Below are positions 1 to 64,000 of a stretch of 64,000 nucleotides of DNA, piece by piece; within the stretch, counting starts at the first letter, position 1, and each line of letters starts with the position of its first letter. Source of the DNA: Eledone cirrhosa (lineage: Eukaryota); assembly GCA_964016885.1 (NCBI GenBank), contig OZ024746.1:32612001-32676000 (forward strand), written 5' to 3'. Under the pieces are notes generated by a model. It had not been told where the DNA came from and did no database searches. It saw only the letters and a list, made by a program, of their open reading frames with translations. Position numbers and translations under genes: made by a program.

Positions 1-272
1 TTTCAGAGAGAGCGAGTTCAATGGATGTGAAGAGGCAAATCCATTGCTTGTGTCTAAAGGTGGGAGGAGTTTGTGCTATGATACTTTCCGTTTAGAGAAA
101 TTTTAGATTATCTCGAAACAGGGACAAAGACATATTCTTCTACATTCTATTTTTAAAGAGATGGTTATTAGCTGCTTAAAAGTAATGGAAACTATATCAA
201 TACAAATCTCATTAACAAGAGATTATACGTTTTTCAGGCTGCATATTCATGCTCATTTGTAATACACTGTAT

Positions 273-830
273 ACAGTGTACCCTCTGGCATTCGCAGTCC
301 TGATTATTCGCGGAATTTTCCTTAGAACCTAACCAATAATTGTTCGTGGAAACCACCGCATATTCGCGAATTCGTAAATATCTTCCGCGATTTTTTCAAT
401 GGCTTTTTACGTGGAAATATATATTTTTAACGCTAAATTATTAATAACAATATACCGTATTTGCCGAACTATTGGACACCCCTTCGCATAAGACGCTCAC
501 TCTATTTTTATTATATTTTACGTTATATATAAGGGCGGTGGTTTGGCAGTATCGGTAGAGAGTCGGACGCCATGAATTCCAGCATAGTTACGTCCCTTTA
601 CGGTCTGAGTTCAAATCCCGACGAGGTTTACTTTGCCTTTCATCCTTACGGGGTCGATAAAATAAAGTACCAGTAATGCACTGGGTAATTGCTGGCGTTG
701 TGCCTAAAGTAGAAACAATTATATTTTACGTTATATGTTGACGTTTATAGGCATTTTTATGGACCATGTCTAATATTCGCGGTGTTTCACTCTTTGCGGG
801 TGCTCTAGGAATACCGGGGGGACTGCTGTA
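273..830. mobile_element. Tc1/mariner (Tigger/pogo-like) MITE relic, interrupted by a SINE
   Basis: Begins TA|CAGTGTACCCTC and ends GGGGGACTGCTG|TA (imperfect TIR, TA flanks); recurring ATTCGCGG motifs; no ORF. Confidence 0.5.
533..718 (+). mobile_element. tRNA-derived Nin/Deu-domain SINE with 18-bp TSD
   Basis: A-box-like TGGCAGTATCGG, B-box GAGTTCAAATCCC, central GCCTTTCATCCTTACGGGGTCGATAAAATAAAGTACCAG; TTATATTTTACGTTATAT duplicated at 511-528 and 719-736. Confidence 0.9.
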
Positions 831-1048
831 TATATATATGTTTATGTATATGTATATATATGTTTATGTATATGTATATGTATATATATGTTTATGTATA
901 TGTATATGTATATATATGTTTATGTATATGTATATGTATATATATGTTTATGTATATGTATATATATGTTTATGTATATGTATATGTATATATATGTTTA
1001 TGTATATGTATATGTATATATATATGTTTATGTATATGTATGTGTGTG
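829..1048. repeat. compound (TA)/(TATG) microsatellite
   Basis: Direct reading. Confidence 0.95.
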
Positions 1049-1439
1049 TTAGCACAGCGATATTAACGGTGCAGCCATTACAAAACATTCGAAAGCAAAA
1101 TGATTACTAAACATAATATATACAAACAAACATGCAATACAAGTTATGTAATGCATGGAATGAAAGAAAACACTCTAAGCAAGGCAAAGAAAGCAACATT
1201 ATAAAACAAATATTTGAAAATAAATCATTACAAGTAGAGTAATGAGTCTTTCAGATTTCAAGTAGTACTTTTGTGAGATATCAAAATAACTGAATGTTTT
1301 GTGTTTTGAAAAATTGAAGTGTCTCTTTTGCAAAAGCTAGCCAAAAAGTTAGTTCAAATTTACAATACATGAGAATATTTTGTTGGTCCATAGACTCTTC
1401 TATAGCTTTTAATGGTAACAGTGTTTTTATCCCACTGAA

Positions 1440-1801
1440 TGTCAGTAGTGTGTGTCCGTGAAACATATACATATATACCAGGTCCGAACACAAAGGAATC
1501 AAACTCCCACTGTCACTGCCTCCGTCTCTCCCGCTCTCCGCATCTCTCACTATTATGAGCAAATGGGGGCCCACGTAGTGGTCGCCTCCACGACCTCGGT
1601 GGCACGGGTTTGAGAAAAATACCGCAAAACAAAATAAATCGAATTATCTACATATGCATTTTTCAATCGATCAACGCTTATAGTTTCTTTATGCCCGTGA
1701 ACATCAATTAAGAAGTCTTTTGGTTGGGCATTTACCAAACGAAGAGGCCCCACACATGCCGTTTGTACATATCTCTGAAAACCAACGACAGATAAATACA
1801 T
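1440..1801 (-). mobile_element. Gypsy-like LTR retrotransposon relic (integrase C-terminus plus LTR-like segment)
   Basis: ORF 1553-1801 contains GPLRLV..KDFLIDVHGHKETISVDRLKNAYVD, similar to the GPY/F...DRLKPA tail of Gypsy integrases; segment 1500-1575 recurs at about 5279-5355. Confidence 0.6.
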
Positions 1802-2008
1802 AGGACCAGTTATGGTAGTCTGTATCTAAATTACTGTGAATGGACGGGGAGCTAAATTCAGGAATTGAAACATGTACATCTATGCTTACAACTAGTTAGG
1901 TCTTCTACCGTTGAAATCTCATGGGTGCAGATTAACAGTTTATTAGATAATCAACTTCTTTTACTATATTCAAAAAATTCGTTCCCCCCAAAAGTATGTA
2001 GAAAGATG

Positions 2009-2013
<5 letters not shown>

Positions 2014-2107
<94 letters not shown>

Positions 2108-2290
2108 TGGATAGAGGGAGAGAGGGATAGAGAGAGAGGAGAAGGGAGAAAGGAGAAAAGAGAAAAACATAAAACAAGAACCTAAAATGCAGTGCGTCAG
2201 TTTTTTGTATTTAGGTACATGCCCTTCATTGTAAAGCAGGCAGAAAGTTAAAGAGAGAAAAACAAAAAAAGTTGGGTGAGAAATTGTGTA

Positions 2291-2358
<68 letters not shown>
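2014..2358. repeat. two (GA)n microsatellites
   Basis: Direct reading. Confidence 0.95.
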
Positions 2359-2361
<3 letters not shown>

Positions 2362-2574
2362 AATCCAACTGGAGAAGAGTTAAAAAAACGAGCCAATTTG
2401 GATAACGTTCAATCCACTCAATAAAAAAGAATCCACCCAAATCTAAATTCACGTGGTATGGGAAAGCTCTCAACGTCAGCACTTTTCTTTCCTGGCAAAA
2501 GTTATCTTTAATTGAACTGTCATTGTATTTCCTATCGTTGAAACAAGCAAATAGACGTGCTATATGTATGTTGA

Positions 2575-2828
2575 AGGATCTTTGTCATTTCCGATGACGG
2601 CTGTTCCAGCTGATTCAACCGAACTGTTTGCTCGTGAAATTAACGTGTAAGTGACTGAGCATTTCACAGACACGTGCACTGTCACACAATGCGTGACAAG
2701 ACTGGTCATTTTCAATTACACGTACAACACATTTTTGTTAGTTGCAACGTGAAATAAAGCGTCTTGCTAAAGGGCACAACAGGAATCGAACTCGTGAGAT
2801 CAGAACACTAATCACTACGCCACAAGCC
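2575..2828 (-). mobile_element. tRNA-derived CORE-type SINE
   Basis: Minus strand reads GAGTTCGATTCC (B box) then GTTGTGCCCTTTAGCAAGACGCTTTATTTCAC, resembling the start of the CORE domain; related fragments at 3711-3782 and about 60685-60762. Confidence 0.7.
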
Positions 2829-2880
2829 ATTAAGCACATTAACCCCCCCTCCCCACACATATATATATATATATATATAT

Positions 2881-3690
2881 ATGAATGTATATATAGTGTA
2901 TTTTGCAATACACTGTATGCTTAATTAAAAGCATTTCGAAGACCTTACTCTATTGTTTTAGAGTAGTGACAGTCTCACTAACTTCAATTTTCAGCAAACA
3001 GGGGAGATAAAGCTGACAGAGCTCTGTTTCGCACTTTTTGGTGCTTATCAAAGCTAACTACTCCGTCTGTTTGCTGAAAATCATGAATGTTTGATTCTTA
3101 TAGAATTCCAGTAATAATTAGGAACTGATTATACAGAGCGGTTGCCGGTCAGGCAGAAATTGAAAATTAGAATTGGTGCGCTGAAATAGCTATATATATA
3201 TGAATGTATATATAGTGTATTTTGGTGGGGGATGGCGTCCGATTCGTGACTACTCTAAAACAATAGCGTAAGGTCTTCGAAATGCTTTTAATTAATCATA
3301 CAGTGTATTGCAAAATACACTATATATGCATTCATATATATATATAGCTATTTCAGCGCACCAATTCTAATTTTCAATTTCTACCTGACCGGTAACCGCT
3401 CTGTATAATCAGTTCCTGATTATTACTGGAATTCTATAAGAATCAAACATTCATAATTTTCAGCAAACAGGCGGAGTAGTTAGCTTTGATAAGCACCAAA
3501 AAGGGCGAAACAGAGCTCTGTCAGCTTTATCTCCCCTGTTTGCTGAAAATTGAAGTAAGAGAGACTGTCACTACTCTAAAACAATAGAGTAAGGTCTTCG
3601 AAATGCTTTTAATTAAACATATAGTGTATTGCAAAATACACTATATATACATTCATATATGTATATCGCTATTTCAGAGCACCAATTCTA
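2881..3690. mobile_element. (TA)n-embedded PLE-type pLTR array: ~320-bp unit in tandem and inverted arrangement
   Basis: 2881-3200 is reverse-complemented at about 3346-3660, with partial units on both sides; each full unit carries a hammerhead motif. Confidence 0.75.
3482..3526 (+). ncRNA. type I minimal hammerhead ribozyme, U3-A8 core variant (mirror copy 3011-3055 on minus strand)
   Basis: AGCT-TTGATAA-GCAC caaaaa G(G/T)GC-GAAA-CAGAGCTCTG-TC-AGCT: stems I, II and III present, palindromic stem III, GUC cleavage triplet. Confidence 0.75.
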
Positions 3691-4321
3691 ATATATATAT
3701 ATATATATATTAGTGTTCTGATCTCACAAGTTCGATTCCTGTTGTGTCCTTTAGTAAGACGTTTTATTTCACGTTGCAACTCACGCGGTATAAACAAAAT
3801 GCTGCAACGAAAAATTCTTTATAACAAGATCGACCGAAACAAATCGGGGATGTTATTACCTCGAGTATTGGAAAAAAACGTTATGATGGTATTCGTTATA
3901 ACGGAATTTTACTTGTATATGTATATTCATAAAGAAAACGTATATCTATTCACTTAATTAGGGGGTTAAAATAACTGTGATTTTTCACACTATCGCTACA
4001 TAATAAATAACCATAATTTACAAATATAAATGCAAGGTTTCTGTTTTTTTTTACTTGTCTTATCAATGCCTTCATCAGACGTTCCTTCTTTCCTTCCTTG
4101 CTTCTTTCTTTCTTTTTCTTTCTTTTACTTTCTTTCTTTCTTTCTTTATTGTTTTTGTCATAGTTGTAAATTCAATAAACTAATTATTTTAATTATTAAT
4201 TAGCGACACAAATTAATGTATTCCATAAAAAAAAAAAACTTTTGAAATGAATATAAAATTTATAAAAAGAAAATCCATAGAAAATTAATTAAAATATTAG
4301 TCGAAGGAATAAAAACAAATA

Positions 4322-4371
4322 ACCAGCACCACCACCACCCCATCACCACCACAACCATCACCACCACCACC

Positions 4372-4457
<86 letters not shown>

Positions 4458-4520
4458 ACCACCACCACCACTACTACTACTACTATTACTACCACAACCA
4501 CCACTACCACCACCACCACG

Positions 4521-4564
<44 letters not shown>

Positions 4565-4615
4565 CACTACCACCACCACCACCACCACCACCACCACCAC
4601 CACTACTACTACTAT

Positions 4616-4696
<81 letters not shown>

Positions 4697-4697
4697 A
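4322..4697. repeat. (CAC)n/(TAC)n trinucleotide repeats
   Basis: Direct reading. Confidence 0.95.
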
Positions 4698-4721
4698 TGT
4701 AACAATACTATATGTAATGAG

Positions 4722-4862
4722 ACTGATTTCGTTTATTGGTCGCAAGAATTTATGACGTCCTGGACTACACAAAAATAGGATTCAAAGGAAAAGAAGGGAC
4801 AAAAAACAAAGAAGGGCTTACATGGAATAAAAAAGTGAGACCAACGAAACACAAGAAGCACG
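4722..4862 (-). mobile_element. Tx1-family 3' UTR fragment
   Basis: Minus strand TGTAAGCCC..TTTGTCCCTT..GCGACCAATAAACGAAATCA resembles the 3' ends of the two full Tx1 elements. Confidence 0.5.
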
Positions 4863-4876
4863 TTAATATATATATA

Positions 4877-4995
4877 ACGAAGGAAGTATGCTAAGGAACC
4901 AGCTGGACCATAACGCACCAGAGTACTCAATACAGTCTGGAAATAGCCGTCGAAACGGCTTGAGCTCTGCCGTCGGGGTCTTGAACATTTTCCTA
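4877..4995. mobile_element. (TA)n-embedded half-hammerhead fold-back mini-element, family A, copy 1
   Basis: AACGAAGGAAG..GGACCATAACGCACC tail followed by inverted arm AGCCGTCGAAACGGCTTGAGCTCTGCCGTCGGGG..CC|TATA; four more copies in the window. Confidence 0.8.
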
Positions 4996-5081
4996 TATAT
5001 ATATATATAGGCTCTGATACCATAAGGCTCTGATACCATCAACACTATAAACACAGAGCTGGCATATCTAAGAACTGACTA

Positions 5082-5137
5082 ACTGCCTGATGAGGTCATA
5101 GCCAGTCAATGGCTATCATTGAAATATATATAGCAGT
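5082..5137 (+). ncRNA. type I minimal hammerhead ribozyme in a (TA)n-flanked ~170-bp insert (5010-5183)
   Basis: ACTGC-CTGATGA-ggtc ATAGCCA gtcaa TGGCTAT catt-GAAA-TATATA-TA-GCAGT; perfect 5-bp stem I and palindromic stem III. Confidence 0.85.
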
Positions 5138-5224
5138 AAATAAAGGATTATGAGTTCATGCAATTGACTTATGTTTCGTCACTATATATATATATATAAT
5201 ACATACATACATACATATATATAA

Positions 5225-5820
5225 CATTGAAGTGAGTGTGTGTCATATAAACACCAGGACACTAAACACAAAAGAACTAAACTCCCACTGTCACTGCCTC
5301 CGTCTCAAGTGCGCTCTTCATCTGTCACTATTATGAGCAAATAGGGGCCCACGTGCTGACCGTCCCGCAGCCCCGTCGAACAGAGTAGAGAAGACGTTTC
5401 CCCGGAAGATGGTGAGGGAGACGCGCTGGAAGGGCCATTCCAGCCCGCGAGGCTCACATCAGCGTGTAGCCAACCCTATGCCGATGGTGGTGAGTAGAGC
5501 GGTGACTCTAGAGCCAAGGACACCATAAATATTAGGGAAGCAGCTATTTTGTTAACCCTTAGTTAATATTCTAACACCAAACTTCTTCACCAATCAAATT
5601 TCTTGAAATTTGAACTTTAAATAAACAGTATATCTTAAGGGACAGTCCGTGACTTGGTCCAGGCCGACATGACGGAGACGCCATTGCCCCAGAGGATGGC
5701 GAGGGATACACGCTGGAACAACTACTCCACCTCGTGGGGTGGGCACTCGCGGGTAGCCATTTCTGCTCCGATAGCAGAAAGTAAGAATGTGGTCCGGGGC
5801 CAAGAACGCCAGTAGTCAAA
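5225..5820 (-). mobile_element. LTR-element relic related to 1440-1600
   Basis: Shares ACTCCCACTGTCACTGCCTCCGTCTC..CACTATTATGAGCAAAT.GGGGCCCACGT with about 1500-1575; GC-richer than its surroundings. Confidence 0.45.
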
Positions 5821-5961
5821 TATTGTGGTTGATTTAATCAACTGGCCTTGTGCCTAAATTACAAATTATAATAATATACGACATAAATAATATAGAACAA
5901 CAAAGTAAGAAGAAGAACGTATACCAAGATTGAGGTGGCGACAAGCGTAGGCTGATTCAGG

Positions 5962-6243
5962 CAGAAACATAACTAGGGTATGGCAAGCATAGCACGTACC
6001 ATGGTCGCCACATGAAGGGGGCGCCACTTGGACTATGAGCACGTTCTATTAAAGTAAAATAAACCTCATCGGTGACTGAAAAAAGAAACTCCTTCAGATG
6101 TATGATCTATCTCTGATTATCATGGGTGAGAACACTAAACCATTTATATAAATTATTAAATCCATAGGCAAAAATACAGTGCTGAACAAGGACGCAATTT
6201 CACTGCTTGCCTTGGGCGCTATTTCCCCTAGTTATGCCTCCAT
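5962..6243. mobile_element. hAT-like MITE
   Basis: TIR CATAACTAGGG ... CCCTAGTTATG; no ORF. Confidence 0.6.
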
Positions 6244-6601
6244 ATTCAGGCACTCCACACGCAATCCTGGATAGTTAATATCCGTCTATTTAGCCATGCT
6301 AATGTTGCTTCTCTCCCCGAGCCGCTTTCATAAATTTACTGGAAATAGTACAAACCTCTCTACCCTCAATTTCTTCATCAAGTAGTACTTGAAGAAGCCT
6401 GAGAAAATATGTCTGTCGCAAGACTTTTAAGCACGTTCTCCACACAATTTCCTTCATCATAGCCACTAGGGAAAGGAAGGTACCCTCTCTGTCTAGAGAA
6501 AACAAAGCAGTGACCGCACGCAACTGCCGTCGCCAAAATTAATAATTATTTTTGAATGACTATTAAAATATCTCCTACTTTATGATTGGAGGTACAACAG
6601 A

Positions 6602-6737
<136 letters not shown>

Positions 6738-6791
6738 GAGATTTGTTTATTTTAATCCAAGAAATCATTGTTTACGATTATTATTTAATAA

Positions 6792-6976
6792 TTCTTTCTA
6801 CATTAGGCACAAGGCCAGCAATTACCCAGTGCATTACTGGTACTTTATTTTATCGATCCCGTAAGGATGAAAGGCAAAGTTAACCTCGGCGGGATTTGAA
6901 CTCAGAATGGCAAGGGCCGTAACTCTATGCGTCAAAACATGGCGTCCGACCCTCCTCCGATACTGCCAATCCACCG
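6792..6976 (-). mobile_element. Nin/Deu-domain SINE
   Basis: Reverse complement of the 533-718 family. Confidence 0.9.
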
Positions 6977-7006
6977 AATGTTATTACCACAGATAACGAA
7001 GACGTC

Positions 7007-7393
7007 GATGATGATGACAATGATGATGATGACAATGATAATGATGATGATGACAATGATAATGATGATGACAATGATAATGATGATGACAATGATGATG
7101 ATGATGACAATGATAATGATGACGATGATGATGATGACAATGATGATGATGACGATGATGATGATGACGATGATGATGATGATGACGATGATGATGATGA
7201 CGATGATGATGATGAGTATGATGATGATGATGATGATGACGATGATGACGATGATGACGATGATGATGATGATGATGATGACGATGATGATGATGATGAT
7301 GATGATGATGCTGATGATGACGATGATGATGATGACAATGATGATGATGATGACAATGACGATGATGACGATGATGACGATGATGATGATGAC

Positions 7394-7434
<41 letters not shown>

Positions 7435-7840
7435 GTATGATGATGATGACGATGATGATGATGATGATGAGAATGATGATGATGGTGATGATGATGGTGA
7501 TAATTAAATTAACTTCAATAAGGTCGATGTTAATGTCATCATTCTTATCATCATCATCATCATCGCGGTCACCATCGTCCGCAGCAACAGCAGCAGCAGA
7601 AACGCCGAAAGCTGCAGCAACGGCAGAATCCTCCTCCTCCTCCTCCTCCTCCTCCTCCTCCTCCTCCTCATCATCATCATCATCACAACCGTCCGTCGCC
7701 CCCACCACCATCATCACCGCCACCATCATCACTATCATTGTCACCATCACCACCACTACCACCACCATCATCATAACCCCCGACACCAACCTCTCACCAC
7801 CACCACCACCACCACCAGCACCAGCAGCAGCACCACCACC

Positions 7841-7871
<31 letters not shown>

Positions 7872-8145
7872 ACACCAGCACCACCACCACCACCACCAGA
7901 ACCAACACCACCACCACCACCAGCACCACTACCACCACCACCAGCTACACCACCACCACCACCAGCTACACCACCACCACCACCACCACCACCACCAGCA
8001 CCACCACCATCACCACCACCACCACCACCACCACCACCACCACCACCACCACCACCACCACGACGACCACCACCACCACCACCAGCACCACCACCACCAC
8101 CACAACCACCACCACCACCACCACCACCACCACCACCACCACCAT
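7007..8145. repeat. (ATG)n, (CCT)n and (CCA)n degenerate trinucleotide tracts
   Basis: Direct reading; explains the 452-aa and 422-aa pseudo-ORFs. Confidence 0.95.
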
Positions 8146-8391
8146 CAATAACATTATGTTTTTTTTCTGCATATATTTGTTCCAATAATGTTGAAAACAA
8201 TTATAATAATGTTTATATAAAATTTACAAGAAAATTAAATGAGAAACAATCATGTCGACTTATCTTCCGGCTACAAGTAGAATAAGTTAATTAAAGTCTG
8301 AAATATTTCTTATTTCCCTACAATATTTTCACACATATGGTGCCAGCTAACCTTTTTCCTACTCCGTATAGCTGTATACGCATGTGTGTAT

Positions 8392-9500
<1,109 letters not shown>

Positions 9501-9512
9501 TATCAATATCAA

Positions 9513-9567
<55 letters not shown>

Positions 9568-9568
<1 letters not shown>

Positions 9569-9650
9569 ATTTTACACGTTTTTATTGTATGTAAACTTCC
9601 CCCTTTGTATTTGTCCCCTTCTTTTGTGCCCCTGTGGCTAATAAAGAAAT
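9568..9650 (+). mobile_element. 5'-truncated Tx1 3' end inside (ATCT)n
   Basis: ATGTAAACTTCCCCCTTTGTATTTGTCCCCTTCTTTT..AATAAAGAAAT is near-identical to 38847-38907; (ATCT)n on both sides. Confidence 0.8.
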
Positions 9651-9651
9651 A

Positions 9652-9684
<33 letters not shown>

Positions 9685-9741
9685 GTCTATCTATCTATAC
9701 ATCTATGCATCTGTCCTGTCAACCAAATTCTCTCTTTCTCA

Positions 9742-9813
<72 letters not shown>

Positions 9814-9936
9814 ATATATGCATGAACAATACATTTACATGTTTACAGTCCCACACTCTCAACCCATCACACCCACCGACAGAATCATATGCACTCTAAC
9901 CTACATACACACATATACACACATACTCATATAGAC

Positions 9937-10063
<127 letters not shown>

Positions 10064-10340
10064 TATATATATATATATACACACATATCTATGCATATAG
10101 AATTATGCCTCAACCCATCTACAAATATTTCAAAGCTTTATAAATATTTGTTGATCAATTTTAATGAAAAATACCTCTCTAAAAATAATTATAGTGTACA
10201 CAATTATAGTATAGACTAGTGAATGTGTGTGAGCGTATCTACATACATATATGTCTATAGATACACGCACACACACATATGAATATAATATATAATGTAT
10301 ATATATATCTCTCTATCTCATTCTTTCTCTCTCTCTATTC

Positions 10341-10396
<56 letters not shown>

Positions 10397-10890
10397 CTGT
10401 GTGTGTATGTTTATGTGTGTATACAGCTAGAGAGGAAGAGAGGGAACGATAGAGAGAGAAAAAGAGAGATAGAGTGAGAGTGAGAGAGAGAGAAGATGAA
10501 ACGAGACGGTGAATGAGAGATAGAGAAGATGAAAGAGAGGGGAAAAAGGAAGAGAGAGAGAGAGAGAGCAAGATAGACAGATAGATAGAGAGAGAGAGAG
10601 AGAGGGAGAGTTATGTGAATTTTAAGTTTAGTCATATGTTGTGCATTTCCATATTTCAATACTGTGGCGCCGAGATTTCATATTTCAATACGAATGTAAA
10701 TCTTAACTTTGTATTGTGATGGTGTGTGACAAGTTCTAGGAAATTATAACTATATTTATTCAGAGAAACTTACGTAATCCCTGCCGACACATATACACAT
10801 ATACACATACACTTATGCATAATTTCTTTTGCCTTCTCTCACTCTCCTCCTAAGCTCTCTCATATCTATTTTTATACTATACAGTATAAT

Positions 10891-10945
<55 letters not shown>

Positions 10946-10946
<1 letters not shown>

Positions 10947-11354
10947 AGAACAAAAGATGGTTAAAGGAGTTCCATGTATTTTATTATGCGCATTTCAAAA
11001 ACAAACATCATCATGCAATAATATTTGTGTTTTCATCAGATAAAACAGGAGAACATGATATGAAGGCTAAAAAACACTTGTGGATAGTGCAGTTTTAAAT
11101 CAACATATCAACTGCACTATCCACAAGTGTTTTTTAGCCTTCATATCATGTTCTCCTGTTTTATCTGATGAAAACACAAATATTATTGCATGATGATGTT
11201 TGTTTTTGAAATGCGCATAATAAAATACATGGAACTCCTTTAACCATCTTTGATCTTTGATCTTATATTATGTATACTCCAGTCCTACAAACTGTAGAGT
11301 GCTTCTTATCCGATATCTGCATTGCTTTATTGTACTACAATAAAACTCACCTCC

Positions 11355-11358
<4 letters not shown>
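10946..11358. mobile_element. (TA)n-embedded fold-back PLE-type element with hammerhead
   Basis: ~143-bp essentially perfect inverted arms (about 10952-11094 and 11110-11251), 15-nt spacer, ~100-bp tail on the right arm only. Confidence 0.85.
11159..11225 (+). ncRNA. type I hammerhead ribozyme (mirror copy 10979-11045 on minus strand)
   Basis: TTTTAT-CTGATGA-long stem II-GAAA-TGCGCA-TA-ATAAAA. Confidence 0.85.
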
Positions 11359-11420
<62 letters not shown>

Positions 11421-11775
11421 TTATTAGAAATGTTAGCTATCGCCGTATTTTGACTAAAGAAATTAAAGAAATTATTTAGCCTGATAGTGGGGTTAAGAAC
11501 CCTCGGAGAAATGGAAAAAGATGAGTATTGACGTACATGGGAGTCGAACCCACATCTTTGGTTATCCGGACCACTGTGCTACCATAGTGGTCCGGATAAC
11601 CAAAGATGTGGGTTCGACTCCCATGTACGTCAGTACTCATCTTTTTCCATTTCTCCGAGGGTTCTTAACCCCACTATCAGGCTAAATAATTTCTTTAATT
11701 TCTTTAGTCAAAATACGGCGATAGCTAACATTTCTAATAATTTCAAATCCACTCGCTATTTCGAAAATATTCTTA
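11421..11775. mobile_element. (TA)n-embedded fold-back element with tRNA-like head
   Basis: ~155-bp inverted arms (11421-11575 and 11586-11740); T-arm GTGGG-TTCGACT-CCCAT; ~35-bp tail on the right; related 3' end at 17840-17932. Confidence 0.8.
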
Positions 11776-11780
11776 TATAT

Positions 11781-11936
11781 ATTGTTGTTATTGTTGCTGT
11801 TATTGTTGTTGCTGTTATTGTTGCTGTTGTTATTGCTGTTGTTATTGCTGTTGTCGGTGTTGTTGTTGTGTTGTTGATGTTATTGTTGTTGTTGCTGTTA
11901 TTGTTGTTGTTGTTGCTGTTTTTGTTGCTGTTATTG
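11781..11936. repeat. (TTG)n-derived degenerate microsatellite
   Basis: Direct reading. Confidence 0.9.
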
Positions 11937-11959
11937 TATATATATATATATATATATAT

Positions 11960-12796
<837 letters not shown>

Positions 12797-12992
12797 TAAT
12801 CTTACCTTAGCAAATTTGATAATCCCAAATATTTCGGGTTTAAAAACCCATTATCAAGAGAGTGTCCCTATGAGAGACCTAAAAGATCAATCAGATTTGA
12901 CTTGTTTGTTTGGAAAGTAGATTTAAGTTAAATGAAATGAAAAGACGTTAAAATTTCGAACGTGCACGTTGTGAAATGTATGATATATGCAT

Positions 12993-13140
12993 GTGCGTGC
13001 GTGAATGTAAGTGTGCTTAGTAGGACGTTTGTATGTGCGTGCGTGAATGTAAGTGTGCTTAGTAGGATGTTTGTATGTGTGTGCGTGAATGTAAGTGTGC
13101 TTAGTAGGATGTTTGTATGTGTGTGCATGGATGTAAGTTT
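12993..13140. repeat. 42-bp tandem repeat, about 3.5 copies
   Basis: GTGAATGTAAGTGTGCTTAGTAGG at 13001, 13043 and 13085. Confidence 0.9.
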
Positions 13141-13297
13141 ATGTAGTGAAAGGCGTGTCTGAATATGTATATAACAAAAAGGGAAAAATATGTGTGTGAT
13201 ATATGTGTGTGAGTCTAAGTGTGTTTGCCTAGTGAGGACATGATTTAATTTGAAAGAGAGAATTAAACTAGCCGCTGGGATGTTGGAATATAAGCTT

Positions 13298-13990
13298 TTA
13301 AATTAGCCATTCTGGTGCACTTCTTTCCATTCGATTATTGATCCTAGGTTTACATTGCTTGATTAAGAGGGCTTCCTTGATTCTCAGCTTGCCTATACTG
13401 CGTTCGGTAGCTAAGATTGTGGTGGTAATGTTGTCCCGGTTTCTGCATTTGATGATGTGTTTGTGGAAGGAAGAGGAGTTGGTGTTAATATGCTCTTTAA
13501 TACGGAGATGTAAGGGTCGAAGAGTGCTGTCTATGTAAAATAGATTGCACTTGTTACATTCTAGCCTGTATACTACGTAGGTACTTAGGCAACAATTAGT
13601 GTTGCGGATAGGGCAATTGGCTAGGGTGCGTCCGTTATCCTCATTGGGGGTTGCCTTGTGGAGAGGCATCTTCGCAGGGAAGGTCCAGAGTGAGCTAGTT
13701 TGATATTGAGGCCCTCTCTTTTGATATTGAGGCCTTCTCTTTTGATATTGAGGCCTTCTCTTTTGATATTGAGGCCCTCTCTTTTGATATTGAGGTCTTT
13801 TCTTTTGATATTGAGGCCTTATCTTTTGATATTGAGGCCTCTCTTTGCGTATGGCGTTGGTGGTTTCTTTGCTGAGATGTGGGATCTTGAAGAAGCAACT
13901 GTTGTTTGTGTTAGTCCGGTCTGAGACCCACTTAGGAAGCTCAAAACTCTGAACAATAGACGCATTGTAGCTAATGTTAACTTTAATGAT
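13298..13990 (-). pseudogene. PLE GIY-YIG endonuclease, C-terminal fragment
   Basis: NCPI..CC.STYVVYRLECNKCNLFYIDST.RPLHLRIKEH...HKH...LRIKEALLIK..KPRIN; YIG is mutated to YID; cut 5' by a SINE. Confidence 0.85.
13699..13845. repeat. 21-bp tandem repeat, 7 copies, inside the PLE ORF
   Basis: TTTTGATATTGAGGCC(C/T)TCTC; reads RPQYQKR in the PLE frame. Confidence 0.9.
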
Positions 13991-13992
13991 GG

Positions 13993-14204
13993 TTTTTGAT
14001 TTAGGCAAAAGCCCAGCAATTTTGGGGGGAGGGGAAAGTCGATTAAATCGATCCCAGTACGTGACTGGTACTTTGATTTATCGAGCCCGTATTGATGAAA
14101 GGCAAAGCTAACCTCAACAGAATTTGAACTCAGAACGTAAAGGGTCGTAACTCTATGCCACGAAGTAGGGTTTCCGACGCTCTACCGATACTGCCAATCC
14201 ACCG
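13993..14204 (-). mobile_element. Nin/Deu-domain SINE (longer variant)
   Basis: GACTGGTACTT..GATGAAAGGCAAAG..ATTTGAACTCAG..CTGCCAATCCACC. Confidence 0.85.
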
Positions 14205-14231
14205 TACCAGGAAGAATATACGTCTTGAAGT

Positions 14232-14400
14232 CAAAAAGTACCAGTCTAGTACTGGGGTCGATTCTTCCTCTCTCTGGAAGAAATCTGTTGTACTTAGGCC
14301 TGGAGAGGAATGGGCTCGACCAGGCTTAACATGCCCAAGAAACGCTATATACCAATACGGTGACCCTACAGCTCTTACAGGAATTACGGCACCATACCAT
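14232..14400 (+). mobile_element. 3' part of the long-tailed SINE subfamily
   Basis: AAGTACCAGTCTAGTACTGGG..GGCCTGGAGAGGAATGGGCTC..CCCAAGAAAC is shared with 22913-23202 and 24918-25245. Confidence 0.8.
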
Positions 14401-14729
14401 CCATTCATCTGTACATATACGCCAGATGTTAATATATTGCAAAAGAATACAGAAAAAGAATGTACTTATCGTAAATTATTACAAAAAAACCGCAAATCCT
14501 ACAGCAGAGCTTAACGCTCCATTTATAAATGTGAATATTGGGACACTGCTACAGGAATCTAATTGCTTCGATCTTATCGTTTGAAGCTGGGATTCATGAA
14601 ACCAAAAGGGCCACAATTGCAAGCCATTAATGAAACTTTGAAAATATATATAAAATTGATAAATATAAATACTTATAGATATACAAATATAAGTTAAAAC
14701 ACACGTTTGCGTAAGTTAGGTGGTCAAAA

Positions 14730-15480
14730 ACGACAAGGAGAATCTGAGCATCGACAAAAATCAACTGGAGGTTTTTTTGTCCAGGGCCTATGGATAATTT
14801 CCAGAAATACATGACCAGAGAGCATTGCCGGTTCGGGATAAACTTTAAAGGTACGGAAATGCCATGATCGGGAGCTGTCGGAGATACACGCGGAGAGACG
14901 AAACTGCTCTATGAGCACTTGTACATGGGTTATAACGAATAGTTGCTATCACATGTAAAATGGATGCAGCTACCAGCTGAGTTCAATCTAAATATCATCA
15001 CGCCATCTTCCTTTGACCAGGAAGTGGGGGAGTGGCAGGCAGTTTTTATCTGTCTGTTTGCCATGATGATAAAAGTTTTGTGGCGGAGAAAAATTAAAAT
15101 GACTGAAGGCAGACAATTTCCTCCTGAAAAGAAAACTGAAGGAGGAGAAGGAGGTGTCTTCCTGCAAATTTGTTGAAAGGTGGATTAGAGTGGCGAGCAT
15201 AGTCCAAGAGAACGAGTCTGCTTTCCGTATGTAGCACTAGGAGGACAAACAGCTGAAGGCATTTACCTTAATGGTCAGGGGATTTGGTTTTTGTGGGATT
15301 TTCTACTAGTATCCTTTGGAGATATCGCTCTCACCTATTGGAGAATTTTCTGTGTTACATTTTATTTTACTTATTTTGTTATTCTTTTCGTTATTTCCCC
15401 TTTACGCTTCACCTAAGCTTACAGCGTATCGTCCTGTTCCACCCTCAATATTTATGTAAGACAAAGTAGGGAATGAAAAA
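14730..15480 (+). pseudogene. old Tx1 ORF2 C-terminal relic plus 3' UTR
   Basis: Translates with stops and frameshifts as PGPMDNFQK..ALPVRDKL..DETAL.ALV..QAVFICL..FVERWIRVA, colinear with the ORF2 C-termini of the two intact Tx1 elements. Confidence 0.8.
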
Positions 15481-15499
15481 AAATCATCATCATCTCCGA

Positions 15500-15597
15500 T
15501 TCTTCTTCTTCTTCTTCTTCTTCTTCTTCTTCTTCTTCTTCTTCTTCTTCTTCTTCTTCTTCTTCTTCTTCTTCTTCTTCTTCTTCTTCTTCTTCCT
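15500..15597. repeat. (CTT)n microsatellite
   Basis: Direct reading. Confidence 0.95.
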
Positions 15598-15763
15598 TTT
15601 ACGATCACATTTGTTATAGTTGTCACAGTTCTCCATTGCTCCCGTATCGTTTCTGTCTCGACAATCTAATGTTTTCTCTATTGATTATTATATTTTTACA
15701 AGTGATTAATAGCCTGTCACACTTCAACTGATCAGCCAGTCCGTATGTACATCAGTCCGTATA

Positions 15764-16330
<567 letters not shown>

Positions 16331-16332
<2 letters not shown>

Positions 16333-16519
16333 CGGAGGAAAAGTGGTAAGGAACCAGGTGGACCATAACGCACCAAAGTACTCAATACTTGAGGTAGTAG
16401 AGTGGGTAATAGGAACCAGTAAGACCCCGACAGCTGAGCTCAAGCCGTTTCGACGGCTAATTCTGGACTGAATTAGCCGTCGAAACGGCTTGAGCTCAGC
16501 TGTCGGGGTCTTACTGGTT

Positions 16520-16523
<4 letters not shown>
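16331..16523. mobile_element. family A fold-back mini-element, copy 2
   Basis: Tail plus perfect ~55-bp arms; TA flanks. Confidence 0.85.
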
Positions 16524-16566
<43 letters not shown>

Positions 16567-16568
<2 letters not shown>

Positions 16569-16740
16569 CGAAGGAAATGTGGTAAGGAACCAGGTGGACC
16601 ATAACGCACCAAAGTACTCAATACTTAGGGTAGTAGAGTGGGTAATAGGAACGAGTAGGACCCCGACGGCTGAGCCATTTAGTCCAGAATTAGCCGTCGA
16701 AACGGCACGAGCTCAGCCGTCGGAGTCCTACTCGTTCCTA
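16567..16740. mobile_element. family A fold-back mini-element, copy 3
   Basis: Same tail, shorter left arm; TA flanks. Confidence 0.85.
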
Positions 16741-16765
16741 TATATATATATATATATACACACAT

Positions 16766-16807
<42 letters not shown>

Positions 16808-16812
16808 GTGTA

Positions 16813-16846
<34 letters not shown>

Positions 16847-16904
16847 GTGTTGTTAGGATCTTTCTCCCTTTCTGTATTTATCTATGAATTAATTCAAATG
16901 TTTA

Positions 16905-16984
<80 letters not shown>

Positions 16985-17206
16985 CATCCATACATTTTTC
17001 GCCCATCCTTCATTCACCTGTCAATCCATCTATCAATCCATTTTCTCAAATAACCATTTGTCATTTTCTATCTTCTCTCGGCCATTTCGTTATTTTTCTA
17101 TCTTGTTTGTGTGTTTGTTTGTTTGTTTGTTTCTTTCGTTTCTTTTTTTGTTTCTTTGTTTCTTCGTTTCTTTGTTTCTTTCATTTCTTTCTTTCATTTC
17201 TTTCTT

Positions 17207-17246
<40 letters not shown>

Positions 17247-17334
17247 TCGTTCGTTCTTTCTTTCTTTCGTTCTTTCTTTCTATAGAATGGTACAGAAATA
17301 CAGTCGTTAAGAACAGACACAAGAAATTAAAACA

Positions 17335-17420
<86 letters not shown>

Positions 17421-17542
17421 TAACATACATATACAAATATATTTATAGTCGTGAAACTATATCGAGGACTCAAGAACTTGGCAATACCAGATACACTAAA
17501 TTTAATATCCTGGGTTCTATTTCTACCATTTGCACAACCAAG

Positions 17543-17599
<57 letters not shown>

Positions 17600-17601
<2 letters not shown>

Positions 17602-17821
17602 CGAGGGAAAAGTGGTAAGGAACCAGGTGGACCATAACGCACCAAAGTACTCAATACTTAGGGTAGTAGAGTGGGTACTAGGAGTAAGTACGACCCCGAC
17701 GGCTGAGCTCAAGCCGTTTCGACGGCTAATTCTGTACTGAATTAGCCGTACAGAATAATCCAGTACAGAATTAGCCGTCGAAACGGCTTGAGCTCAGCCG
17801 TCGGGGTCTTACTTACTCCTA
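17600..17821. mobile_element. family A fold-back mini-element, copy 4
   Basis: Same tail and arms, with short duplicated pieces at the junction. Confidence 0.85.
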
Positions 17822-17839
17822 TATATATATATATATATA

Positions 17840-17932
17840 CCGAGCCACTGCTAAAATTTCTGTACTCAAAATATGGCGAAAGCTTTTATTTCTACTAAAT
17901 TTCAAACCACTCGCTGTTTCAAAACAAACTTA
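17840..17932 (+). mobile_element. (TA)n-embedded 3' fragment related to the tRNA-headed element at 11421-11775
   Basis: AAAATATGGCGAAAGC..ATTTCAAACCACTCGCTGTTTC versus AAAATACGGCGATAGC..ATTTCAAATCCACTCGCTATTTC. Confidence 0.7.
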
Positions 17933-18452
17933 TATATATATATGTAGAGAGAGAGAGAGAGAGAGAGAGAGTGTGTGAGAGAGAGAGAGAACTAGTTATT
18001 TGTACAGATAAAAATGAAAATAATAATTAAATAAATAAAAGTAAATTTTAGTCTTTAATAATTGATAGAATAACCGAACCCGGTATCCAACGATATAAAA
18101 TACTCCAGCAAATCAATACGTAAGTGTAAAGTAGGTAAAGCCATAAAGATTCCAATGGTGTAATATAACTTTAAAAAATGTTTAAAACTTCGCAAAGTCT
18201 CGGTGGTTTAGAGGTAGAACTGCTGGTTATATAATTATATAAGGTGAAAATGAAATAGAATTTTGCTTCTCCTGTTAACTAGAAGAAGGTAGAATGTGCT
18301 AGGAGCACCGCTCATCTTGCCAACCCTAGCTGTGGCTTTGGCTTACTTCGGCGTCGCTGCGCTAGAAGCACCGATCGCGTTGCCAACCCTAGCCATGGCC
18401 TTGTAAGCTCTATCATTGCATTGTCATCGCTTGACATTGTCCTGCTCACCTC

Positions 18453-18900
18453 TTAAGCCCCAGCGTTGTGTGTCTGGCTATGGCTTGAACTGGCATCGCT
18501 GGGCAATGCCCCGTTCGCCTCGTAAGACCTAATGTTGTGTGTCTGGCTATGGCTTGAACTGGCATAGCTGGGCAATGCCCCGTTCGCCTCGTAAGCCCTA
18601 ATGTTGTGTGTCTGGCTATGGCTTGAACTGGCATCGCTGGGCAATGCCCCGTTCGCCTCGTAAGACCTAATGTTGTGTGTCTGGCTATGGCTTGAACTGG
18701 CATCGCTGGGCAATGCCCCGTTCGCCTCGTAAGCCCTAATGTTGTGTGTCTGGCTATGGCTTGAACTGGCATCGCTGGGCAATGCCCCGTTCGCCTCGTA
18801 AGCCCTAATGTTGTGTGTCTGGCTATGGCTTGAACTGGCATCGCTGGGCAATGCCCCGTTCGCCTCGTAAGACCTAATGTTGTGTGTCTGGTTGTAGCTT
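18453..18900. repeat. 69-bp GC-rich minisatellite, about 6.3 copies
   Basis: GTTGTGTGTCTGGCTATGGCTTGAACTGGCATCGCTGGGCAATGCCCCGTTCGCCTCGTAAG(A/C)CCTAAT. Confidence 0.95.
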
Positions 18901-19220
18901 CCATTGGTTATAGCAGTCAACATCATCATCATGTATACACAAACACACGCACACACATATATATTGAGTGTGAAAATCGAAGCTCATTACTTCTATTTTG
19001 TGGATGTGTATATTACAAAATATCTTTTTTATCGGAGAATGTAAGATTTTTTTTATATATTCTATAATCCGTATTTTTACTCTATAATTTTACGGTCAAT
19101 TACGGTCAAATAGAGGGGATTTAAAAATAATTATTTATTCAATGTAAAAATTAAAATGTAGTTGTGTGTGGGCCCCTTTGTCTCTTCCTGGCAACTAATA
19201 TTTTTAGACCCAGTCCGCCA

Positions 19221-19266
<46 letters not shown>

Positions 19267-19294
19267 ACACACGCACACATACACATATATATAT

Positions 19295-19350
19295 CAGAAG
19301 ATCCCGTTAAGGGTGAAAGCAGCGATTCTTTGCTTAAACTTTAATCTGTT
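19295..19350 (+). ncRNA. 5'-truncated hammerhead-like motif between TA runs
   Basis: CAGAAGA-tCCCgttaaGGGt-GAAA-GCA..TGC-T; resembles the motif at 12728; stem I is missing. Confidence 0.45.
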
Positions 19351-19351
19351 A

Positions 19352-19412
<61 letters not shown>

Positions 19413-19419
19413 AAATATA

Positions 19420-19467
<48 letters not shown>

Positions 19468-19474
19468 AAATATA

Positions 19475-19534
<60 letters not shown>

Positions 19535-19544
19535 TTTAAATATA

Positions 19545-19598
<54 letters not shown>

Positions 19599-19849
19599 AA
19601 ATATATATATGTATATATATATATTTATATATATATATATATACATAGATGCACACACACACATGCATACATATATATCATAGATATATATATATAGATA
19701 CGTGCCTTCATAAATACATACATAAAAAGACATACGTAAGAAGACCAATTAATTATTTATATAACGTTTGATCTCAACAGTGACGTTTCATACAGACGAT
19801 TCAAGCAATAATGATGACTATGGAAATTATTACTGAAACTTATCTATGC

Positions 19850-19955
19850 AGGGTCTGTGTGACCCCTTCGTCCCATTATCTCCATGCCTTCAATTCTAAC
19901 CTTGCCAAATTGTCTGACCTCTATCTTGACAATAGTATTCAACCGCTTTGACAAT
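19850..19955 (+). pseudogene. PLE reverse transcriptase micro-fragment
   Basis: PLRPIISM..NLAK..LD..IQPL, a PLE RT-like motif read across frameshifts. Confidence 0.45.
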
Positions 19956-20644
19956 AACCCTCAAATGATCTCTATTTTTGAGTGTTAGCGTAATTTCCAT
20001 TTCGTATCTGTTTGGTCTACAAACATATATTGGAAAATATGTGTTCCTCCTTTAATCTCAAATCTGCTTCACAAGCTACAACTCACCCTCTAACTCTCCT
20101 TTTCATCTCTCTTTCTCTCCCTCTTCTCTTTCCCCCGTTTACCGTCTGTACCGTTTCAACCACCCTTCTTCTTCTTCTTCTTCTTCTTCTTCTTCTTCTT
20201 CTTCTTCTTCTTCTTCTTCTTCTTCTTCTTCTTCTTCTTCCTGTGGCGTCACTTTGACTTGATCCGTTAGAGGCCTTTTCTCCAATTACGCTTTAATGTC
20301 GTGGTTAATAAATGAGTAACCATATATACAAACCTGTATTTATATAAACCTACATATTATACATGTATGTATGTATGTATGTATGTATGTATGTATGTAT
20401 GTATGTATGTATGTATGTATGTATGTATGTACGCACGTACGTACGTACGTATGTATGTATGTGTGTGTGTGTGTATGCATACGAGTTTGGATGTGTATAT
20501 ATGTTTATGCATGTGTACATAAATTGTCGAGCTTTTGTTCGTAAGCGTGTGTTCTTTCCAGTTTAAATGCGGTTATATTGGTACCGTGTTTCCGTATATT
20601 ATCATGTATAACAATAGAGAAACACACACACACACATGTGTATA

Positions 20645-20701
<57 letters not shown>

Positions 20702-20989
20702 GTATACACACGTTACATAAATGTTCTTAACTACATGCTCTGGGTCATTTAAAGTTTCAGATATCACATATTTCTATGATATTCTTATGTGTTAAACGTT
20801 TAATATATGTATAATATATATATATATATATAATATATATATTAATATACATGTGTGTGTGTATGTATGTATGCGTGTGTTTGCGAGTGTGCAGGCTTGT
20901 GTGTAAAGCCTCTAGTCATGCGCTTTATTATATTGTGCTGTGTGTGGTATATTGTACCGCATGGTTCATCTGAAGTGCAATTAACAATA

Positions 20990-21155
20990 ACTGTTTCTAC
21001 TTTAGGCACAAGGCCAGCAATTAACCAGTGCATTACTGGTACTTTATTTTATCGAACCCCGTAAGGATGAAAGGCAAAGTCAACCTCGGCGGGATTTGAA
21101 CTCAGATCGTAAAGGGACGTAACTATGCTGGAAAACATGGCGTCCGACCCTCTAC
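20990..21155 (-). mobile_element. Nin/Deu-domain SINE
   Basis: Same family as 533-718. Confidence 0.9.
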
Positions 21156-21381
21156 TGGTCACCCACAGGATTGAGTATTGTGGGCTATTTATTTTAACCA
21201 GTGAAATGTTCTTAGTTCAAATACCAGCAATGTCAAGTTCGCAGTTCACTCTTTCCAGTCTGTGGATCACTGAAGCCGGATTAAATTCCATAGCAATATT
21301 TGATTTGGTTAGGCTGTATTCGCAGTTGATATCCTGAGGAACCAACGTACATCAGTGGAATATATGTAAAGAATATAATGG

Positions 21382-21625
21382 CTTCTGATCTAGGCATAAA
21401 GTCGATTTAATTTAAAATAAGTACCAGTCACGCACTGGAGTCGATTTAATTTACTCCCACCGACCCACAATCTCAGTGCGTGACTGGTACTTATTTTATC
21501 GACCCTGTAAGGATGAACGTCAAAGCTAACCTCGACGGGATTTGAACTCAGAACGTAAAGGGCCGTAACTACAAATTACAAAGCATGTTGTCCGATGCTC
21601 TACTGATACAGCCAATCCACCGCCT
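21382..21625 (-). mobile_element. Nin/Deu-domain SINE with internal inverted duplication
   Basis: AAAATAAGTACCAGTCACGCACTG ... CAGTGCGTGACTGGTACTTATTTT. Confidence 0.8.
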
Positions 21626-22184
21626 TATACGCGAAGACTATAATGTTATCATTTACTACGTGCGAGAGTCATCTTAGGTATTTAAGTAGACCAAAGATCT
21701 GTTACGTTCAATTCTCGTTCATATCTTAGTAGTCTATTGATGTGAAGTGTCAAACATTTTCCTGCGTTTCTGTTTTCTTATTTTCATAATCCCAAAACTA
21801 CCCGAAATATCTTGCACATTATCGATTCTACTCAAATCGCTTTTTTTCATGGCGAACCACCATTGTTGTCGACTATTGCTTCCGTCAACGAGCGCTTAAC
21901 TAATTCCCTAATCCGATTTGTGTAAGCTTTGCGCACCTGAAACGACGCGTCCAGTTTCCAGTAACCAAGTCCCTGTTTATGAAGTAATTTAAGTCGACAA
22001 TACAGTCATAAGTATGTATCATGAGTAGTCGACTACACTGAATTATGGACAACCTATGATAGCCTTATTTAATTCCCGATCTATCTATTTCCAAGGTCAG
22101 AATCCGCCATGAAATATAGTGAAAGAATAATAAAAAGGAAGAACTTGAGAAGTTAGAAAAACAAGGGAGGTGATGACAATATTC

Positions 22185-22910
22185 AGAACTTTATACCCCT
22201 GGCTGACGCCGACAACCTCTATCTTCACAGTCTTCTGTGTGAAGGGTGAGGTAGAGAAACTAAGGAAGTATATTGCTGACTGTGAAAAATGATTTTAATA
22301 GTTGTAAAAGGAGAGAAAACAACGATATGAGCAAATACGCCAACACGGTAAGTTTTTCTAAAATACTGAAGGGCTTCGTGATGAGAAGTCCTTCTGTTGG
22401 GTAAAAAGAGATCTGATGAGAGAAACAGATGACTTAGTCATAACCGCGCAGGATCAGGCAATCAAAATCATAAAGAATATGGATGAGGTAGACAACCCGG
22501 TTGCATGTAAAATATGTAGTTAAAGAGAAGAGACGATATTTCTTGTGATCTCTGAATGTAAGATGCTTGCCAAAAAAAGAAAAAAAAACTGGCGATACGA
22601 CAGTCTATCAAAATCTTACATTGGTGAAGAGGTAAAAGTTTGAACTCATATTTATGAAGAAGTTTTATTACCACAAACCAGAAATTGTTCTTGAAAACAA
22701 CCATGTAAAAGTATTATGGGACATGGAAATTCAAATGGATTAGTAAACGGAACATTCACACAACAAAGAGTAGTGTGTTGGCTAATCGATGTTGCTCACC
22801 CATTTGATACTAGAGTGGTAGACAAAATCGAAAAGTACCAAGACTTGAAACACAAAATGTAGAGAATCTGAAATTGCCACGAAGTTATTATTCTAGTTGT
22901 AATATGAGTC
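22185..22910 (+). pseudogene. decayed R4/Dong-like RLE LINE, C-terminal region
   Basis: Remnants RETDDLVITAQDQAI, CKICS.REETIFLVISECKMLA..WRYD, ENNHVKVLWDMEIQ, IDVAHPFDTRVVDKIEKYQDLK. Confidence 0.75.
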
Positions 22911-22912
22911 TT

Positions 22913-23202
22913 AGGGCGGCGAATTGGCAGAGTCATTAGAACGTCGGATAGAATGCATATTCGTTCTGGTCCTTTGCTCTTCGAGTTCAAATTCCACCGA
23001 GGTCAACTTTGCCTTTCATCTCCCGGGGTCGATAAACAAGTACCAGTTTAGTACTGGGCTGGATTCTTTCTCTCTCTGGAAGAAATCTGCTGTACTCAGG
23101 CCTGGAGAGGAATGGGCTCCGCAAGGCTTAAAATGCCCAAGAAACACCGTATGTCAATATGACACACTTATGACTCTACCAGAAGTTACGAGACCATACC
23201 AA
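22913..23202 (+). mobile_element. long-tailed Nin/Deu-domain SINE
   Basis: GGCGGCGAATTGGCAGAG head, B box, Nin core, ~140-bp distinct tail. Confidence 0.85.
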
Positions 23203-23384
23203 TATGAGTATTAAGGACAGTGGTTAGAAGTTTGAATGGTTGGTTGAAAATGTTGAATAGAAAGTTGGATTTTTTTACTTTAATTGTTTGCTGGATAGTT
23301 TGTTATCCAGCAATTTAAATACCTAAGGCTGCAGAGGAACTATGAAATACCGAGTAAAAAAAAAAAATGACAATAATCATAATA

Positions 23385-23460
23385 TGGTTTCTTTTATTGG
23401 CCACAACGGCGCTGGTGACAATACAAGGACAACGCACAGTCACGACAAAACGGACATTTA
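23385..23460 (-). mobile_element. Tx1-family 3' end fragment
   Basis: TTTTATTGGCCACAA is shared with 26820-26834. Confidence 0.5.
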
Positions 23461-24451
23461 AACAAATGTGTCTGTTAGCTTTTAATAATGATAGATTATG
23501 GTACAAAGGAAGTTTGGATGCTGTTTCTGACAAATGAAGCAACTACGTAGACACGCAAATGCTAAACTCATTGCCGCGTCGTCTCACTTTTAATTGGGAA
23601 AACGTTTAATTCAGTATAATAGATATCATATATACAATATGACATTATTAATACTTATTTCCTGACCCTGGAAGGGGGAAAGGTTAAGTCTAAAAAGAGT
23701 TGTCACGAAGAATATAGTCTTCAACGAATACGATCTCGAATGCAAACAATTTTTCAATACAAACATGATGACGATGAAGATGGTATTGTGCGGTAGTGAT
23801 AACATTGATGATGATGATATTAGCATTTATATGGTTGTTTTACTAGCGTTGCAGATGAGGGTTATTATAGTGATGGGAAGGCGACGACGACGACGACGAC
23901 GCCGCCGATGATGATGATGATGATGATGATGATGAAATTGATGACAATAACAGAGAGGATATTAGTGATTATACACCGATTGTTTGAGGACTATCATAGC
24001 GGTGAACGCGGACTGACGACGATGAAGATGAAGTGGAGGGGAAAGAAGATGTGGAGATGAAGATTAACGAAAGCGGTGGTGATGGTGCTGGTTGTGAGAT
24101 GGTGGTTGTTTCGAAGATGGAAATGTGAGATGGAAATGTTGATGATAACTTTGACTATAATGTTAATGATGATATTTTGATAATAATGTTTATGATAATT
24201 ATAATGATAACGATCTTCTACTTCTACTCTTCTACTGCTACTGCTACTACTGCTACTACTGTTGCTACTGTTGCTAATAAAGATTACGTTTTTTCTTGTT
24301 TCAAACGAATATCCGCTTTACATGACTAACCTTTGTTATAAGCAACCAACCTTGACATTAGATCACTGTCTTGGTAAACAATAAAGTAATTATACCTGTT
24401 TTGTTGTTTGTTCATTATCTTCTTGTTGATAATTTCGTGACTGATGAGTTT

Positions 24452-24519
<68 letters not shown>

Positions 24520-24555
24520 ATATATATATGCAAATATATGTATGTGTATGTATGT

Positions 24556-24586
<31 letters not shown>

Positions 24587-24917
24587 AATGTGTGTGAGTG
24601 TGTATGTATATATTTAATGATTAAGTTTGTTTTACATAATAAAGTGTTTAATATAACTGTGCTTGCGTGTGTAACTTATATTTTTGATATATATGAGTAA
24701 ATTTGATAGTACATTTACCAATATATAAACTTATGTACGTCTTGGATTTTAGAAATAAAGAACTGGTTTCTAATCTAGATGCAAGGCTTATTGGAATTTA
24801 GACAGCATCAAGCTAGTAATGTGTATGTCCCCCAAATAAATATGTGTTTATGCATACATTGTATGTGTGCAAACTACTATGTTTTGGTTGGTTTATGTAT
24901 TTGTACATATACATAAA

Positions 24918-25245
24918 TGGCGGCGAATTGACAGAGTCATTAGAACTTCGGATAGAATGCTTTATTGTATTCATTCCAGCTCTCTGCTGTCTGAGTTCAA
25001 ATCCTCCTGAGGTCAACTTTGTCTTTCATCCTGATATAAAAATACCAGTCTAGTACTAGGCTCGATTCCTCCTCTATATCTCATCTTCATTTCCTCTCTC
25101 TCACTTTCTATATTTCTCTAGAAGAAATCTCCTCTTCTCAAGCCTGAAGAGGGATGGGCTCTGCCAGGCTTAAAATACTCCAAGAAACGCCGCATGTCAA
25201 TACAGTGCCCCTACGATTCTATCAGGAGTTACGAGACCATACCAC
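24918..25245 (+). mobile_element. long-tailed Nin/Deu-domain SINE
   Basis: Colinear with 22913-23202. Confidence 0.85.
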
Positions 25246-25299
25246 CACGACATATACATATGTACCTCGGCACGAACAATTTGGGATTAAGCGTTTCGG

Positions 25300-25490
25300 G
25301 TGTGTGCCCGTAACATAAGATTTCATATTTTTGGTACAGCAATGTCCGATTTTGACAGATTTCCTATTGAAGATTGTCCTGTAGTTATGACCGATTGAGA
25401 CGTGTTGTTTCATAGTGCTAAGAACGTTTTACCTATATTATGTTTGTCATTAAGGGAGAAGTGCAGTGTGAAGAGAAATGATCTTCCTAT
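25300..25490 (-). pseudogene. PLE (Neptune-like) RT-EN linker fragment
   Basis: FSLNDKHNIGKTFLAL/KQHVSIGHNYRTIFNRKSVKIGHCCTKNMKSYV matches the PLE motif F..N...NIGK.FL....HF...H....IFNR..VK.SYSC..N. Confidence 0.7.
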
Positions 25491-25697
25491 GGCATTATTG
25501 TAGTAGGAGGCTGCCGTATCAAAAATATTTCTTTTGGCAGAAAGATAGGAGGCCCTTTTAATTATATTGGATATTAGTTTTTTAAAATCTGTGTATGGTA
25601 GCTTGGGATGAAAATAACGTTTAATTCCAATCTCATATCACAGTTCTCTCCCCCTTTAGATATTCAATATATAACTACGCTCTCCCTCCCTCTCTCT

Positions 25698-25747
<50 letters not shown>

Positions 25748-25816
25748 ACATACAATAGTGTCGGTGATTAACTAACACATTTTACTAAACACACACACGT
25801 ATATATATATATATAT

Positions 25817-26006
25817 AACGAAGGAAGTGTGGTAAGGAACCAGATGGACCATAACGCACCAGAGTACTCAATACTTAGGGTAGTAGAGTGGGTAATAGGA
25901 AAATGTTTATCCCCGACGGCAGAGCTCAAGCCGTTTCGACGGCTATTTCTGCTCCAGAATTAGCCGTCGAAACGGCTTGAGCTCAGCCGTCGGGGTCCTA
26001 CTCGTT

Positions 26007-26010
<4 letters not shown>
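25817..26010. mobile_element. family A fold-back mini-element, copy 5 (arms from different variants)
   Basis: Same tail; left arm AGGAAAATGTTTATCCCC versus right arm GGGGTCCTACTCGTTCC. Confidence 0.85.
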
Positions 26011-26046
<36 letters not shown>

Positions 26047-26552
26047 CACACACATATGCATATATATGAAAAGTAAAATTTTTCGCAAAGATTCGGCCTG
26101 AGTAGTTTCTTCTGTTACCTTCTTTTGCACTGGCATTCTCACTCTAGCGTTTGTTCTTTGTTTTTTTTTTCTTTTTTCTCTCTCTCCTCTATCCCCCGCC
26201 CCTCCCCATCTCTCTTCGGTGGCAAATTTGACGAATAGCTAGAATGTTGGATAGGATAACTGACATAATGTCTTCTCAAACGTTGAATTTAAACCCCGCC
26301 TAGATCGACTTTGCTGACATCCACTCAATGTCGATACATAAACTATCACAGAAACATTCGGGGCCGTTTCTACTACCTCTACCCTCTCCTCACCCTCTTT
26401 CTCTCTCACTCGGAATTTGTTACGCTGAAGGGGTCAAGAAGAAAGTATCGTTTATATCGCGGTCCTATCAATCCTTTCCATATCAGTCCATAGAATCACT
26501 AGGAAAGGAGGAAAACACTTCTCTCAATACCAGTAAATCTATTAGTGCGCTC

Positions 26553-26740
<188 letters not shown>

Positions 26741-27065
26741 TTAGTGCACCCCAGATTTAAATTCCCTCTCTTTTGTCTTCTTTGGTATAACTATAATAAT
26801 AATAATAATAATGATTTCATTTATTGGCCACAAGGGCCGACATATAGGGGACAACACAATAGACAGGGACAGTGGGGGTTTACATAGAGATCGAGTAAGT
26901 ATAAATAACAAAAAAACAAAATAACAATAAAAATACAACAATGAAAGTTCCCCAATAAGAGGGATCACCACCCAGGGTTGGCTCAAGCACCCCACCAGTC
27001 CTGAGCCACCCGACGCTCCTAGGGCACCCGGGAAGGGCACCCCTCTCCTTCTCGAATTCACCAGC

Positions 27066-30000
27066 CTACAGGCGCATGATCAGAGTAGGCCCACTCACGC
27101 GGGCCATTCTCGCCACATTCACCCACCTTTCAGTAAATGTACTGGGGGGCAGCACTTCTCTCTCCACCCTCACCTTCCTTTCCAAGTGAAACTTGAAGAA
27201 GTTGATGAGGGATTGGCCGAAGAGAAAAGTGTCTGTCTTCAGTCCTTTCAACCTGGTCCACCATGCAACCTCTTTCGCTACTGCCACCAGGCAGAGGAAA
27301 ATTGCCTGCCCTTCCTGACCAAAAGAAGGCGGCGGGTCAATCTTCACTATGGACTCGGACGATAGCCGGATCCGTTCTACACGCGACAATAGCTGTTCGA
27401 CATAACCCCACAAGTCAGCAATGCACGGACACTGGACGAGTGCGTGCAGAACGGTTTCGTCGCTCTGCGCGCATCTCGGGCAGGTTCGTCTGACAGCACT
27501 TCCGTGCCTGTAGAGTTTATCCCGAACCGGCAGCGCCCCCCGGTAGCACTGCCAAGCGAGGGATTTCTGGAAGTTATCCATCGTCCCCGGCTCGAAAGTC
27601 CTCCGGAACATACTGGTCAGTTCTACTTCGTTGACGCCCAGAGCCTCTCCTAGTACGTCATCGCACTTGCCCTCCACTAATCCTCTATAGAAATCTTGAG
27701 TGGAAGTTCCACTGACCGCATTGCCCACCTTGCAGAGTGCAGTGAGCGCCTGGCAACATTCCAGATGCCAGTCGCCCAGTCTCGGTCTCTTCTTGACCCA
27801 GGACTGCAGCTCAGTCAAAGAGATGAGCTGCGGAAAGGCCCGTCTAACAAACGGCGACCACACCTGTTCACCGTTTAGGCAAAATATCTGGAGATGTCGC
27901 AGCCTCAGCGCATGTCTGCGCATCATTAGCCACGGCATGCCCAGCCCTCCACGAAGAGGGTGCTGGCAGCAGATGGACCGCCTCACCAACGGGACCCGTC
28001 CCCTCCACAAAAATTTGAAAAGGAGCCGTTCCAAATTGGCGAGGCGTGGACGGGGGCAAGGCACGACGGTCAGGCGGTAGTAGATGACGGACGCGATGTA
28101 CGCGTTCGCCACCTCCGCCCGCCCTTTCAGTGATAGCTTTCTCTCAGCCCATTTCTGGGTGAGGTTGGCTATCCTGCTCGTCACCTCGTCCCAATTCTTA
28201 TCCACCTGGAGGTCTGGTCCGAACCAAACCCCGAGCAACTTTACCGGTCCGTCTGTCCAGCGCCCAACGACGCTGTTGGACGGCATGGACTTGCCTCTCC
28301 AGGTGCCGAGCTGCAAGCCCACCGACTTTTCCGGGTTAAGTTTTGCTCCCGTCAACCTTTCATATTCCTCCAAATGGGTGCGGATCACCTCGATTTCCGA
28401 GGTGTCCGACACCATCACGGTGATGTCGTCCGCATAAGCGGACGCAGCCTTTCTGCGTCCCGGTTCGAGCGGGATGCCCTGCAACAACTCCAGCTTCCGC
28501 AGTAGAGGCTCAAGAGTCAATACGTACAGAAGTGAGGAGAGAGGGCACCCTTGACGGACCGATCGAGAGATCTGAAACGGTTCCGAGAGGTGGCCATTAA
28601 CTTTGACCACCGAGCGGATGCCGCTGTACATTGCAGCGATCCAGCTTCTGAAGACGGGGCCGAAGCCAGCCGCCTCGAGGACAGCCTCCAAGTACCGATG
28701 GTCGACCCTATCGAATGCTTTCGATTGATCTAAATTGATCAGAGCCCCACCGAAGCCAGGTTTGCACCCAACCCTCTCTATGATGTATCGCATGAGGTGG
28801 AGGTTGTCGTGTATGGACCTGGTCGGGATTGCGCAAGTTTGCGCCTCCCCAACCAAATCTTTGACGACAAGCGCCAACCTTTTCGCTAACACCTTGGCCA
28901 AAATCTTAAACTCTGTGTTGAGCAGGGTTATGGGCCTGAAATTATCTAGTGTGTCCCTCTTGTTCTCGTCTTTCCTTATCAGCGTCACTACGCCACGGCT
29001 CACAGAACTGGGAATGCTCCCGTTCTGCTGCCAGTTGCAGTAGAGCGCTTCGAGGAGATCGGAGAACAAGTCTGGCATATTTACGTAAAGCTCGTAGGGC
29101 AGACCATCCAAACCGGGTGACTTGCGACTCGAGCAGCCGACAAGGGCGTCCTGAATTTCGGCTGATGTTATCGGCTCTTCGCAGCGCTCAGCGTCGGCCG
29201 TCGAGAGGCGTGGCAAGCCGTCGAGGTAGGGACTGAGGTCCGCCGCCGTTTCCGACTCACCCATCCTCCCGAACAATCGAGCAAAGTGCTGGCGAAAGGC
29301 CTCACACATCCGCTTGGAATCGCTCAGTTCGTGTCCATCTCGATCCGTCAAAGACCGAATTGTGGTTTTATTTCCACGCTGCGTCTCTGCAAAGCGAGCC
29401 CATCGGGCAGCTTTGGTTCCCTCGTTCCTCAGAGCACGCGCCTTAGCTCTGACAATGCAACCTTCGTGTTTCGCATTGAAGAAATGGTCTAGTGCCATTC
29501 TCGCCGCTAGCACGTCTGTTGCAATGCCACTACAAATAGCCTCGTCTAACTTAGCTATCAGCCCCTCCTCCTTTCTATTTTTCTCTATTGCTACTTCTTT
29601 GCTAAATCCTATCGAGGTTGCTCTAATCTCTCTTTTGAGTGCCCCCCACCACCTGTTGTTGACAACCCCCCCTGTCAACTTTTGCTTAACTAAGTTGTTG
29701 ACCCGGTCCCTGTAAGCTTTACGTGCCGGAAACGACATGTTTAGCTTCCAGTAGCTAGGTCCTAACCTACGTGTCTTATCTAGGTCGACCATACAGATCA
29801 CAAGCTTGTGATCTGAATAGGCAACCGTTTTAAAATGTGGACATCCTACACTATTTCTATCTCTTTTCCTAATGAAAATCCTATCTATGTACGATCTAGA
29901 TGACCCTATGCGATTGGTCCAGGTCCATACTGGCGCATTAGGGAAATCTAGTCGGTACCTGTCAGACAGTTGAAACTGGCTGATCAGGTACTTGAGGCTT

Positions 30001-30485
30001 TTGCACCCCCCGCTCCTATCAGATACTCCCACACAATCCCAGCGTGCTTCTAAGATGCCATTCCAATCCCCTATTAACAGTAAAGGGCGAGACGTAAGCA
30101 GAAAGTTTTCCAGGCGCCTAAAGAAGTCCGGCCGACCGGCCCCAGTAGGGGCGTAGACGGCCACCAGTCTAAAGGCACCACCTTCGCTATTGCTCACGTC
30201 CAGGACCACCAACTTTCCGTCAGGATCCCGGAAGATTGACCTTACCTCGAGATCCAGACATTTCCTAAACAGCACAGCCACTCCACCTCCCATTCCCGGC
30301 CGACTAACAGATGCAAAGATCTGATAATCGTCGAAAATCGGCGCCAGTGCGCGTGTGTCGGAAATTCTGGTCTCGCTGATGGCAATTACATCCATTCCTA
30401 GTGACCTGAGGTCGTTGAGCAAGTGACCTTGCTTCCAGGGCGACCCCAGGCCACGAACATTTAAACTTCCTACTCTTATGGCCAT
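27066..30485 (-). CDS. Tx1 ORF2: APE endonuclease, reverse transcriptase and C-terminal CCHC (1139 aa)
   Basis: SLNVRGL, ISETR, VYAP, GDWN, SYIDR, SDH (APE); KSPGLDG, NFRPITLLN, LDQSKAFDRVDH, VRQGCPLS, AYADD (RT); CPRC..ETVLHALVQC. Confidence 0.95.
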   Translation of the reverse strand: MAIRVGSLNVRGLGSPWKQGHLLNDLRSLGMDVIAISETRISDTRALAPIFDDYQIFASVSRPGMGGGVAVLFRKCLDLEVRSIFRDPDGKLVVLDVSNSEGGAFRLVAVYAPTGAGRPDFFRRLENFLLTSRPLLLIGDWNGILEARWDCVGVSDRSGGCKSLKYLISQFQLSDRYRLDFPNAPVWTWTNRIGSSRSYIDRIFIRKRDRNSVGCPHFKTVAYSDHKLVICMVDLDKTRRLGPSYWKLNMSFPARKAYRDRVNNLVKQKLTGGVVNNRWWGALKREIRATSIGFSKEVAIEKNRKEEGLIAKLDEAICSGIATDVLAARMALDHFFNAKHEGCIVRAKARALRNEGTKAARWARFAETQRGNKTTIRSLTDRDGHELSDSKRMCEAFRQHFARLFGRMGESETAADLSPYLDGLPRLSTADAERCEEPITSAEIQDALVGCSSRKSPGLDGLPYELYVNMPDLFSDLLEALYCNWQQNGSIPSSVSRGVVTLIRKDENKRDTLDNFRPITLLNTEFKILAKVLAKRLALVVKDLVGEAQTCAIPTRSIHDNLHLMRYIIERVGCKPGFGGALINLDQSKAFDRVDHRYLEAVLEAAGFGPVFRSWIAAMYSGIRSVVKVNGHLSEPFQISRSVRQGCPLSSLLYVLTLEPLLRKLELLQGIPLEPGRRKAASAYADDITVMVSDTSEIEVIRTHLEEYERLTGAKLNPEKSVGLQLGTWRGKSMPSNSVVGRWTDGPVKLLGVWFGPDLQVDKNWDEVTSRIANLTQKWAERKLSLKGRAEVANAYIASVIYYRLTVVPCPRPRLANLERLLFKFLWRGRVPLVRRSICCQHPLRGGLGMPWLMMRRHALRLRHLQIFCLNGEQVWSPFVRRAFPQLISLTELQSWVKKRPRLGDWHLECCQALTALCKVGNAVSGTSTQDFYRGLVEGKCDDVLGEALGVNEVELTSMFRRTFEPGTMDNFQKSLAWQCYRGALPVRDKLYRHGSAVRRTCPRCAQSDETVLHALVQCPCIADLWGYVEQLLSRVERIRLSSESIVKIDPPPSFGQEGQAIFLCLVAVAKEVAWWTRLKGLKTDTFLFGQSLINFFKFHLERKVRVEREVLPPSTFTERWVNVARMARVSGPTLIMRL

Positions 30486-30514
30486 GCTGGCAGGATGAAT
30501 GGGAGAGGAAAGGT

Positions 30515-32419
30515 TTACTTACCTTCCGGGGTCTTGTGAAGGTCGGGTGGTTCGACCTCCATGGTTTGTGGGGTTTCTTTTGGGAACCCCTTTAATAGTC
30601 TTGACGTGGGTTTTACGTTCGGGGTTCCCACATCCCGAGGAAAGCTCTTTCGAATTTCTTTGTATGAAGCGAGCGACATTCGCATCAGAAGCAAATTATC
30701 TGGTACGCGAAATGTGCTCGCTTCAAATGTTTCCCCGTCTTTTTCGATGTTTGTGCTTCGTGCTACATGGGCCATCAATTCCTTGTTGGCCCTTCTGGCA
30801 AGCACGAAGTTTTTAATGTTTTGTTGCTCGGGTTTTATTTGTTCGTGTGATTGTGGTGGTGATAGCTTTGTTAGTGTTGTTTCTATTGTGTCTGCGTTTG
30901 TTGTGGGTGGGGTGTCTGTAGTTTCTGATGTTTGTGTGTCTATTTGTTCTTGTGTCTGTTTAGCTTGTTTGCGTTTGGGGGATTTTGGTGGTTGTGTTGG
31001 TGATGCTGTGGGGAAAATGTTTGTGTGGGTGGTGTGTGTATTTTTTTTTGTGGGGGTGTTTGTGCTTTGTGGATTTCTTTTTTTTTTGTGTTTTGTTTTT
31101 TGTATTTTGGGGGACTTTGGTTTTCCCTCATCTTCACTGCTGGAGGATGAGGGGTCTGTGGCTGTGAGCGTGTTTGTGTCTGAGTGAGTGTTTATGTTCT
31201 TGTTCGTGTGTGTATTTTGGGGGGGAGGGGGAATGGGAGAGCTTTCCTCGTTTCCCCCCTGGGTGTGCAATTTTGGTGGTTCCATTGTTGACGGTGTTGC
31301 TGGTGGTCCTTGTCCCGGCGTCGCCAGCAGTGGAATCTTTCGACCCCTTGCGCTTTTCGGCAGTTGAGGGCAGAAGGCTCGCAAGTGTGTCGTTTCCCCA
31401 CAAAGGAAACAATGCGGCCTTTTGCCCTCAGTCATTATATGCAACACCCTCCCGTTTTGGAGGCGGATGTGGTCCGGGATTGTTTTTACGTTTTCGGGTC
31501 TGATTTGGAGCAGTATCTCCAGATCAACCCCGGACCAGTCGTCCCTGGCAGTTCTCGTTGCCTCTACCGGGACTGTATCCGTTCCTTCCACGATTACGCA
31601 ACCCAGGAGCCACCACATATCAAGTCCTGGTGGAATCCTGGGAATGCGCACACGTGCTATTCGTTTTCCCATGTGGGAGGGGTACATTATGACCTTGCTG
31701 GTTTTGCAAGGGGTCATTGAATGCTTCACAGCGAGGGCTTCAGACTTGAACAGCACCGAAACGGTGCCGTATTGCCTGCCCCTCTCTATGAAGTCTGTGT
31801 CCTCTCTGATGTATTTCAGTGCGGCTTCTATGTCAGCTTGGGCGATTATCGCTGCCCTCTTTGTCTCTACTGAGATGCATCTGAAATGCACCGTTCTTTT
31901 TTCCACTGCCTCAATGGCTTCTGCCGGGACAGTTAAGTTTGCCCAGGTCTGCTCTTGATTTATGATTTTCCAGGCCTGGGCCAACTTTTCCTCTCTGTTG
32001 GTTAAGTCGATGCTGTAGCATGGTCTCCTTTTAGCCGCTGCCACAGCAGCGAAAGTGTTCTTGTTGGTGTTGTCACTGTTGTTGTTCTTGTTGGTGTTGC
32101 TGCTGCTATTGCTGTTGTTGTTCTCCCCTGTGTCGTGGTTACCTTCTGTGCTGTTGGCCTTGTTGGTGCTGCTGCTGTCGCTACTATTACTCTCTGTGCT
32201 GTTCGTTTTGTTGGTGCTCTCGCTATTACCACCTTCTGCGCTGTTCGGCTTGTTGGTGTTGTCGCTGTTACCACCTTCCGCGCCGCTCGGCCCGTTGGTG
32301 CTGGCACTGTCGCTGCTCACATTCGTGCTGGTGGCGCTCCTCGCCTCACCTCTCCTCTCAACGCTCAAGTCGCCGTTGCACGACAGCAGACCCGCCTCTA
32401 GGGGGCGTGGCTCCGCCAT
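30515..32419 (-). CDS. Tx1 ORF1 (gag-like, single CCHC knuckle, 634 aa)
   Basis: CFLCGETTHLRAFC; homologous to ORF1 of element #2 (RTV.FR.I, YPS.MGK, EG.RP.C, DVG.P.VKP). Confidence 0.88.
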   Translation of the reverse strand: MAEPRPLEAGLLSCNGDLSVERRGEARSATSTNVSSDSASTNGPSGAEGGNSDNTNKPNSAEGGNSESTNKTNSTESNSSDSSSTNKANSTEGNHDTGENNNSNSSSNTNKNNNSDNTNKNTFAAVAAAKRRPCYSIDLTNREEKLAQAWKIINQEQTWANLTVPAEAIEAVEKRTVHFRCISVETKRAAIIAQADIEAALKYIREDTDFIERGRQYGTVSVLFKSEALAVKHSMTPCKTSKVIMYPSHMGKRIARVRIPRIPPGLDMWWLLGCVIVEGTDTVPVEATRTARDDWSGVDLEILLQIRPENVKTIPDHIRLQNGRVLHIMTEGKRPHCFLCGETTHLRAFCPQLPKSARGRKIPLLATPGQGPPATPSTMEPPKLHTQGGNEESSPIPPPPQNTHTNKNINTHSDTNTLTATDPSSSSSEDEGKPKSPKIQKTKHKKKRNPQSTNTPTKKNTHTTHTNIFPTASPTQPPKSPKRKQAKQTQEQIDTQTSETTDTPPTTNADTIETTLTKLSPPQSHEQIKPEQQNIKNFVLARRANKELMAHVARSTNIEKDGETFEASTFRVPDNLLLMRMSLASYKEIRKSFPRDVGTPNVKPTSRLLKGFPKETPQTMEVEPPDLHKTPEGK

Positions 32420-32687
32420 GTTTTTTTGAGAAAAAAATTATTATTTTTTTTTTCAAAATAAAGTTCAAATATTTGGGCCAAAAGGCCCAAATATTATGAG
32501 TTATTCCTTCACAGGATACAAATTAATGTCTTATAATGCTTCAGCGGTACAAAAAATAAACAATTCTCTACAATTAATCCTCAAAAATTGCTTACTCACG
32601 GAGCTTCAAAAAACGTACATCCACTTTCGTCAATAATAATAATAATAATAATAGTAATATTTGTAATAATGATAATAGTAATAATAA

Positions 32688-32730
32688 TGATTTCTTTATT
32701 AACCACAAGGGTTTACATAAAGTAGACATA
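32688..32730 (-). mobile_element. very short Tx1 3' end in (ATT)n
   Basis: Minus strand ATGTAAACCCTTGTGGTTAATAAAGAAATCATTATT; AAT repeats on both sides. Confidence 0.6.
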
Positions 32731-32941
32731 ATAATAATAACAACGGATTATAATGATGAAAATAATACAAATAAATAAATAACAAAAATAAATGATATAA
32801 ACAAAAGAATAAAACCACGTAATTCCACGCTTCACTAAATTTTGTTCAAATCTTGCAAATCTATCGGCAGAATATCAGGAGATGCTACTTCAACCATATC
32901 TACAGGTGTGTATGTGTGTTAGTATATATATACAGAGAGAG

Positions 32942-32980
<39 letters not shown>

Positions 32981-33341
32981 GGTTGTTTTTTTAATTTGTA
33001 TAGACACTATACTTGCAAAAATCCGAGTTTATGCAGACAAAATGTATAGATGCATCCTGTTGCATTTCAATTATCTAACTATCTATCTATCTATCTATCT
33101 ATCTATATATTAATCTAGCTGTCGTCTGTTCTACAGTGTGGATGTCATTCACTTCGCACAGAAGTTTTGTTCAAATTTATTGAGGAAATTTTGTGAGTTC
33201 AAACTTAATTTTGATACAATTGTGTAGCTTGACCCTCCGTCTGAACTGTCAGGCGGTGGGTCAGCTCATCTTTACCCCTCCTAGAGGTGAAAAACCTGTT
33301 TTAAAAAATTTTGTGTAAAAAATTTCAATCGTCTAACAGAA

Positions 33342-35220
33342 ATGTTAAACGCAGCGAACGAAAATAGTGGTGGGGGGACAGCGGTAAGAGTTGTAAGCTC
33401 GCACGCTTTAGTCCTCCCTTCCTTCCCAACTAACGTCATAGAGAAGGAAGGAAAAATGAAAATAAAAACGGACGAATCTGCGGAGGAAAAATTAAATAAC
33501 GAAAACAACGAAAAAAAAAAATTTGAAAAATTGCATGACAATACTAATAACACAAACAAAGACACAACAAACAAAAAAATAACAGTTGAAAATAACATCA
33601 TATCAGAAAACAAAGCAGACGACAAGATTTCTTTTGCACAGAAAACAAAGAAATCTTTGACTTATATAGCGGAAAACATTTCAGATGTGGTACGAAGGAT
33701 CACGGACGCAAAACAATACATAAGTGAAGGTGAGAATGGTATTTTATTGGTAAAAATGCCTCAAGAATTCACGAAAGACATTGAAAGCCGAACGGTCAAG
33801 TTTCGGACCATCAACAACAGTACAAAAAAACCTGAACAGCCTTCTCAAGCAGATATCAAAACAGTACTCGCAGAAGTACTGAATGAAACAACTTTCATAA
33901 GAAAAGACAGACTGTATGGAAGCCTAGCAATTATCATGAAGAACGAATCGGCGGCAAAAAAATGTGCTTTGTCACCGATTCGTTCGAAAAATTTCACCTT
34001 TTATCCATCTTATATGGGAAAAAAAAACTCAACGCATATGGCTGGATGCAATGATGCCAGATGTGGACTACTGCTGGCTCATAGCTGGCTTCATCGATCC
34101 AGTGAATGACAACGTGATTTCCATTGGGAAAACCACAGGCAATGCGTTCAGTGGAACAGGTATAGAGCTGGTAGTACAAATGAAGCCTGAACGCATCGCC
34201 CAAATACCCGACAGAATCCTATTAGAGGACCACGGGTATATAAACATTAGCGTGGAGGGGAGAAGGCCGTCCTGCCATATCTGTGCAGGCAGAGGGCACC
34301 TGAAGGCCGCTTGTCCCCAACTCAACAAAAAGAAAACCCTGCTACCAACACCAGCTCCACCACCACCACCACAACAGATAAACAAACAACAAAACTCAGT
34401 CCCACCCAACCCGTCCCTCAGTAACACCACAACACCACCACAACACAAACAGTCACAACACATTACCCCAAAACAAAATACAGGCCCACCCAACCTCTCA
34501 CTCAATAAAACAACACAACCACCGCAGACACAACACACAACACAGTCTAACATAGTGACATCCATCTCCCCCACAAAGAAAACCAACACGGAAACATTAC
34601 CAGCAAACATACCTCTTCCCTCCAACACTGAAGATAACCCAACGAATTCGGAGGAAGAAACGGAGTCCTTCAGACAGATTAAAAGGAAAAAAAGAAAACA
34701 TGTGCAAAACACACAAGGACAAACAACCCCCACCCAAATCGCAACACAATCTAACAAAACAGAAAACACCCCTCCAGCAACAAACAAAACCAAACCTGCC
34801 CCTCCCCTCTTCGAAACACTCACACCATCGGAAAAAAAGACATTACACTATACTTACATCAACAGAAACAATAATAAATTAAATGAACTCATATACAATA
34901 ATCCTTCGGTACAAACCGAAGGTGTAAACTTTGTTTCGTCAGAAAACCACCCACATTTAAAACTAATAAAAATCCCAATGAACCTCTACCAAAAACTAAA
35001 AAAGGATTTTAAGGAGGACGTAGGACCACCCTCTGTCAAACCCATAAACCGCGTCCTACTAAAAAGCTTTCCCCCTCCCCTTCCCCTCCCCAACACAACT
35101 CCAAACACCCCAACCCCACCACACACCGACGACCCCACACCACCACAAGACACCCCTTCACCCAACACCCCCGACCCCATGGAAGTCGTGCAACCCGAAC
35201 CCCGGGAAGCGGAAAGGTAG
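33342..35220 (+). pseudogene. Tx1 ORF1 split by a +1 frameshift in an A9 run at 34019-34027
   Basis: Removing one A gives YPSYMGKKTQRIWL, matching YPSHMGKRIARVRI of element #1; knuckle CHICAGRGHLKAAC. Confidence 0.85.
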
Positions 35221-35253
35221 GTCTCTACACTCTCCTTTGGCTCTGCCGCCCAC

Positions 35254-38200
35254 ATGGATGTGTTAAGAGTAGGATGTTTGAATGCACGTGGCCTGGGCTC
35301 AACTTGGAAGCAAGCAAAGCTTCTAAATGACCTCAGGTCATGTAGTATAAATGTAATGGTTATCTGTGAGACTCGAATCAGCGTCATGCGGCAGCTGGCC
35401 CCCACCTTCGATGACTTTGAGGTGCATGCATCTCTCTGTCAACCTGGAGGTGGGGGTGGGGTTGTCGTGCTGCTGCAAAAACACCTGGGTCTTGCCGTAC
35501 AGGTTGTGCACTCGGACCCGGAGGGTCGTTTGTTGGTGCTAGACGTTGGCAGTAGTGAAAGTGCGGCCTTGAGACTGGTCGCCGTCTACTCCCCTTTCGG
35601 AGCTGAACGGCCCGACTTCTTCCAGCGTTTGGAGACTTTCCTGGGAACGTCGCGTTCCCTGCTTCTAGCGGGGGATTGGAATGACATCCTGGATGCACGT
35701 TGGGACTATGCAGGAGCATGTCCTAATAGAGGGGGGTGTAACAGCCTCAAGGGGTTACTCGACCGTTTTAACTTGGTCGATAGATATCGACTAGATTTTC
35801 CAACTGTGCCTACCTGGACTTGGAGAAACCACAGTGGTCAATCTAGATCGTACTTAGATAGATTCTTAGTTAGAAGTAAGGATAGGGACATATTAAGCTG
35901 TCCAGAAATGCGCACGGTTGGCTACACGGATCACAAATTAGTGACCTGCGTGGTCAATCTCGAGAAAACACATAGACAGGGTCCCGGTTACTGGAAACTT
36001 AATTTGTCTTTACCGGCAAAAGAGACTTACAGAAACCGGATTAGCAGATTAGTTAAGGAGAGGTTGACGGGTGCAATCGTCAACAACCGATGGTGGGCAT
36101 CTCTCAAAAGAGAGATTAGAACAGAATCAATAAGTTATAGCAAGATGTTAGCTGCCAATAGGAATAGAAACGAGAAAGAATTAACAGGTAAATTAGAAGA
36201 GGCAATCAAGAGCGAAGATGTGGCCAGAGTGCTGGCATCGAGGACGGCCTTGAACCAGTTTTTCGATGCAAAGCATGAAGGCTGCGTCATTCGAAGTAAA
36301 ATACGTGCTCTAGGTAATGAGGGGGCCAAAGCCGTTGGATGGGCCCGCGTGACAGAAGCTAAAAGTGGAAATCGATCCACCATCCGGTCGTTGCAAGACG
36401 AAGATGGACGAGTGATCCGGGAGCCTAAGCAGATGTGCGAGGCCTTTCAAAAGCACTTTGCCCGATTGTTCGGGGGAGGCGAGGGTCCGGGCCGGGGCGT
36501 GGATTTCGGTCCATACCTCGACGGCCTGCCGCGTCTCTCGAACAAAGAGGCAGAGTCCTGCGAGGGACCAATCTCGGCTGATGAGATCGGAGATGCGCTG
36601 AGCCAATGCAGCAGACGCAAATCTCCAGGTCTCGATGGTATACCTTACGAACTTTATTTAGCAATGCCGGTCTTCTTCTCCGAACTCCTTGAAGCGGTCT
36701 ACTGCAATTGGCAGCAGAACGGGAGAATTCCTTGTTCTGTAGCCAAGGGCGTAGTCACGCTGGTGAGGAAGGACGAGAACAAGGGGGATAGTATAAATAA
36801 TTTTCGGCCCATAACCCTGCTAAACACAGAGTTAAAGATTTTGGCCAAGGTGTTAGCAAAGAGGTTGGCGCTTGTCGTGGGTGGCCTGGTGGGAGATGCG
36901 CAGACATGTGCTATCCCATCCAGGTCCATTCACGATAACCTCCACCTCATGCGATACATCATAGAGAGGGTTGGCAACAAACCCGGCTTCGGTGGGGCCC
37001 TGATCAACTTGGATCAGTCTAAGGCCTTCGATAGGGTCGACCATGGTTACCTGGATGCGGTGCTAGCGGCGGCTGGGTTCGGTCCTGTTTTCAGAGGCTG
37101 GATCACTGCCCTACATAGCAACCACATCTGTTCTAGGATCAAGGTGAACGGCTACCTTTCGAAGCCGTTCGAAATCACACGATCCATTCGACAGGGGTGC
37201 CCTCTCTCCTCCCTTCTGTACGTATTGACTCTCGAGCCTTTACTGAGGAAGTTGGAGTTGTTGCAGGGTATCCCCCTGGAACCAGGATTGAGCAAAGCGG
37301 TGTCGGCCTACGCCGATGACGTAACAGTAATGGTATCAACCGACTCGGAGATCGAGGCGATCGGTACCTTACTGGAGGAGTACGAAAGGTTGTCAGGAGC
37401 GAAACTGAACCGGGAAAAATCCATCGGGCTGCAACTCGGAACATGGAGAGGCAGACCGATGCCTCCTGACGGTGTCGTCGGACACTGGACGGAGGGCCCG
37501 GTAAAGTTGCTTGGGGTCTGGTTTGGACCGGACCTCCAGGTGGAAAAGAACTGGAACGAGGTTACGAACAAGGTGTTTGCACTAACCCAGAAATGGGCCA
37601 AGTGTAAGCTGTCCCTAAAAGGCCGGGCGGAGGTGGCGAACATTTACATAGCGTCCGTCACTTACTACCGCCTGACTGTCGTGCCTTGCCCTAAGGAAAC
37701 ACTCACCACCATGGAACGCATGCTCTTCCAATTTCTTTGGAAGAAGCGTCCTCCTATGGTGAGAAGATCCATCTGCTGCCAACAACCTTCGAAAGGAGGG
37801 CTGGGGATGCCGTGGTTGATGATGCGTAGGCACGCATTAAGGCTACGGCACCTACAGGTATTCCTCACTGGTCAACCGGTGTGGGCTCCGTTCGTGAAAC
37901 GAGCCTTTCCGAGACTCGTCTCACTCACCGAGCTACAGTCCTGGGTCAAGCAAAGATCCGGAAAACTGGGAGACTGGCACACTGAGTGTGCTCAGGCGCT
38001 CAGGGCTCTCTGGCAAGCGGGCCGGGCCATCGGTGGAGAATCCACCTCATCATTCTATAGAGGGCTGGTGGCTAGCAGGGGCGATGACACCCTTGGGAAG
38101 TCGCTGGACATGGAAGAAGACGAACTGGCCAGCCTGTTCGGTAGGACTTTCGGCCCAGGACCAATGGACAACTTCCAGAAGTCACTGGCCTGGCAGTGCT

Positions 38201-38691
38201 ACCGAGGGGCTCTACCCGTTCGAGAGAGGCTCTACAGACACGGGCGCCCGGGCAGGGATCCCTCAAAAAAGATTTGCCCTAGATGCGTGCGTCACGAAGA
38301 AACCGTGGCGCACGCATTGGTGCAATGTCCGGGCGTGGCTGATCTGTGGGGCTACGCCGAACAACTGCTGTCGCGGGTGGCGCCGATTAAATTGACCGCC
38401 GAGTCCGTGATGACAATCAAACCGCCTCCCCTCTTCACAAAGGAAGCAAAGGCGGTTTTTCTGTGCGTAATAGCCATGTTGAAAGAGGTTGTTTGGTGGA
38501 CACGATTGAAAGGTCTGAGGTCAGGCAACTTCCTCTCTGGCCATAGTCTGGTCTACTTCTTCCGATATCACTTCGGAAGGAGGATAAGAATGGAGAGAGA
38601 GGTGCTTGGCCACAGGCAGTTTTATGAAAGGTGGGTGATAGTGGCGAGAATGGCTCGTGTAAATGGGCCTTCTCTGTATACCATCCTGTAG
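35254..38691 (+). CDS. Tx1 ORF2: APE endonuclease, reverse transcriptase and CCHC (1145 aa)
   Basis: CLNARGL, GDWND, SYLDR, TDH; LDQSKAFDRVDH, IRQGCPLS, AYADD; CPRC..ETVAHALVQC. Confidence 0.95.
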   Translation: MDVLRVGCLNARGLGSTWKQAKLLNDLRSCSINVMVICETRISVMRQLAPTFDDFEVHASLCQPGGGGGVVVLLQKHLGLAVQVVHSDPEGRLLVLDVGSSESAALRLVAVYSPFGAERPDFFQRLETFLGTSRSLLLAGDWNDILDARWDYAGACPNRGGCNSLKGLLDRFNLVDRYRLDFPTVPTWTWRNHSGQSRSYLDRFLVRSKDRDILSCPEMRTVGYTDHKLVTCVVNLEKTHRQGPGYWKLNLSLPAKETYRNRISRLVKERLTGAIVNNRWWASLKREIRTESISYSKMLAANRNRNEKELTGKLEEAIKSEDVARVLASRTALNQFFDAKHEGCVIRSKIRALGNEGAKAVGWARVTEAKSGNRSTIRSLQDEDGRVIREPKQMCEAFQKHFARLFGGGEGPGRGVDFGPYLDGLPRLSNKEAESCEGPISADEIGDALSQCSRRKSPGLDGIPYELYLAMPVFFSELLEAVYCNWQQNGRIPCSVAKGVVTLVRKDENKGDSINNFRPITLLNTELKILAKVLAKRLALVVGGLVGDAQTCAIPSRSIHDNLHLMRYIIERVGNKPGFGGALINLDQSKAFDRVDHGYLDAVLAAAGFGPVFRGWITALHSNHICSRIKVNGYLSKPFEITRSIRQGCPLSSLLYVLTLEPLLRKLELLQGIPLEPGLSKAVSAYADDVTVMVSTDSEIEAIGTLLEEYERLSGAKLNREKSIGLQLGTWRGRPMPPDGVVGHWTEGPVKLLGVWFGPDLQVEKNWNEVTNKVFALTQKWAKCKLSLKGRAEVANIYIASVTYYRLTVVPCPKETLTTMERMLFQFLWKKRPPMVRRSICCQQPSKGGLGMPWLMMRRHALRLRHLQVFLTGQPVWAPFVKRAFPRLVSLTELQSWVKQRSGKLGDWHTECAQALRALWQAGRAIGGESTSSFYRGLVASRGDDTLGKSLDMEEDELASLFGRTFGPGPMDNFQKSLAWQCYRGALPVRERLYRHGRPGRDPSKKICPRCVRHEETVAHALVQCPGVADLWGYAEQLLSRVAPIKLTAESVMTIKPPPLFTKEAKAVFLCVIAMLKEVVWWTRLKGLRSGNFLSGHSLVYFFRYHFGRRIRMEREVLGHRQFYERWVIVARMARVNGPSLYTIL

Positions 38692-38994
38692 GTAAAGAAG
38701 TAAAGGAGAGGGGAGCACCTTCTCCATGTGCTCCCCGGGCAAAGGATTGCACACTTTTTCGGGGGTGTGTGCAACCCCCATCACGTCCCCTCCCTTTTGA
38801 GGTCATTTTCGATTATTTTCATGTTACACCCTTTTTACTCGATTATATGTAAACTCCCCCTTTGTATTTGTCCCTTCTTTTTATGCCTTTATGGTAAATA
38901 AAGAAATCTATCTATCTATCTATATATTTATCTATCTGTTTATCAATCTATCTATGAAGCTCCCCCTCTCTCTCTTTATATATATATATGTATA

Positions 38995-39048
<54 letters not shown>

Positions 39049-39125
39049 TATATGTATATATATATATAAATATACACACAAAAATACATATATATTCATT
39101 ATGTATATATTTATATGTGTATTTT

Positions 39126-39213
<88 letters not shown>

Positions 39214-39339
39214 TCTATATATATATATTTATACACAAAAATAAACACACATATATATATATACATAATGAATATATATGTATTTTTGTGTGTATATTTA
39301 TATATATGTATGTATGTATATGTATGTATGTATGTATAT

Positions 39340-39374
<35 letters not shown>

Positions 39375-41059
39375 CATGTGTGTGTATGCGTATGTTAAGG
39401 AAGAAGGAGGCGAGAGAAAGGCGAGGGAAACATTGATATGTGTTATATATGTTTTTAATATATTTATGCATATATTTAAGTATATATTTATTTATATGTT
39501 GGAGAGTGAACATATAAGTGCACTAGTGAACAGATATGTATTTAAATCAATGTAAGCTTATGTTCACGGTTAATATATGAGGTTCTACATGCTTTCTTTT
39601 CTTTCATAAAAATATACGCATACATTTCTCTAATGAAGAATTCAGTACACATTCATGCACACTTAATCCCATACCAACATGCAGATAGACACACTCACAT
39701 ACACACATTATATGCATAACCGAAATTTTGAAGATTTCCAAAGTTATGTATTAAAATACGAAAATATATAAAATGTGAAATTTGGTGTTTAGCTCTATAT
39801 TAACCCTGATCGAACGGATGTACAGCCATGACAGTACCGTATTGTTTTAAGATATAGTGTATTTAAGACTCCATTATCTAATGTGTTTGGTTTTAAACCG
39901 GTAGAGTGTGATCTGCGTAATGTTTAGCTGTGTTACTACTAATAGATGCAGCGATAGCATAAAGGATCACGTATTGACTCCCTAATGTCAAGTGGATTTT
40001 TAAGCTGACACGAATATTAGATTGTAATATAGATAGTTTGAAATATATCACTGTCATTGGGCTGTATCCGGAGCTAAAAGTTTAATTCTTTCCGACCGAG
40101 TGTAACTAATTATATGCAAGAAGACTTAAATTAACGCGTCTCGTTGGCCTTCAGAGCTAAGTTCAACACCTCTGGGAGATATAGCTTACCGAGGGAATGA
40201 TTTTATGTCATGCTCGCTTGCTTTAGATAACATTGCCTGCAATCTTCTCTTGTACCCTTTTGACCTAATTTATCAAGAAATTTACTCCACCAAAATGTTA
40301 ACGCATGTAAAAGTCGAAACCAAATTATAAAACACCGAAATACACTAACTCCTTGTAAATCTGAAGCTGGTTTTGTTATATTTCCTTCAACTCCATTAAA
40401 ACAATTTACTCATTTTGTCTTGGAACAGCGAAACTATGTTAATTTTCTCTGTAGGCATGACAGCTGCTTTAAACTCGCTTAGAATTCTGTTTCTAACACT
40501 GACATCATTATAACACATAAGAATTTCGGAACTCTATGATTTAACTTTAACTACTGCATTAGAATAGAGTTCTATTTCTTAGTTTTGTTTTAACAACAAC
40601 CAGCAAAGTAAAGATTTTAACAGCAGCATGTCTTAATGGAACCACAAATGCTAATGCATAATTTGCCAACTGCTTAGATATTGCAGTGCTTAGAGACAAT
40701 CTCACAAAACTTTAAAATAGAAAATATTATCTTGTCCTTATCAATTCCTGATCAATTTCACGTAAATAAATTAACGGAAAATTGACTAAAACTAGTTTCA
40801 ATAATGTTGACAAAATTATGGCAAAAAGCCAAACGTAAATGTTATTTCTGTTTAAAATAACAAATTGTGGAAATTTAATAAAACTCATGCCAACTGAATA
40901 ACCTGACACTGGGGTAAATGCATATTCGGTGATATGAAGACTAGCAAAACATTTTATTGGTGGCCAGTTGGTTAGCGTCATAAGAGCGTCGGATAGAATA
41001 CGTTGTATAATTTGTTCTGACTCCACGCTTTGACTTCAAATACCGCTGCGTGGCTGATT

Positions 41060-41440
41060 TCACGAGTGATGGACGGCAGGAGGTTAAATTAAATGCAAGA
41101 ATTGCTGGAGCTGCTGCAGTTATGTGGCAGCTTCAGCAATTGATTATCATAACACGTGACGTAGGTGTAAAAACCAAACTCATAATATTCAATTCGCTAA
41201 TCTTGGGGAGTGATCGAAAGAATATGATTGCGAATATAATCTGCCAAAATTAGATTTCTCCGAAGGGCCTTTGGAGTAACGTTAGAGTGCATAGCTCGGA
41301 AATCAGGGAGGCGCTGCAGGTAAAGCCGCTACTTATCTGGATCGAGAGATCACAATGCCGCTTCTTCGGATAGAATAACTAAGGAAAGAACCGCTGGACA
41401 TTTTTACGGAGACTTAGTGGTAGACCACAAACATGATAAT
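41060..41440 (+). pseudogene. RTE-clade LINE 3' fragment
   Basis: SDGRQEVKLNARIAGAAAVM..L..KTKLIIFNS; downstream FLRR..G, SSEIREALQVKPLLIWIERSQ. Confidence 0.7.
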
Positions 41441-41652
41441 TGAATAACATCTATGTTTTGATTGGAGAAAAAAAGTGCACCTGGTTTATATATATATAAA
41501 TGATCTTTATGACATTTATAGAAAAATGTTTAGCAAGAAAATGTTTAGCAAAGCTCGCTTTCTCCGTGCTGGATTATTATCAAAACATTTGTTATTGGGT
41601 TAAATTGTTTTTTCTCGTTAAAACTCCTGTATCTCTATGCTGATTCTCAACC

Positions 41653-41777
<125 letters not shown>

Positions 41778-41800
41778 CATGCATACATATGTATATATGA

Positions 41801-41839
<39 letters not shown>

Positions 41840-41867
41840 TATACATACATGCATACATATGTATATA

Positions 41868-41949
<82 letters not shown>

Positions 41950-42043
41950 TGGGTGTGTTTGTGTGTGTGTGTGCAAGGTGTATGAATAGAACAATGAAAA
42001 AAAAAAAACCGGAAGTGAGAGGTAGATAGTTAATTAGTCGAAT

Positions 42044-42172
42044 GTTTTACGATCATTTCCGAGCGTCGATTGATCGTGGAAGATCGATGTATCGATTAGC
42101 ATGGTAGTGGTTACGTGACTACCTATTTCTACTCTCGAAATTCCTGTTTGATCGACCATCTTCTTCAGAAAC
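42044..42172 (-). ncRNA. type I hammerhead-like motif with extended stem II, adjacent to (TA)n
   Basis: Minus strand GTTT-CTGAAGA-[~100 nt including GTCGAT/ATCGAC]-GAAA-TGATCG-TA-AAAC. Confidence 0.55.
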
Positions 42173-42174
42173 TC

Positions 42175-42271
<97 letters not shown>

Positions 42272-42279
42272 ATGTGTGA

Positions 42280-42635
42280 AATCCTGAGTTGAAACCGATT
42301 TTGTTATATCTGGGGATGGTCATGTTGCCAGTATTGTCAATAAAAAAAACAGATGCGCCATCTGATTTTCACCTTTTCACTTTATTTTTATACCTAGTTA
42401 TCAACGTTATCAACGTTATCAACGTTATCAACGTCCTTTCGTCACACATACTGTGACCTCCTCAATGGCTATCTGTTCTTTTTCCACCTCCCCTTCTTTC
42501 TGGTCTTAATCTGTTAGCCCATCCTGTTTTTTGTTTTGTCTTTTGATAAAGTGACCAATAAGTAGCAATAAAAATAAAATGAAAAAGTTAAAATCAGACG
42601 ATGCATGTGTTTTTTTTTATCCTAAATATAACAAT
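42280..42635. mobile_element. degenerate PLE pLTR-like inverted structure
   Basis: Imperfect inverted arms at about 42340-42390 and 42570-42620; decayed hammerhead on minus strand TTGAGGA-gGTCACA..TGTGAC-GAAA (about 42432-42470). Confidence 0.5.
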
Positions 42636-42679
42636 ATATACATACATACATACATACACACGGACACACACGTGCGCAC

Positions 42680-43052
42680 ACACACACATATGCATTAATT
42701 TACCTCGATTTTCAGGTGTTCAAAAGGACTTTATGAGCAATGTTTGCGATCGGGTTCACCCCAGTGAAGCTGGTAAAGTTATCATGGAAGTCATATACAA
42801 AATGTTACCAATTATGGTCTCTTCGGCATTTGTTCCTCGAAGTTTTGAAAACAATGTGTCTTGGCCTGTGGACCCCAGTGTCATTTGAAAGCTCACCAAA
42901 TAAAACAGAGAACCATAATGGAAGTAATGTTCATCACAGCAATTTATGCAGAGAGGAATGTAAAGCCTTGGCAGGGCTGAAGAGTCATATTCGTGCCACC
43001 CATGTGTGTGATCACGTGGTGGCAATTCTTCAAATCGAGATGCAGCCATAAC
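42680..43052 (+). pseudogene. RTE/BovB-like LINE 3' end with C2H2-like motif and (CA)n tail
   Basis: CREECKALAGLKSHIRATH; terminal GTGGCAATTCTTCAAATCGAGATGCAGCCAT resembles the termini at 56628-56660. Confidence 0.55.
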
Positions 43053-43474
43053 ACGCACAACACACACATACACACACACACACACACACGTACACACACA
43101 CAGACACATACACACACACACATATACACACACTCACACAGACAGACAGACAGACAGACACACACACACAGGTACACACACACACACATACACACAGAGA
43201 CACACACACGCACACACACACACTCACACAGACACACACAGACACACACAGACACACACACACACACAGACACACAGGCACACACACACGCGCACACACA
43301 CACACAGACACACACACAGACACACAGACACACACACGCACATGCACACACATACACACACGCACACACACACATAGACACAAACAAACCAACACACACA
43401 TATATATGTATATACATACAACTATATCACCATAGCGCAGGCAAACGTACACACGCATACATGAATATATATAC

Positions 43475-43558
<84 letters not shown>

Positions 43559-43575
43559 GGAAATTTAGTAAAATC

Positions 43576-43775
43576 NNNNNNNNNNNNNNNNNNNNNNNNN
43601 NNNNNNNNNNNNNNNNNNNNNNNNNNNNNNNNNNNNNNNNNNNNNNNNNNNNNNNNNNNNNNNNNNNNNNNNNNNNNNNNNNNNNNNNNNNNNNNNNNNN
43701 NNNNNNNNNNNNNNNNNNNNNNNNNNNNNNNNNNNNNNNNNNNNNNNNNNNNNNNNNNNNNNNNNNNNNNNNNNN
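43576..43775. other. assembly gap (200 N)
   Basis: Direct reading. Confidence 0.99.
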
Positions 43776-43884
43776 GAACCCTGGAACGAACCGAACCCCT
43801 ACACAGCATATCTGACAGTTTTGGGTCAAGATTTCCGACATTATCACCTCATTACCACCATAATGTTATAGCTTTATCAACGCG

Positions 43885-44612
<728 letters not shown>

Positions 44613-44762
44613 TAACTACCAACTTATCGTTCACAAACTTAACAGTATTTAGTGAAATGCTGTAAATAAATGGCTACCACTTTTACCTCAAGTCGACGCC
44701 ATATTGTTTTTCTTCTCAGATTGTTATAGTGATGTTATAGCAGTTTCCTGCTGCTACTAAGG

Positions 44763-44784
44763 CTGTTGTTGTTGTTGATGATGG

Positions 44785-44816
<32 letters not shown>

Positions 44817-44925
44817 GTGATGATGATGTTAATGATGATGAGGATGCTGCTGCTTGTGATGCTGCTGTTGATGATGAGGATGATGATGGTGGTGGTGGAA
44901 GTGATGGTGTTATTGTTGGTGGTGG

Positions 44926-44965
<40 letters not shown>

Positions 44966-45047
44966 AATGATGGTGATGTTGCTGATGATAATGGTGATTG
45001 TGGTGGTGGAGATGATGGTATGATTGTTGCTGTTGATAATGATGGCA

Positions 45048-45078
<31 letters not shown>

Positions 45079-45151
45079 TGGTGGTTATGGTGATGATGAT
45101 AATGATGATGATGATGATGATGATGATGATTATGGCGATGATGGCTATGGC

Positions 45152-45185
<34 letters not shown>

Positions 45186-45285
45186 GTGGTTATGGTGATG
45201 ACGGCTATGCCGATGATGATGGTGATGATGATGATGATGATGATGATGGTGGTTATGGTGATGACGGCTATGCCGATGATGATGG

Positions 45286-45328
<43 letters not shown>

Positions 45329-45330
45329 AA
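44763..45330. repeat. (ATG)n-derived degenerate tract
   Basis: Direct reading. Confidence 0.95.
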
Positions 45331-45687
45331 AGGATGTTGATATAGTTATCACAATCAAGATCTTTTTATCACGTTGTGTTATTTTTAATGTCTTGATGTT
45401 AGTATTTCAACACTGTTCTTCCTGCTTGTATTCTTCTTTCAAACCATCCTTTGATCATCACATTACACCTGAATTTACATACACACACATACGTGACTAA
45501 GAATCGCTTCAGGTGTGTTTTCGTTTAATTTCATCGTTACTTCGTCAGGTTTCTTTGAATATTATTCTTTTTATTTCCCGATTTATTCTCACTCACCCTA
45601 ACTACAGACATACCAACATATGTAAATTCCTACGTAAGTAACATAACAGTCGATGCACGTAACCACCCACATAGCTACCAATTTACA

Positions 45688-45775
<88 letters not shown>

Positions 45776-45814
45776 CACTGATCATTATCCTTTTCTCGCT
45801 ATATATATATAGCT

Positions 45815-45863
<49 letters not shown>

Positions 45864-46458
45864 TAAATATGTGCACACAGACAGACAGACAGACATACAC
45901 ACACACGTACATGCACACAAACACACTGACCACACACACATACATACACACAGACCACACATACTTATTCACATAAACTGTTATATATGCAAATAGAAGA
46001 GAGATGCACTCAATGATTTCTGAAAGATTCCTATTGTTAACAAACGAGATAAATGTTGATATTTGCGCAGGAATTATTAAGGTGTCGGATCTGGAAAACG
46101 TTACATTATTGAAAACAACTGCATTGGATAGCTTCAAATAAATGAGGACACCCCAGGAACTATGCTTATTACCCACCTTCATTACAGCTTGTCGGCAACA
46201 GATTTGCAAGGAATCGCGTGTCTTCTGACTAAACTGGCAATGAACACCTTAGACAAAATCCTAAACGTTTCAATGATACACCCCTTGTTCTTCCTCGGCG
46301 TCATCACTACTTTCAGGTTAACACAGCAGGGAATATTCTTAGTCTGCTGTTGGAAAATCGCATTCAACTACATGGAGTCGAAGAGAAGGCACCCATACTT
46401 CATTAAACTATTACTAGTAGTATTACTAGTAGTATTACTAGTAGTATTACTAGTAATA

Positions 46459-46647
46459 AGGACGGTGGATTGTCAGTATTGGTAGAGGGTCAGACGCCAT
46501 GCTTTAACGCACAGAGTTACGGCCCGTGCCATTCTGAGTTCAAATCCCACCGAGGTTAACTTTGCCTTTCATCCTTACGGGGTCGATAAAATAAAGTACC
46601 AGTAATGCACTGTGTAATTGCTGGCCTTGTGCCAAAAAGTAGAAACA
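46459..46647 (+). mobile_element. Nin/Deu-domain SINE with 16-bp TSD
   Basis: AGTATTACTAGTAATA on both flanks. Confidence 0.9.
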
Positions 46648-47103
46648 AGTATTACTAGTAATAGACTAACTGTAGTACTAATACATAGACTTAGTCTATG
46701 CCACATACGCTCCTCCCTGGTCTTCCGTACTTTAATGTTTAAAACAACGCATCTTAGCTCGACGCTCGTGTTTCCTGTGAAGAAGCGGTCGTACGTCGTT
46801 ATCACCGCTAGTGCAAAGTTCGTGATGCTTTTTCTAATCGTTGTTTCTAAGCAGATGACTAATTTATTGTCATCCACTAATTTATTGTCTACTATCAACA
46901 ATTTTTAAAAAAAATAATCTTAATGACGTTGTTAATCTGCTTATCCGATCGTTGCACACTTTCCGTGCTGGGAATAAGTGTTTAGCTTTCAGTACGGAAA
47001 GCATGTTCTTCGCATCTTTAAGTTGATGGCGAAGATGGCTCACTTTCAGCCCGTGTAGCTAAGCAGCAGAAATTATAATTATACATTGACTTAAGAAATA
47101 ATT

Positions 47104-47308
47104 GTTTCTACTTTAGGCACAAGGCCAGCAATTACCCAGTGCATTACTGGTACTTTATTTTATCGACCCCGTAAGGATGAAAGGCAAAGTCAACCTCGGC
47201 GGGATTTGAACTCAGATCGTAAAGGGACGTAACTATGCTGGAAAGCACGGCGTCCGACCCTCTACCCATACTCCCAATAAGATTCAAAGATACTGCCAAT
47301 CCACGGCC
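47104..47308 (-). mobile_element. Nin/Deu-domain SINE with 14-bp TSD
   Basis: CTTAAGAAATAATT at 47090 and 47309. Confidence 0.9.
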
Positions 47309-47639
47309 CTTAAGAAATAATTACGTTACGTTACAATTTCGGATAATCCGATGCCTTTTGTGACATTGGGCATTATGTGGAACACACCTGAAATTCTGAT
47401 GATAGGCACCATACAGTTAGACTATCAGGAGGTAATGTGTACATACATTAACCAGAAATCGGTGCACTTACTACTCGGCACTTGGAGAAAAATAAAGAAA
47501 GAATGTTTTGTTATATTTTTAAACGCCATATGTAATTCTTCACCCATTGTCTTTATATTCTGTTCTTGTATACTTCCAATTAACCCTGTGCTCTTGTGAC
47601 AAATAAAGGAATGATTACTATTATCATTGCTGTTGCTGT

Positions 47640-47714
<75 letters not shown>

Positions 47715-47724
47715 CATTATTATT

Positions 47725-47912
47725 ACTTTGTCACGCAGTGTACAGGGAAAATGCACCGGAGTATTTAATCATCTGCCAAGTCACAACAAGGACCTTAGAC
47801 ATAATACTTTATTTAAAATGTGTGCAGTGCTTGGTAAGGCTGATTTTTGTATGACACCAATCTTGCATGGTATTCCTAACCGCTTTAAGAATCTTGGAGT
47901 TTCAATGGGATT
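47725..47912 (-). pseudogene. R4/Dong-like LINE extreme 3' end next to (TAG)n
   Basis: FLKRLGIPCKIGVIQKSALPSTAHILNKVL resembles the RLE C-terminal LQK..LLGTA.ILRKVL motif. Confidence 0.65.
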
Positions 47913-48034
47913 AAATCTAATGCTTCGATCAAATCCCGCCGAGGTTTGCTTTGCCTTTCATTCTGACATGGTCGATAAAATAAAGTACCAGTAACGCACT
48001 TTCTTTCGCTTTTTTATTGTTTGTTTCTGTCTGT

Positions 48035-48188
48035 TTCTTCTTCTTCTTCTTCTTCTTCTTCTTCTTCTTCTTCTTCTTCTTCTTCTTCTTCTTCTTCTTC
48101 TTCTTCTTCTTCTTCTTCTTCTTCTTCTTCTTCTTCTTCTTCTTCTTCTTCTTCTTCTTCTTCTTCTTCTTCTTCTGCTTCTTCTTCT
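48035..48188. repeat. (CTT)n microsatellite
   Basis: Direct reading. Confidence 0.95.
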
Positions 48189-48555
48189 ATTGTTGTTTTC
48201 GGAGTAGCTGGACGTGATTTTTTGCAAGGTACGAAGGATTTAATTGGTCCGAATAATGGATTAGAAAAAAAATAAAATGCTGAAATACTTTGCAAGCAAG
48301 CGGTTTTCTGAAACTGTAGTTTGCTTCTTACCGAAATAAACACTGGCAGCTGAGCGCTTTAGACACGTTGTATTTCTCTTTGGAGATATCCTAAACAATG
48401 GCGTCTGGGAAAACAACAAAGGAATACACCCTCAAAACAAACAGATGAATATTTGTAGCAAATAGATTGAAAAACATTTTATTACAACAAAACATACTAA
48501 AAAAATATTACATAGTGGAACAAAATACCGACTTTATTTGCAGTAGTAGGAGTGC

Positions 48556-48722
<167 letters not shown>

Positions 48723-49008
48723 GAGAGATTCACACATGCATACACGTATACAAACACATGTATACAAATACACGCATACAAATACACGTATACACACACA
48801 TATACACAAATACGCACATACAGAAACAAATAAACAAGCATTCAAACTTTAAGAAGTGAAGGCGTTATGATTTAGAGTTAATTTTTTTCTTTGCATTCCA
48901 GTGCCATTAATAACAACACAATATTTTGATAAGGGTGAATCAGCAGCAGAAAAACGTCGAGTTATCCGACGAAGGAAATTACTATTCCATCTGTCTACGT
49001 TATCAAGG

Positions 49009-49082
<74 letters not shown>

Positions 49083-49245
49083 GGTGAGTGAAGAACACAG
49101 GAGCGTTATTTGTAGCAATGAAGCATAAGGTAAAGTAGCACTGCGTGAAATTTGGAGGAATATTACTGGTTGTATTCTTTTCTCTACGTTGGCTTATACG
49201 ATTTCCTGCATCTTTTAATTAATTCCCAAGTTATCTATCATTATA

Positions 49246-49417
49246 GCAGACTAGTCAACTCTCCCTGTCCGCCGGGAAGATCTCCCATCATCTTTGGGGT
49301 GGATAAGAGATGTCTTTTCTTGTAAAATCTCCCCATTTTCCCCATTTCTTCCTGTTTAGGGGCCCTTTTTTTCAAAATACTCCCCAATTGGATTTTTTAG
49401 AGGTTGGCAGGTCTGCT
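49246..49417. mobile_element. short DNA-transposon MITE
   Basis: Imperfect TIR AGCAGACTAGTCAACTCT / AGAGGTTGGCAGGTCTGCT. Confidence 0.55.
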
Positions 49418-51998
49418 ATAGTGATTGTTTCGGTTTTTTGTCGTCCTTCATACTGTGCTTTAAAACAATGGGTTGGCTACGGCTAGGGCGCCTTTGATCG
49501 CAAATTAAATAACAAAAGTTGTGTCCTTTTATTTTAACTATAACGGAATATTTATACACACGCAGCTGTCGAAGGTTTCCTTTGATTACTTGAATAAATA
49601 AAACAAACGACCAAAACAAAAAACAAAACAACGTAAAACATACCAAACAAAACAAGTACTTTTAATTAGTGTCTTTCTTCTACGGTTGTTGATATTTTTC
49701 TCATTTGAAATGTACATAAGATTTAGGTGGTGCTTTTCTTTGTTTAGTTCATACAATTTACGCAAACCATCGAACATTGATATTTTCAAACATCAGAACA
49801 TAAAACAGAAAACGAGAATATTATCCATCCAATATTGTTATACTAACATCCAAAATCTGTCAAAATCTACCACACAAGTGTCTGGTAAATATATAAACAA
49901 ACTGCCAACATTATCGCCATCTCTCAACTCTCGTATGGAAAGGATCTGACAAAGATGGCCGTAGAACCTATGATATGTATACAACTTAAAAAAAAGTAAT
50001 TTGAAACCACAGTTTGAAAATAATCTTTCCAATTTCTCTCTAATATGTTGGACGACAGGCAGTTCTTAACAAGAGAAGGAAAGAAACAAACTTCCCTCCT
50101 TAAAACAGATCATTAACGGTATCGCTGGAGAGTATATGAAGACATGTGATGAGACATAGTCAAATATCGGAGCCTGACCGACCGCTTCCTCTCAGCACCG
50201 GTCCCTGGTGATTTCCTACGTAAAGTCGGAAAGATGGCGGCCCGCTTGAGGAGGGATCCCTGCGAGGTGGAGTGGCTGTTGCAGTGTATGTCTGTGAGTG
50301 CAGCTAAGACACCACTGAGACAGAGGTGTAGTGTCTACTCCTCCTCTCTGTTTCTTTTGTTATTTAACCCTTTTTTCTTTTTCTTCTTTTCATTTCCTTT
50401 TAGTCTTCCTTTTTTGTTCTCTTTGTTTTTATTAGATACTGCTCAATTATTTTTATATAATGTCAATGGTTTTTCATTGTGAGATTTTGTATATCAAATA
50501 TGTTTCTTTTTCATTTCAATTATTTCATAATAAACATTTTTTCAGTCGTTAATACTTGCTTATATAGGGATTCCCTCACTCTGAAAGTCTGCCAAGAAGG
50601 TACCTACAGTGAACGTGAAACCAGAGGAATTTAACCCAAGCAACCCAAGTGGATAACAAAAGTAGAATGATATATCAACAATCGCCACCGCAGAATTGGA
50701 CATTTTAATGCCATCATAAGCTACTAGATGAATAATAAGGAGAAAGTAATGACTTTAAAACAAGAACTGAAGATGCTACGTGAAAAAAACGATATCTTAA
50801 GGGAAATGCAACAAAAAGCCAGCACTAACCCCAAATGTACTTTATATAAAGTTATATACCGGAGGATGAAGAAGAAATGAAAGATTTTTATAAAATGACT
50901 CGCATTCTGGAAGATATTAAATAAATTTGTTCTAACATCTGGAACAAAAAGAGAGATTTTAACCAGAATACATGCATAATGGTTAAATATAATCATGAGA
51001 GAACACTTTAACAACATCTACTGTTAACCTTCTACAATTGACTTTTAAATTTCCACCCGAATAGCATTTGATAAATAAAATTATGCTGTCTGAATTAGGA
51101 AAGCGCTCCCATATCATTGTAGGAGTATGGCTTGATTACATTAAAAAAAAACATTTATATCTATTTCCCATTCATAGTTGCTGACACATCTGTAAATAGA
51201 AAACGTACTTCATATCTAAGTAGCTGTCATCGAAAGGCTAAAAGGACCTGCTCAATTATTCTCTTATATTGGTCTCCGATGCCATTAATATTTCAAAAGA
51301 AATACTGTATTTCAAGTACACAGTCTGTGTTTCCATCTATCATGACACTAATTCTTTTTTCATATATTTTAGAAAACTCTAGTGTTTATATGTTAGCTTC
51401 TACAACATCAAGTGACGCTAATATTATACATAATTTCTTCGTGAATAATTTAAAGTTCTATACTAGACTTGTTTACGTACAACATTAAGAAACTGTTGAT
51501 GTTAATAACATTTTCAGCTAATATAAGGATATATTTCAGGCTCAAAGAACTGCTTATATATGATAGTTAAAAGTAAAATTACCCTTTGCTGAACATTTGC
51601 GTCAATATTTTTCCTATCCAGGCTACTCGACTGATTTATATGAAATTCATTCCATAGATACTAAAACCTTAACGATTTCTGACAAATCCACAATCGTATG
51701 AGGTAGCTCATACCTTGAGAATAGAAACATATTGAGTATTTCGTAGCAGGGTTATGTACCCGTAAGAGAATGATGATTTTAGAATTTTGTGTACGCGTGT
51801 GTGAGCCTGTGCCTGTGTGTCTGTGTATGTATGTATGTATGTATGTATGTATGTATGTATGTATGTATGTATGTATGTATGTATGTATGTATGTATGTAT
51901 GTTTGTTTGTATGTATGTTATCTCTTTCTCTTAATTTCGAATATATTTTTTTGACCGGCCACCTTTCTGGTGGCAAGGTTGTAAAAGAAAAGAAATTG

Positions 51999-52646
51999 TC
52001 ATCCCTTGAATCGCAAGAATGTTTTGCAAATTTTGAAGGTGCCAGCTATCGTAGCCATTTGTAGACTATGAATTAGGGAGCTGTGCTCTTTGTCCGCAAA
52101 TCCAAGTTCAGTCATACTTTGGTGCAAGCGGGTTGGTATATAACCCGTAGCTCCAATAATGATGGGTACGAAGCTAAAGGTGTATCTTGGATACTGGATT
52201 TGTAAACTCCTCATCAATGGTCCGTAGATGTCCTCCTTCTCCTGTATTTTTCTGACAACGTTTACATCAAGTGAGCAGCTGATCTCCACAACAGAACACG
52301 TTTTCAATGTGTGGTCACAAACAACAATATCAGGCCGGTTGTGCTTTAATTTGGTGGCAGTTTTTATTTTCAGGTTCCACCAGTATTCCTTAGTGCCATC
52401 TGTCTCAATGTATTCTTCCTCGTTTGTTGTTAATTTTGTTTTCCGAAGTGCGTTCCAGATGGTTCTAGCTATCCCATCGTGTCTTATGGAGAGGTAGTAG
52501 CGAGATGACATTCTTTCGCAGCTGGCAACAATGTGGCTTACATCCTCGATCTTTGTTTTACATAGCCTACATTTATTGTCCCCTTTTGTGCAGCAGATAT
52601 TTGGTAGGGAGTTCTTGTTCCTGTATTGCATAGAGATATCCCTCAA
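51999..52646 (-). pseudogene. CCHC zinc knuckle and PD-(D/E)XK restriction-like endonuclease
   Basis: CRLC..EDVSHIVASC, RHD, HNRPDIVV, EISC, K..KEDIY, PIIIGATG. Confidence 0.88.
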
Positions 52647-52972
52647 GGTGTGATGTCATAAACTTGTCGGAACTCCATGCCAGGCTTTTTGAGTGGTTTA
52701 TGTATGTATGTATGTGCGTATGTACGTATGTATGTGTGTATGTATGTATTTTTCATCTTGTTTGAATATTGAATAGGATCTTCCGATTTCTCTGGGTGAG
52801 AGATTTATATCAGGCTTTATTCCATAACTCTCCTCCAGATCAGTGGCTATTCTAATGATATTTCTTTTTTCATGCTCATAAACCTGAGCAAGATGGTTGC
52901 CAACCTTTTTCCTCTGGTGAAGATGTTGCTTCAGTGTTACTATCCGGGTCTCATATGATGTTAATATGGATT

Positions 52973-54454
52973 TTAGACCCCGGCCACCTTCCTTGCGTGA
53001 GAAGTATAGCCTATCCACTTCACCATTGATGTTAAAGTAACACTGAGAAGTTTGCGAGTTCTAATATCCATCTCACTTAGTTCTTGCAATGACCAGTTCA
53101 GCAGGCCAAATGTTGGCGTTAGAATTGGCACAGCATAAGTATTGTGGGCAATGTATTTGTTGTACGCTGACAGTTCTGATGACCATATTTTCTTTACTCT
53201 TCTGAGGTATTCAGTTCTGGTTCTCTCCTTATTTATGGGTCCATCATATCTGACATTCTCATCCTGTCCAAGAAATCTGTAGTTGTCATCTGACTGTAGA
53301 GGTTGTATTGTCAGGCCGTTTATCTCTAGATTTCTAGAGGAGGACACAGCTCTTCCACGTTTTACTGCCAAATATGCACACTTGGACTCACCAAATTTCA
53401 TTTTGATGTCTGTTGAAAATTGTGTAATGAGGTCCAATTGTTTCTTGATGTCATTGATATTTGGCCCATACAACTTCAGGTCATCAACAAAGAAAAGATG
53501 GGAGATACTTCTGGACCCAGTTCTTTGTCCACCTTGTTTCCTGAGTAAGTACGATAGTGGATTTAGTGAGAGAACGAAGAATAGCACTGACAAGCTATCA
53601 ACCTGAAAGATGCCCTTCTGGTAATGTATCTTATCAGTCTTAACTTGCTCCTTCTCACCTCTAAGGATCAAATTGGTGTACCAGTTCTTGGTCAGACGTT
53701 CAACAGCAGCTACCAGTGGTTGTGGGACTTTGGCTAACTGTAAAGCCTTAACAATCCACCCATGAGGTACACTATCAAATGCTTTTTGATAGTCCAGCCA
53801 CACCACAGTCATGTTTCTGCGATTCTTTGTTGTTTTTTCTTGAATCATTTTATTAGTTAGTAGGTGATCTATGCAACCCCACACCTCCCTCTTTCCACCA
53901 GCTTGCTCAGGTGTTATGATGTTGTTGGTAGCAGAGTGATCCTGTAAGAACAGGTTAAGGCACCCAGTATATAATTTATACATGATGTTTTGGCAGGCTA
54001 TTGGGCGGTAATTTTTAGCAAGGGTGGTTTGGCTATTTTTGGGAATGAGGAGAGTAGTGGCAGTTGATAACCATCTGAACAGTTCTTGTGTGCCTTTAAT
54101 GGTTTCTGTAAACAACCGTATGATATCTTGCCGATAGAAAGTGAAATTCTTCAACCAGTATCCTGTAATGAGGTTTGGGCCTGGTGATTTCCTATTCGAC
54201 ATTTTCTGTAGAGCTGTTTCCAGTATTGACCCATCTATGTCATATTGTTTCGTCTGGACATGTTGGCAGTAGTCCTGTTCCAGTTCTTTTAGCCAATTAG
54301 TTTGTCTGTTGAATCCGTCATCCGTTTCCCATACAGATCTCCAGTAGCTCTCAAGTTGTTCTTTTGAAGGGGTGTCATTTACAGAGATTGAGATTTTGCC
54401 ACCGAAGCTGCGATAAACGGATTTAGGATCTCTGGCAAACAATCTATTTAGCAC
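52973..54454 (-). pseudogene. R4/Dong-type reverse transcriptase domain
   Basis: KSPGPN, NYRPIAC, WLDYQKAFDSVPH, GIFQVDSLS, SHLFFVDDLKLY, FGESKCA. Confidence 0.9.
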
Positions 54455-56094
54455 TTGTCATTTATGTGCTGTTGACTTATATTTTAGTCTTTCTGTTGTA
54501 GCTGTGAGTTGTTATTTCAACTGGTGTAATTTGGAGTTTAAAGTTTTAAATTTTGTATCTCCAAATCGTCTCTCTAACTTTCTTTTAGGTCTTCCTGGTG
54601 TCGTGTGAAGCTGCTCTCTATGTCGCATTTCATAACGACTGCGATGTGTGAGATACTTCGTCTCAGGGACAAAATTTTGCTTTTTAAATCTCGCATCCAC
54701 GCTGGTTCAGGATTTTTGTTTGTATCTTGATTGCGTGGTTTTAGATGTTTGTTATATGATAGCAATGTGACAGCTGAAACATATAACATAATGTTAAGCG
54801 TTTCAAATGTCATTTCTACACCTTTAGATCGTATAGCCTTCAGATAATTGTCAGCTATTTCGTTCACCGCTTCCAATTCCAATTTAGTGGGTTCTTTACT
54901 GATTCTGGTGTTGTATGGTCTGTCACTCACATTAAGGCTGTGTATCATTTGAAACATATCGTCCCATATCACTTGTAAGGTGTCCACAAGTTTTTGGTGT
55001 TCTGCTTGTACAGTAGAGTCATGAATTTCAGCCTCGTTGTTGATGTGGTGAAAATTACTACTAGAGTTAGATGACCATTCTCGCTGTTCTTCAGTGGAAG
55101 TGGGATGGATTTCAGCAACATTGTTGGTGAGTTGTTCACTGTTAGATTTGTCTTTCAGCGGAGGTCGGGTGGTTGTCTACAAGGGCTGTATTTGTAGTAT
55201 CACTCAATTCCGTTAGATGTATCAATTTACATCTAATGATACGTTTTGCCTGTTCATTTAAATGCTTTGGAGAAAAGTCTAATTCTGGGTGTTTGGAGTT
55301 CCATACAGTTTTTAGCCTTTGCATAAAACCGAACTTTTGGGGTTCAGATTGTTTGTATGCTTCATATAATTCTTTGTTAAGCTCGTAGCTCCACTGTATA
55401 CAACGGTTGTAGTTGCGATTTGGTCGAAGGAGACTTGTACGTTTTGCCATGATGAGTTCGTCTATTCACTAATATTTTGTATTTATTTTTCAAAATAGTC
55501 GATGATCTTCTTTAAAAGTTTTGACAAAGTTCTGTCAGAATCAAATTTAAAGTTATTCACAGCTTGGGTAATATTTCTTTTCAGTTAGTTTTTAATTCTA
55601 CAACTGTGTTTTAAACGTTGTTCTTGAATCGTTTGAATCGAGAACAAAAAAAAAAAAACGTTACTTAGTATATTTCTTTATGAATGTAATATAATATAAC
55701 AACGCTGTATTTATATGTTAAAGTTTATGTATTATTCATATAAATAGGTGTTCTACAACATATTCACAGTTCAAACACTTATGTTTTTGTTTCTGAATCG
55801 AAAACGTTACTTGCATATTTATGTACAAATGTAATATAACAACGTTACATTTATATGTTAAAGTGCATGTATCGTTCATATATCATAAGTGTATGTATCG
55901 TTCATATAAATAGGTGTTTTACAACACACTTACAGTTCAAACACTTATGTAGAATTATTGTATGTAATCTTACCGCGTAATGTAGCTCAACTTTTTCCAA
56001 TATATGGTATGTTGCCTTCATGTAAGCCGTAATTACACACGTCCGATTATCGGACACTGACCACAACGGTCGCCATTGTATGTATGTATACATG

Positions 56095-57240
56095 TCAGGT
56101 CACCAGTTGGTGCTACTGGTAACATGTATCCCAGTACAACCTGTCTCATGGTCGGGTCATTGGCGACTAAACTGGCAACCCCACCAAGGTTTCTTGGTGA
56201 AGAGGGTGATTTTGGACATCCTGCAGGACTAAAAACAAAACCTGTCAAAGAGCAAAGGAGCTCTTAAGAGTCAATGGCCATCCAAAATCACCGGGAGAGA
56301 TGACCCCTTAGCCTTTGTCAAGGCAGAATTCTAGGAGAAGGAAAACTCTGATATAACACCTGCAACCCTGATGGTATCCAATGATGTTGACTTGTTCTTC
56401 TTTTTGGTAAATATCATCTTAGTTAAGAGAGTGGGACTGGCTTTGTGCAGTGCTTTGCTCACTATAAAAGCTTCACGGCACAGGCATTGCTTTATATCTG
56501 GAGATCTCTCTGCACTTGTCGTCACATGGTATCATGTGCCCAGCACTATGTGTCAATAATTGTCACAAGTGTAGTGTTTGTACCAGAATTTTCAAGTCGC
56601 TGGCTGGACTACATGGATGTGAAGTAGTGGCCGTACTCGAAAACGAGTTGGCAGCCACCATGTATGTATATATGTATGTATGTAAAGGACCCCTAGTCTT
56701 TGTTAGGGCATTCTTCTAGGAGAAGGCAACTCAGGAAACTGGGAAAACTCCGATATAAAACCTGCGGCTCAGTAGTTACCGATGATGTGGATATTTTCTT
56801 CTTTTCGGCTTATAGCTACTGTCGCTCAGACAGTGGGATTGGCTCAGTGCACAGTCTTTCCTCACTTAAAAAAAATCTTCACGCACAGGCATTGCACGAT
56901 AGAATTAATTAATTAATTATTAATAATGGTATATCGTGCAATGGCCATACTCGCTAACGAGGGGGCAGCCATCATCACGTATGTATGTATATTTGGGAGT
57001 GAAGGACCCATAGCATTTGTCAGGGCATTCTTATAATAGAAGGCAACTAAGGAAACATGGATAACTCCGACATAAAACCTGCTGCTCAGTAGTTACCGAT
57101 GATGTTATATCGTGTAATGGTCATACTCGATAGCGAGGGGGCAGTCATCATATATGTATGTATGCATGTATGTATGTATGTATGTATGTATGTATGTATG
57201 TATGTATGTATGTATGTATGTATGTATGTATGTATGTATC
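56095..57240 (+). mobile_element. three stacked bipartite RTE-derived non-autonomous elements with (TATG)n tails
   Basis: Each has GACCC.TAG..TTTGT.A.GGCA..(CTAG)GAGAAGG.AACT plus terminal GGCC.TACTCG..A.CGAG..GGCAG.CA.CA then (TATG)n; copies end near 56680, 56990 and 57240. Confidence 0.65.
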
Positions 57241-57615
57241 TTGCCAAGTGAATATCCCCCGTCTTATGTTGGACATATACGGTAATGCTATTAAAAGATT
57301 CCTCTGTCAACAAAATCATAGATATAATTATCATCCAATGAGGTGACAATAGTATCCAAAATACACATCAGTTTGTGTCTGTACAGAGGAAATACAGGAT
57401 AGTATTTACCCTTTATACGTTCCAAAATAAAGCTTTTAGTGGTTGGTAGTCATTGACATTTCCTAATTTCTTCCAAATACATGTTCCTCTACAAATCCTC
57501 ATCTAACTTTTCTAGACTATTTCTATTTATCCCTCTACTCAACAACCAGGTTACTCATCTTGCTTTTTCTTTAACGCTTTCTCTATCTAAAACTCTCCTC
57601 CTTATATATTTATTA

Positions 57616-57795
57616 GGGGGGTGGTTTGGCAGTATCGGTAAAGCGTCAGACACTATGCTTTGCAGCATAGAGTTATGGCCCTTTGTGTTCTGAGTTCAAA
57701 TCCGCCGAGGTTAACTTTGCCTTTCATCCTTCGATAAAATAAAGTACCAGTGATGCACTGGGGTAATCGCTGGCCTTGTGCCAAAAGTAGAAACT
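57616..57795 (+). mobile_element. Nin/Deu-domain SINE
   Basis: Family sequence; CTTATATATTT on both flanks. Confidence 0.88.
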
Positions 57796-57917
57796 CTTAT
57801 ATATTTCTTAATCTTTCTTCTCCCCTTTTCAAACTGATGTTTGATGGAACAGAATACAACCATTGAAAATGACGTCATTATAGGCAGCCAGCGAAGCGCA
57901 TAAATGATACCTCAGTG

Positions 57918-57964
<47 letters not shown>

Positions 57965-58148
57965 CACATATATATATAAATAAATATATATATATATATA
58001 TATATTATACATATATATGTATATTATATTATATATATATTATATATATATATACAAACATTAACCCTTTCATCTCCTCATGCATATAGATATGTATAGA
58101 TAATTCGACTGATGTCTGCCTTATTGCAGCTTAAGCTTCGATGTATAC

Positions 58149-58191
<43 letters not shown>

Positions 58192-60769
58192 GTAGCCTCT
58201 GTGTGCATTGACTGTAAACTAATACGTGTTGTGGGCCTTTCTAAGAACTCATGATCCTCATTTAGCACTTTCTAGAAATCAATACCTGGCTATTATCTAT
58301 AATAACGGAAATAGATCGAATATAAAAACGTCAATAAACTGTAATTACACCTCCACACGCAAGCTGTTGTTTATATAAGCTTCGTTTGACTTTGCAGTTT
58401 TCTTTTCATCACAATTGGAAAATCGAAGCGTGTAGCAGTTTAATGTTAGTGTTATTGTTTAAAAAGCAAGTAAGTCATCAACAAGCAGATATTCAAAAGC
58501 TTTGAAGCTTTGACCAACCGATCTTTTCTTTCCTGATGAAGTGAATATAAATCTTCTCTATCAAATATACCTATCACTGTTTAAGATGATATATTGTGAT
58601 GATAGATTGTGCATTGTCTACTATTTCAAAGAGGCAGATGGAGCGACCATGTTAAGATTCCTTCATTGACTCGTGGTCTTGAAGATCTGATCTAGTGGAC
58701 CTTATCTCAAGCCCGTCTTGATCTAGCAGACCTACCTTGAAGAGCAGTCCTGTCGTGATCACCCTATTTTTATTTTCAATCAACTTGTATTTAATGGGAC
58801 TTTATTCGCTTAATCTGACATATGGGTTAAGTTTGGTTACTATGCCTAACAAATCGGAGAATCAAGTACAGGCCCTCTGATTTTCAGTGGTGACCAGATA
58901 TCGGTTACCCGGGTAGCTCGCACTATTTCGTCTTAATAACATGTTGTTTTTCTCAAACAGCTCAACAGGAAATAATCATTAAGAAATATTTACCTAGATT
59001 GCTTGCGCTCTTTAAAAATCTATCTTTTTAGAAAATTTGCCCATTTCCTTCAAGAACTAAGAAGTGTGTGACCTGCACATATTTTCATTACATCTGCTTA
59101 CAACGGATGTGCTACATTTGTTGTGCTTGTGATTTTCTTTCTTATTTACAATTTGCTTTAATGACTTAACCTTAGGAGAAAGAGAAGCGCGTTTAAACTT
59201 TTTCTAATGCCTCCGTTGACTGGCCAGATGAAATTAACATCAGACTGGAAGCCTTGCAGCAGAATAGACTCTCTTAATGAAGGTGGTGTTGTTTAAATAG
59301 GTGACGGATTATCCTCCCTTAAGAAAAGGAAAGCCTTCTCCGACACGCTTCCAAACAGTTTAGGTTTTTAAAATGTAATTCACAAGACATTGGTCAACAG
59401 GATGTGATAGTAAACTATATCTGCCCAAGATGAAGCACAGTGGGATCAAACCCCAAAACACGAAATTAGGAAACGAATTTCATAACCATACAGGTTTATT
59501 TTTGTTTGTTAGACAGAAATTGCTAAATGATTGAAGTAGCAGGATACGAACCAACGACCTTTCAGTCTCTTGGTCGCTACACTATCGATTCAGTCTTTTG
59601 TGCTATAACTAAATGTTTAGATTTGGTTAGAAGTTGCACCTGATTTGCAACTTTTTGTTTGTTTGTTTGCTGCGAGAACATAACACTACTCATACTTCTC
59701 ACTCACCAACAGAGAGCGATAGAATAAAGATTAATATAAATGTCTCACTTCCTCTTCAACCACCATCTCTTCTTATCCTTCTCCCCCCTATTCTCCTCTT
59801 TATTATTTCTCTCCCCTTCACCTAGAAGGTCGTTAACTCAGATTTCAATGGTGGCTGGCTTCACAATCAATGCATCAGCTCAGACAATATTTTTTCTTCT
59901 ATTAGATCATACACTTTCTCCCTCCTCACTCTTGCTCACATTGATTTCTATTTTTCCTTGACAACCATAAAAATAGAATCTTCATAATAGCCCTATAATC
60001 ATTATAATTTCCCCCTCCATAGATTTATAACACACAAACAAGCAATTATTATCTATTGGTCACCTTTCTTTTCTTCTTTCTTTTCTTTTCTCTCTCTTCT
60101 CTCTTTCTTTTTTCTTTTTATTTCTGAGATTTTTTTTTATTTCATCGTAATTTAAATTACACAAACCTACTTGAATGGGTTTCGCTTTTGCGACTCACTC
60201 TATAGCTTCACAACCATTACGCGCCGCCTCTCAAAACTATTCAGCTAAAAAACAAACAAAAATAAAACAACAAAAACACTGCACAACATCACACTACGGA
60301 ATTACCAATTCAGATCCCAACTACAAAATTGTTGACCTAAAATTACATGCAGATATCTTAACTTACCAATTCCATCTGAAACACCTAAATCAAGGTTAAA
60401 AAATGCTATACACAGATATCCAAACCCAATAATTGTAGCCCAAATAGCAAACATCAGATCCAAAGGTAATCACCTGCATTCGATCCTATAGAGACCCATC
60501 TACACAGTAAACCCCTACATTCGAACTTAGAACACCCACCCAAACAGTAAACCCCTTTACTCGAACGTATTAACACTCGTCCAAACAGTAAACCCCTACA
60601 TAGAAACGATCGACTTTCAGTCAAATCGGACTGAGGAAACAATGTTTCAGTTGGTCTTTCCAATTGCTAATACTATTTATCGATTGCAAATACAGGTAGA
60701 AGGAACAACGGGAAATAAAGTGTCTTGCTCAAGGACATAACGCATCGCCCGGTCCAGAAATCTATAAAC

Positions 60770-63700
60770 ACCCATTCAAATAGTAAATCCCTGTATTCCA
60801 ACCTACAACACCCATCCAAACAGTACACCACTACATTCCAACCTACAACACCCATCCAAACAGTCCACCCCTACATTCCAACCTACACCACCCAACCAAA
60901 CAGTCCACCCCTACATTCCAACCTACAACACCCATCCAAACAGTACACCCCTACATTCCAACCTACACCACCCATCCAAACAGTACACCCCTACATTCCA
61001 ACCTACAACACCCATCCAAACAGTACACCCCTACATTCCAACCTACAACACCCATCCAAACAGTACACCCCTACATTCCAACCTACAACACCCATCCAAA
61101 CAGTCCACCCCTACATTCCAACCTACACCACCCAACCAAACAGACCACCCCTACATTCCAACCTACAACACCCATCCAAACAGTACACTCCTACATTCCA
61201 ACCTACACCACCCAACCAAACAGTCCACCCCTACATTCCAACCTACAACACCCATCCAAACAGTACACTCCTTCATTCCAACCTACACCACCCAACCAAA
61301 CAGTCCACCCCTACATTCCAACCTACAACACCCATCCAAACAGTACACTCCTTCATTCCAACCTACAACACCCATCCAAACAGTCCACCCCTACATTCCA
61401 ACCTACAACACCCATCCAAACAGTACACTCCTACATTCCAACCTACAACACCCATCCAAACAGACCACTCCTTCATTCCAACCTACAACACCCATCCAAA
61501 CAGTCCACCCCTACATTCCAACCTACAACACCCATCCAAACAGTACACTCCTTCATTCCAACCTACAACACCCATCCAAACAGTCCACCACTACATTCCA
61601 ACCTACATCACCCATCCAAACAGTACACCCCTACATTCCAACCTACAACACCCATCCAAACAGTACACCCCTACATTCCAACCTACAACACCCAACCAAA
61701 CAGTACACCCCTACATTCCAACCTACATCACCCATCCAAACAGTACACCCCTACATTCCAACCTACAACACCCATCCAAACAGTACACTCCTTCATTCCA
61801 ACCTACAACACCCATCCAAACAGTACACCCCTACATTCCAACCTACAACACCCATCCAAACAGTCCACCCCTACATTCCAACCTACATCACCCATCCAAA
61901 CAGTCCACCCCTACATTCCAACCTACAACACCCATCCAAACAGTACACTCCTTCATTCCAACCTACAACACCCATCCAAACAGTACACCCCTACATTCCA
62001 ACCTACAACACCCATCCAAACAGTCCACCCCTACATTCCAGCCTACATCACCCATCCAAACAGTACACCCCTACATTCCAACCTACATCACCCATCCAAA
62101 CAGTAAACTCCTTCATTCCAACCTACATCACCCATCCAAACAGTCCACCCCTACATTCCAACCTACATCACCCATCCAAACAATACACCCCTACATTCCA
62201 ACCTACATCACCCATCCAAACAGTCCACCCCTACATTCCAACCTACAACACCCATCCAAACAGTCCACCCCTACATTCCAACCTACATCACCCATCCAAA
62301 CAGTCCACCCCTACATTCCAACCTACAACACCCATCCAAACAGTACACTCCTTCATTCCAACCTACAACACCCATCCAAACAGTACACCCCTACATTCCA
62401 ACCTACAACACCCATCCAAACAGTCCACCCCTACATTCCAACCTACATCACCCATCCAAACAGTACACCCCTACATTCCAACCTACATCACCCATCCAAA
62501 CAGTCCACCCCTACATTCCAACCTACAACACCCATCCAAACAGTCCACCCCTACATTCCAACCTACATCGCCCATCCAAACAGTCCACCCCTACATTCCA
62601 ACCTACAACACCCATCCAAACAGTACACTCCTTCATTCCAACCTACAACACCCATCCAAACAGCCCACCCCTACATTCCAACCTACATCACCCATCCAAA
62701 CAGTCCACCCCTACATTCCAACCTACAACACCCATCCAAACAGTACACTCCTTCATTCCAACCTACAACACCCATCCAAACAGTCCACCCCTACATTCCA
62801 ACCTACATCACCCATCCAAACAGTCCACCCCTACATTCCAACCTACAACACCCATCCAAACAGTACACTCCTTCATTCCAACCTACAACACCCATCCAAA
62901 CAGTCCACCCCTACATTCCAACCTACAACACCCATCCAAACAGTACACTCCTTCATTCCAACCTACAACACCCATCCAAACAGTCCACCCCTACATTCCA
63001 ACCTACAACACCCATCCAAACAGTCCACCCCTACATTCCAACCTACAACACCCATCCAAACAGTCCACCCCTACATTCCAACCTACAACACCCATCCAAA
63101 CAGTCCACCCCTACATTCCAACCTACAACACCCATCCAAACAGTACACTCCTTCATTCCAACCTACACCACCCATCCAAACAGTCCACCCCTACATTCCA
63201 ACCTACAACACCCATCCAAACAGACCACCCCTACATTCCAACCTACACCACCCATCCAAACAGTACACCCCTACATTCCAACCTACAACACCCATCCAAA
63301 CAGTCCACCCCTACATTCCAACCTACAACACCCATCCAAACAGACCACCCCTACATTCCAACCTACAACACCCATCCAAACAGTACACCCCTACATTCCA
63401 ACCTACAACACCCATCCAAACAGTCCACCCCTACATTCCAACCTACAACACCCATCCAAACAGACCACCCCTACATTCCAACCTACAACACCCATCCAAA
63501 CAGTACACCCCTACATTCCAACCTACAACACCCATCCAAACAGTCCACCCCTACATTCCAACCTACAACACCCATCCAAACAGACCACCCCTACATTCCA
63601 ACCTACAACACCCATCCAAACAGTACACCCCTACATTCCAACCTACAACACCCATCCAAACAGTCCACCCCTACATTCCAACCTACAACACCCATCCAAA

Positions 63701-64000
63701 CAGTCCACCCCTACATTCCAACCTACAACACCCATCCAAACAGTACACCCCTACATTCCAACCTACAACACCCATCCAAACAGTACACCCCTACATTCCA
63801 ACCTACAACACCCATCCAAACAGTGCACCCCTACATTCCAACCTACAACACCCAACCAAACAGTACACCCCTACATTCCAACCTACAACACCCATCCAAA
63901 CAGTACACCCCTACATTCCAACCTACAACACCCATCCAAACAGTCCACCCCTACATTCCAACCTACAACACCCATCCAAACAGTCCACCCCTACATTCCA
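60770..64000. repeat. 40-bp minisatellite, about 80 copies, running off the window
   Basis: CCAAACAGT(A/C)CACCCCTACATTCCAACCTACAACACCCAT; diverged precursors at about 60495-60602. Confidence 0.98.

Follow-up and report, generated by a model that had tools for sequence, protein, structure and literature searches.

In two-ORF LINEs the ORF1 protein is in large excess over the ORF2 protein, and this excess is understood chiefly from human L1, via translation of one bicistronic RNA. In LTR retrotransposons, the Drosophila copia element (Ty1/copia) produces a Gag-only RNA by splicing of an intron that spans all of POL, and in the plant elements EVD (ATCOPIA93, shGAG RNA) and barley BARE1 the enzyme region is spliced out and the stop is created by splicing (passages of PMC5580714). 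Having a single ORF, such LTR elements depend on splicing to unbalance Gag and Pol. Within the L1 group itself, splice sites are used in the RNA of human L1, where the SpIREs and SpORF2 arise by removal of parts of the 5' UTR or of ORF1, giving dead-end copies or ORF2-only RNA and leaving retrocopies in the genome (passages of PMC5860796 and PMC2896524). A search of the literature by titles and the beginnings of abstracts, mostly among openly accessible papers, yielded no report of a LINE with ORF2 spliced out whole. HAL1 (half-L1) elements contain only ORF1 and the 3' tail, without ORF2, and this is the structure that a retrocopy of such a spliced RNA would show.

The window analysed here is a stretch of 64,000 nucleotides of the Eledone cirrhosa genome (contig OZ024746.1), containing two full-length Tx1-like LINEs, one from each of the families e1 and e2. 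Element 1 (26813..32631, minus strand), flanked by (ATT)n tracts, has two ORFs. Its ORF1 (30515..32419, minus strand, 634 aa, end E-G-K-stop) terminates as GAA G/GT AAG TAA, so that a donor-like site of phase 1, AAG/GTAAGT (30517..30525, minus strand; the slash marks the splice point, the GT being at 30522), overlaps the stop. The ORF2 (27066..30485, minus strand, 1139 aa, open), encoding an APE endonuclease, a reverse transcriptase and zf-RVT, ends with CTG TAG at 27066, followed by GC TGG TGA; this TAG is predicted to serve as the acceptor. The predicted intron (27066..30522, minus strand, 3457 bases) thus consists of the spacer and the entire ORF2. After splicing, ORF1 would run to the TGA at 27058..27060 (minus strand) and have the end E-G-W-stop. 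An AATAAA (26820..26825, minus strand) is situated close to the 3' end.

Element 2 (33111..38908, plus strand, ends approximate) is flanked by (ATCT)n tracts. Its ORF1 (33342..35220, plus strand, end E-R-stop) terminates as GAA AG/G TAG GT, with the donor GT at 35217; the donor-like site AAG/GTAGGT (35214..35222, plus strand) is of phase 2 and contains the ORF1 stop. The ORF2 (35254..38691, plus strand, 1145 aa, open) ends with CTG TAG at 38691, the predicted acceptor, followed by G TAA. The predicted intron is 3475 bases (35217..38691, plus strand). Once it is spliced out, ORF1 would close with the TAA at 38693..38695 (plus strand), the protein being the same as the unspliced one; an AATAAA at 38897..38902 (plus strand) is close to the 3' end. 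The ORF1 of this copy is frameshifted by an extra A at 34019–34027 that is absent from all 25 other copies read (five of 30 loci lacked the anchor), and hence this copy cannot make the full ORF1 protein. The first-pass annotation, which had proposed the two introns, gave the motifs and both spliced ends correctly.

The Pfam matches in ORF2 are Exo_endo_phos, RVT_1 and zf-RVT, and the closest solved structure is human L1 ORF2p (E 4e-57), with R2 far behind. The ORF1 of element 1 has no match in Pfam; its predicted fold is a tandem RRM, accompanied by a CCHC knuckle (CX2CX4HX4C in the sequence) and a low-complexity linker. The structure model has pLDDT 91 and its best fold matches are tandem-RRM proteins, with TM-scores of merely 0.24–0.39 (by query). 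A separate upstream ORF1 with predicted RNA-binding domains, together with an ORF2 carrying APE, RT and a C-terminal zinc-binding domain, is the Tx1/L1-group anatomy; no named Tx1 reference sequences were among the matches, and the label Tx1-like rests on this anatomy. Both families are young and multi-copy: the unspliced donor 25-mer has 334 exact matches in the genome for e1 and 595 for e2.

In both elements the predicted intron spans the entire enzyme region and leaves a complete ORF1 with its own stop, which in anatomy, though in anatomy only, is of the copia type: with an intron over the whole enzyme region, the spliced RNA would code for the structural protein only, as in copia, EVD and BARE1 (passages of PMC5580714). 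Unlike copia, these are non-LTR, APE-RT elements with two separate ORFs, the donor lying on the ORF1 stop and the acceptor being the ORF2 stop of a predicted spliced RNA. Unlike human L1, the predicted event removes exactly ORF2 and leaves ORF1 whole, with no retrocopies found. We consider it likely, judging from sequence, that a portion of the RNA of these elements loses the entire ORF2 by splicing, so that a short ORF1-only mRNA would exist alongside unspliced genomic RNA.

The 5' splice site consensus of the major (U2-type) spliceosome is MAG/GTRAGT. We compared 15 subfamilies from the same genome, with ORF2 DNA 68–91% identical in the pairs computed; their phases and representatives were picked by hand, from a single copy each for most. 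The first-pass annotation had regarded the two elements as clearly diverged and yet both carrying the motifs. The motifs are there, but the ORF2s are 67% identical in protein and 71% in DNA and the ends are homologous, hence the two elements are not independent witnesses. At the ORF1 stop, G/GTRRGT is retained in 15/15 subfamilies, in differing reading frames, and the full consensus is matched at 7 to 9 of 9 positions in all 16 representatives. Positions −1, +1, +2, +5 and +6 are invariant in the 15 subfamily representatives; positions −12 to −3 and from +7 onward vary. The donor is read in phase 1, in phase 2 and, in a sub-lineage of e1b, in phase 0, and the ORF1 stop codon has changed six times on the subfamily tree. 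Hence the protein sequence cannot be what preserves the donor. In element 1 the donor is the sole 9-of-9 match among 282 GT sites; with the ORF1-stop sites excluded, 25 sites with 8 or 9 matching positions occur in 89,680 element bases, that is, about 0.003 per 12-base window. A second donor-like sequence, AAG/GTGGGT, recurs about 60 bases upstream of the ORF2 stop because it codes for E-R-W-V, which shows that donor-like motifs can persist for other reasons.

The position of the restored stop follows the phase of the donor. In all 14 subfamilies whose ORF2 ends in TAG, falling into three clades, a stop is present within the first two full codons past the acceptor when read in the subfamily's own donor phase, versus 1/14 and 0/14 in the two other phases and a background of 150 stops per 2927 positions (0.051) in these 3' UTRs. 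On the tree, the restored stop swaps among TAA, TGA and TAG three times, always in frame. The e6 subfamily (316 matches) is nested in the phase-2 clade and is 86–88% identical to e3 and e4b. It has one base fewer before the donor in 29 of 30 loci, G/GTGAGT being intact in 27 and the thirtieth locus being a phase-2 relative. At a distance of 3.5 kb from the donor, behind the acceptor, it has an additional base, and N-T-TGA is read in 20/20 paired copies. In the e5 families, the 3' ends are TT TGA, AC TGA or AT TGA, and the donor is of phase 1, as predicted beforehand, the prior being only about one in two; in the phase-0 sub-lineage of e1b the stop is the third codon after the acceptor. Only two phase switches with a matching stop are clean, with a joint chance of about 0.003 at 0.051 each, if independent. 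This coupling of phase and stop supports selection on a putative spliced and translated ORF1-only mRNA. We also considered the restored stop as a backup for read-through of ORF2 and rejected it, the next stop in the ORF2 frame being 2 to more than 80 codons away.

The acceptor side is less regular. ORF2 ends in TAG, providing the 3' YAG, in 14 of 15 subfamilies. The exception is e7, which retains a phase-2 donor, yet has TAA as the ORF2 stop in all three copies with both ends read; thus the donor can outlast the acceptor. GAG acceptors are rare; in e7, a GAG 13 bases upstream of the ORF2 stop is a candidate acceptor, by which ORF1 could be continued in frame with the final four codons of ORF2. 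The tree shows a single change of the TAG; among silent third positions with A or G, however, 13 of 23 likewise have at most one change, hence the conservation of the acceptor AG taken by itself is not exceptional. Pyrimidines are fixed at −20 to −17 and at −6 and −5 before the acceptor; the e2 clade has a fair tract, whereas that of e1 and e5 is weak and interrupted by purines. No branch-point motif common to the subfamilies is visible. The only clearly over-conserved motif is the donor.

The sequencing data checked for the junction comprised four runs over element 1 (26815–32625), none on record as RNA, and the predicted e1 junction is not among the 15 of 2074 joints listed for them. In the X4 run (88 million letters, second sample), which we guess to be possibly RNA, contigs cover both unspliced borders (29991–30566 and 26825–27129). 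The contig depth is 191–197 over the 3' part of ORF1, 21 across the donor and 20 over the 5' part of ORF1. Contig depth does not allow different parts of one gene to be ranked, and the contig break at 30537 is the point where the sequence of a sister subfamily merges, hence the step in depth is only a lead. Letter-identical pieces at depth 2 in X5, a run from another organism, were put down to probable carry-over and set aside. A search of the genome for spliced retrocopies with the e1 and e2 junctions gave no matches, exact or with up to three mismatches, against the 334 and 595 unspliced copies. Among 1102 donor-spanning copies of the e1 clade there were seven junction-like matches, all of them unspliced point variants; the pattern cannot match spliced e1b, which makes up 17 of the 100 copies listed. 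The search covered e1, e1c/d and e2, with the junctions of e1b, e3, e4, e5 and e7 outside it, and for these families no HAL1-like genomic copies were found. The ORF1-only non-autonomous copies expected in the first-pass annotation are thus not supported. Its selected intron with a compensating stop has, through the covariation of phase and stop across subfamilies, much firmer support than the two elements by themselves could give, spliced RNA not having been seen.

Since the donor is the sole clearly over-conserved motif and persists in e7, where the TAG is missing, and since the search for retrocopies was empty, the donor could work alone, either by binding U1 snRNP without productive splicing, for example, blocking early polyadenylation in ORF2, or by being joined to variable other acceptors, the stop behind the ORF2 TAG being incidental. 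U1 has such a second role in the plant element EVD, according to passages of PMC5580714, and may well have one here in addition to splicing. As the explanation in place of ORF2 removal we consider this unlikely, as it leaves unexplained both the phase-matched stop 3.5 kb away in 14/14 subfamilies and the paired change on the two sides of the e6 intron, one base lost and one gained.

It is less probable still, and we rate it low, that a GTAA- or GTAG-type stop context and the TAG stop are simply inherited and no splicing occurs. The elements are indeed homologous, the invariance of TAG is on a par with that of silent sites, stops belong to the donor consensus, and neither RNA nor retrocopies testify to splicing. 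On the other hand, the donor positions past the stop, non-coding in phase 2, are fixed while their neighbours have diverged. Nor would common descent and chance readily produce the two matched phase switches, at the joint probability given above, with the stop kept through three synonymous changes.

In the splicing mechanism that we propose, the host major spliceosome would join the donor at the ORF1 stop to the acceptor at the ORF2 stop. The product, about 2.3 kb for e1, would retain ORF1 to within one or two residues, have its stop in the last exon and use the element's own AATAAA. In unspliced RNA ORF1 is nevertheless closed immediately, a stop being part of the donor consensus. Surplus ORF1 protein may act in trans on the element's unspliced RNA, and we suggest that selection on the restored stop has its cause here. 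From the short RNA, translation would yield no ORF2 protein; given the cis preference seen in L1 (passages of PMC5860796), this RNA would be rarely copied back into the genome. On balance we favour the view that in the whole of this octopod Tx1 lineage ORF2 serves as a retained intron and the ORF1:ORF2 ratio is set in this way, a convergent non-LTR counterpart of the Gag-only splicing of copia. The host off switch suggested in the first-pass annotation fits the kept restored stop less well than a benefit to the element does: RNA processing reduces full-length L1 RNA in human tissues (passages of PMC2896524), yet a brake imposed mainly by the host, removing the reverse transcriptase and leaving an ORF1 useless to the element, is very improbable, as donor loss would free the element, while 15/15 subfamilies, several of them young and abundant, keep the donor and the restored stop is kept too.

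If the proposed splicing is confirmed, exact excision would be a second solution to the need for ORF1 excess, convergent with that of LTR elements. A dedicated mRNA would then provide ORF1 protein in trans, contrary to the cis-preference rule derived from human L1, and retrotransposition would hinge on one regulated choice of intron retention. For annotation, reads from ORF1 would not report full-length, mobile RNA. The families are young and abundant in E. cirrhosa, and host genes could capture strong donors, of which the genome would offer thousands. Any repeat library can be tested in the same general way, by asking whether the donor phase is coupled to a stop 3.5 kb away. Cephalopod transposon activity is a topic of current interest (passages of PMC13282606 and PMC9115989); L1-Tx1 families were recently active in Octopus vulgaris (PMC13282606), the main text of that paper containing no occurrence of "splic", "intron" or "ORF1".

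Several further observations concern relatives and the ends of the elements. Word-indexed searches with ORF1 returned no relatives, and an exhaustive search returned 247. Among distant relatives (21–31% identity), 18 metagenome loci were read and none has both motifs; we count this absence in favour of the splicing reading. An ORF2-only RNA, made with an acceptor at the pyrimidine tract of the spacer, was considered and is not general: an AG 5' of the ORF2 ATG is present in e1, e1b, e6 and e4b and absent in e1c, e2, e3, e4 and e5. We also dismissed, by eye, the idea that the two intron ends form a direct repeat or pair with each other, only e1c having similar ends. The window also contains a decayed 3' relic of a related element (14769..15241, plus strand). 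The TAG noted there in the first-pass annotation (15238–15240) is indeed at the ORF2-stop position, its distance to the conserved GTGGCGAG anchor being 48 bases, the same as in intact relatives (compared by eye), but the decay is too far for it to carry weight. Finally, each of the two copies in the window has one and the same repeat on its two sides, and ATT repeats, which may belong to the tail or to the target, occur at the end of 30/30 e1 copies. The apparent insertion targets are (ATT)n, (ATCT)n and others; a preference for simple repeats is described for Kibi and Koshi, APE-RT non-LTR elements of the Tx1 clade with microsatellite targets (passages of PMC4494074).

The window contains two full-length LINEs arranged head-to-head, element 1 of family e1 (26813..32631, minus strand) and element 2 of family e2 (33111..38908, plus strand), the latter with a private extra base within ORF1. 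ORF2 is open in both and encodes an APE endonuclease, a reverse transcriptase and zf-RVT; its best solved relative is human L1 ORF2p. ORF1 is confidently predicted to fold into tandem RRM-like domains followed by a CCHC knuckle, and among its named relatives are proteins of Octopus sinensis, O. vulgaris and Argonauta hians, which makes an octopod the likely source of this 3.0 Gb genome. The provisional Tx1 label agrees with this anatomy and with the microsatellite flanks, an association described for Tx1 clade elements (PMC4494074). The exact unspliced donor 25-mer occurs in 334 e1 and 595 e2 copies in the genome, and both families are young and large.

The first-pass annotation suggested that ORF2 is a precise intron, with a donor at the ORF1 stop and an acceptor at the ORF2 stop. 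On re-reading, all motifs named for both elements are in place. However, the two elements are homologous (their ORF2s are 71% identical in DNA) and any TAG stop is itself an AG, thus two elements are insufficient, and other subfamilies were gathered with degenerate patterns and whole copies fetched. The resulting 16 representatives comprise 15 subfamilies and one phase-0 variant of e1b. Copies that are chimeric or truncated at the 5' end, e.g. L122, L136, L126 and L138, are omitted from the tabulation. The ORF2 tree has three clades: A (e2, e8, e9, e3, e4, e4b, e6), B (e1, e1b, e1c, e1d) and C (e5a–c, e7). The reading frame of ORF1 at its conserved C-terminal motif gave the donor phase.

The G|GT..GT core of the donor is kept in 15/15 subfamilies, with variable flanking positions on both sides. 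In phase 1 the site encodes G-K-stop or G-E-stop; in phase 2 it encodes R-stop. The ORF1 stop codon changes six times on the tree, and in the phase-2 donors positions +5 and +6 are behind the stop, hence non-coding. Donor-quality sites elsewhere in the elements occur at about 0.0003 per base. Judged by sequence comparison, selection acts on the donor as RNA or DNA. The distant ORF1 proteins P0071 (30%) and P0065 of Argonauta (33%) end in -QGK and -EGKS, respectively, protein ends that read-through of a phase-1 donor would produce.

The 3' UTR starts with G-TAA or G-TGA in the phase-2 subfamilies, so that the predicted spliced protein is the same as the unspliced one, and with NN-TGA, GC-TAG or GY-NGG-TRA in the phase-1 subfamilies. 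A stop within two full codons is present in the subfamily's own donor phase in 14/14 cases, and in the other two phases in 1/14 and 0/14, the background stop frequency in the 3' UTRs of these elements being 0.051. For e5, phase 1 was predicted before the 5' halves were seen, and this held in the copies read, some with point changes in the site. Compared to its phase-2 sisters, e6 has one base fewer before the donor and one base more after the acceptor, and this paired change is fixed (20/20 paired copies); here the 3' end was read first and the 5' half fetched afterwards, with no prediction written down. In the three-C variant of e1b the donor is in phase 0 and a stop follows the acceptor as the third codon, while the spacer is lengthened so that the unspliced ORF1 still stops in frame. 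Independent phase switches are few, two being clean, and the chance is roughly 0.003 if they are independent. To our knowledge, no process except joining of both sites links the frame at the ORF1 end to a stop 3.5 kb downstream. The coupling of donor phase and stop makes the interpretation of ORF2 as a spliced intron probable on comparative grounds, the spliced RNA itself being a prediction. In e1c (L124, L125, L137) a donor-like GTAGGT is situated directly 3' of the acceptor; in comparison with the phase-2 ends, it resembles a 4-base duplication shifting the stop into phase 1.

Several findings count against the splicing interpretation. TAG is no more constant than many silent sites (13 of 23 change at most once on the tree); the acceptor context is modest across the representatives, and no branch point is shared among them. 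The exception to the paired architecture is e7 (L248, L321, L322), with a longer ORF1 end and a new phase-2 donor; its ORF2 stop, however, is TAA in each of the three copies with both ends read, as it is in the additional 3' ends examined. Among 49 distant metagenome relatives, 18 were read and none has both motifs: one carries a strong donor on the ORF1 stop, and ORF2 ends with TAG in two. The former is a marine metagenome LINE with 27% identity (L207:1925-1940, G|GTGAGT), without TAG at the ORF2 end. The paired architecture thus seems restricted to this lineage. The predicted junction did not occur in public runs, none of them recorded as RNA, so that as RNA evidence this speaks neither for nor against splicing.

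The first-pass suggestion that splicing generates ORF1-only copies, lacking exactly this interval, is refuted: genome searches yielded no spliced retrocopy for e1, e1c/d or e2, and all 30 e6 loci read are unspliced. Such absence is expected if the ORF2 protein reverse-transcribes solely the RNA that encoded it, the behaviour described for L1 (PMC5860796).

From the sequence pattern we infer that, most likely, part of the transcripts is spliced at both sites, yielding an ORF1-only mRNA. The intron lost would comprise the spacer and ORF2 (3.46–3.48 kb), and the short mRNA would have its stop in the last exon, the AATAAA of the element following about 200–250 bases further. The unspliced RNA would be the template both for ORF2 and for insertion. 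That the restored stop is under selection implies that the element benefits from protein made from the short RNA, and hence this protein would act in trans. U1 bound at the donor may also prevent premature polyadenylation of the long RNA, as it does in EVD, which would explain e7.

In this, the LINEs would resemble Drosophila copia, in which splicing of an intron covering all of POL yields a Gag-only RNA, as well as plant Ty1/copia elements with their shGAG RNAs (PMC5580714), although they are not members of that group. In human L1, in contrast, splicing is described as removing 5' UTR or ORF1 sequence (PMC5860796, PMC2896524), whereas here ORF2 is predicted to be removed; for vertebrate L1, exonization of ORF1 into host genes has been reported (10.1101/2024.04.25.591049). 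The string "splic" is absent from the main text of two octopus repeat papers (PMC13282606, PMC9115989), and the passages available from an Arabidopsis atlas with many LINE isoforms do not contain this detail (10.1101/2024.04.02.587720). No published LINE with this architecture was found in searches of openly accessible papers, judged by title and opening of the abstract.

The spacer between ORF1 and ORF2 is pyrimidine-rich in every subfamily (window:30486-30516, minus strand; L301–L319; L251–L280). In e1, e1b, e6 and e4b a strong acceptor-like YAG lies within it, a short distance 5' of the ORF2 ATG, and an ORF2-only RNA is possible in these subfamilies, as far as the site itself indicates.

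Arrays of full-length copies, head-to-tail and repeating about every 5.8 kb, also occur (G000:C1:423365583-423418120, C1:168106302-168117968, C2:264520202-264531843), one consisting of ten e1 copies, as expected if the repeat tail of each copy is the target for the next one. Just upstream of element 1 is a short 3' remnant resembling, in a by-eye comparison, the e7 tail (window:32689-32760, minus strand), and element 1 seems, by eye, to have inserted into the ATT tract of this remnant. At window:51999-55176 (minus strand) there is a broken LINE of a different kind, with RT-like ORFs, and two further fragments, decayed and related to the ORF2s described here, are at window:6262-6511 and 21820-21978 (both minus strand).
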